In this document: positions 1 to 64,000 of the stretch, in pieces
Numbering within the stretch: the stretch's first letter is position 1
How the letters are laid out: every line of letters begins with the position of its first letter
Source: Leucoraja erinacea
Taxonomy: Eukaryota
Assembly (NCBI RefSeq): GCF_028641065.1
Contig: NW_026576708.1
Span: forward strand, 1-64,000
Direction: 5' to 3'
Length of the DNA: 64,000 bases
Notes under the pieces: generated by a model
The model's database searches: none
Told to the model about the DNA's origin: nothing
The model's input: only the letters and a program-made list of their open reading frames with translations
Position numbers and translations under genes: made by a program

Positions 1-415
1 GAACCGTCCCACCCACAACCAGAGAGCGGGTCCTGAACTACTATCCACCTCATTGGTGACCCTCGTGGACTATCCTTGATCGGACTTTACTGGCTTTACC
101 TTGCACTAAAACGTTATTCCAAAATCATGTTTCATTATGCATTATTCCCTTATCACTACAGACGGCTCGATTGTAATCAAATGAATGAAAGTATGAATGA
201 ATGAATAAGTTTATTGGCCAAGTATTCACATACAAGGAATTTGCCTTGGTGCTCCGCCCGCAAGTAACAACACGACATACAGTAAACAATTAAGACTAAA
301 ACATTATAGTTTAAACAAGTGAGTGAAATAAAATACCAGAGCAAAAGGAGGCTACAGACTTTTGGTTATTGAGTAGAGCAACTACTCGTGGAGGAAAATA
401 TTTTTATTTTAACAT

Positions 416-706
416 ATAACATATAACATATAACAATTACAGCACGGAAAACAGGCCATCTCGGCCCTCCAAGTCCATGCCGAACAAATTGTTTTCCCCT
501 TAGTCCCCCCTGCCTGCACTCGTACCATAACCCTCCATTCCCTTCTCATCCATATGCCTATCCAATTTATTTTTAAATGATACCAATGAACCTGCCTCCA
601 CCACTTCCACTGGGAGCTCATTCCACACCGCCACCACTCTCTGCGTAAAGAAGTTCCCCCTCATATTACCCCTAAACTTCTGTCCCTTAATTCTGAAGTC
701 ATGTCA
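416..706 (-). mobile_element. CR1 LINE 3' end with (GTTAT)n tail
   Basis: Same subfamily as 8940-9545 and 23820-24240. Confidence 0.85.
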
Positions 707-1480
707 TTTTATTAGAAGTAAGTACAATAATATGGTACCATAGATACCTAGTATATATTGGCATGGTACAGTTCATGTACAGCTTCTTATTTTTTATTTT
801 AACAATAAAAAAGGAGACAGAAAAAGAATCAAAATAAATAGAGAAGTGTGGGATATCTGGTTAGCAGGTTAGCCGTGTGTGATATCTGGTTAGCTGACCT
901 GCAGTTCAACAACAACAACAAGTTTTACATCATTCAGCTGCTACAAGACAACGAGGCCCGGCGATACAGCGTCTGGATGCGCTGGGGCAGAGGTCAGGGG
1001 GCAGGGGGCAGCGGCAGAGGTCAGGGGGTGAAGTGGATGGGCGTGAGGAAGGGTGTAAGGGGATGAGGGGGGCATAGAAACATCGAAAAATAGGTGCAGG
1101 AGGAGCCCATTCGAGCCAGCACCGCCATTCATAGAAACATAGAAAATAGGTGCAGGAGGAGGCCTTCGAGCCAGCACCGCCATTCATTGTGATCATGGCT
1201 GATCGTCCCCAATCAATAACCCGTGCCTGCCTTCTCCCCATATCCCTTGATTCCACCAGCCCCTAGAGCTCTATCTCACTCTCTCTTAAATCCATCCAGT
1301 TCATGTACAGCTTCCTATTTTTTATTTTTTTATTTTAACAATAAAAAGGAGACAGGAAAAGAATCAAAATAAATAGAGAAGTGTGTGATATCAGAAAGTG
1401 AGAAATAGAAAACGAGAAAAGAAAGAAAATGAAGTCTGGGTAGAGACCAGAAGAATAAAGGAGAGATAGCTATTTGTTAA
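706..1480 (-). mobile_element. AT-rich L1-like 3' UTR fragment interrupted by the exon duplicate
   Basis: Resembles the L1 3' end at 5878-6300 (TTAGAAGTA..., A-rich runs). A ~90-bp segment occurs at 769-857 and again at 1297-1392. Confidence 0.45.
897..992 (+). pseudogene. PARP2: Displaced duplicate of the PARP2 WGR exon (copy of 4186-4278, continuing into copied intron to ~1298)
   Basis: Reads LQFNNNNKFYIIQLLQDNEARRYSVWMRWGR then GTCAGG. Near-identical to 4186-4278 with one extra AAC and a G>C change. The native acceptor is missing and the copy lies out of order, upstream of the 1831 exon. Confidence 0.85.
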
Positions 1481-1830
1481 AGCTGTTTTTATGTCTGTGC
1501 TGTGGCAGCTTTGACAGTCCGGAGTTGCCTTCCAGAGGGAAGTGATTCAAAGAGTTTGTGGCCAGGGTGAGAGAGGGGGTCAGAGATGATCTTGCCCGCT
1601 CGCTTCCCGGCCATTTGCAGTGTACAGTTCGTCAATGGAGGGAAGGTTGCAGCCGACAACCCTCTCGGTTGATCGAAGGATTCGCTGCAGCCTCCGGATG
1701 TCGTGCTTGGTGGCTGAGTCAAACACGACATGTGCTGCCTTCCCGCTGCCCGCTTAGCAGGCAGCAGAAGCTTTTCACTGTACCTCGCTCGGTACATGTG
1801 GCATTAAACTAACCTGTACACTCTTCCCAG

Positions 1831-1910
1831 GTACTGCAGGTACGGTGAGGACCCTGGTGGTCCAGGGGAAGGCTGCCCTGGACACGGAATGCCGGGAGAA
1901 GCAGGGCAAG
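1831..1910 (+). CDS. PARP2: PARP2 exon (TVRTLVVQGKAALDTECREKQGK)
   Basis: AG/GT boundaries. Matches PARP2 KGKAPVDPECTAKVGK. A second in-frame acceptor would start the exon at 1840. Confidence 0.9.
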
Positions 1911-2069
1911 GTACGGACACAGGGTGTGGGGGGGGGGGGGGGGGGGGGGGGTTTTGAGAGGGAGGGGGCGCAGGGGAAGTTGGGCAGAGACCCTGAACAC
2001 TGACCCCAGCCACATCGCAACAACGGCCAAGAAACCACACCACCGCCTCCACTCCCTCACAAGGCTGAC

Positions 2070-2557
2070 AAAGTTCGGCTCAACTTACAAACTTCACAAG
2101 TGATAGCAGCAGACTTAGGCCATTCTGCCCATCTAGTCTACTCTGCCATTCAATCATGGCTGATCTATCTCTCCCTCCCAACCCCATTCTCCTGCCTTCT
2201 CCCCGTAACCTGTAACCACCCGGACTAATCAATAATCTATCTATCTCTGCCTTAAATAAATCCACTGACTTGGCCTCCACAGCCGTCTTTGGCAAAGAAT
2301 CCCACAGATTCACCGCCCTCTGACTAAAGAAATTCCTCCTCATCCCCTTCCTAAAGGAACGTCCTTTAATTCTGAGACTGTGCCCTCTAGTCCTGGACTC
2401 TCCCACTAGTGGAAACATCCCCTCCACATCCACTCTATCCAGGCCTTTCACTATTCGGTAAGTTTCAATGAGGTCTCCCTTCATTCTTCTAAACTCCAGC
2501 GAGTACAGGCCCAGTGCCGTCAAACGCTCATCATATGTCAACCCACTCATTCCTGGA
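2070..2557 (-). mobile_element. CR1 LINE 3' fragment
   Basis: LGLYSLEFRRMKGDLIE..TRGHSLRI..FFSQR.VNLW motif of the CR1 ORF2 end. Confidence 0.9.
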
Positions 2558-3203
2558 TTCATTCTCTTAGGCGCAGTGGTAGAGTTGTTCCCCTACAGCG
2601 CCAGAAACCTGGGTTATCTCCGAGATCTTCACTTTCCTCCCATATTCCAAAGACGTGCGGGCTTGTAGGTTAATTGGTTCGGTGAAATTGTAACAAAAAT
2701 GTCCCTAGTGGGTGTAGGATAGTGTTAGTGTGTGAGAATCGATGGTCAGCAGGTACTCTGTGGGCTGAAGGGCCCTTTACCGTGCTGTATCTCTAAAGTC
2801 ACCTAAACTAAACGCCCAGAACAATTCCCGGAGAAAACCCACGCGGTCACGGGGAGAACGTGCAAACTCCGTACAGACAACACCCGCAGTCGGGATAGAA
2901 CCCGGGTCTCCGGCGCTGTGAGGCGGCGACTCTACCGCTGCGCCACCATAGGGGTGATGGGGGGGGAGCAACATTACCAGACACTTCCACCCCCCCCCCG
3001 TCACGGGACGGGAACTGAGAAGAGGGTCGACGTGAGTGGGGGGAGGGAAGGGTTTCCTCGACGTACCGTGAGGGGAGATGGGAATGGAGGACCTGAATGG
3101 CAGGGGGGGGGGGGAATGAGTGGGTATCATAAACTGTGTTGGGGACACGGCCCGGGAAAGTGATGTCTTGGCACCCCCTTCTGACCTCCCCCCCCCCCCA
3201 CAG

Positions 3204-3254
3204 GCACACGTCTACTGTGAAGGGGACGATGTTTACGACGCGCTCCTCAACCAG
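3204..3254 (+). CDS. PARP2: PARP2 exon (AHVYCEGDDVYDALLNQ), start of WGR domain
   Basis: cag|GCA...CAG|gtaaga; matches AHVYCEGNDVYDVMLNQ. Confidence 0.95.
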
Positions 3255-3309
3255 GTAAGACCCCTACACCTTCCTCCAGGGTCTACACTCACCCCCCCTC
3301 CCCCTGTTA

Positions 3310-3760
3310 GGCTAGAGGCTCTGAGCTACTGGGAGAGGTTGAGCAGGGCTGGGTCTCTATTCCTTGGAGCACAGGAGGATGAGGGGTGATCTTATAGAGG
3401 TGTACAAAATCATGAGAGGAATAGATCGGGTAGATGCACAGAGTCTCTTGCCCAGAGTAGGGGAATCGAGGACCAGAGGACACAGGTTTAAGGTGAGGGG
3501 GGAAAGATTTACTAGGAACCTGAGGGGTAACTTTTCCACACAGAGGGTGGTGGGTGTGTGGAACGAGCTGCCAGAGGAGGTAGTTGAGGCAAATACTATC
3601 CCAATGTTTCAGAAACATTTAGACAGGTACATGGATAGGTCAAGCTTAGAAGGATATGGGCCAAACGCAGGCAGGTGGGACTAGTGTAGACGGGGCATGT
3701 TGGCCGGTGTGGGAAAGTTGGGCCGAAGGGCCTGTTTCCATGCTTCGTGACTATGTCCCT
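3310..3760 (+). mobile_element. CR1 LINE 3' fragment
   Basis: RRMRGDLIEVYKIMRGIDRV..TRGHRFK..WNELPEEVV. Confidence 0.9.
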
Positions 3761-4181
3761 GTAATTCTTTGACTGTCTGTGTGTCTCTGTGGCTGTGTGT
3801 CTCTGTGACTGTGACTGTGTGGCAAATAAAATTAAAGATAGCGGAGTCAGGGGATATGGGGAGAAGGCAGGAACGGGGTACTGATTGTGGATGATCAGCC
3901 ATGATAACATTGAATGGGTCGAATGGCCTCTAGTTGCTGGCTCGAAGGGCCGAATGGCCTCTACTCCTGCACCTATTGTCTATTGTACATTGTCAAATTC
4001 CTTGTATGTTGCCAAACATACTTGGCTACTAAAGTATGATTATGAGGGTCTCGACCCGAAACGTCACCTATTCCTTCGCTCCATAGATGCTGCCTCACCT
4101 GCTGAGTTCCTCCAGCATTTTTTTGTCTACCTACTGTAAATGATCTAATAAATGTGATTTTCTTTTTTTCCCAAAAACCAG

Positions 4182-4278
4182 ACGAACCTGCAGTTCAACA
4201 ACAACAAGTTTTACATCATTCAGCTGCTACAAGACAACGAGGCCCGGGGATACAGCGTCTGGATGCGCTGGGGCAGAG
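4182..4278 (+). CDS. PARP2: PARP2 exon (TNLQFNNNKFYIIQLLQDNEARGYSVWMRWGR), WGR domain
   Basis: Canonical splice sites, WGR motif, phase compatible with neighbouring exons. Confidence 0.95.
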
Positions 4279-4384
4279 GTCAGGGGGCAGGGGGCAGAGC
4301 GGGGGGTGAGGGGATGGGACGAGGGCAGAGGTCAGGGGGTGAAGTGGATGGGCGAGAGGAAGGGTGTAAGGGGATGAGGGGTGC

Positions 4385-5340
4385 ATAGAAACATAGAAAA
4401 ATAGGTGCAGGAGAAGCCCTTTCGAGCCAGCCACCCGCCATTCATTATGATCATGGCTGATCGTCCCCAATCAATAACCCGCGCCTGCCTTCTCCCCATA
4501 TCCCTTGATTCCACTAGCCCCTAGAGCTCTATCTCACTCTCTCTTAAATCCATCCATCCACGCTGCACTGCCTCAATCACAAGGATGTCCTTCCTTAAAT
4601 TAGGAGACCAAAACTGTACACAGTACTCCAGATGTGGTCTCACCAGAGCCCTATACAACTGCAGAAGAAACTCTTTACTCCTATACTGAGATCCTCTTGT
4701 TATGAAGGCCACCATTCCATTAGCTTTCTTCACTGGCTGCTGTACCTGCACGCCAACTTTCAGTGACTAGTGTATAAGGACACCCAGGTCTCACTGTGAT
4801 CATGATATGAAAATGGCTGATCATCCGGAATCAGTTCCCCTTTCCTGCTTTCTCCCCATATACCTTGATTCCGTTAGCGCTAAAAGCTAAATCTGACTCT
4901 CTCTTGAAAACATCCAGTGAATTGGCTTCCGCTGCCTTCTGTGGCAGAGAATGGGTGAAAAAGTTTTTCCTCATCTCAGTCCTAAATGGCCAACCCCTTC
5001 CCTTATTCACTGTGTGACCCCTGTTTCTGGATTCCCTCAACATCGGGAACATTTCTCCTGCATCTAGCCTGTCCAACCTCTTGAGAATTTTACATGTTTC
5101 TATAAGATCCTCTCTCATCCTAAATTCCAGTGAATACAAGCCCAGTCGCTCCATTCTTTCATCATATGTCAGTCCCGCCATCCCGGGAATTAACCTGGTG
5201 AACCTACGCTGCACTCCCTCAATAGCAAGAATGTCCTTCCTCAAGTTTAGAGACCAAAACTGCACACAATGCTCCAGGTGTGGTCTCACCGGTGCCCTGT
5301 ACAACTGCAGAAGGACCTCCCTTACCCCTAAACTCAAATC
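4385..5340 (-). mobile_element. Stacked CR1 fragments
   Basis: RPHLEYCVQFWSP motif twice; CR1 tail. Confidence 0.85.
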
Positions 5341-5542
5341 CTCTCTCTCTGAAGGCCAAAATGCCATTGGCCTTCTTCGGGGATGAGACGGTGAGGGGTC
5401 GGGGGTGAGGGGTCGGTGCGGAGGTGAGGGGTCGTGTACGGAGGTGACCGGTCGGGGGGCGGAGGTGAGGGGTTGTGGACGTAGGTGAGGGGCCGGTCTC
5501 TGCGCAAGAAACCAGAGAGCAATGGTTGACAAGGGACTAGAC

Positions 5543-5799
5543 CAGGGATGGGGAACCTTTTCCTGTTGGAAGGCCGCATTAAGTTAGCTGTAACAAGGCC
5601 GCATCCAAGAAACTCCAATTAGATATAGGATTATTTTGTTGAATCCTTTTACTCTTTGGTATTTTAAATACGTTCATTTTAAGATTAAAATAAAAATAAT
5701 AAAAGACAAACAAAAACATATTAATAAGAATAAAAGGATTTGTTCTACATAGTTTGGATTCAGGCTGCACTTAATGGCCTAGAAGGTTCCCCATCCCTG
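5543..5799. mobile_element. hAT (Charlie-type) MITE
   Basis: Perfect 17-bp TIR CAGGGATGGGGAACCTT; perfect 8-bp TSD GACTAGAC (5535-5542 and 5800-5807). Confidence 0.92.
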
Positions 5800-5877
5800 G
5801 ACTAGACCGAGGGGTATTAAGGGAATAGATGGGGTAAACGGGGGTCGATGGAGGAGGTATTAATGGTACACAGGAGG

Positions 5878-6587
5878 TTTTTATTTTTTTTTTATTTTTT
5901 TTAATTTTTTATTTGTATTAGAAGTACGGTAAATTACAATACTACACAACACATATATCTTAATACATTTTTTGTACCGCTTCATTTTTTTTGGAGCTTT
6001 AAGAAAAAGATAGAAGTAAAGAAAGTAAAGAAAGTGCGCAAGAGTCGTGAAGTGCAAGAGTGTTGGGAAAAGAAAGCCCCTTAGAAAAGAAGTTAGAGAA
6101 GGAAGTAAAGTGAGAAAGTAGACCCTAGAAAAGAAAGAAAAAGAAAATAGGAACAATCGCTCTATTATAACATTAAACTCCGCAGAAAGGGGACTACCAA
6201 CCAAGTCTGTTTTTGTTGTTTTACCTCCCGTTACCAGGTCCTGATACCATTTATTTAATTATTTATTTTTAAAAATTACTATTGCACCTCATACTTGTAA
6301 TAGGTCCAGAAACATAGACCACGTCTTTTGGAATTGGTCTGCTTTACCTGCTAAGAGGAATCTCATCTCTTCCAGATGTAATGTTTCAAACATATTTGAT
6401 ATCCACATTTTTATTGTTGGTGTGGGCGCATTTTTCCAGAATTTTAAGTATAAGCTTTTTTCCCATTATTAGCCCGTAATTGAATAAATTCTTCTGAAAC
6501 ACGTTTAGTTCAGGGTTGCCTTCCGACATGCCAAAAATAATCCATTCTGGTTTTGGTACCAGTTTTATTTTGATTAATTTTGAAACA
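5878..6587 (-). mobile_element. L1-clade LINE 3' fragment (ORF2 C-terminus, 3' UTR, poly-A)
   Basis: Minus strand reads ..PEWIIFGMSE..GKKLILK/FWKNAPTPTIKMWISNMFETLHLEEMRF..FQKTWSMFL; A-rich tail at 5878-5911. Confidence 0.8.
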
Positions 6588-6875
6588 CAGGGGTATGAAC
6601 AGGATAAAGCGGATCAGTAGGGGGGGGGGGGGGGGTTATTAATAGGAGAGAGCGGAGTAACAAGGGACTTGAGTGAGGGGGGTATTAATGGTATAGGGGT
6701 GTTACCTATGAACCAGTAGACTCAATGGGCCGAATGGCCTAATTCTGCTCCTAGAACCAATGAACAAGGGTCGATGGAGGGGGGGGAGAGGGGAAAGATA
6801 TCAAGCAGGACGGGGTTGTGGGACGATTGTTGATGGTGAAGCTGGAGTTAATGAGGTATCCACCTTCCTTTACAG

Positions 6876-6951
6876 TGGGCAAAGTGGGGCAGAATAATCT
6901 AATCCCGTGCGGACCCGACCTGCAGAAAGCCAAGGACATCTTCGAGAAAAA
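6876..6951 (+). CDS. PARP2: PARP2 exon (VGKVGQNNLIPCGPDLQKAKDIFEK)
   Basis: tacag|...|gtgggt; matches PARP2. Confidence 0.95.
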
Positions 6952-7565
6952 GTGGGTGGAAGCGGTCATGCGCGGGGTCAGGCACGGGGTGAAGCTCCCG
7001 CCGCCACCGTCCCGTCTCACACGCGCGCGCTCCCGGGGACAGGGTCAGGGTCAGGGACGGGGAGAAGTGGGAGCACTCTCCGCACTGGCCCGAACGAGGA
7101 GTCAAGTACAGAGCCCTAGTGAGACCATGCCTGGAGTATCGTGTGCAGTTTTGGTCCCCTAATTTGAGGAAGGACATCCTTGCTATTGAGGGAGCCCAGC
7201 GTAGGTTCACCAGGTTAATTCCCGGGGTGGCGGGACTGTCACATGCTGAGAGAATGGAGCGGCTGGGCTTGTACACTCTGCTCGTTTAGAAGGATGAGAG
7301 GGGATTTCATAGCAACACATACAATTCTTAAGGGGCTTGGACACGCTAGAGGCAGGAAACATGTTCCCGATGTTGGGGGAGTCCAGAACCAGGGGCCACA
7401 CACAGTTTAAGAATAAGGGGTCGGCCAATTAGGACTGAGATGAGGGAAAACATTTTCGCCCAGAGAGTTGTGAATAGACAACTATTGGTGAAGCCCCCCT
7501 CCGTCCCGCCCCGTCCTGTCCCGTCCCGTCGCACACTGACCTGTCCCCTCCTCTCCGGACACCAG

Positions 7566-7677
7566 GTTTGCCGACAAGACGAAGAATGAGTGGGCCGACC
7601 GAGAGTACTTCGAGAAGGTGGCTGGCAAGTACGACATGTTGACGTTGGATTACAGCGGGGATTCCACCGGGAAGCAG
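7566..7677 (+). CDS. PARP2: PARP2 exon (FADKTKNEWADREYFEKVAGKYDMLTLDYSGDSTGKQ)
   Basis: KF.DKT.N.W..R..F.KV.GKYD motif; canonical splice sites. Confidence 0.95.
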
Positions 7678-7869
7678 GTGATTATCTGACGGGTGCACGC
7701 CCCTTCAATGTCCCCGCTTGCGAGGTCTCCTCAATGCCCCCCCCTCGCACGCCCCCTTAGCTACCCACCCAGTGTGGTCATTGTAGGTAGACAAAAATGA
7801 TGGAGAATCTCAGCGGGTGAGGCAGCATCCATGGAGCAAAGGAAATAGGTGACGTTTCGGGTCGAGACA

Positions 7870-8388
7870 TAGGACATTATTGCCATAGAGGGAGTGCAGA
7901 GAAGGTTCACCAGACTGATTCCTGGGATGTCAGGACTGTCTTATGAAGAAAGACTGGATAGACTTGGTTTATACTCTCTAGAAGTTAGGAGATTGAGAGG
8001 GGATCTTATAGAAACTTACAAAATACTTAAGGGGTTGGACAGGCTAGATGCAGGAAGATTGTTCCCGATGTTGGGGAAGTCCAGGACAAGGGGTCACAGC
8101 TTAAGGATAAGGGGAAAATCCTTTAAAACCGAGATGAGAAGAACTTTTTTCACGCAGAGAGTGGTGAATCTCTGGAACTCTCTGCCACAGACGGTAGTTG
8201 AGGCCAGTTCATTGGCTATATTTAAGAGGGAGTTAGATGTGGCCCTTGTGGCTAAGGGGATCAGGGGGTATGGAGAGAAGGCAGGTACGGGATACTGAGT
8301 TGAATGATCAGCCATGATCATATTAAATGGCGGTGCAGGCTCGAAGGGCCGAATGGCCTACACCTGCACCTAATTTCTATGTTTCTAT
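7870..8388 (+). mobile_element. CR1 3' fragment inserted into a Penelope-type terminal motif
   Basis: ORF 7894-8298; (TTCTATGT)n tail; host sequence GGGTCGAGAC...GAGACCCTTCTTCAG is split with GAGAC duplicated. Confidence 0.9.
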
Positions 8389-8474
8389 GAGACCCTTCTT
8401 CAGACTGACGTGAGGGTGGGGCGGGAACTGGCTGGGGTGCAAACTGCCCAAGCGAAATATGATGCCTCCTCCCC

Positions 8475-9545
8475 ATAACCCCTGACATCCACACTAATCA
8501 AGAAACTATCTTATGTCTGCCTTAAAAATATCCACTGACTTGTCCGTCTGTGGCAGAGAATTCCACAGATTCACCACCCTCTGACTAAAGAAATTCCTCC
8601 TCATCTGCTTCCTAAAAGAACGTCCTTTAATTCTGAGGCTGTGCCCTCTGGCCCTAGACTCTCCCACTAGTGGAAACATCCTCTCCACATCCACTCTGTC
8701 CAGTCCTTTCACTATTCTGCACGTTTCAATGAGGTCCCCACCTCATCCTTCTAAACTCCAGTGAGTACAGGCCCAGTGCCGTCAAACGCTCATCGTATGT
8801 TAACCCACTCATTCCTGGGAACATTCTTGTGAACCTCCTCTGGACCCTCCCCAGAGCCGGCACACCCTTCCTCAGATACGGGGCATGATGGGAGAGGGGG
8901 GAAGAGGGAGAGGAAGAGGAAGAGGGAATCCATTGTACTTGATAACCATATAACATATAACAATTACAGCACGGAAACAGGCCATCTCGGCCCTACAAGT
9001 CCGTGCAGAACAAATTTTTTTTTCCCCTTAGTCCCACCTGCCTGCACTCATACCATAACCCTCCATTCCCTTCTCATCCATATGCCTATCCAATTTATTT
9101 TTAAATGATACCAATGAACCTGCCTCCACCACTTCCACTGGAAGCTCATTCCACACCGCTACCACTCTCAAAGTAAAGAAGTCCCCCCTCATGTTACCCC
9201 TAAACTTCTGTCCCTTCATTCTGAAGTCATGTCCCCTTGTTTGAATCCTCCCTATTCTCAAAGGGAAAAGCTTGTCCACATCAACTCTGTCTATCCCTCT
9301 CATCATTTTAAAGACCTCTATCAAGTCCCCCTTTAACCTTCTGCGCTCCAGAGAATAAAGACCTAACTTATTCAACCTTTCTCTGTAACTTAGTTGTTGA
9401 AACCCAGGCAACATTCTAGTAAATCTCCTCTGTGCTCTCTCTATTTTGTTGACATCCTTCCTATAATTGGGCGACCAAAATTGTACACCATACTCCAGAA
9501 TTGGTCTCACCAATGCCTTGTACAATTTTAACATTACATTGATGA
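8475..9545 (-). mobile_element. Two CR1 3' fragments (8475-8880 and 8940-9545)
   Basis: CR1 ORF2 C-terminal peptides in the ORF track. Confidence 0.88.
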
Positions 9546-9966
9546 TGCCGCTGGCCTTGCCAAGGCAGCGTGAGGTGCAGATGGAGTCGATGGGAGGGAG
9601 GTCGGTTTGTGTGCCGGTCTGTGCTGCGTCCACAGGAGTCAAGGGAAGAGCGTGCAACCTCCACGCAGACAGAGAGTGGCGGGGGCAGGGGGGGGGTGGG
9701 TGGCGGGGTTGGAGCCGGGGGGGGGGGGGGGGGGGGGCGGGGGAGCTGATGGAGAAACAGGGGGCGGGAGAGGGGGGGTGAGCAGAAGGCGAAGAGGTGA
9801 AGGGGGGTGGGTGGGTGAGCTGGGCGGTGCTCTCTTTTGCAGGTGGGGGGCGGGGCGGGGGACAGAGGGGGTGGGGTGGGGGAGGGGGGGTGGGGGGGGG
9901 CTGGGGGGGGCTACACGAGCTGACGCAGAGTATGGGGCAGCTAACGACGGTGCCTGTGTTTTGCAG

Positions 9967-10117
9967 GAGGAGGGAGCGGGGCGTGAGGAGGGGGCGGCGG
10001 AGGTGGATTCGAAGTTGGACCAGCGGCTGCAGGAGCTGGTGGCCCTGATCTGTGACATCCGCGCCATGGAGGAGACCATGCTGCAGATGAAGTACGACAC
10101 CAGGAAAGCCCCCCTGG
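9967..10117 (+). CDS. PARP2: PARP2 exon (..DSKLDQRLQELVALICDIRAMEETMLQMKYDTRKAPL), start of helical regulatory domain
   Basis: ttgcag|...|gtgagt; matches SQLDLRVQELIKLICNVQAMEE. Confidence 0.95.
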
Positions 10118-10617
10118 GTGAGTGAGGGGGGGGGGCGGGGAGGAGACCCTATCCACACCCCTCCCCACACTTCCCCCTTCACTCCCGATGGACCCTCCCC
10201 TTCACTCCCCACCCTTCCCCCTCTCTTCCACGGACCCCTCCCGTTCCCCTTCACTGCCCACCCATTGCATTTCACTTCTTCCTAATGGGTCGGAGGTGCA
10301 AAAAGGACGAGGCGGTTCTGGTGCAGGATTCCCAAAAGGTCAATTTGCAGGTTACCTCTTTCTTCACCCTCTATCTCTCTCTTTCTCCCCCTCTTTCTCT
10401 CTCTCAATCTGTCCCTCCATCTCTCTCTCTCTCTCTGTCTCTCTCTCTCTCTCACCATCTTTCTCCCTCTCCATCTCTCTCTCTATCCCTCCTTCTCCCA
10501 TTTTCTCCGTCCCTCTCCACGTCTCTCTCTCCCTCTTTCTCTCTCCATCTTTCTCTTTCTCCGTCTCCCCGTCTCTCTCACTTCATCTTTCTCTCCCCTC
10601 TCTCTCCCCCCTGGCAG

Positions 10618-10756
10618 GGAAGCTGACGGCTGACCAGATCCGGGCGGGCTACAGTTCCCTGCGTAAGATTGAGGACTGCCTGAAGGGGAATGTGTTGGGC
10701 CGGCCGCTGCTGGAGGCCTGCAACGAGTTCTACACCCGCATCCCCCACGACTTTGG
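10618..10756 (+). CDS. PARP2: PARP2 exon (GKLTADQIRAGYSSLRKIEDC...NEFYTRIPHDFG)
   Basis: FYTRIPHDFG signature; canonical splice sites. Confidence 0.96.
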
Positions 10757-10844
10757 GTGAGGGCCGACCCTGGACGGGGGGGTTGGGGTGTCACAGATGA
10801 CGCCGGGATCATTCCCCCTAGAGAGCGGGGGGGCAAAACACACA

Positions 10845-11143
10845 ACTTAGTTTAGTTTGGAGATACAGCTCGGAAACAGGCCCTTCGGCCCACCGAGTCC
10901 GTGCCGACCAGCGATCCCTGCGTTATCCTACACACAACACACATAAGGGACAATTGACATTGATGCCGAGCCGATTAACTATGTACGTCTTAGTGGAGAG
11001 TGTGGGAGGAAACCGGAGCACCCGGAGAAAACCCATACAGGTCACGGGGAGAACATGCAAACTCCGTGCAGACAGTACCCGTGGCCAGGATCGAACCTGG
11101 TTCTCTGGCGCTGTGAGGCAGCAACTCTACCCGCTACGCCACC
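10845..11143 (-). mobile_element. tRNA-derived SINE (HE1-like)
   Basis: A-box-like GGTGGCGTAGCGG and B-box GGTTCGATCC on minus; CR1-like 3' end with (AAACT)n tail. Confidence 0.85.
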
Positions 11144-11740
11144 GCGCTGTTCCCCCCCGGATATCAGGAACACAGCGCGATCCCGGGGGCATTTCCCCTG
11201 GATAATGGGGGGGGGGGGGCATCGCGTGCTCCAGGGAATGTTTCCTCCGGAAAACAGGAGCAGGGCGCGATCTGGGGACACTGCGCGCCCTCGTGAAAGT
11301 TCCCCGCCCCCCCCCCTTCCCCGGAGAAAAGGGACAGAGTGGGCTTCCAACAACTCCCCCACCCCGGAGAGTGGATGCCGCTCCTTGGACCAGAGGTTTA
11401 TGGAGGGGGAGGTGGGGGAAGAGAGAGCAGAGGGAATAGAGGGGCGGGGGGGGGGGGGGAATGTCATTGTATACATGTATACCCACACACGCATGCACAC
11501 TCCCCACACACACACACACGCGCGCAAGGGGGAGGTGAGGAGGGACTGGGGGGTAATGTGGAGGGAAGGGAATGGGAGGACGGAGGGAGAGGGGGGAAGA
11601 GGGGAGGGTGAGGGAGGGAATATAACGGTGGGAACTGGGGCAGAGACGGGGGGGGGGAGGGGGTACCCTGCCGACGGGCCGTCTCTTCCCTCACTAATCC
11701 CCCCCCCCCCCCCCCGTCACCTCACCCCCCTACCCCACAG

Positions 11741-11805
11741 GTTGAAGACCTCCACCGCTGATCCGCAGCAAGAAGGAACTACAGGAGAAAATCAGCCTTC
11801 TGGAG
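11741..11805 (+). CDS. PARP2: PARP2 exon (L..PPLIRSKKELQEKISLLE), with an apparent +1 frameshift near its start
   Basis: cacag|...GAG|gtaacc; 65 nt where 64 would keep the frame. Confidence 0.88.
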
Positions 11806-11879
11806 GTAACCTTCGACCCCTCTCCGACCCCTGCCCTCCCCCCCGCTCTCGACCTCCGACCCCTGCTCCCTTTGCACTC

Positions 11880-37961: not shown

Positions 37962-38624
37962 TTTGGTGTCCACATTGTATTTTACGTCTGCATTCATTTT
38001 GAATGTGTGAGTTTGTTGGTTGGGGGCTTCTGGGCATCTGAATTTCCCTGAGGGGGATCAATAAAATATTTATTATTATTATTATTAGTAGCAGCTGCTA
38101 TGGACTGGGCCTATAGTCGTGGTGAGTGTTGTCAAGCAGAGGGATCTAGGAGTATTGAGTACAGATTTGGGATGTCGTGTTACGGGTGTACAAGTCAGGG
38201 AGGATGTCATTTATCTGTCGACTGGATAGCTAGCACGCGACAAAAAGGTTTTTTTTACTGACGTGACAATAAACTAAAACTCTCTCTCATAGAAACATAG
38301 AAATTAGGTGCAGGAGTAGAGGCCATTCGGCCCTTCGAGCCTGCACCGCCATTCAATATGATCATGGCTGATCATCCAACTCAGTATCCCGTACCCTCTC
38401 CATACCCCCTGATCCCCTTAGCCACAAGGGCCACATCTAACTCCCTCTTAAATATAGCCAATGAACTGGCCTCAACTACCCTCTGTGGCAGAGTTCCAGA
38501 GATTCACCACTCTCCCTCCAATCCCCCCCCCCACACCTTCCCCTTTTCCCACTTTCCCCCTCTCTCCCTCTCCGCCCCCTTCGTTCACCCCCTCTCTCCT
38601 CTCATCCCCCTCTCCCAACACCAT

Positions 38625-39340
38625 CCTCAGTCCATTACAATTTGCCTACCCCTACCACCACGACAAGTCAATGGAGGATGTGATCTCGCTGGTTCTCCAT
38701 TCTGCCCTGGGCAACAGCTCGGCGTTCAATACCGTCAACACCTCCGGGCAGGTTCCCTGGGGTGGGGGCTACTGCACCGGGGAGTCCCCTGCAACCTGTT
38801 CCTCTGGCATTTCACAGACTGGCCCAGCCCGCCTGCCACGTTTGTGGGCTGGTAGAGTCTGTGTGCCAGGTGTACATGGAGTGTGTGAGGCTGCAGGCCC
38901 CTCCGTTCCATTATCTAAAGGGGCTGCTCCTTGCCTTCTGGCTGCATTTTTCACCCACCATCCTCATCTTCGGACACCCCCTGTGCGTAAGGGAGAGGGT
39001 TTGGGGCCGAGGATGTCCTGGTCGGGTTGCTGCTCCTGGGCCTGGCCAAGCCGGCCATCCGCGGGTCACGGCGCCAGGCAGAACAGGGCTCGGCCCCAGC
39101 CGGCTGCCCGCCCCTTTACGGGGATATACGTCTGCGCCCGGCTGGGGTTAGAGAGGGGCTACGCGCTGTTCACGGGCTCCCTGGTGGATTTGCTGGACCG
39201 CTGGGCACCGCGGGGGGGTGGAATGCATCCTGGACATGGAGCGTTACACAGTTATCGGGAAATTTAGTGTCTTGCATAATTTGGTGATTTTTGCACTGTG
39301 GTCATTGACTACGTTATTTTTGATTTTTTAAAATAAAAGC
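38625..39340 (+). mobile_element. Short Rex1/Babar-like RT relic (38625-38735) joined to a Tx1/L1-clade LINE 3' end
   Basis: PLQFAY..SMEDVISLVLHSAL..SSAFNT, then frameshifted CHVCGLVESV..MECVRL..LLLAFWLHFSPTILIFG..LLLGLAKPAI..RWAPRG; AATAAA at ~39332. Confidence 0.75.
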
Positions 39341-39426
39341 TGGTTACCAAGCTGCCGGAACTTGGTCTTTTCCATTCCCTGTAACTAGATCCTCAACTTC
39401 CTCATCACCAGGACCACAGTCTGTAC

Positions 39427-39506
39427 CAAAGATCCTAGAGGAGCAAGATAGACCACTCCTCCGAAATCCAATGGACTGGCGTGTAGTACGTGACATATAA
39501 TCTTTG
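39427..39506. mobile_element. 80-bp miniature hAT MITE, same family as 37027-37315
   Basis: CAAAGAT...ATCTTTG termini; perfect 8-bp TSD GTCTGTAC. Confidence 0.85.
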
Positions 39507-39675
39507 GTCTGTACGAATTGACAGCCCCCCCCCCCCCCGTGACCCCCCCCCCACCCGTCACCCCTGACCCCATATTCAACATCCCAGGGGTCAATCCCAG
39601 GTCAAAGGTCAGGGGGCAAGCACTTGGCCGCAAGGAGACACTGGAAGTAAGTAAACAAGACCAATATATGTCATT

Positions 39676-39681
39676 TTTATT
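39676..39681 (-). terminator. Poly(A) signal of gene Y
   Basis: AATAAA on minus, ~125 nt past the stop at 39806. Confidence 0.7.
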
Positions 39682-39805
39682 CCAATAAACACATTTTACA
39701 AGGTTGCCAGGCGGGGAGATGAGCCCAGCCCAGCCCAGCCCGGAGTTCATCCTAATATCTACATCGGCCGCCATCTTGGTGAGGTCAGGCCAAGATGGCC
39801 ACCGC

Positions 39806-42800
39806 TCAGTGGCCTTCCCCGGGCCGTCCTCGCCGCCGTATACGCAGTAGCTCTCGCGCCGCCACCAGGGACACGTAGTAGAAGATGTCCCAGTATTCCG
39901 CGTCGTCCCAGGGCACTGACATCAAATCCGAGTCCGACAGGCCTTCCTCTTCCCTCAAGGATGCTGCCTGTTCCTCCTGATCTGCTTCCTGTTCCTCCTG
40001 ATCCGCTTCCTGTTCCTCCTGATCTGCTTCCTGCCCCGCTCGGCCCACATCGTGTTTCACTTGGCCTGCTTCATGTTTCTCCCGGCCCTCTTCCTGTTCC
40101 TCCTGGCCTGCTTCCTGTTCCTCCCAATCAGCTTCCTGGTCCTCCCCGCCTGCTTCCTGTTCCTCATGGCCGTCTTCTTCTTCCTCCTGATCCGCTTCCT
40201 CTTCCTCCCGGCCCACTTCCTCTTCCTCCCGGCTCTCTTCCTCTTCCTTCTGGCCCGCTTCCTGCCCTGCACTTCTCACTTCCTGCCCCTCACGTCCTAC
40301 TTCCTGCCCTTCACCATGTGCTTTCTGTTCCTCATGTCCTACTTCCTGTTCCTCCCAGCCCATTTCCTGTTCCTCATGTCCCACTTCCTGTTCCTCCTGG
40401 CCCACTTCCCGTTCCTCATGTCCCGCTTCCTGTTCCTCCCGGCCCGCTTCCTGGTCCTTGTGTCCCACTTCCTGTTCCTCCCGGCCCGCTTCCTTTTCCT
40501 CATGTCCAGCTTCCTGTTCCTCAAGTCCCACTTCCTGTACCTCCCGGCCCGCTTCCTTTTCCACCTGGGTCACTTCCTCTTTGATCGCTATGGCTTCCTC
40601 TTTGCCCATTTCTGCTTCCTCATCCTCCAGACCAGCTTTGTTTTCACTCTGGCCGACTTCCTTTGCCCTAACGCTCGTTTCTTCTTCCTCCCGGCCCACT
40701 TCCTCTTCCTCTGTTTCCGACATCCCCCCATCGTCCGGCTCTGCCCGACACTGCAGAATGTCCGTGTGGAGGGCCGTGGGTTGAGGGGGCATGGGGGTGA
40801 GGCTGGTCAACGAACCGGGCCACTGGGATCTCACCGCCATCTCCGAGCCCTGAAGCCTGTCTGCTAGGCCCGAATCCTCCAGTGTGGACACTGTTTGTAG
40901 GCCCTGAAGCCTAACTCCTGGGCCTGGCCCATGAAGCCTATCCTCTAGGCCTGAATCCTCCAGCGTAGGTACTGATTGTAGGCCCTGAAGCCTAATTCCT
41001 AGGCCTAGCCCCTGAAACCTGTCCACTATGCCTGGATTCTCAACCTTAGGCGCTACTTGCAGGCCCTGAAGCCTAATTCCTAGTCCTGGCCCATGAAGCA
41101 TGTCCACTATGTCTGGATCCTCCACCTTAGGCACTGCTTGTAGGCCTTTAAGCCTGACTCCTGGGCCTCGAGTCCTCGTCGCTGAGGTTGAGGCTGGGGC
41201 CTCCGCGCCGGTCACTGGGCCCTTGTCGGGCCCCACAGCCTGAGCCTCGGGCCCTGCAGGCGAGCGGGGAGGGGGTTCCGGCGGGGCTGGGGGTCCCCAC
41301 CCGCCTCGGTCTCTGCTGGGAGGCCGGGCCACCACCAGCAGGCTCCCGGGGACCATGTTCGGCCGGCTGCTGGGATCCTGGCCCGTGCTGGACTTTCTGC
41401 TGGGATCTGAGACTGCATTCCACAGGCTGCTGGAATCGGGGGATGTGTTTGACTTTCTACTGGGGTCCTGGTCTGCGTTTGACTGTCTGCTGGGATCCAG
41501 GACTACGTTCCACGGGCTGCTGGGATCCGGGGCAGCGTTTAATGGGCTGCTGGGATCTGTGGCTGCGTTCAGCGGGCTGCTGGGATCCGGGGCCGTGTTC
41601 CGAAGCCCCCGCAGGTCCAGCAGGGCGGTCCCTAGTGAGCTGGGACCCAGCAGGATACGGACCACCCGGCCCCCGTCCAGCGCGATGGTCAGATGGCTGC
41701 TGGGATCGGCGGCTGTGGTCAACATTCTGCTGGGGTCCAAGGCTGTATTCAATGGGCTGCTGGCATCCAGAGACACGCCAGGCTGGCTGCTGGGATCCGG
41801 GACTGTGTTAGACATTCTGCTGTGATCCGAGATTGCATTCCATGATCTGCTGGGATTTGGGACTATGTTCAATATTGTGCTGGGTTCCAATACTGCATTG
41901 AACGATTTGCTGCGATCCAAGACTGTATTCGACGGGCTGCTGGGATCCGGGACTGTGTTTGATGTTCTACTGGGATCTATGACTGTATTTGACGAGCTGC
42001 TGGAATCTGGGGCTGTGTTTAACTTGCTGCTGGGATCAGCGACTGCATCCAATGGGCTGCTGGGATCCAGGGCCACGACAGGCCGGCTGCTGGGATCAGG
42101 GATAGTGTTAAGTGTTCTGATGGGATCCAGGACAGCATTCAACATTCTGCTGGGATCTATGACTGTATTCGACGGGCTACTGGGATCCGGGACTGTGTTA
42201 AGCGATCTGCTGGAAACTAAGACAGCATTCAATGATCTGCTGGGATCCTGGATTGCTCCAGGCTGGTTGCTGGAATCTGGAACTATATTCAACGTTCTGC
42301 TGGGATCTGGGTCTGTGTTCAATGCCCTGCTGGGATCCAGGGTTGTGTTTGATGTTCTGCTGGGATCCATGACTGCATTTGACATTCTGCTGGGAGTCAG
42401 GGCTGCTCCGGGCTGGCTGCTGGGATCTATGACTGTGTTTGACGTTCTGCTGGGATCTATGACTGTATTTGATGGGCTACTGGGATCCGGCAGCATACTA
42501 GACCGGCTGCTGGGATCCGGGACAGTGTTCAATGTTATGCTGGGATCAGGAACTGTATTCAATGAACTGTTGGGATCCGGGGCCTCTCCAGCCCGGCTGC
42601 TGGGATCAGGGACTATATTCAACATTCTGCTGGTATCTGGGACTGCATTCAATGTTCTGCTGGGATCAACGGCTGTGTTAAACATTCTGCTGGGATCTGG
42701 GACTGTATTCCATGATCTGCTGGAATCCAGGATTGCTCCTGGCTGACTGCTAGGATCCGAGGCGGTGTTCAACATTCTGCTGGGATCCATGCCTGTGTCC

Positions 42801-45800
42801 AATGATTTGGGATCTGGGGCTGTGTTCAAACTGCTGCTGGGATCAGGGACGGTGTTCGATGGGCTGCTGGGATCTGGGGCTGTGTTAAATGTTGTGCTGG
42901 GATCCCTGGCTGCGTTGACAGGGCTGCTGGGATTCCTGGGAGGGAACGCCGCTTCCAATTCCCTGTTGGGATTGGTGGACGGGATGCTGGGATGCTGGGC
43001 AGGTCTGCGGGGATCGTCCAAGGGCACCACCACCCCAGGATCTACCAGGTTGCCCATGTCCCTGCTGGAGCTGGTACCGGCCCTGCTGGTATGGGCTGCA
43101 GGAGATGCCTCCTGGAGCTCCACCATGGTCCCTACATCCCTGCTGGTCTGGTCTGCCAACCACACCTCAAAATCCATCTCGGTTCCCACATCCCTGCTGG
43201 AGTTGGGACTCGCTCTGCTGGGATGGTGCGTGGGTGAGATCTCCTGAAGTTCCACCAGGATTCCCACATCTCTGCTGGTGCCGGGCCCAGCTCTGCTGGG
43301 ATGGTCTGCCTGCCACATCTCGAGATCCACCAGGGATCCCAGATCTGTGCTGGAGTCAGTGCTCGCTCTGCTGGGATTGCTCGAGGACGCATCCTCATCA
43401 AGGTCCAACATGGGCCCGAAGTCTCTGCTGGTGCTGGGGCCGTCTCTGGTGTGTCTGCTGAGGTATCCGGAGGCTGGGGTGACCTGGGACCCCACGTCCC
43501 TGCTGGTTTTGGGGCTGGTGTGTCTGCTGGGGTAGCCCGAGGCCAATGTCTCCTGAAGGTCCCACACCTGACCTCTGTTAGTCTTTGAGCTGGCGTGTCT
43601 GCTGGTCTGGCCCCAAAATAGTATCTCCTCATGACCCTGCAGGTCCTGTCCGCCCCTGCTGGTGTCGAGAGAATTTCTGCTGGGATGGTGGGTGGGCAGC
43701 CTGGCGATGGGCTCATCTCTGCTGGGTTGCCGCGGGAGACCCACCATCTCTCTGCTGGTGTTGGGGCCAAGGCTGCCGTGTCTGCTGGGATTTCCTGAGA
43801 CGGGGGTCGCATGGGGGTCTTCCCCGTCCCTGCTGGAATGGTCCAGGAGGGGCATCCCCTCTCTGCTGGTGTCAGGATCATCTCTGCTGGGAAATCCTGG
43901 GACCTGGGACTCCGTATCTCTGCCGGGGACGGGGCTGCTGTGTCTACTGGGATCTGCCAATGATGGGGTCACTGGGAGATCCAGCACATTAGTCCTGCTG
44001 GGATTGGTGCCGGTCTGTCTAATGGGGTTCCCCAGCGATGGCAGTCCCTGTAGGACCACCATCTCTCTGCTGGTCTGTCTGCTGGGATTCTCCAAAGCTG
44101 ATGTCCCCTCATAGTCCACCTTGACCCTGCTGGGATTGGGGCTGGTGTGTCTACTGGTTGATCCTGAGAAAGTCTCCTGGTCCAAGGCGTCCACGTCTCT
44201 ACTGGGATTTTCCAAGACTGATGTCTGCTCGAGGTCCACATTGACCCTGCTGGTGTGTCTGCTGGGGTGCCCCACGGCCGACACCACCTGGAGCTCCAGC
44301 GGATTAGCCCTGCTGGTGTCCAGGCTGGTTTTCGCCTTCCTGCTGGTGCCAGCACCTTTTCTACTGGGATGCCTCGTGGGAGGCATCTGCTGGGGCTCCA
44401 TCGACTCCCTGGTGGTGAGGCTGGTGTGTCTGCTGTGTTCGTGTCTCTGAGGCGTAGCTGCTGAGACGATGGCGTGGTCTGCAGTGATCGCGTCTCTGCT
44501 GGTGTCCAGGCTGGTGGGTCTGCTGGGATAGACCAGTGGTGAAGTCCCCTGGTGGCTCCCCACATCTCTGCTGGTGGTGGAGCTGCCTCTGCTGGGATTC
44601 TCCATGGTAGATGTCTCCTGGAGCTCCCCCACCTTTCCCCTGCTGGTGCTGAGGCTGGTGTGTCTACCGGGATATCCTGACATCTCATGGTCCTTGATGG
44701 TCCCGTCATCCCTGCTGGTGTTGGGGCTGTCTCTGCTGGAATCTTCCAAGAGTGATGTTGCCTGGTGGTCCACCAGTTTGTCCCTGCTGGTGTGTCTGCT
44801 GGGAAACCTCAGGGGTGAAGTCTCCTGCTGGTCCACATCTTCCCTGCTAGTGTGTCTGCTGGGATAGTTCAGGGGCGATGCGTGATGGTCCACCACATCT
44901 CTGCTGGGATGGTCCCACCAGTCCAACTCCTCCAAGCCTCCCCGCTCTCTGCTGGTCCCGGTGGTGTCCCTGCTGGGAGAGGCAGAGAGAGGGAGTTCTC
45001 TGCTGGTATTGGCAGAGATTAGGACCTCTCTGCTGGAATTGGAGGAGAGAGGGACCGCCCTGGTGGAATTGGCGGAGAGAAAAAGCTCTCTGCTGGGATT
45101 GGGGGAGAGAGGGAACGTCCAGCTGGGATTGGAGGAGAGAGCATACACCCTGCTGGGATTGGTGGAGAGAGGGATTGTCCAGCTGGGATTGGAGGAGAGA
45201 GGGGCCCTCCAGCTGGGATTGGGGGAGAGAGGGAGCTCCCAGCTGGGATTGTGGGAGAGAGGAAACTCTCTGCTGGGATTGGGGGAGAGAGTTACCTCTC
45301 TGCTGGGATTGGGGGAGAGAGTTATCTCTCTGCTGTTATTGCGGGAGAGAGAGAGCTCTCTGGTGGGATTGGAGGAGAGAGGGAGCTCTCTGCTGGTTTT
45401 GGGGGAGAGAGGGAGCTCTCTGCTGGTTTTGGGGGAGAGAGGGAGCTCTCTGCTGGGATTTGGGGCAAGAGCGACCTCTCTGCTGGGATTGGAGGAGAGA
45501 GGGAGGTCTCTGCTGGGATTGGAGGAGAGAGGGAGCTCTTTGACGGGAGGGATGGGCAAGGAGCGGAGGATTCCGGCCAGTAGCCCTGCAGCCAATGAGA
45601 AGGGGTTGTCCAACTCATTGGGGGGAGGGGAATCGAGGGGCGGAGGGCCCCCCAGCGTGGTGGCCATGATCTGGGCCAGTACAGCGGTGGGGGTGGGGCT
45701 GCCGAGGGCCGGGTCGATGGGGAACCGGGGCTCAGTGTCCTGGCGGTCGGGCTCGGGCAGGGAGTCCATTGTGTCATCCTCCCAGGGCCCGCCCGCCTGG

Positions 45801-46918
45801 CCAGACCTCCCCAAGATGGCCGCTGGATCCGACCTTTCAAAGATGGCTGCCGTGTCCGACTTCCCCAAGGTGGCCACTGCGTACGACCTCCCTAAGATGG
45901 CCCCAGGGTCGGGGCTTTCCAAGATGGCTACCGGGTTGGACCTTTCCAAGATGGCTGCCGGATCCGACCTCCCCAAGATGGCCCCCGTGTCAGACCTTTC
46001 CAAGGTGGTCACCACCGGGTCTGACCTTTGCGAGGTGGTTGCTGGGTCCGACCTTTCTGTGATGGCCGCAGGGTTTGCCCTCCCCAAGATGGCCGCCAGG
46101 TCCGGACTCTTCAAGATGGCCACTAGGTCTGGGCTTCCCATGATGGCCGCTAGGTCAGGAGTCTCCCAGGCTGGGACTGAATCTTGGCCTGGAGCCCACT
46201 TTGCCCGGGAGGCCGGCGGCTCTGGCAACGACAGCGGGACTGTGACTGGCTTGGGCCCAGGCCTGGCCGGGAGTGAGTTAGTGCTGGGCCGGTCCAGTGC
46301 GGCGATCGCCTCAGGCCTGTGCTGCCTGGATGCCCGCTTGTGGTGCTCCAAGATGGCGGCTGCCCCAGGACTGACCAAGATGGACGACCATCGGTAATCT
46401 TCCGCCATGGCTGACCGCTCAGGACTCGCCAAGATGGCCGACTGTGCGGGATCGTCCAAGATGGCCGGCCTCTCAGGACTCACCAAGATGGCCGACCGCA
46501 TGGGAGCGTCCAAGATGGCCGACCTCTCAGGACTCACCAAGATGGCCGACCGTCCCGGAGCGTCCAAGATAGCGGCTGCCTGGGGAGTCTCCGTGCTGAG
46601 GAAGGGCCGGCGGGGAGTGTCCGGGGTGAACTCCCCGCGGAGGGAAGGCGGGGCCGTCTCGCTGTCCTCGCTCTCGGAGAGCGTGCGGAGACTGGCGTCT
46701 GAGATCTCCTCCTCCCACAGATGTCTGGCCGGCCCCTCGCCCACCGGTTCGTGGCGCCGCAGCGCGAGGGCGAGGGTGGGAGAGAGGGAGACGGGGCCCG
46801 CCCGGCGTCTCCGTCTCTCTGGGGTCCTGGTGGGCTCCCGGTCCTGTCCCAGGCCCAGGGTGGACCCCGGCTCACTCTCCTCCTCCCCTCCCTCCAGGGT
46901 GGAGACTCCTGGTAACAC
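39806..46918 (-). CDS. Gene Y: unidentified giant single-exon repetitive protein (~2200-2370 aa, predicted disordered)
   Basis: 7.1 kb with no stop and no recognisable TE insertion. Repeat units of 21, 27, 30 and 75 nt are all multiples of 3. Acceptor before 46959, poly(A) signal downstream. First in-frame ATGs at 46501 and 46408 (gccATGg). Confidence 0.8.
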   Translation of the reverse strand: MLPGVSTLEGGEEESEPGSTLGLGQDREPTRTPERRRRRAGPVSLSPTLALALRRHEPVGEGPARHLWEEEISDASLRTLSESEDSETAPPSLRGEFTPDTPRRPFLSTETPQAAAILDAPGRSAILVSPERSAILDAPMRSAILVSPERPAILDDPAQSAILASPERSAMAEDYRWSSILVSPGAAAILEHHKRASRQHRPEAIAALDRPSTNSLPARPGPKPVTVPLSLPEPPASRAKWAPGQDSVPAWETPDLAAIMGSPDLVAILKSPDLAAILGRANPAAITERSDPATTSQRSDPVVTTLERSDTGAILGRSDPAAILERSNPVAILESPDPGAILGRSYAVATLGKSDTAAIFERSDPAAILGRSGQAGGPWEDDTMDSLPEPDRQDTEPRFPIDPALGSPTPTAVLAQIMATTLGGPPPLDSPPPNELDNPFSLAAGLLAGILRSLPIPPVKELPLSSNPSRDLPLSSNPSREVALAPNPSRELPLSPKTSRELPLSPKTSRELPLSSNPTRELSLSRNNSREITLSPNPSREVTLSPNPSREFPLSHNPSWELPLSPNPSWRAPLSSNPSWTIPLSTNPSRVYALSSNPSWTFPLSPNPSRELFLSANSTRAVPLSSNSSREVLISANTSRELPLSASPSRDTTGTSRERGGLEELDWWDHPSRDVVDHHASPLNYPSRHTSREDVDQQETSPLRFPSRHTSRDKLVDHQATSLLEDSSRDSPNTSRDDGTIKDHEMSGYPGRHTSLSTSRGKVGELQETSTMENPSRGSSTTSRDVGSHQGTSPLVYPSRPTSLDTSRDAITADHAIVSAATPQRHEHSRHTSLTTRESMEPQQMPPTRHPSRKGAGTSRKAKTSLDTSRANPLELQVVSAVGHPSRHTSRVNVDLEQTSVLENPSRDVDALDQETFSGSTSRHTSPNPSRVKVDYEGTSALENPSRQTSREMVVLQGLPSLGNPIRQTGTNPSRTNVLDLPVTPSLADPSRHSSPVPGRDTESQVPGFPSRDDPDTSREGMPLLDHSSRDGEDPHATPVSGNPSRHGSLGPNTSREMVGLPRQPSRDEPIARLPTHHPSRNSLDTSRGGQDLQGHEEILFWGQTSRHASSKTNRGQVWDLQETLASGYPSRHTSPKTSRDVGSQVTPASGYLSRHTRDGPSTSRDFGPMLDLDEDASSSNPSRASTDSSTDLGSLVDLEMWQADHPSRAGPGTSRDVGILVELQEISPTHHPSRASPNSSRDVGTEMDFEVWLADQTSRDVGTMVELQEASPAAHTSRAGTSSSRDMGNLVDPGVVVPLDDPRRPAQHPSIPSTNPNRELEAAFPPRNPSSPVNAARDPSTTFNTAPDPSSPSNTVPDPSSSLNTAPDPKSLDTGMDPSRMLNTASDPSSQPGAILDSSRSWNTVPDPSRMFNTAVDPSRTLNAVPDTSRMLNIVPDPSSRAGEAPDPNSSLNTVPDPSITLNTVPDPSSRSSMLPDPSSPSNTVIDPSRTSNTVIDPSSQPGAALTPSRMSNAVMDPSRTSNTTLDPSRALNTDPDPSRTLNIVPDSSNQPGAIQDPSRSLNAVLVSSRSLNTVPDPSSPSNTVIDPSRMLNAVLDPIRTLNTIPDPSSRPVVALDPSSPLDAVADPSSKLNTAPDSSSSSNTVIDPSRTSNTVPDPSSPSNTVLDRSKSFNAVLEPSTILNIVPNPSRSWNAISDHSRMSNTVPDPSSQPGVSLDASSPLNTALDPSRMLTTAADPSSHLTIALDGGRVVRILLGPSSLGTALLDLRGLRNTAPDPSSPLNAATDPSSPLNAAPDPSSPWNVVLDPSRQSNADQDPSRKSNTSPDSSSLWNAVSDPSRKSSTGQDPSSRPNMVPGSLLVVARPPSRDRGGWGPPAPPEPPPRSPAGPEAQAVGPDKGPVTGAEAPASTSATRTRGPGVRLKGLQAVPKVEDPDIVDMLHGPGLGIRLQGLQVAPKVENPGIVDRFQGLGLGIRLQGLQSVPTLEDSGLEDRLHGPGPGVRLQGLQTVSTLEDSGLADRLQGSEMAVRSQWPGSLTSLTPMPPQPTALHTDILQCRAEPDDGGMSETEEEEVGREEEETSVRAKEVGQSENKAGLEDEEAEMGKEEAIAIKEEVTQVEKEAGREVQEVGLEEQEAGHEEKEAGREEQEVGHKDQEAGREEQEAGHEEREVGQEEQEVGHEEQEMGWEEQEVGHEEQKAHGEGQEVGREGQEVRSAGQEAGQKEEEESREEEEVGREEEEADQEEEEDGHEEQEAGGEDQEADWEEQEAGQEEQEEGREKHEAGQVKHDVGRAGQEADQEEQEADQEEQEADQEEQAASLREEEGLSDSDLMSVPWDDAEYWDIFYYVSLVAARELLRIRRRGRPGEGH

Positions 46919-47151
46919 AGGGCCAGCCGAGGGCGGGACGGATCCTCGATGTAGCTACCCTGCAGGGGAAGAGGCAAACACAACAGTCAGTCGGCCGAGG
47001 AGTCAGGAAATAGAACAATGCAACATGGCTTAGACGGCAATGGAGACACATGGGTCAGGGGACAGCAGCAGAGATTGTGGACTGAAGGGCCTGTTCCTGT
47101 ACTGTATAAGTGTATAAAACTACGGGAGGTGTAGATGGAGCTACACGATAC

Positions 47152-48240
47152 CGGTGGAGCAGCGGGTAGAGCTGCTGCCTCACAGCGCCGGAGACGCGGG
47201 TTCGATCCTGACCACGGGTGCTGCCTGTACGGAGTGTGCACGTTCTCCCCGTGACCTGCGTGGGATTTCTCTGGGTGCTCCGGTTTCCCGTCCCAAGCAA
47301 AGACGTGCGGGTTTGCAGGTTAATTGGTTTCTGTAAATTGCCCATTGTCCCTGGCTAGTATTCGTCGATGGTGTGTACTTGGTGGGCCGAAGGGCCCGTT
47401 TCCACATCTCAAAACTTAACTGAGCAATGTGGCATCGGCAGCAAGTGAGAGACATGGGTCAGAAGTAGGCAGAGTAGATGTTGGGCCGAAGGGCCTGTTC
47501 CTGTGCTGTACCGTTCTGTGAATAGATTCATAGAATAATAATCACAATGTGGAAACAGGCCCTTCGGCCCAACTTGCCCATGCCGACCAACATGCCCCCA
47601 TCTACACTTGTCCCACCTGCCTGCGTTTGGCCCTTATCCTTCCAAACCTGTCCTATCCATTTACCTGTCTGAATGTTTCTTTAACATTGGGATAGTCCCA
47701 GCCTCAACTACCCACACCACCCCTGGTGTAAAATAAAGTCACTCCTCAGATTCCTATTAAATCCTTCCAGGCAGGAAACATGTTCCCGATGTTGGGGGAA
47801 TCCAGAACCAGGGGCCGCAGTTTAAGAATAAGGGGTAAGCCATTCAGAACGGAGACGAGGAAACACTTTTTCTCACAGATAGTGGTGAGTCTGTGGAATT
47901 CTCTGCCCCAGAGGGCGGTGGAGGCCAGTTCTCTGGATACTTTCAAGAGAGAGCTAGATAGGGCTCTTAAAGAGACCTGGGTTTGATCCCGACTGCAGCT
48001 GCTGTCTGTACGGAGTGTGCACGCTCTCCCTGTGACCGCGTGGGTTTTCTCCGGGTTCTTCAGTTTCCTCCCACACTCCAAAGATGTGCAGGTCCGTAAG
48101 TTAATTGGCTTGGTAAAATTGTAAATTGTCCCTAAGTTAAGTGTGTGCAAGATAGTGTTAGTGTACGGGGATCGCTGGTCGGCACGGACTCGGTGGGCTG
48201 AAGGGCCTGTTTCCACGCTGTATCTCGAAACTAAACTCAA
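47152..48240. mobile_element. HE1-like SINEs (47152-47420, 47970-48240) and CR1 fragments
   Basis: A/B boxes and CR1 3' sequence. Confidence 0.8.
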
Positions 48241-48558
48241 CTAATGGCATGCGCAGGAAAGAACTGCAGATGCTAGTTTAAATCGAAGGTAGTCACAAAA
48301 TGCTGGAGTAACTCAGCGGGACAGGCAGGCAGCATCTCTGGAGAGAAGGAATGGGTGATGTTTCGGGTGGAGACCCTTCAACATACATACTGCTGGGGTG
48401 TAAACTGCCCGAGCGAAATATGAGGTGCTGTTCCACCAATTTAATCTAATGACATTGTGGGCTGAAGGGCCAGAGGTTTCTGAGCTGTACCAGTCTATAA
48501 CAAAGTGGGCTGAAGGGCCTGTTTCCGTGCTCGACGAGTCGAAGGCCGCATAACTTGC

Positions 48559-48665
48559 CAGCTATTGGGATTTGCAAAGATCCCAGACTCTTGCAGGGAG
48601 GGGAGAGGGTCGTCTGCATTGTTTGCAGGGGGATAGTGGAGAGGGTGGGGGAGAGCAGCCCGCTG
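48559..48665 (-). other. Candidate 5' exon of gene Y (CAGCAG acceptor, GC-type donor G|GCAAGT)
   Basis: Unique sequence among repeats with splice-like ends; contains an ATG at 48619. Confidence 0.35.
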
Positions 48666-48844
48666 CTGCAGGGCAATGAGAGGGGGGGGGGGGACATGGG
48701 GGTGTAACAGGAGGTGCAGGGGGGGGGGGGGGGATAGGGGGTGCAGGGTGGGGTAACAGGGGGGGATAGGGGGTGCAGGGTGAGGGGACGGGGGGGGGGG
48801 GGGGGGTGCAGGGTGAGGGGACGGACGGGGGGGGCACTACTTAC

Positions 48845-49230
48845 CGCCGCTCCCGGCCGCTGGGCGCGATGTTGCTGATTGTGATCCCTGGAGCGCGCGG
48901 CGGCCCCCGGGCTCTGTGACGTCGCCGCGGGCTGCCCCTGTTACGTCACAGGGAGGAGGGGGGAGCAGTCCCGGGGAACCCCCGCCAGAGCCGGCACTAC
49001 GCATGCCCCAGGCGTATGTGACATCACATGGGACAGTCCCGGGGAACCCCCGTCAAAGCCGGCATTGCGCATGCTCCAGCTGTCGGTGACGTAAACGGTT
49101 GGGGAACCCCATCCCACTCGCATTGCGCATGCCCCGGGCGGTGGTTAACATCACTTGCGCCGCGGCCGGGAGTCGGCGCATGCGTAGTGGGCGGACCGCC
49201 GCTCGGTCACCAGTTCGAATCCCAACCCCG
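48845..49230 (-). promoter_or_regulatory. CpG-island promoter and first non-coding exon of gene Y
   Basis: Strong donor G|GTAAGT at 48844; CRE-like TGACGT/TACGTCA; NRF1-like (G)CGCATGC several times; GGGGAACCCC unit repeated three times. Confidence 0.7.
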
Positions 49231-49340
49231 CCACTGAGGGGATGTTAATCCACGAGGGGGGGGGGACGTGATCATTCCCCCCCACGTCAGGGGTGAGGGA
49301 CAAAAGGATAGAAAAAGCCGGAGAGAAAGGATAACATGGC

Positions 49341-49346
49341 TTTATT
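49341..49346 (-). terminator. Poly(A) signal of gene X
   Basis: AATAAA on minus, ~220 nt after the stop at 49569. Confidence 0.65.
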
Positions 49347-49568
49347 TTTAAGTATGATCTGTACACGTGTTAGCCCCATCAATCCCTCCCCCCCCCCCCC
49401 CCCACCCCACAGCCGCAGAACTCTCCAACCCCCCCTTGGGCCCCTCAACCCCACCCTTGGGCCCCTCAACCCACTGCGGGTCCCTCCAGACGCCCCATCC
49501 CGGTCTCCTCCTCTCCCCGGGCCCCTCCCCCACCCGGGCCCTCCTCCTGGCCCTGATCTCGGGCCTGC

Positions 49569-51650
49569 TCAGTCGATGGGCTGCATGTTGAAGGGGTCAG
49601 GCGGTCGCCCGTGGCGGACTGAGGGTTCCCGCTCGCCGGGTGGACGGGTGGTGGAGGAGGTCGGGGTGGTTGACTGGGTACGGGGAGAGGGGGGCGGCAT
49701 GCTAACAAGGCCCGCATCGGAGCGCCTGAGGAAGGGCATTCCGGACTGGCCCAGGGGAAAGGGCTCTATCTCCACGGACGGAGGGGTGATCTCCGGCGAG
49801 CTGTTGGAGCCGGGCCCGCTGCTGATCGAACCCTCCTCCGGGAGCGGGGCCTCGTGTTGGCTCTGGCCATGGTTGCTGGGGGCCGGGTTCCTGTTGGGGT
49901 TGGGGCTGGTGACCACGGAGGCTTGGCTTTGAGTGGCGGGAGAGCTGGGAGCGGGGCTCCTGTAGGGGCTGGGGCCGGAGGGGGCCCTGTTGGGGTCCAG
50001 GCCGGGGCTTGCGTGCACAGAAGCTCGGCTTTGAGTGGCCGGGGAGTTGGGAGCGGTGCTCCTGTTGGGGTCCCGGCTGGAGGCCAGGGAGGCAGCACGG
50101 CTTTGAGTGGTCAAGCTGCCCCTGCTGGGGATGGAAGCCGAGCGGCCGATGGATTGGGGCCCGAGGCCCGGGACGGGGTTGTGGGGACGGGATGGAGGCG
50201 GAGCGGCTGCCCTGGGCCGGGACCAGGCCGGACGTCATGGTCGGGGGGGGGCTGGAGGCTGGATGAATGATGGGGGAGCCAGGTGGACGGGGGGAGTGGG
50301 CTGGGTGGGGGTCCAGGGTCTTGTCCCAGCTGCGGGTGGAGCCGAAGCTGGAGGGGGGGCCACTGCTGGAGGCGGGCCCCAAACTGGGGGTGAGGCTTGA
50401 GCGGGCATTGGGGTCAAGGTCGGGGTCAGCCATAGGCACGGGGTTTGCGCTGTGGGGGAGGGGGGGGGTCCTGTGGGGGGGGGGGTGGAAGTAGGGGTTG
50501 GGGCGGAGACGGAAGGGGCTGTCAACTGGCCCTCGGCCCCGGAATCCTGGGTCTTGGTCCAGTCGCACGCCTCTGCGTTGTAGGCGGACCCCCGGCCATA
50601 GTCAGGCTCCAGGGCTCGACTAGGCCCCATGCCCCTAGAAGGCCCCAGGCCGTAGTCAGGCTCCAGGTCTCGACTAGGCCCCAGGCCATAGTTAGGCCCC
50701 ATGCCCCGAGTGGGCCCCGGCCTGTAGTCGGGCCTCAGGCCGCAGTCAAGATCCTGGCCCTGGCTAGGCCCCAGGCTCCGACCGGGCCCCAGGCTGTAGT
50801 CAGGCTCCAGGCCCCGGCTAGGCCACATGCTGCCCGTAGGCCTCACGCTGTAGTCAGACCCCATCCTGTAGTCTGGCCCCACGTCCCGACAGGCCTCCAG
50901 GCCGTAGCTAGAACCCAGCCCGTAGCCGGGATCCCGATCATACCCACCCAAAGACCCGGTGCCTGCCCTGGCCCCTGTGCTGGGCCACGCCGATTGCCCG
51001 GGGCCCGACTCCAGGCCCTGGCTGCGGCCTGCCTTCCGGCCCTGGCGGCCGCAGGAAGGGCTGGTCGGGGGGTCGCTGGCCGGGCTGGGCGGGTAGTCGC
51101 GGAGGTTGGCGAGCTGGGGGCTGGGGGACTGGGGCTGGGCCGGGCAGTAGTCGTCGGGGCTGGAGAGGACCGACAGCTCAGCCTCCCAGATGGACTCTGC
51201 GGCCCGGTACATCTGACTGACGGCGGCGGCAGACGGGTGGCAGCTCGGGGCCCGGTCGGGGGTGGAGGGAGGCCGCTTCCCGGACGAGGAGGAGGAGCAG
51301 GAGGGGGGTGCAGGGGGGCTGTCCTGGAGCCAAGGACCCCCGGGGCCCGTCACCAGGCAGCGCAGCCTGAGGTTGCCGGCGGTTGGGGGGCTGTCGGAGC
51401 GCTGGTCCAGGAGGCAGTGGAGCTCCAGCTCGGCCGGGGCAGGCCCCGCTCCCGCCCCCGCCCCCGGCCCGCTCTTCCCCGAGGCCTGCGAGGCCCGGCT
51501 GCTGCAGGTGTCCGCTGCTGCCTCCTGCGGCCCGCTCTGCCCGTTCACCAGCTCCTCCGCCAAGCTCAGCAGCTCGTCCAACTCTGCCGCAGATGGGGCC
51601 GTCTCAGGGGCCGGCCCTGACTGCACCCGATCGACCGGTGTCCCTGCTTC
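49569..51650 (-). CDS. Gene X: unidentified Pro/Ser/Gly-rich protein, large terminal exon with two apparent frameshifts (~50480 and ~50185)
   Basis: cactag acceptor in frame with ORF 50235-51626. Three overlapping ORFs chain at G/C runs, and the RSASIPS repeat appears in two frames. No recognisable TE; poly(A) signal downstream. Confidence 0.7.
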
Positions 51651-51976
51651 CTAGTGGGGCAGGCAGAGGGGGATGGGTGAGTGGCCACACTACCTCACAC
51701 TCACACACTTCCTCTCTCACGCTCACTCACACTCACTCACTCACTCCCTCCCTTTCTCTCATTCTCGCCCTCTCTCACATTCCCTCGCTCTCCCCTCTCC
51801 TTCCACCATTCTCTCATTCACTCTCTTCTCTTTACTCTTTCCACCCCTTGCTCCCCCTCCTTCTCGCTCCCTCTCCATCTCTCTCACACTCACTATCCCT
51901 CTTTCACTCCTTCTCTGTGTGTTTCTCTCACTATCCCTCTTTCCCTCTCTCCTTCACTCTCGGTGTGTTTCTCTCC

Positions 51977-52007
<31 letters not shown>

Positions 52008-52504
52008 CCCCCTCACATTCACGCTCTCTCCATCCATCACTCTCCCCGCCCCTCTCTCGCTCCTTCCCCCTCCCTCGCCTCCCGCTCCCTTCCCAGTTCC
52101 CGATTCCCCTCTCCCTTCCACTCCCCACGTAATTCCCAACCCAATTCCTCTCCTCCATCTCATCGCGATTCCCACTCCCGACCCCTCGCTCCCCTCCGTC
52201 CCGAGGCTGAGTTTCAGAGGTGTAGGGGTCAGAGGGAGATGGGATTGGTGTGGGGAAGTGCCAAGGGACTTGGGAACGCTGGTGCGGGATTCCCAAGAGG
52301 TTAATTTGCATGTCGAATCAGTTATAAGGAAGGCGAATGCAAGGCTATAGGGCATGGAAACAAAAACAGGGATGTGATGCTGAGGGGGGCACATAATGCT
52401 GGAGTAACTCAGCGGGACAGGCAGCATCTCCGGAGAGAAGAAATGGGCGACGTTTCGGGTCGAGACTAATGTCAGGAGAGGGGGCGGAACAGAGATAGAA
52501 TGTA

Positions 52505-52986
52505 GTCTGATTCCTGGGATGTCAGGACTGTCTTATGAAGAAAGACTGGATAGACTTGGTTTATACTCTCTAGAATTTAGGAGATTGAGAGGGGATCTTA
52601 TAGAAACTTACAAAATTCTTAAGGGGTTGGACAGGCTAGATGCAGGAAGATTGTTCCCGATGTTGGGGAAGTCCAGGACAAGGGGTCACAGCTTAAGGAT
52701 AAGGGGGAAATCCTTTAAAAAACCGAGATGAGGAGAACTTTTTTCACACAGAGAGTGGTGAATCTCTGGAATTCTCTGCCACAGAGGTGTAGTAGTTGAG
52801 GCCAGTTCATTGGCTATATTTAAGAGGGAGTTAGATGTGGCCCTTGTGGCCAAGGGGATCAGAGGGTATGGAGAGAAGGCAGGTACGGGATACTGAGTTG
52901 GATGATCAGCCATGATCATATTGAATGGCGGTGCAGGCTCGAAGGGCCGAATGGCCTACTCCTGCACCTAATTTCTATGTTTCTAT
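52505..52986 (+). mobile_element. CR1 3' fragment
   Basis: ORF 52519-52731 and (TTCTATGT)n tail. Confidence 0.9.
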
Positions 52987-53547
52987 GTAGTCGGAGACAG
53001 TAAGACTGGTGGGAGAACTGGGAAGGGGGAGGGGATGGAGAGAGAGGGAAAGCAAGGGCTACCTGGTTAGAGAAGTCAATGTTCATACCGCTGGGGTGTA
53101 ATATGAGGTGCTGCTCCTCCAAATCTGCGCTGGGCCTCACTATGACAATGGCCTCACAGGACAGAAAGATCAGATTGGGAATGGGAGGGAGAGTTGAAGT
53201 GCTGAGCAGGTAGACAAAAATGCTGGAGAAACTCAGCGGGTGCAGCAGCATCTAGGAGCGAAGGATATAGGCAACGTTTCGGGCCAAAACCCTTCTTCAG
53301 TCTGAATCTATCTCTGCTGAGCAACTGGGAGATCAGGTAGCTCAAGACGGACTGAGCGGAGGTGTTCAGCGAAACGATCGCCGAGCCTGCGCTTGGTCTC
53401 ACCGATGGAGAGGAGTTGACACCTGGATCAGCGGATACAGTAGATGAGGTTGCAGGAGGTGCAAGTGAACCTCTGCCTCACCTGGAAAGACTGTTTGGGT
53501 CCTTGGAGGGAGTCGACGGGGGAGGTAAAGGGACAGGTGTTGCATCT
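52987..53547 (-). mobile_element. Penelope-like element relic (GIY-YIG endonuclease region)
   Basis: Minus strand reads QRFTCTSCNLIYCIR*SRCQLLSIGETKRRLGDRFAEHLRSV..HFNSPSHS..LEEQHLI..PSGMNIDF. Confidence 0.85.
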
Positions 53548-53574
53548 CCCAAATGGCCAAATTCATCTTCAGAC

Positions 53575-54500
53575 GTGGTAGGAGCAGACATTAGACCATT
53601 CGGCCCATCAAGTCCACTCCGCCATTCAATCATGGCTGACCTAACCCCATTATCCCACCTTCTCCCCATAACCCCTGACACCCGTACTAATCAAGAATCT
53701 ATCTCTGCCTAAAAAACTATCCACTGACTTGGCCTCAGTTCCACAGATTCACCACCCTCTGACTAAAGAGGTTCCTCCTCACCTCCTTTCTAAAAGAGCG
53801 CCCTTTAATTCTGAGGCTGTGCCCTCTGGCCCTAGACTCTCCCACCAGTGGAAACATCCTCTCCACATCCACTCTATCTATGCTTTTCACTATTCCGTAC
53901 GTCTCAATAAATGTCCTCCTGCTGCAGTTGTACAGTGAGACCACACCTGGAGTATTGTGTGCAGTTTTGGTCCCCTAATTTGAGGAAGGACATTCTTGCT
54001 ATTGAGGGAGCCCAGCGTAGGTTTACAAGGTTAATTCCCGGGATGGCGAGACTGTCATATGCTGAGAGAATGGAGCAGCTGGGCTTGTACACTCTGGAGT
54101 TTAGAAGGATGAGAGGATATCTTATTGAAACATATAAGATTGTTAAGGGTTTGGACACGCTAGAGGCAGGAAACATGTTCCTGATGTTGGGGGAGTCCTG
54201 AACCAGGGGCCACAGTTTAAGAATAAGGAGTAAGCCATTTAGAACGGAGACGAGGAAACACTTTTTCTCACAGAGAGTGGTGAGTCTGTGGAATTCTCTG
54301 CCTCAAGAGGCCGGTGGAGGCCGGTTCTCTGGATGCTTTCAAGAGAGAGCTGGATAGGGCTCTTAAAGATAGCGGAGTCAGGGGATATGGGGAGAAGGCA
54401 GGAACGGGGTACTGATTGGGGATGATCAGCCATGATCGCATTGAATGGCGGTGCTGGCACGAAGGGCCGAATGGCCTACTCCTGCACCTGTTGTCTAATG
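53575..54500. mobile_element. CR1 fragments (53575-53910 -, 53920-54500 +)
   Basis: CR1 peptides in the ORF track. Confidence 0.85.
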
Positions 54501-54628
54501 TCCTTCTTAAAAATATCCATTGACTGCACCTAGAACTTAAGAGGGGCTGAGATGGGGAGGTCAGTAGACGGGCTGACAGAAGAGGGTTAGAAGGGCCGAA
54601 CGGCCTGACCGCTGGTGCTGTCCCCTAC

Positions 54629-54703
54629 CTCTGAGTTGTAATCGATGGTCACAGGAGAAGGTGTCCGGACTCCAGAAGGTTCCATGCTGTTCTTCCGGGA
54701 CAT
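54629..54703 (-). CDS. Gene X probable first coding exon: MSRKNSMEPSGVRTPSPVTIDYNSE
   Basis: ctctag acceptor and GAG|gtaggg donor; phase 0 joins in frame to 51650. Confidence 0.6.
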
Positions 54704-55727
54704 TCTAGAGACAGGGGGATGGATGGGTGAAGAAAGCACAGGGTCAGAGAAATCTCCAGGCCTGATGGGGGTGGAGAACCAAGCCCGGATGTGGCGACCA
54801 TATCGACCAACACTTGTGCTCGGTCCGCCAAGGCCTACTGGGCCTCCCGGTTGCTAACGCAGACTATTACAGCCTGGAAACAAACAGGCCCTTCGGCCCA
54901 ACTTGCCCATTCCGACCATCTACACTGGTCCCACCTGCCTGCATTTGGCCCATATCCCTCTAAACCCGTCCTATCCGTGTACCAGTCTTAAATATTTCTC
55001 AAACATTGTGATAGTCCCAGCCTCAACTACCTCCTCCGGCAGTTCCACACACCCACCACCCCTATGTGATTTTGGTTGGCGCGACTCTCGTCAGCAGCGG
55101 CCTCTGCAGCCCGTCTGTGTTTTTATTATTTTTTGTCTATGTTTCTATGTAGTTTTTGTTATTTTTTGTTGGGGTGTGTGTGTGTGGGGGGGGGGGGGTG
55201 GGGTGGGAGGGGGGGGGGGGGGTAACTTTTAAATCTCTCCCTGCACGGGAGACCCAACCTTTTCTTTGTCGGATCCCCGTTGTCGTTGGGGCTGCAACGA
55301 GGAGCGGCCTCCAACAGGAAGACCGGGGGCTCTGGTGCCGACGACTCACCGTCACCGTCGCGGAGTTGGCCGAGTCCAGAGCGGGTGGAGCGGTGGTGGA
55401 GCGCTGCTGCTGCTGCCTGACCCTCCGGAGATTCGGAGGCTGCAACTGCGGGTCTGGCGGACGGCGGCACCGGGAGCCCGCGGGTCCCTGGAGGGAGACC
55501 GCTTTTCAGGGCTCTCGCAACGGCGACTTCTCCCGCCCGAGTTGCGGGGTCGAAGAGCTCCTGGAGCGGGGCCTGACATCACCGCCCCGCGCGGCTTGGA
55601 ATGGCCGCGGGACTCTGCGAGCGCACGCCGGGGGCTCTAACACCAAGACCCGGAGTGCGACCTCGCACCACCCGGCATGGCTTTAATCGCCATCGCCAGC
55701 CGGGGGCTTTGACTTTGACTCTGACAT

Positions 55728-55774
<47 letters not shown>

Positions 55775-56003
55775 GGGGGGCAGTGGAGAGATAAGTTTTT
55801 TTGGCCTTCCATCACAGCGATGTGATGGATGTTTATGTAAATTATGTTGTGTCTTGGGTCTATTTGTTTGTAATGTATGGCTGCAGAAACGGCATTTCGT
55901 TTGGACCTCAAGGGGTCCAAATGACAATTAAATTGAATCTTGAATCTTGAATCTATGTGTAAATGTTCAAGAAGGAACTGCAGATGCTGGAAAATCGAAG
56001 GTA

Positions 56004-56146
56004 GACAAAAGTGCTGGAGAAACTCAGCGGGTGCGGCAGCATCTATGGAGCGAAGGAAATAGGCAACGTTTCGGGCCAAAACATTGCCTATTTCCTTCGC
56101 TCCATAGATGCTGCTGCACCCGCTGAGTTTCTCCAGCACTTTTGTC
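56004..56146. repeat. Near-perfect ~143-bp palindromic element
   Basis: GACAAAAGTGCTGGAGAAAC...GTTTCTCCAGCACTTTTGTC with ~68-bp arms. Confidence 0.88.
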
Positions 56147-56164
56147 ACCCATTGTGTAAAACTC

Positions 56165-57140
56165 AGGTTCCTATTAAATGTTTCTCCCTCTCACCTTAAA
56201 CCTGTGTCCTCTGGTTCTCGATTCCCCTACTCTGGGCACGAGACTCTGTGCGTCTACCCGATCTATTTCGTCTACCCATGATTTGATCCACCTTTGTAAG
56301 ATCACCCCTCATCCTCCTGCGCTCCAAGGAATAGAGACCCAGCCTGCTCGACCTCTCCCTATAGCTCACACCCTCTAGTCCTGGCAACATCCTCGTAAAT
56401 CTTTTCTGAACCCTTTCAAGATTGACAATATCTTTCCTATAACATGGTGCCCAGAACTGAACACAATATTCTAGATGCGGTCTCACCAACGTCTTATACA
56501 TCTGCAACATGACATCCCAACGTCTATACTCAATACTCTGACTGATGAAGGCCAATGTGCCAAAAGCCTTTTTGACCACCTTATCTCCCTGTGACTCGAC
56601 TTCAAGGAACCATGCTCCTGTACTCCTAGATCCCTCTGCTCTACAACACTCCCCAGAGGCCGACCATTCACTGTGTAGGTCCTGCCCTTGTTAGACCCAA
56701 ATGCAACAGCTCACACTTCTCTGTATTAAATTCCAACAAGCATTCCTCCGCCCACCTGGCCAATCGATCCAGATCCTGCTGCAATCGTTCACAACCATCT
56801 TCACTGTGCAAAACCATGACCTCCCACGTACAAAACCATGTAGACTATCCCTAATCAGCCCTTGCCCATCCAAATGCCTGTATATCCTATCCCTCAGAAT
56901 ACTCTCTAGTAACTTTCCAACCACAGATGTTAAGCCCACTGGCCTATAGTTCCCAGCATTTTCCCTGCAGCCCTTCTTGAAAAGGGGTACAACATTTGCC
57001 ACCCTCCAGTCTTCCGGCACCTCTCCCGTGTTTAAGGATGGCTCGTCAATTTCAATCAGTGCTCCCGCAATTTCCTCTCTAGTTTCCCGCAATGTCCTCG
57101 GATATATCTGATCAGTCACCGGAGATTTGTCTCCCTTCAC
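56165..57140 (-). mobile_element. Internally deleted CR1 ORF2 (RT) fragment
   Basis: VPEDWRVANVVPLFKKG..GNYRPVGLTSVVGKLLE and RPHLEYCVQFWAP. Confidence 0.9.
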
Positions 57141-58357
57141 GTTTACTCATGAAATGCTGGAATATCTCAGCGGGACAGGCAGCATCTCGGGAGAGAAGGA
57201 ATGGGTGACGCTTCGGGCCGAGACCCTTCCTCAGCCTGAGAGTCAGGGGAGAGGGAGACACAGAGAGATAAGGAAGTGTAAGGTGTGAAAACACAGACCA
57301 AAGGGGATGGTGATCAAGTAAATATAGATTGGTTCATTGTTAGCTGAGGGGAAGGTGACAACGAGGGATATAAATAGTAAAATTTAAACAGGATAGTTCA
57401 GTTTAGTTTAGCTTATTGTCTCGTGTACCGAGGTACAGTGAAAAGCTTTTGTTGCATGCTAACCAGTCAGCGGAAAGATTACACATGATTACACAATCGA
57501 TCCCTTTGCAGTGTATAGATACATGATAAAAGGAATAACGTTTAGTGCAAGGTAAAGGCTGCAAAGTCCGATCAAGTATATTCCGAGGATCTCCAATGAG
57601 GTAGATGGGAGGTCAGGACCGCTCTCTAGTAGGATGATTCAGTTGCCTGATCACAGCCGGGAAGAAACTGTCCCTGAATCTAGAGGTGTGCGTTTTCACA
57701 CCTGTATCTCTTGCCCGATGAGAGAGGGAGTGACACGGGGGGGGTGAGACTGGTCCTCGATGCTGACCTTGCCGAGGCAGCGTGAGGTGTAGATGGAGTC
57801 AGTGGAAGGGAGGTTGGTTTGGTGTGATGGTCTGGGCTGCGTCCACAACTCTCTTGAGATTTCTCACGGTATTCCCAAAGCGTGCTGGTGAAAACTACTA
57901 CAATCAGGAGGACAATCGAACTAGTGAGAGAACTAGGATGTAGGGTGTGGGGTGGGGGGGGGGGGGGGGGGGGGGGGGAGAGAGAGGGGGTTACTTGAAG
58001 TTGGAGAAGTGAATGTCCACACCACAGGGGTGGGGTGGGGGTGTAAGCTGCCCAAGCCAAATATGAGATGCTGTTCCCACCAATACCATGTGGAGCCGCT
58101 GGAGAGGCGGCAAGGAGGTAATGCATGGGGGCTGCTGCACCAATGCACCCAAGGGTGCTGAGACCTCGTTGCATTTCCACCTCGTTGCACTTCGACCTCG
58201 TTTGTTGCAGCTTTGCCGCGCCCCCGTTGCATTCCTTTGCATTTCCCCCTCCCCCCATCCCTCCGGCTTCGAGAGACCGGTGCACGCATGTTGTTTTTTA
58301 AATGCACCCCCACGGGCCCTCCCCCCCGGTGCATGGGCCACACTTGCAGTTTTCACT

Positions 58358-58940
58358 CACGGAGCCGGAGGTTTAGTTTTGTTTGTCTCTATGTTTCGAG
58401 GGATATGGAGCAAAGGGCGGCGGGGACTCGGCGCCTCGACACAGGCCCAAAGCCGTCGCCATGGCGACCGCCGAACCCCATCGATTGTGACACGCGGCGG
58501 CGGAAGCCCGCGCATGCTCAGACCCGGCGCACGTCGGACTCCAATTCCCATCGGGCGTCGCGGTGTGCGCTCTACGTCATCACGCGGGACGCCGAGCCGC
58601 GACGTTGTCGGCCAGCGCATGCTCAGAACCGGCGGCCTTGGAGGGATGGGACTCCAACTCCCATCGGGCACCGCGGTTCCCCCCTCTACGTCATCACGCG
58701 GAACGCCGAGGCCCGTCCTGACGTGTTCGTGATGTGTTGTAGGCCCGCGCATGCTCAGACCCGGCGGCTTTGGAGGGGGGACTCCAACTCCCATCGCGCA
58801 CCGCGGCGGGCGCCTCACGCGTAACGCCGAGTCCCGTCGTGACGCGGCGTTGTAGGCCCGCGCATGCTCACAACCTGCGTACTTGGGTTAGAGGGGACTC
58901 CAATTCCCATGGCTCTCTGCGGCCGGGCCCGCTACGTCTG
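58358..58940 (-). promoter_or_regulatory. CpG-island promoter made of four tandem ~105-130-bp modules; probable first exon of gene X with donor at ~58357
   Basis: Units at ~58506, 58611, 58743 and 58856, each with GCGCATGCTCA (NRF1-like) and GGACTCCAAYTCCCAT (ZNF143/SBS-like); most also carry CTACGTC(A) (CRE-like). Confidence 0.72.
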
Positions 58941-59289
58941 CAGCCCTCCATCTTCCCCCACAACCTGCTGCCCCCTACCGGCCAACACTGGGATAGGCAG
59001 GGTGGGTCCAATTCGTTCTAGGAACAGAATGAGGTCACTCGGCCCATCAAGTCTACTCTGCCATTCAATCATGGCGGGTCTACCTTTCCCTCTCAACCCC
59101 ATTCTCCTGCCTCCTCCCCGTAACCGCTGACACCCGCACTAATCAAGAATCATGACCACCTTCGGGGAATTACGTCCCTGATCTCCTCGGCCCCTTCTGC
59201 CCCACAACAGTCCCCAGAGCCATACCATTTACCATTGTGTCGGACCTGCCCACGTCCAAAATGCAACACCTCACATTTCACTGTATTAA

Positions 59290-60070
59290 GTTCAATAGAC
59301 AATGGGTGCAGGAGTCGGCCATTCGGCCCTTCGAGCCATTCAATGTGATCACGGCTGATCATCCCCAATCAGTAACCCATTTCTACCTTCTCCCCATATC
59401 CCCTGACTCCGCTATCTTTAAGAGCCCTATCTAACTCTCTCTTGAAAGCATCCAGAGAACCGGCCTCCACCGCCCTCTGAGGCAGAGAATTCCACAGACT
59501 CACCACTCTCTGTGAGAAAAAGTGTTTCCTCGTCTCCGTTCTAAATGGCTTACTCCTTATTCTTAAACTGTGTGTGGCCCCTGGTTCTGGACTACCCCAG
59601 GATTCCCCCGGGAACATGTTTCCTGCCTCTAGCGTGTCCAAGCCCTTAACAATCTTATATGTTTCAATGAGATACCCACTCATCCTTCTAAACTCCAGAG
59701 TGTAGAAGCTCAGCTGCTCCATTCTTTCAGCATATGACAGTCCCGCCATCCCGGGAATTAACCTGGTGAACCTACGCTGCACTCCCTCAATAGCAAGAAT
59801 GTCCTTCCTCAAATTAGACCAAAACTGCAAACATCCAAAAATTCCATCAACTAATTCCTCAGTCCCACCTGGAAAATTGACTTAGAAACAGAGAAAATAG
59901 GTGCAGGAGGAGGCCATTCGGCCCTTTGAGCCAGCACCGCCATTCAATGTGATCACGGCTGATCATCCCCATCATGGCTGATCATCCACAATCGGTTCCC
60001 CGTTGTTGCTTTCTTTCCATAATCCCTTGATACCGTTTGCCCCAAGAGCTAAATCTAACTCTCTCTTGAA
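59290..60070 (-). mobile_element. CR1 3' fragments
   Basis: ORF 59369-59830. Confidence 0.88.
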
Positions 60071-61114
60071 GACTTGCTGTCTTTATTTGTGTAGGGAGGA
60101 ACTAACTGCAGATGCTGGTTTACACCGAAGATAAGACACCAAATGCTGGAGTAACTCAGCCGGTCAGGCAACATCTCTGGAGAGAAGGAATGGGTGACGT
60201 TTCAGGTCGGGACCCTTCTTCGGGCTGAGAGTCGGGGGAGAGGGAGTGTCGAGGCGTGAAAACGACAAAACAGCTGGTGATAAAGAAATGTTGAACGGTT
60301 CACTGTCAGCTGACGGGGAAGGTGACAATGAGGCATAAAATCTGTCATTATTCGAGTGGGGGCCCTGTCCGTTTTTTTCACTTTTTTATTATTTTTAGTA
60401 TGTAGTCGGGGGGGTCTAATCTTTTTATGTGTGGGGGGTGGTGGGGGGAAGGGGAAACTGCTTTTTCTAGTCCCTACCTGGTCGGAGAGGCTGCCTTCCT
60501 CCGAGCAGCACCTTCGACCTGTCCTGGCGGCCTACCAGCGGGTCCTGGAGCGACGTTTCCTGAGGGGACCTGGCCAGAACCTCGGCTTTGGCGGCGGCGC
60601 AGCGCTGGAGCGCTATTGCGGAGCGGGCGATGCCTTGCCTGGGTCGCCCCGCTGGAACTCCAGTATGCTGGGATCGCCGATAGATACATCGTGGAGCCGC
60701 GGTTCTGTGGAGCGGCCAGCTGCGGCGCTGAACTTTACATCCCCCGGAGCCTGGGATCTCTCGCCGAGATCGCCAGTGTGTGGGGCTACGTCCGGCGCGG
60801 TCTGTTGGCTTGTGAAGCCGCGGTCTCCGGTGGGAAGGCGGCCGTTCCTGGCACCCCAAGCCGCTGGGGGTTCTCCCGACGCCGGAGTACCATCACCCGG
60901 CGGGAACGGCCGGGAACATCGGGCCCCGTAACGGCGAATGTGGAGGCCTCAATAGGCCCGACTCTGGGTGGACAAGAGGATGGGGACTGGACTTTGTGCC
61001 TTCCCCCACAGTGGGGGGGATGTTTTTATGTTTTAATGTTAAACTTCTTGTTGTATATTTACTAGTGTGCTGCAAGGACATCTGAATTTCCCCTGAATAA
61101 AGAGATTAATAAAG

Positions 61115-61155
<41 letters not shown>

Positions 61156-62063
61156 AGCCAGGGCAGTGAACATGGTTGGAGAACACGGATGGGGGGGGGG
61201 GGTGGGGGGTGGAGAGAGAGAGGGAAAGCAAGGGGCTACTTGAAGTTGGAGAGGTCAATGTTCCCACCGCTGGGGTGTCAGCTGCCCAAGCCAAATATGA
61301 GGTGCTGATCTACCAACATGTGCGTTGCTGGGCCTCACTCTGACAGTGGAGGTGGCCCAGGACAGAGAGGTCGGTGTGGGGGATGGGAGGGAGGGGGGGG
61401 GGGGTCGAAGTGTTTGGCCACCGGGAGATCGGGCAGGTTTAGGCGAACTGGGCGGAGGTGATCAGCGAAACGATCGCAGAGTCAGTCAGCACTTGGTATA
61501 TTTATTTAGTTTAGTTACTCATTTGTACAGGCAGTGAATAAAGTAACAGAGGACAGTTGGGGAGCCAGTGATCTGGGGCAAAGAGGTCCCGAGGATGGGG
61601 GGGAGGGGGAGGGGAGGGGAGGGGAGGGGAGGGGGAGGGAGGGGAGGATAGGAGAGGGGAGGAGATGGGAGGGGAAGGAAGGAGATGAGAGGAGAGGGGA
61701 GGGAAGGGGAGGAGATGGGAGGGGAAGAGATGGGAGGGGAAGGAAGGGGGATGAGAGGGGAGGGGTGGTGGGGATGGGAGGGGGGGGAAGAGGGAAGGGG
61801 GAGGGGAGAGGAGGGGAGGGGACAAGGGAGGGAGGGGAAGGTAGGAGAGGAGGAGGAAAGGGGAGGGGAAAGGGGAGGAGATGGGAGGGGAGGGGAAGGA
61901 AGGGGGATGAGAGGGGAGGTGGGGATGGGAGGGAAGGGAAGGGAGGGGAGAGGGAGGGGAGGCAAGGGGAGGGAAAGGGTAGGGGGATGGGAGGGGGGGG
62001 AGTGGGGGGAGGGGCCAGCGACGAAAGGAAGAGGAGATCCGATGGGCCCCGACGTTCCTAGAA

Positions 62064-62128
62064 TCACGGATGTTCCATCCGCAGACATTCGTGGACTTCT
62101 GAAAGATCCCATCGGATAATCTCGTTCA
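62064..62128 (-). CDS. Probable terminal coding exon of an unidentified upstream gene (..NEIIRWDLSEVHECLRMEHP*)
   Basis: Strong acceptor ctctcccccgcag in unique sequence; AATAAA on minus at 61501-61506. The reading frame is inferred. Confidence 0.5.
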
Positions 62129-62244
62129 CTGCGGGGGAGAGAGGGACGAGGTCAGTTAGAAACATAGCAACTTAGAAAATAGAAGCAGGCATGAGGCCAT
62201 TTGGCCCTTCGAGCTAGCACCGTGACCATCAATGGTCTACATTC

Positions 62245-62866
62245 TATGGTTTGAGTATAGGAGCAGGGAGGTTCTACTGCAGTTGTACAGGGTCTTGGTG
62301 AGACCACACCTGGAGTATTGCGTACAGTTTTGGTCTCCAAATCTGAGGAAGGACATTATTGCCATAGAGGGAGTGCAGAGAAGGTTCACCAGACTGATTC
62401 CTGGGATGTCAGGACTGTCTTATGAAGAAAGACTGGATAGACTTGGTTTATACTCTCTAGAATTTAGGAGATTGAGAGGGGATCTTATAGAAACTTACAA
62501 AATTCTTAAGGGGTTGGACAGGCTGGACGCAGGAAGATTGCTCCCGATGTTGGGGAAGTCCAGAACAAGGGGTCACACAGTTTAAGGATAAGGGGGAAAT
62601 CTTTTAGGACCGAGACGAGGAAAACATTTTTCACACAGAGAGTGGTGAATCTGTGGAATTCTCTGCCACAGATGGTAGTTGAGGCCACACAGTTCATTGG
62701 CTATATTTAAGAGGGAGTTAGATGTGGCTAAAGGGATCAGGGGGTATGGAGAGAAGGCAGGTACAGGATACTGAGTTGGATGATCAGCCATGATCATATT
62801 GAATGGCGGTGCAGGCTCGAAGGGCCGAATGGCCTCTACTCCTGCACCTATTGTCTATGTTTCTAT
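62245..62866 (+). mobile_element. CR1 3' fragment
   Basis: ORF 62232-62585 and CR1 tail. Confidence 0.9.
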
Positions 62867-63025
62867 GTTTATGGTCTTGATGGGGTTTGTCCGGGGTCAT
62901 AAATAACATACCAAATTGTTGAGCCCATTTTTAGGAACCTAACAAAGGTACACACCACACACAGTATTTTGTCCGTGTACACGTGTACGTATATACACAC
63001 ACGCGCACTGCGTGTGTTGTGAACC

Positions 63026-63540
63026 TTGTCTGCCAAGAAGCGCACGTCTAGTGCAGCGTTTCTCAAGTTCGGTTTCACGAGCATCGTTCAAAAATCCGTG
63101 GTCGAGCCGCAATGTGTTATCTGTGCCGAGGTTTTGGGCCACGAGAGCATGAAGCCCAGCAAACTGAAGATCCATTTGGAGTCTTGTCACAGGGACCTGG
63201 GCGGGGAGGGGCGTGGATTATTTCAAACGTAAAGAAGGGTTCCCGCATCGATTCGACGGGTCACTGCGCTCCTCAATATGAAGCAGCGATGGAGGTTTCA
63301 CACCGGATTGCTCATCGAATCGCTCGGACTAAAAAACCTCACACCATCGGTGAACAGCTCACCAAACCATGCCCTCTCGAAACAGCCATGTTGCTGCTGG
63401 GGGAACAGCAGTCAAACAAGTCCAGGCAGACTTCCCTTTCGAATGACACAGTCAGAAGTCAAATCTCGGATATGAGTAATGATATCCTGACGCTGTGAAG
63501 AGCAGTCCCAGTGTATTCGCTGCAACTGGACGAGTCAGCA
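63026..63540 (+). mobile_element. Degenerate hAT Charlie/Buster-type transposase N-terminus
   Basis: FLKFGFT..PQCVICAEVL..SMKPSKL..HL (BED finger), IARTKKPHTIGEQL, LSNDTV..I, YSLQLDES; contains frameshifts and stops. Confidence 0.88.
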
Positions 63541-63544
63541 GATC

Positions 63545-64000
63545 TTAGAGTAAAGGGGAGGCCATTTAAGACTGAGGCGAGAAAAAAACTTTTCCACCCA
63601 GAGAGTTGAGAATTTGTGGAATTCCCCCAGCCACAGAGGGCAGTGGAGGCCAAGACACGGGATGGGTTTAAGAGAGAGTTAGATAGAGCCTCTAGGGGCC
63701 GGTGGGGTCAAGGGATATGGGGAGAAGGCAGGCACGGGTTATTGATGGGGACGATCAGCCATGATTGCAATGAATGGCGGTGCTGGCTTGAAGGGCCGAA
63801 TGGCCTCCTCCTGCACCTATAGAAACATAGAAATTAGGTGCAGGAGTAGAGGCCATTCGGCCCTTCGAGCCTGCACCGCCATTCAATATGATCATGGCTG
63901 ATCATCCAACTCAGTATCCCGTACCTGCCTTCTCTCCATACCCCCTGATCCCCTTAGCCACAAGGGCCACATCTAACTCCCTCTTAAATATAGCCAATGA
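63545..64000. mobile_element. Tail-to-tail CR1 3' ends meeting at ~63820
   Basis: CCTGCACCTAT|AGAAACATAGAAATTAGGTGCAGG. Confidence 0.85.

What the first reader, a model, noticed from the sequence alone, without database searches (positions are those of the whole stretch)
39806..46918. Orphan 7.1-kb single-exon ORF built from six different in-frame repeat blocks
Seen: 2370 codons with no stop and no recognisable TE insertion, in a window otherwise saturated with CR1 and SINE copies. Blocks from N to C: 9-aa AAILGRSDP (27 nt), 10-aa ELPLSPNPSR (30 nt), a long degenerate HPSR/TSR region, 10-aa NTVPDPSS repeats (30 nt), four ~25-aa G.RLQGLQ units (75 nt), and acidic 7-aa EQEAGHE (21 nt). It ends in a unique aromatic/basic tail SVPWDDAEYWDIFYYVSLVAARELLRIRRR. 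A promoter, a donor, an acceptor and a poly(A) signal frame it. Inference: a lineage-specific, mostly disordered scaffold or structural protein with very many S/T-R phosphosites and a short C-terminal binding helix. I recognise no family.
Basis: partly seen in the sequence, partly recalled or inferred. Interest (0 to 1): 0.85.

Follow-up and report, generated by a model that had tools for sequence, protein, structure and literature searches.

The report
Shark-and-ray repeat protein, conserved tail
This is a real but unstudied gene, so far found only in sharks and rays, for a very long, floppy, repeat-filled protein whose short end piece is shared with three relatives and probably grips another protein.

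Summary
It looks selected as protein: no stops where about 16 are expected from repeat divergence, no interspersed repeats in 7.3 kb, CpG-island promoter, intron, poly(A) signal. It is not an orphan. A catshark protein (scyTo_0022047) shares five colinear islands and 30 of 38 tail residues; two 300-330 aa proteins from a ray and another catshark end in the same motif (13 of 38 invariant in all four). So it is the long form of a small, undescribed elasmobranch family with two paralogues. Most repeat blocks are absent from the catshark orthologue: recent in-frame expansions, three of the six from one unit. No Pfam, PDB or paper match. Best reading: a disordered tether whose C-terminal helix docks on a conserved partner, with a second helical island (weakly AKAP-like) and repeats acting as tunable spacer. 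Partner, tissue, expression and true start codon are untested; homologue searches were insensitive, so a diverged bony-vertebrate relative is not excluded.

The parts
48850..49260 (-). CpG-island promoter and inferred non-coding exon 1; three GCGCATGC (NRF1-type) sites plus one partial, two CRE-like sites
   Evidence: GC 0.68, CpG o/e 0.92 against 0.45 in window 1-39600; 8 of 9 CGCATGC in the window lie here or in the upstream gene's promoter; NRF1 motif GAGCATGCGC as given in PMC7305168. Start site inferred.
46960..48844 (-). Intron 1 (GTAAGT donor at 48844; pyrimidine tract and CAG acceptor, first exon base 46959); a weaker CAG acceptor lies 51 nt downstream (first base 46908)
   Evidence: 54% covered by interspersed repeats; splicing inferred from consensus only
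39806..46954 (-). Open frame, 2382 codons stop-to-stop; first ATGs 46501 and 46408
45785..46579 (-). Block A: 9-aa xxAILxxxx units (27 nt), residues 126-390, two sub-arrays; begins upstream of the first ATG; core DNA GCCATCTTG resembles a YY1 site; the same 9-aa AIL array exists in the catshark protein
   Evidence: (score 85, 0 of 200 shuffles reach it)
45545..45712 (-). Conserved island, residues 415-470: helix - proline linker - DNPF - amphipathic helix
   Evidence: score 96, 0 of 200 shuffles; single-sequence AlphaFold2 helices at residues 422-434 and 451-465, mean pLDDT 65.6
44969..45538 (-). Block B: 10-aa ELPLSPNPSR units (30 nt), residues 473-662; not in the catshark protein
42920..44968 (-). 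Block C: degenerate PSR/TSR units of variable length, residues 663-1345; contains the RDVGT island shared with the catshark protein (1200-1300)
   Evidence: (score 77, 0 of 200)
41360..42919 (-). Block D: 10-aa NTVPDPSS units (30 nt), residues 1346-1865; not in the catshark protein
40838..41161 (-). Block E: four 27-aa G.RLxGLQ units (81 nt), residues 1932-2039, followed by the conserved 'HTDIL' island (2040-2075)
   Evidence: island (score 67, 0 of 200)
39950..40720 (-). Block F: acidic 7-aa units (21 nt), residues 2079-2335, net charge -81; a short acidic run holds this place in the catshark protein
39809..39949 (-). Family-defining C-terminal motif (short helix, loop, 23-residue amphipathic helix, basic end)
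39676..39681 (-). AATAAA poly(A) signal, 125 nt after the stop

Best explanation
A functional two-exon (or more) gene of a cartilaginous fish, encoding the long paralogue of a small undescribed elasmobranch family. The protein (about 236-239 kDa from the first ATGs, pI 4.75, one cysteine, no hydrophobic segment long enough for a signal or membrane anchor) is an intracellular disordered tether. SHOWN: coding constraint, gene signals, orthology, two paralogous forms, conservation confined to short islands, helical tail by prediction. INFERRED: the 38-residue tail folds on binding a conserved partner and is the core function, since it is the only part shared with the 300-330 aa paralogues; the helix pair at 415-470 recruits a second partner specific to the long form; the repeats arose by in-frame slippage or unequal crossing-over after the split from the catshark lineage and act mainly as a length- and charge-tunable spacer, selected for staying open and polar more than for sequence. 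A basic cluster ends the tail, so a nuclear or nucleic-acid-adjacent site is possible; tissue is unknown (male germ line is my first guess, from recalled properties of such fast-evolving repeat proteins). Odds: real coding gene of this family 0.9; tether-with-docking-helix mechanism 0.55.
For: 0 stops where 15.7 are expected from divergence among 107 repeat units, 0 of 5000 simulations stop-free; 86 of 90 spacings between core motifs are multiples of 3; pN<pS in blocks A, D, F; 0% interspersed repeats against 55% around. Five colinear islands shared with S. torazame scyTo_0022047, each above 200 of 200 shuffles; spacers between them are 294/283, 807/488, 819/346, 293/97 aa; repeated 5-mers cover 29% here, 4% there. 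Tail identity 30 of 38 within long forms, 27 of 38 within short forms, 15-19 of 38 between, always 4-6 residues from the C-end; the two Scyliorhinus proteins share only 15 of 38, so two loci, and the short form occurs in a shark and a ray. Tail model pLDDT 79, helix 2352-2374.
Against: No expression, protein or binding data. Only four sequences. Block B shows pN 0.082 > pS 0.058, and units were picked by amino-acid patterns, which lowers pN; block by block only F rejects neutrality (P0 for A 0.12, B 0.36, D 0.06, E 0.31). Residues 1-125 do not match the catshark N-terminus (162 of 300 shuffles as good). The AIL array starts upstream of the first ATG, which fits a DNA-level role or a missed upstream coding exon. 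No partner is identified. Synteny of the relatives could not be seen.
Confidence: 0.55

Rival explanations
1. It is a highly diverged member or orthologue of a gene family that also exists, perhaps already named, in bony vertebrates; only the search depth makes it look elasmobranch-only.
For: The conserved signal is 38 residues; the two-sequence profile reached the in-clade paralogues only at E 2e-4 and 6e-4; two word-index searches missed P0002 although it lay in their length range. The window is GC- and repeat-rich, the kind of region where fast-evolving, often-lost genes are reported (PMC10208646, abstract start and passages).
Against: No Pfam family for any of the four members; no PDB match; no motif-bearing hit outside elasmobranchs at E<=0.001 among 1.84 billion representatives.
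Confidence: 0.3
2. The repeats are the working part: a structural or condensate-forming protein (for example of spermatids) whose many PSR/TSR/PSS units are phosphorylated or cross-bind, the tail only anchoring it.
For: About 1400 residues of PSR/PSS-type units kept open and in frame; S/T-R 97 against 36 expected; acidic heptads of net charge -81. NRF1- and CRE-type promoter sites are methylation-sensitive elements (PMC7305168, PMC9729108, passages), compatible with restricted expression but also with housekeeping.
Against: The catshark orthologue lacks blocks B, D, E and most of F and has no S/T-R excess; short paralogues have no repeats; no tissue data.
Confidence: 0.25
3. The long form is an A-kinase anchoring protein: helix 450-467 binds the PKA regulatory D/D domain and the tail targets the complex.
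For: 7 of the 8 hydrophobic-face positions listed in PMC12083921 (passages) are met at the homologous helix of both long forms; it has the highest hydrophobic moment in P0001; predicted helix.
Against: Position 2 is Pro in both and the type I F/Y-A motif is absent; such matches arise by chance (at least one 7-of-8 window in 42% and 70% of shuffles; recalled regex in 81%); absent from the short forms.
Confidence: 0.12
4. The locus is mainly a DNA element or non-coding RNA (minisatellites, YY1-site array) and the ORF a by-product or decaying gene.
For: 14 of 16 plus-strand AAGATGGC in the window lie in block A, ATC is used in 18 of 18 units and GCC in 16 of 18 although ATC makes only 22 of 41 Ile codons elsewhere; tandem YY1 arrays are known regulatory elements (PMC4196374, passages); the array begins before the first ATG.
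Against: Stop avoidance, frame-keeping spacings and protein-level conservation of a non-repetitive tail in four species. Codon constancy can come from recent homogenisation and lack of CpG. A dual role for block A remains possible.
Confidence: 0.05

Closest known systems
Scyliorhinus torazame hypothetical protein scyTo_0022047 (P0002, 1478 aa, partial)
   Same: Five colinear islands, 9-aa AIL array, acidic run before the tail, tail 30 of 38 identical
   Different: About 900 aa shorter; lacks blocks B, D, E and most of F; N-terminus matches the neighbouring upstream gene weakly rather than this ORF; itself uncharacterised
Narcine bancroftii uncharacterized protein (P0004, 334 aa) and Scyliorhinus canicula 'skin secretory protein xP2-like' (P0005, 306 aa)
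   Same: Pro/Ser-rich disordered body ending in the same motif, 19 and 17 of 38 identical
   Different: Seven times shorter, no repeats, carry WKTPFWIIEDF and PYxDLxPEDL motifs absent here; the xP2-like name is presumably an automatic low-complexity label (inference)
A-kinase anchoring proteins (AKAPs)
   Same: Long disordered scaffold with a short conserved amphipathic helix of similar hydrophobic register
   Different: No binding shown; Pro at position 2; pattern not above chance; no sequence homology found
Vertebrate giant-exon repeat proteins such as RPGR-ORF15, RP1L1, SPATA31/C2orf16, FSCB, skNAC (recalled, not from a call)
   Same: One large coding exon of in-frame, fast-changing repeats with an acidic tract and a short conserved end
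   Different: No homology detected (Pfam); resemblance is architectural only

Membership tests
Undescribed elasmobranch family (P0002, P0004, P0005) | C-terminal motif D..LM.....D.E.W..FY......AR.L...RR within 6 residues of the end | tested here: met
   13 of 38 positions invariant in 4 of 4; short-form profile finds this tail at E 2.5e-8 among 2440 window ORFs
Undescribed elasmobranch family, long form | Colinear islands shared with scyTo_0022047 | tested here: met
   5 of 7 tested segments exceed all 200 shuffles; the two N-terminal segments do not
Undescribed elasmobranch family, long form | Conserved synteny (PARP2 / TMBIM-like neighbours) | not testable with these tools
   No animal genome collection was on hand; only this window's order is known
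AKAP | 14-18 aa amphipathic helix hydrophobic at positions 2,5,6,9,10,13,14,17 (PMC12083921) | tested here: inconclusive
   7 of 8 in both long forms, but chance rate 42-70%
AKAP (type I) | F/Y-A at positions 1-2 | tested here: not met
   N-P at positions 1-2 in the conserved register
AKAP | Binds the RI/RII D/D domain | not testable with these tools
   needs overlay or pull-down
Tail-anchored membrane protein | Hydrophobic C-terminal helix of about 17-20 residues | tested here: not met
   Best 17-residue Kyte-Doolittle mean in the tails 0.93, 0.49, 0.27, 0.34, with charged residues inside; threshold recalled
Kinesin-1 W-acidic adaptors | Trp flanked by Asp/Glu in a disordered peptide (PMC6214655) | tested here: inconclusive
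   WDD in 2 of 4 members (long forms), with P or S before it; replaced in the short forms
Any Pfam family | Match above gathering score | tested here: not met
   0 for P0001, P0002, P0004, P0005; tail only Copper-fist E 0.22-0.29, below cut-off
Any solved fold | Significant structural match of the tail model | tested here: inconclusive
   Foldseek 0 matches; best Z 3.8, rmsd 3.7, 54 aligned, unrelated helices; model too small to decide
Transposon-derived ORF (LINE/LTR) | RT, endonuclease or gag domains, or copies elsewhere | tested here: not met
   No Pfam domain; no similar copy elsewhere in the window; remote domestication not excluded

The most novel reading that the evidence does not exclude
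An elasmobranch-born gene family built on a new 38-residue docking module, kept since before the shark-ray split (about 270-300 million years, recalled) in a 300-aa and a 1500-2400-aa form, whose long form grows by in-frame minisatellite expansion, whose first array doubles as a YY1-site array in its own exon, and whose tandem neighbour is a tail-less duplicate: a natural series for how repeats extend a scaffold, serving a shark/ray-specific cell structure such as their sperm.
Probability: 0.25. Interest if true: 0.65.

Novelty: new variant of a known kind. Interest (0 to 1): 0.42.

Why it matters
It turns three scattered 'hypothetical' records and this ORF into one family with a defined, testable motif. 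Cartilaginous fishes are known for slowly evolving genes (recalled), so a family whose body changes sevenfold in length while 13 of 38 tail positions stay fixed is a clean case for studying repeat-driven protein growth and taxon-restricted genes. It does not yet imply new biochemistry: disordered repeat proteins with a short anchor are a known kind, and no function is shown.

Tried and rejected
Pfam on the ORF, its ends and the relatives: nothing. PDB by sequence or profile: nothing below E 0.9. ESM Atlas: no usable hit for the tail or P0004. Fold searches: nothing clear. Rfam 36000-64000: 0. Search with the tail among 1310-4169 aa proteins: 0 of 33 candidates, and it missed P0002, so uninformative; one search also missed P0002 among 8000 scored. 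P0003 (1 of the 4 hits) was dropped: a repetitive 657-aa protein matching profile positions 7-39 (largely acidic) in five internal copies, without the invariant W, FY and AR.L. No second tail copy in the window; the upstream gene does not match the short-form profile. Cluster look-up and complex prediction of tail self-association were not available, so presence of this exact protein in public sets and oligomerisation are open. The catshark paper's supplement could not be read, so expression of P0005 is open. Paper searches found nothing on this family; search 56 (scyTo_0022047) 0 papers. WH2, calmodulin, LIR and PP1/PP2A motif readings of the tail were considered from memory and dropped because key positions differ or vary among the four members. 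Phage, plasmid, bacterial, viral and metagenome DNA collections were not searched.

Full report
Observation. The stretch holds one open frame on the minus strand, 46954-39806, 2382 codons from stop to stop; the other five frames have 28-72 stops, and 200 Markov-1 resamples give at most 446 aa. The first in-frame ATGs are at 46501 (2231 aa) and 46408 (2200 aa, good Kozak context). Tandem Repeats Finder gives periods 27, 30, 75-78 (end of the degenerate block), 30, 81 and 21 nt; the G.RLxGLQ units are 27 aa. Blocks B, C and D share the core CCAGCAG (91 copies, 89 in one frame, 86 of 90 spacings multiples of three), so they descend from one unit.

Is it coding? From the divergence among 107 repeat units, 15.7 stops are expected without selection; none is seen and 0 of 5000 simulations were stop-free, though block F carries most of that signal. 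pN/pS was 0.131/0.219 (A), 0.082/0.058 (B), 0.105/0.146 (D), 0.089/0.190 (F), with units chosen by amino-acid pattern, which biases pN down. Sequences repeated elsewhere in the window cover 0% of 39661-46960 and 54-55% of the intron and flanks. A CpG island (o/e 0.92) with NRF1-type and CRE-like sites lies at 48850-49260, then a GTAAGT donor at 48844, an acceptor before 46959, and AATAAA 125 nt after the stop (NRF1 motif from PMC7305168 passages; CRE from PMC9729108 passages). The simplest model is a non-coding exon 1 and a 7.3-kb exon 2. An alternative joins an ATG at 49004 through a weaker acceptor at 46908 to give 2421 aa; the frame is open 151 codons before the first ATG, the AIL array begins there, and the catshark model is also 'partial' at its start, so the N-terminus is unsettled.

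Surroundings. PARP2 exons lie on the plus strand at 0.8-17 kb, tail to tail with a Bax-inhibitor-1/TMBIM-like gene on the minus strand (weak Pfam match E 0.002; further exons read). Pfam was run on 300 of 337 filtered ORFs of 60 aa or more. Directly upstream lies a second repeat-rich gene of unknown family with the same build (see Noticed in passing). The window is inferred to be from a cartilaginous fish because all motif-bearing relatives are; shark or ray was not determined.

Relatives. The tail found one protein among 42 candidates: Scyliorhinus torazame scyTo_0022047 (P0002, 1478 aa, E 1.8e-9). Five of seven tested segments match it above all 200 shuffles and in the same order: AIL array, helical island 415-470, RDVGT, HTDIL, tail; residues 1-125 do not. 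The spacers are 294/283, 807/488, 819/346 and 293/97 aa, and repeated 5-mers cover 29% here against 4% there, so blocks B, D, E and most of F are expansions of this lineage (or losses in the catshark; not polarised). A two-sequence profile over 1.84 billion representatives gave 4 hits: P0002, a spurious repetitive protein (dropped), and P0004 and P0005 at E 2.2e-4 and 6.3e-4. One search named these Narcine bancroftii (a ray) uncharacterized protein, 334 aa, and Scyliorhinus canicula 'skin secretory protein xP2-like', 306 aa. The four tails align without gaps at the very C-end: 30 of 38 identical within the long pair, 27 of 38 within the short pair, 15-19 between, 13 invariant. Two congeneric catsharks sharing only 15 of 38 means two loci; a short form in both a shark and a ray means the duplication probably predates their split. 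Sensitivity was low: both missed P0002 within their length range, so absence from other vertebrates is not established.

Structure and motifs. AlphaFold2 on the four-sequence alignment gives a short helix (2341-2345) and a long one (2352-2374), mean pLDDT 79, pTM 0.52; the invariant W, FY, A and L fall on one helical face (inference from spacing). It is too polar for a membrane anchor. Fold searches were uninformative. The island 415-470 is predicted as two helices; the second meets 7 of 8 AKAP hydrophobic positions in both long forms (PMC12083921 passages) but such matches are common by chance. S/T-R dipeptides are enriched here and not in the orthologue; S/T-P, RxxS/T and PKA sites are at chance level. 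Block A's core DNA matches the YY1 motif known from tandem arrays (PMC4196374 passages) and its codons are unusually constant; a dual DNA role is possible but unproven.

Mechanism. Most likely an intracellular disordered tether: the tail, the only element common to all four, docks on a conserved partner; the long form adds a second helical binding island and more than 1500 residues of polar spacer whose length and charge drift by in-frame repeat expansion. Shown: coding constraint, family, conservation pattern, predicted helices. Inferred: binding, spacer role. Guessed: germ-line expression. Rivals are a diverged member of a wider vertebrate family (0.3; context from PMC10208646, abstract start and passages), a structural protein whose repeats do the work (0.25), an AKAP (0.12) and a DNA-level element (0.05); these overlap and do not sum to one.

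Literature. Searches (listings and abstract starts only) returned nothing on this family; the library lacks most subscription journals, and the supplement of the S. canicula genome paper PMC11979771 (passages seen) could not be read and may hold expression values for P0005. PMC6214655 was seen as passages. Names of giant-exon repeat proteins, the shark-ray divergence time and the CR1/SINE labels are recalled.

Verdict. Real gene, not an orphan, member of an undescribed elasmobranch family defined by a new short motif; a new variant of a known kind of protein. Interest 0.42; 0.65 if the family proves clade-born with a specific structural role (probability about 0.25).

Noticed in passing
window 58960-49330, minus strand: Second gene of unknown family directly upstream: CpG island 58360-58960 (o/e 1.17) of four tandem units each with GAGCATGCGC and a CTCCAA[TC]TCCC motif, donor 58360, 76-nt ATG exon 54704-54629, large exon from 51650, 496 aa with 18-nt GLEPDY repeats, AATAAA 49346. 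No Pfam match. Its N-terminus weakly matches catshark P0002 88-142 (IWEAEL motif; 11 of 1000 shuffles) and it shares a 22-nt stretch with the main ORF (E 0.004): possibly a tail-less tandem duplicate.
   Followed up: partly
window 50237-50235 and 50234-49569, minus strand: The upstream gene's TGA is followed by 221 more open codons in the same frame, with their own 102-nt repeat: recent nonsense change, sequencing error beside a C run, or read-through.
   Followed up: no
window 45813-46546, 39770-39799, 37047-37157: YY1-like AAGATGGC/GCCATCTT motifs: 14 in block A, an inverted pair just after the stop codon, and three at 37.0-37.2 kb, perhaps the promoter of the TMBIM-like gene.
   Followed up: partly
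window 842-1063 and 4158-4385, plus strand: Two near-identical copies of one PARP2 WGR exon (29 of 33 aa identical, the first with an extra residue): exon duplication or assembly artefact.
   Followed up: partly
window 26560-19290, minus strand: TMBIM/lifeguard-like gene (exons near 26.56-26.34, 24.55-24.43, 21.23-21.09, 19.44-19.29 kb), tail to tail with PARP2; paralogue not determined.
   Followed up: partly
window 62130-62065, minus strand: Short putative last exon after a pyrimidine tract (NEIIRWDLSEVHECLRMEHP, stop); no Pfam or PDB match; belongs to a gene beyond the window.
   Followed up: partly
window 31006-32170 and 34470-35600: Two similar blocks of LINE-like ORF plus purine-rich flank, a local duplication of about 1.2 kb; four N gaps lie at 14983, 25148, 26565 and 34242, none in the finding.
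   Followed up: no
P0004 and P0005, last 120 residues: The short paralogues share two further motifs (WKTPFWIIEDFQAP and PYxDLxPEDL) not found in the long form or elsewhere in the window.
   Followed up: partly

Follow-up and report, generated by a model that had tools for sequence, protein, structure and literature searches.

A 27-bp Ala-Ile-Leu coding repeat in a skate giant exon that resembles an array of YY1 sites, and is probably conserved as protein

Introduction

The clustered YY1 sites of the Peg3-DMR are tandem repeats with one YY1 core each; about ten or more of them lie within a few kb downstream of a transcription start (PMC4196374, PMC2665242). The sites are intronic, have the form GGCGCCATCTT with a C upstream of GCCAT, are bound by YY1, carry allele-specific methylation, and differ between species in number and spacing. 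A clustered YY1 site has been defined as at least three matches to cgCCATntt, with one mismatch allowed, per 500 bp and no more than 5 kb from the start (PMC2665242, excerpt). The mouse L1 Tf site, GTCGCCATCTTG, likewise carries C upstream of GCCAT (PMC11602158, excerpt), and the YY1-bound TISU element is reported to have AAGATGGC as a highly invariant core (PMC2518114, excerpt).

Transcription factor motifs also lie within coding sequence, as in exonic enhancers and dual-use codons, where the encoded protein region is probably unstructured (bioRxiv 10.1101/2021.09.06.459186; PMC4745165). At the level of RNA, the Dscam docking site and the stems of the Nmnat terminal exon provide examples of one sequence that is complementary to several upstream repeats and is located near a poly(A) signal (PMC2724269, excerpt).

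Here, a locus with likenesses to each of these systems is described from a 64,000-nucleotide stretch of Leucoraja erinacea DNA (contig NW_026576708.1, positions 1 to 64,000; the window). Like the Peg3-DMR it contains tandem repeats with one YY1 core each, a few kb downstream of what is in this case only a predicted start. The skate arrays differ from those of Peg3 in that they are in a coding frame, have a fixed nine-codon period, and lack the upstream C in 13 of 14 sites; in contrast to the variable spacing at Peg3, the nine-codon period is a conserved trait of these Ala-Ile-Leu (AIL) arrays. Exonic enhancers are called from chromatin data, and the Dscam and Nmnat stems lie in introns and have support from conservation and mutagenesis, whereas the skate repeats are codons, their motif has been multiplied by tandem repetition, and they are known from sequence alone. 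In a literature search of incomplete coverage, no case of YY1 arrays in coding repeats, or of pairing between a coding repeat and a UTR, was found.

Results

On the plus strand of 45790-46580, AAGATGG occurs 15 times, AAGATGGC 14 times, CAAGATGGC 12 times, CAAGATGGCC nine times, and the full CAAGATGGCGGC once, at 46349. The first-pass annotation had reported about 15 copies of AAGATGG at a 27-bp period as a single array encoding Ala-Ile-Leu. The count, the period, the match to the YY1 motif and the coding frame are all correct, but the units form two clusters about 180 bp apart rather than one array (Table 1). Read from the minus strand, the core is GCC ATC TTG and encodes Ala-Ile-Leu. It had been called nearly invariant amid variable flanks, and this is borne out by the units: 0-3 of 22 deviate at each of unit positions 10-19, compared with 2-15 of 22 elsewhere. 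Of the 22 units, 20 retain the G that follows the Leu codon (unit position 19), despite variation in the residue it helps to encode. Clusters A and B are identical at 9 of 9 core bases, versus 10 of 18 flank bases.

Across the window, 19 copies of AAGATGGC were observed against 2.4 expected, and none of 100 shuffles contained as many. Since this excess arises through tandem duplication, the shuffle test proves only that the array is real. Three other copies of AAGATGGC outside the arrays lie in one element at 37.0-37.2 kb, a diverged copy of which is found near 39.4-39.5 kb.

Table 1. Features of the AIL locus, in window coordinates
Feature	Position	Strand	Description
GC-rich promoter-like stretch and GTAAGT donor	48844..49200	-	Predicted; donor at 48844
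Two candidate acceptors	46955..46961	-	Predicted
Giant open frame	39806..46954	-	2382 codons, stop to stop; both AIL clusters inside
AIL cluster A	46340..46582	-	9 units of 27 bp, ERS-AIL-VSP type; 6 intact AAGATGGC on the plus strand
Sole full CAAGATGGCGGC site of the arrays	46349..46360	+	From the motif count
AIL cluster B	45803..46156	-	13 units of 27 bp, DPA-AIL-ERS type; 8 intact AAGATGGC on the plus strand
Control arrays in the exon	41365..45539	-	30-bp and longer repeats coding (D/N/H)-P-S-(R/S) around a fixed ATCCCAGCAG
Second hairpin arm	39790..39803	-	In frame past the stop: A-V-A-I-L-A-stop
3' UTR arm	39767..39799	+	Inverted copy, 33 nt at 82%, of cluster B's last unit plus flank (45791-45823)
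AATAAA	39676..39681	-	Likely poly(A) signal, predicted, about 125 nt beyond the stop

The giant open frame is rich in Ser, Pro and Glu, and is probably one terminal exon of a disordered repeat protein of that composition. The gene seems to consist of a GC-rich putative transcript start 2.3-3.1 kb upstream of the arrays, the donor at 48844, an acceptor at 46960 or 46955, the single giant terminal exon, and AATAAA. Of the two candidate acceptor AGs, the one at 46961-46960 brings a TAG into the long frame, whereas the one at 46956-46955 opens the frame. In-frame ATGs first occur at 46501 and 46408, and three units of cluster A are upstream of the first ATG. A 503-codon plus-strand frame of KMAA repeats across the array was set aside because the homology sits in the minus frame. 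A promoter is unlikely in the CpG-rich DNA at about 38.5-39.3 kb, which apparently contains a reverse-transcriptase fragment, presumably of a LINE, recognised by eye from its motif. Elsewhere in the window, PARP regulatory and catalytic exons, which we take to be PARP2-like, are found on the plus strand at 9.6-17.4 kb, and minus-strand exons at 19-31 kb presumably encode a Lifeguard/TMBIM-like membrane protein.

Pfam contained no family for the 2382-codon frame or for the frames upstream of it, and Rfam none within 36-53 kb. The repeat region of the frame had no match among 8000 candidates, an Atlas search gave no usable match, and no relative was found in metagenome contigs. An AlphaFold prediction was uninformative (pLDDT 37).

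The sole homolog returned by protein searches with the frame is P0001, the hypothetical protein scyTo_0022047 of the catshark Scyliorhinus torazame (1478 aa, partial), an identifier for which no paper turned up in the literature. It matches the C-terminal 64 residues of the frame at 65% identity (E 1.7e-11); four weaker protein matches to the frame align at scattered, repeated stretches. The catshark protein has ten AIL units at a nine-residue period (I in 10/10, L in 9/10, A in 7/10; the first unit carries Met). It also shares with the frame, in identical order, a DNPFSxAA helix-like block, RDVGTMV, HTDIL and a C-terminal WDDAEYW..FYYVSLVAARELL block. It differs in having a single ten-unit array instead of two clusters, and its unit flanks are unlike those of cluster A or cluster B, with every flank residue different. 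Because the same nine-residue AIL period occurs between different flanks, the repeat is old and probably translated. The 2382-codon frame, long, open and with a homolog in a distant species as expected of a tandem-repeat giant exon, appears, judged from sequence, to be a real gene. About 5 in 100 of the reads of one RNA run yielded none from the locus, too small a sample to bear on expression.

As YY1 sites, the arrays are dense but incomplete. They contain 14 cgCCATntt sites, 13 of them with the allowed mismatch, at up to 8 per 500 bp, and are within 5 kb of a start solely if the start predicted at 48.8-49.2 kb is used. The base 5' of the intact GCCATCTT is G in ten cases, A in three and C in one (n=14), so that 13 of 14 sites lack the upstream C that would complete the consensus; since the extended motif fails, the arrays are not classed as a Peg3-type cluster. 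Among the preceding Ala codons, 7 of 9 are other than GCC, which would complete the site at no cost to the protein. The YY1 site of human L1 is also of the G form and is bound by YY1, and binding of YY1 to the arrays in vitro is therefore plausible.

Translated in this frame, the YY1 9-mer can only give A-I-L. Conservation of the protein is therefore by itself no guide to whether selection acts on protein or on DNA, and only synonymous sites can decide on constraint at the DNA level. Within the arrays, synonymous changes affect 2 of 71 core cells, 3 of 48 cells in non-CpG flank columns and 14 of 40 cells in CpG columns. When CpG was called by column, eight variants of the core-versus-flank test gave P values of 0.13 to 1.0. 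When it was called pair by pair, a nearest-neighbour count gave 3 core changes against 13.4 expected (P=0.0008). The latter count is given less weight, since sites whose CpG has already been lost in both units are treated in it as ordinary, and decayed CpGs are probably included in its P value in this way. All of these within-array tests have low power, and the units they compare are not independent. Among the changes in CpG columns, those expected from deamination (C>T or G>A) make up 20 of 28 in cluster B and 1 of 3 in cluster A (two columns); the decay of CpG in cluster B is an indirect hint of germ-line methylation. There is no TTG>CTG change among 17 Leu codons. The chance of drawing the triple GCC ATC TTG for A-I-L from the frame's own codon usage is 0.04, which is not small given the number of motifs that could be matched.

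The other arrays of the exon, coding for P-S-R or P-S-S, provide a control. Their ATCCCAGCAG 10-mer is present in 47 exact copies, and Pro is encoded by CCC in 63 of 64 units. Synonymous changes in core and flank number 0/62 versus 9/92, and 5/123 versus 28/125, with pair-based P values from 0.007 to 0.13. This core is not a YY1 site and is similarly fixed; a fixed core is therefore a habit of the exon and not specific to YY1. The P-S-R arrays show some synonymous constraint beyond protein selection, and their fixed core hints at some nucleotide-level process. A CTCF-like reading of their core was rejected, as a scan with what we take to be the CTCF consensus gave 29 matches versus 29.9 expected. 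Triplets of AAGATGGC at a 27-bp period were also found in at least 117 metagenome stretches, which are mostly coding repeats, with an xDG reading in 52 of 117. The printed translations of these 117 loci, compared as translations and not as alignments, are unlike the flanks seen here.

Comparison with three organisms, designated C, D and E, was based on listed differences at 40 of 125 places (31/32 for C, in which 46483-46522 is uncovered, 24/36 for D and 16/91 for E). In organism E, one contig spans both clusters, and the number of units is unchanged at 5-9% divergence. In the single run covering 45560-47029, the exonic indels of E (net -33 and +39 bp) all keep the frame, and the sole 1-bp indel is intronic. 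The dN/dS ratio in the comparison with organism C is 0.63 (19 non-synonymous to 11 synonymous changes), not significantly below 1 (P=0.15) and no more than suggestive of protein constraint. Among the 39 listed places inside the frame, the cores have undergone no synonymous and two non-synonymous changes, one of which abolishes a site. Synonymous conservation of the core across species, a check put forward with the first-pass annotation, is thus seen among the listed places, but with only 1.6 synonymous core changes expected against organism C the comparison is underpowered (P=0.19). This loss, a Leu>Met change at 46141, took place in the lineage of the window itself, while C, D and E retain the core. 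The cluster B segment is less diverged in organism E (26/492 versus 79/928, P=0.03), which fits constraint at either the DNA or the protein level.

Past the stop, at 39768-39800, an inverted pair of the motif had been described as encoding nothing. The pair is present (39767-39800), but one arm runs on in frame, between two stops, and the other resembles a whole array unit and not merely the 9-mer. The latter, the 3' UTR arm, includes a full CAAGATGGCGGC on the minus strand. Its pairing with the last unit ranks first among 47 inverted repeats in 39600-47100 (33 nt, 82%). Beyond the 9-mer, 10 of 12 bases match, which is reached by 21 of 23,804 control windows; the chance of such a match is about 0.4% over five non-array sites, the window length having been chosen after the match was seen. 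With the same post hoc choice of length, the arm shows the complementarity beyond chance that long-range RNA docking calls for. Since the arm is an 82% inverted copy of an array unit, and was probably derived from the array, the pair does not count as separate evidence that YY1 sites are under selection.

The local UTR hairpin has a predicted energy of -26.3 kcal/mol (z -2.6), which was matched in 3 of 200 shuffles. In duplex predictions, the UTR arm reaches -42.3 kcal/mol with the last unit versus -28.6 with its local arm. Its duplexes with 20 of the 22 units are at -25 or lower; the background has a mean of -13.4 and a best of -26.6 among 400.

Discussion

We consider it rather probable that the AIL array is a conserved protein repeat, the codons of which spell the YY1 core by accident. 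The exon would encode a long disordered protein with a short hydrophobic A-I-L motif every nine residues, most likely forming a row of weak multivalent contacts for a partner or for self-association. A founder unit may have used GCC ATC TTG by chance, the reverse complement of which is the YY1 core, and tandem duplication would then have multiplied it. Selection on A-I-L would fix most of the nine bases of the core. Its few synonymous bases are CpG-free and would be slow to change, whereas the CpG-rich flanks would decay fast. YY1 may bind the naked DNA of the array, yet this would not be the reason for which the array has been retained.

Several observations support conservation as protein. 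The catshark homolog has nine-residue AIL units in unrelated flanks with its other blocks collinear, the exonic indels of organism E are frame-keeping, and synonymous changes are concentrated in CpG columns and not in the non-CpG flank. Most preceding Ala codons are not the site-completing GCC, and the Leu>Met change of the window's own lineage, paralleled by Met in the first catshark unit, destroyed a core. That the core is accidental is further supported by the frequency of 27-bp AAGATGGC triplets in metagenome contigs. The A>T and A>P variants in the catshark are still compatible with a kept CCATC. Against selection on protein alone stand the lack of TTG>CTG among the Leu codons, the identity of the core between clusters with diverged flanks, the pair-level count and the retained G after Leu. 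Moreover, dN/dS is not significant, the synonymous constraint in the P-S-R arrays is not explained by protein selection, and the fold prediction is uninformative.

The first-pass annotation had proposed that the exon is dual-coded as a chromatin or enhancer element. In this case, same-strand YY1 sites 2-3 kb downstream of a putative promoter would act as in the Peg3 intron and set transcription or methylation of the gene or its neighbours, with A-I-L as a tolerated translation. The density of cgCCATntt sites, the invariance of the same core in TISU, the lack of synonymous core changes among the listed cross-species places, the lower divergence of cluster B in E, the one significant within-array count, and the core shared by clusters A and B are all in its favour. 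The synonymous contrast, however, vanishes without CpG columns and survives only in the pair-level count, and the few changes expected against organism C give the cross-species result little force. Both listed core changes are non-synonymous, CpG decay in cluster B suggests germ-line methylation, and the non-YY1 10-mer of the same exon is equally fixed. The completing base of the Peg3 and mouse L1 sites, as given in the excerpts of those sources, is present in just one site, the UTR pair looks array-derived, and the catshark explains AIL as protein. Dual coding is therefore not supported by these tests, and we regard it as unlikely; as they stand, the data speak more for a repeat kept as protein than for a concealed regulatory element.

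An element acting in RNA is similarly doubtful. Here, the UTR arm would be a docking site able to pair with any coding unit 6-7 kb upstream as a competitor of its local hairpin, and pairing would draw together the two ends of the 7.3-kb terminal exon, at the 3' splice site and the poly(A) site, or control translation. In a weaker form, the fixed 10-mers would be splicing-enhancer words of the giant exon. The top rank of the UTR/unit pair, its additional matched bases (with the post hoc window length), and the predicted energies argue for this, and it would account for the retained G at unit position 19. Precedents exist in the long-range stems that control the Nmnat terminal exon and in Dscam docking (PMC2724269, excerpt), and long exons are described as requiring SRSF3 (PMC11446547, excerpt). 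However, an old inverted duplication devoid of function would yield an equal likeness, the UTR arm is predicted to be occupied by its local hairpin, changes that wobble pairing would tolerate (e.g., ATC>ATT) show no excess over others (0 seen), and the exon structure is itself a prediction. The core might also be under no selection at any level, with intact units that share the 10-mer being preferentially copied or converted during array turnover and A-I-L incidental. Preferential copying or conversion around a shared core has been proposed for minisatellite cores, and two unrelated repeat types of the exon each keep a fixed 10-mer, including its synonymous bases. Against this, the unchanged unit number in the diverged organism E implies slow turnover, and AIL and its nine-residue period persist in the catshark although every flank residue differs; we consider such neutral homogenisation very improbable.

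The boldest alternative to a conserved protein repeat is that a nucleic-acid element, either a YY1 array or RNA selectors closing a 6-kb loop with the UTR copy, has dictated the protein repeat since the split from the catshark, a view to which we would give perhaps a minor share of credence. Ala-Ile-Leu would then be mere translation, and the other fixed 10-mer of the exon a second such code, which is doubtful to the same degree. Were this true, the locus would be a rare case of a protein repeat maintained over deep time by a regulatory DNA or RNA code instead of by the function of the protein. If the array is instead kept for its protein, the result is a modest one, a giant-exon repeat protein of cartilaginous fishes that is without a name, and it would illustrate that codons, tandem duplication and CpG decay can together mimic a conserved transcription-factor array.

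Start of the long frame

The long frame (39806-46954, minus strand) remains open for about 150 codons before its first ATG (46502-46954, minus strand), and this stretch is free of indels in the relative compared, organism E. On visual inspection it contains CTG codons that lie in frame and are embedded in ACC-CTG-G. Either a non-AUG start or a coding exon further upstream is needed. At 46876-46961 (minus strand), use of the first splice acceptor leads to a TAG within the long frame; a second AG, five bases further, opens it. A candidate GTGAGC donor follows 46876 and, with the first acceptor, would delimit an 84-nt exon without ATG that, judging from the sequence, could be spliced to the downstream membrane-protein gene. 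The CGCATGC and TGACGT words of the promoter-like stretch are presumably NRF1-like and CRE-like, respectively.

Features in and around the long frame
Feature	Position	Strand	Remarks
Upstream frame	49569-51650	-	YxxAxxIWEAEL in common with catshark P0001
Promoter-like GC-rich stretch	48850-49200		CGCATGC words, TGACGT words
DNPFSxAAxLxAxxLR and WDDAEYW..FYYVSLVAARELL blocks	about 45530-45700, 39810-39950	-	Conserved with catshark
Multi-period repeats, common 10-mer ATCCCAGCAG	41365-45539	-	47 exact copies
Glu-rich 21-bp repeat	39962-40568	-	CAGGAAGTG x4, arising from codons
3' UTR arm, inverted copy of entire coding unit	39767-39799 vs 45791-45823		82%; unit 6 kb upstream
Small dispersed element, two diverged copies	37000-37200, 39380-39520		AAGATGGC x3 in 37000-37200 copy

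Upstream frame and conserved blocks

The upstream frame matches the catshark protein P0001 at YxxAxxIWEAEL (10/18, E 0.017), a motif similar to HLWEEEI of the long frame. It has a stop at 50235, after which the same frame continues to 49569, and an AATAAA of its own at 49346. It is possibly an alternative last exon or a tandem paralog. The two blocks conserved with catshark look like binding motifs; we take them to resemble NPF motifs, AKAP-type helices and tryptophan-acidic motifs.

Coding repeats and YY1-like words

In the multi-period repeats the shared 10-mer is kept also in places where its flanks are completely diverged, and proline is encoded by CCC in 63 of 64 units. Constraint on synonymous sites here appears to equal or exceed that of the YY1-like core (GCC ATC TTG). 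The Glu-rich repeat, with words we assume to be ETS-like, is a further case of a coding repeat creating a motif look-alike. A metagenome repeat reading KMAAAAILS was also observed (L024:737-798), where a single 27-bp unit apparently carries the YY1-like word in forward as well as reverse orientation. Within the mRNA, the complementarity of the 3' UTR arm to its coding unit makes long-range pairing possible.
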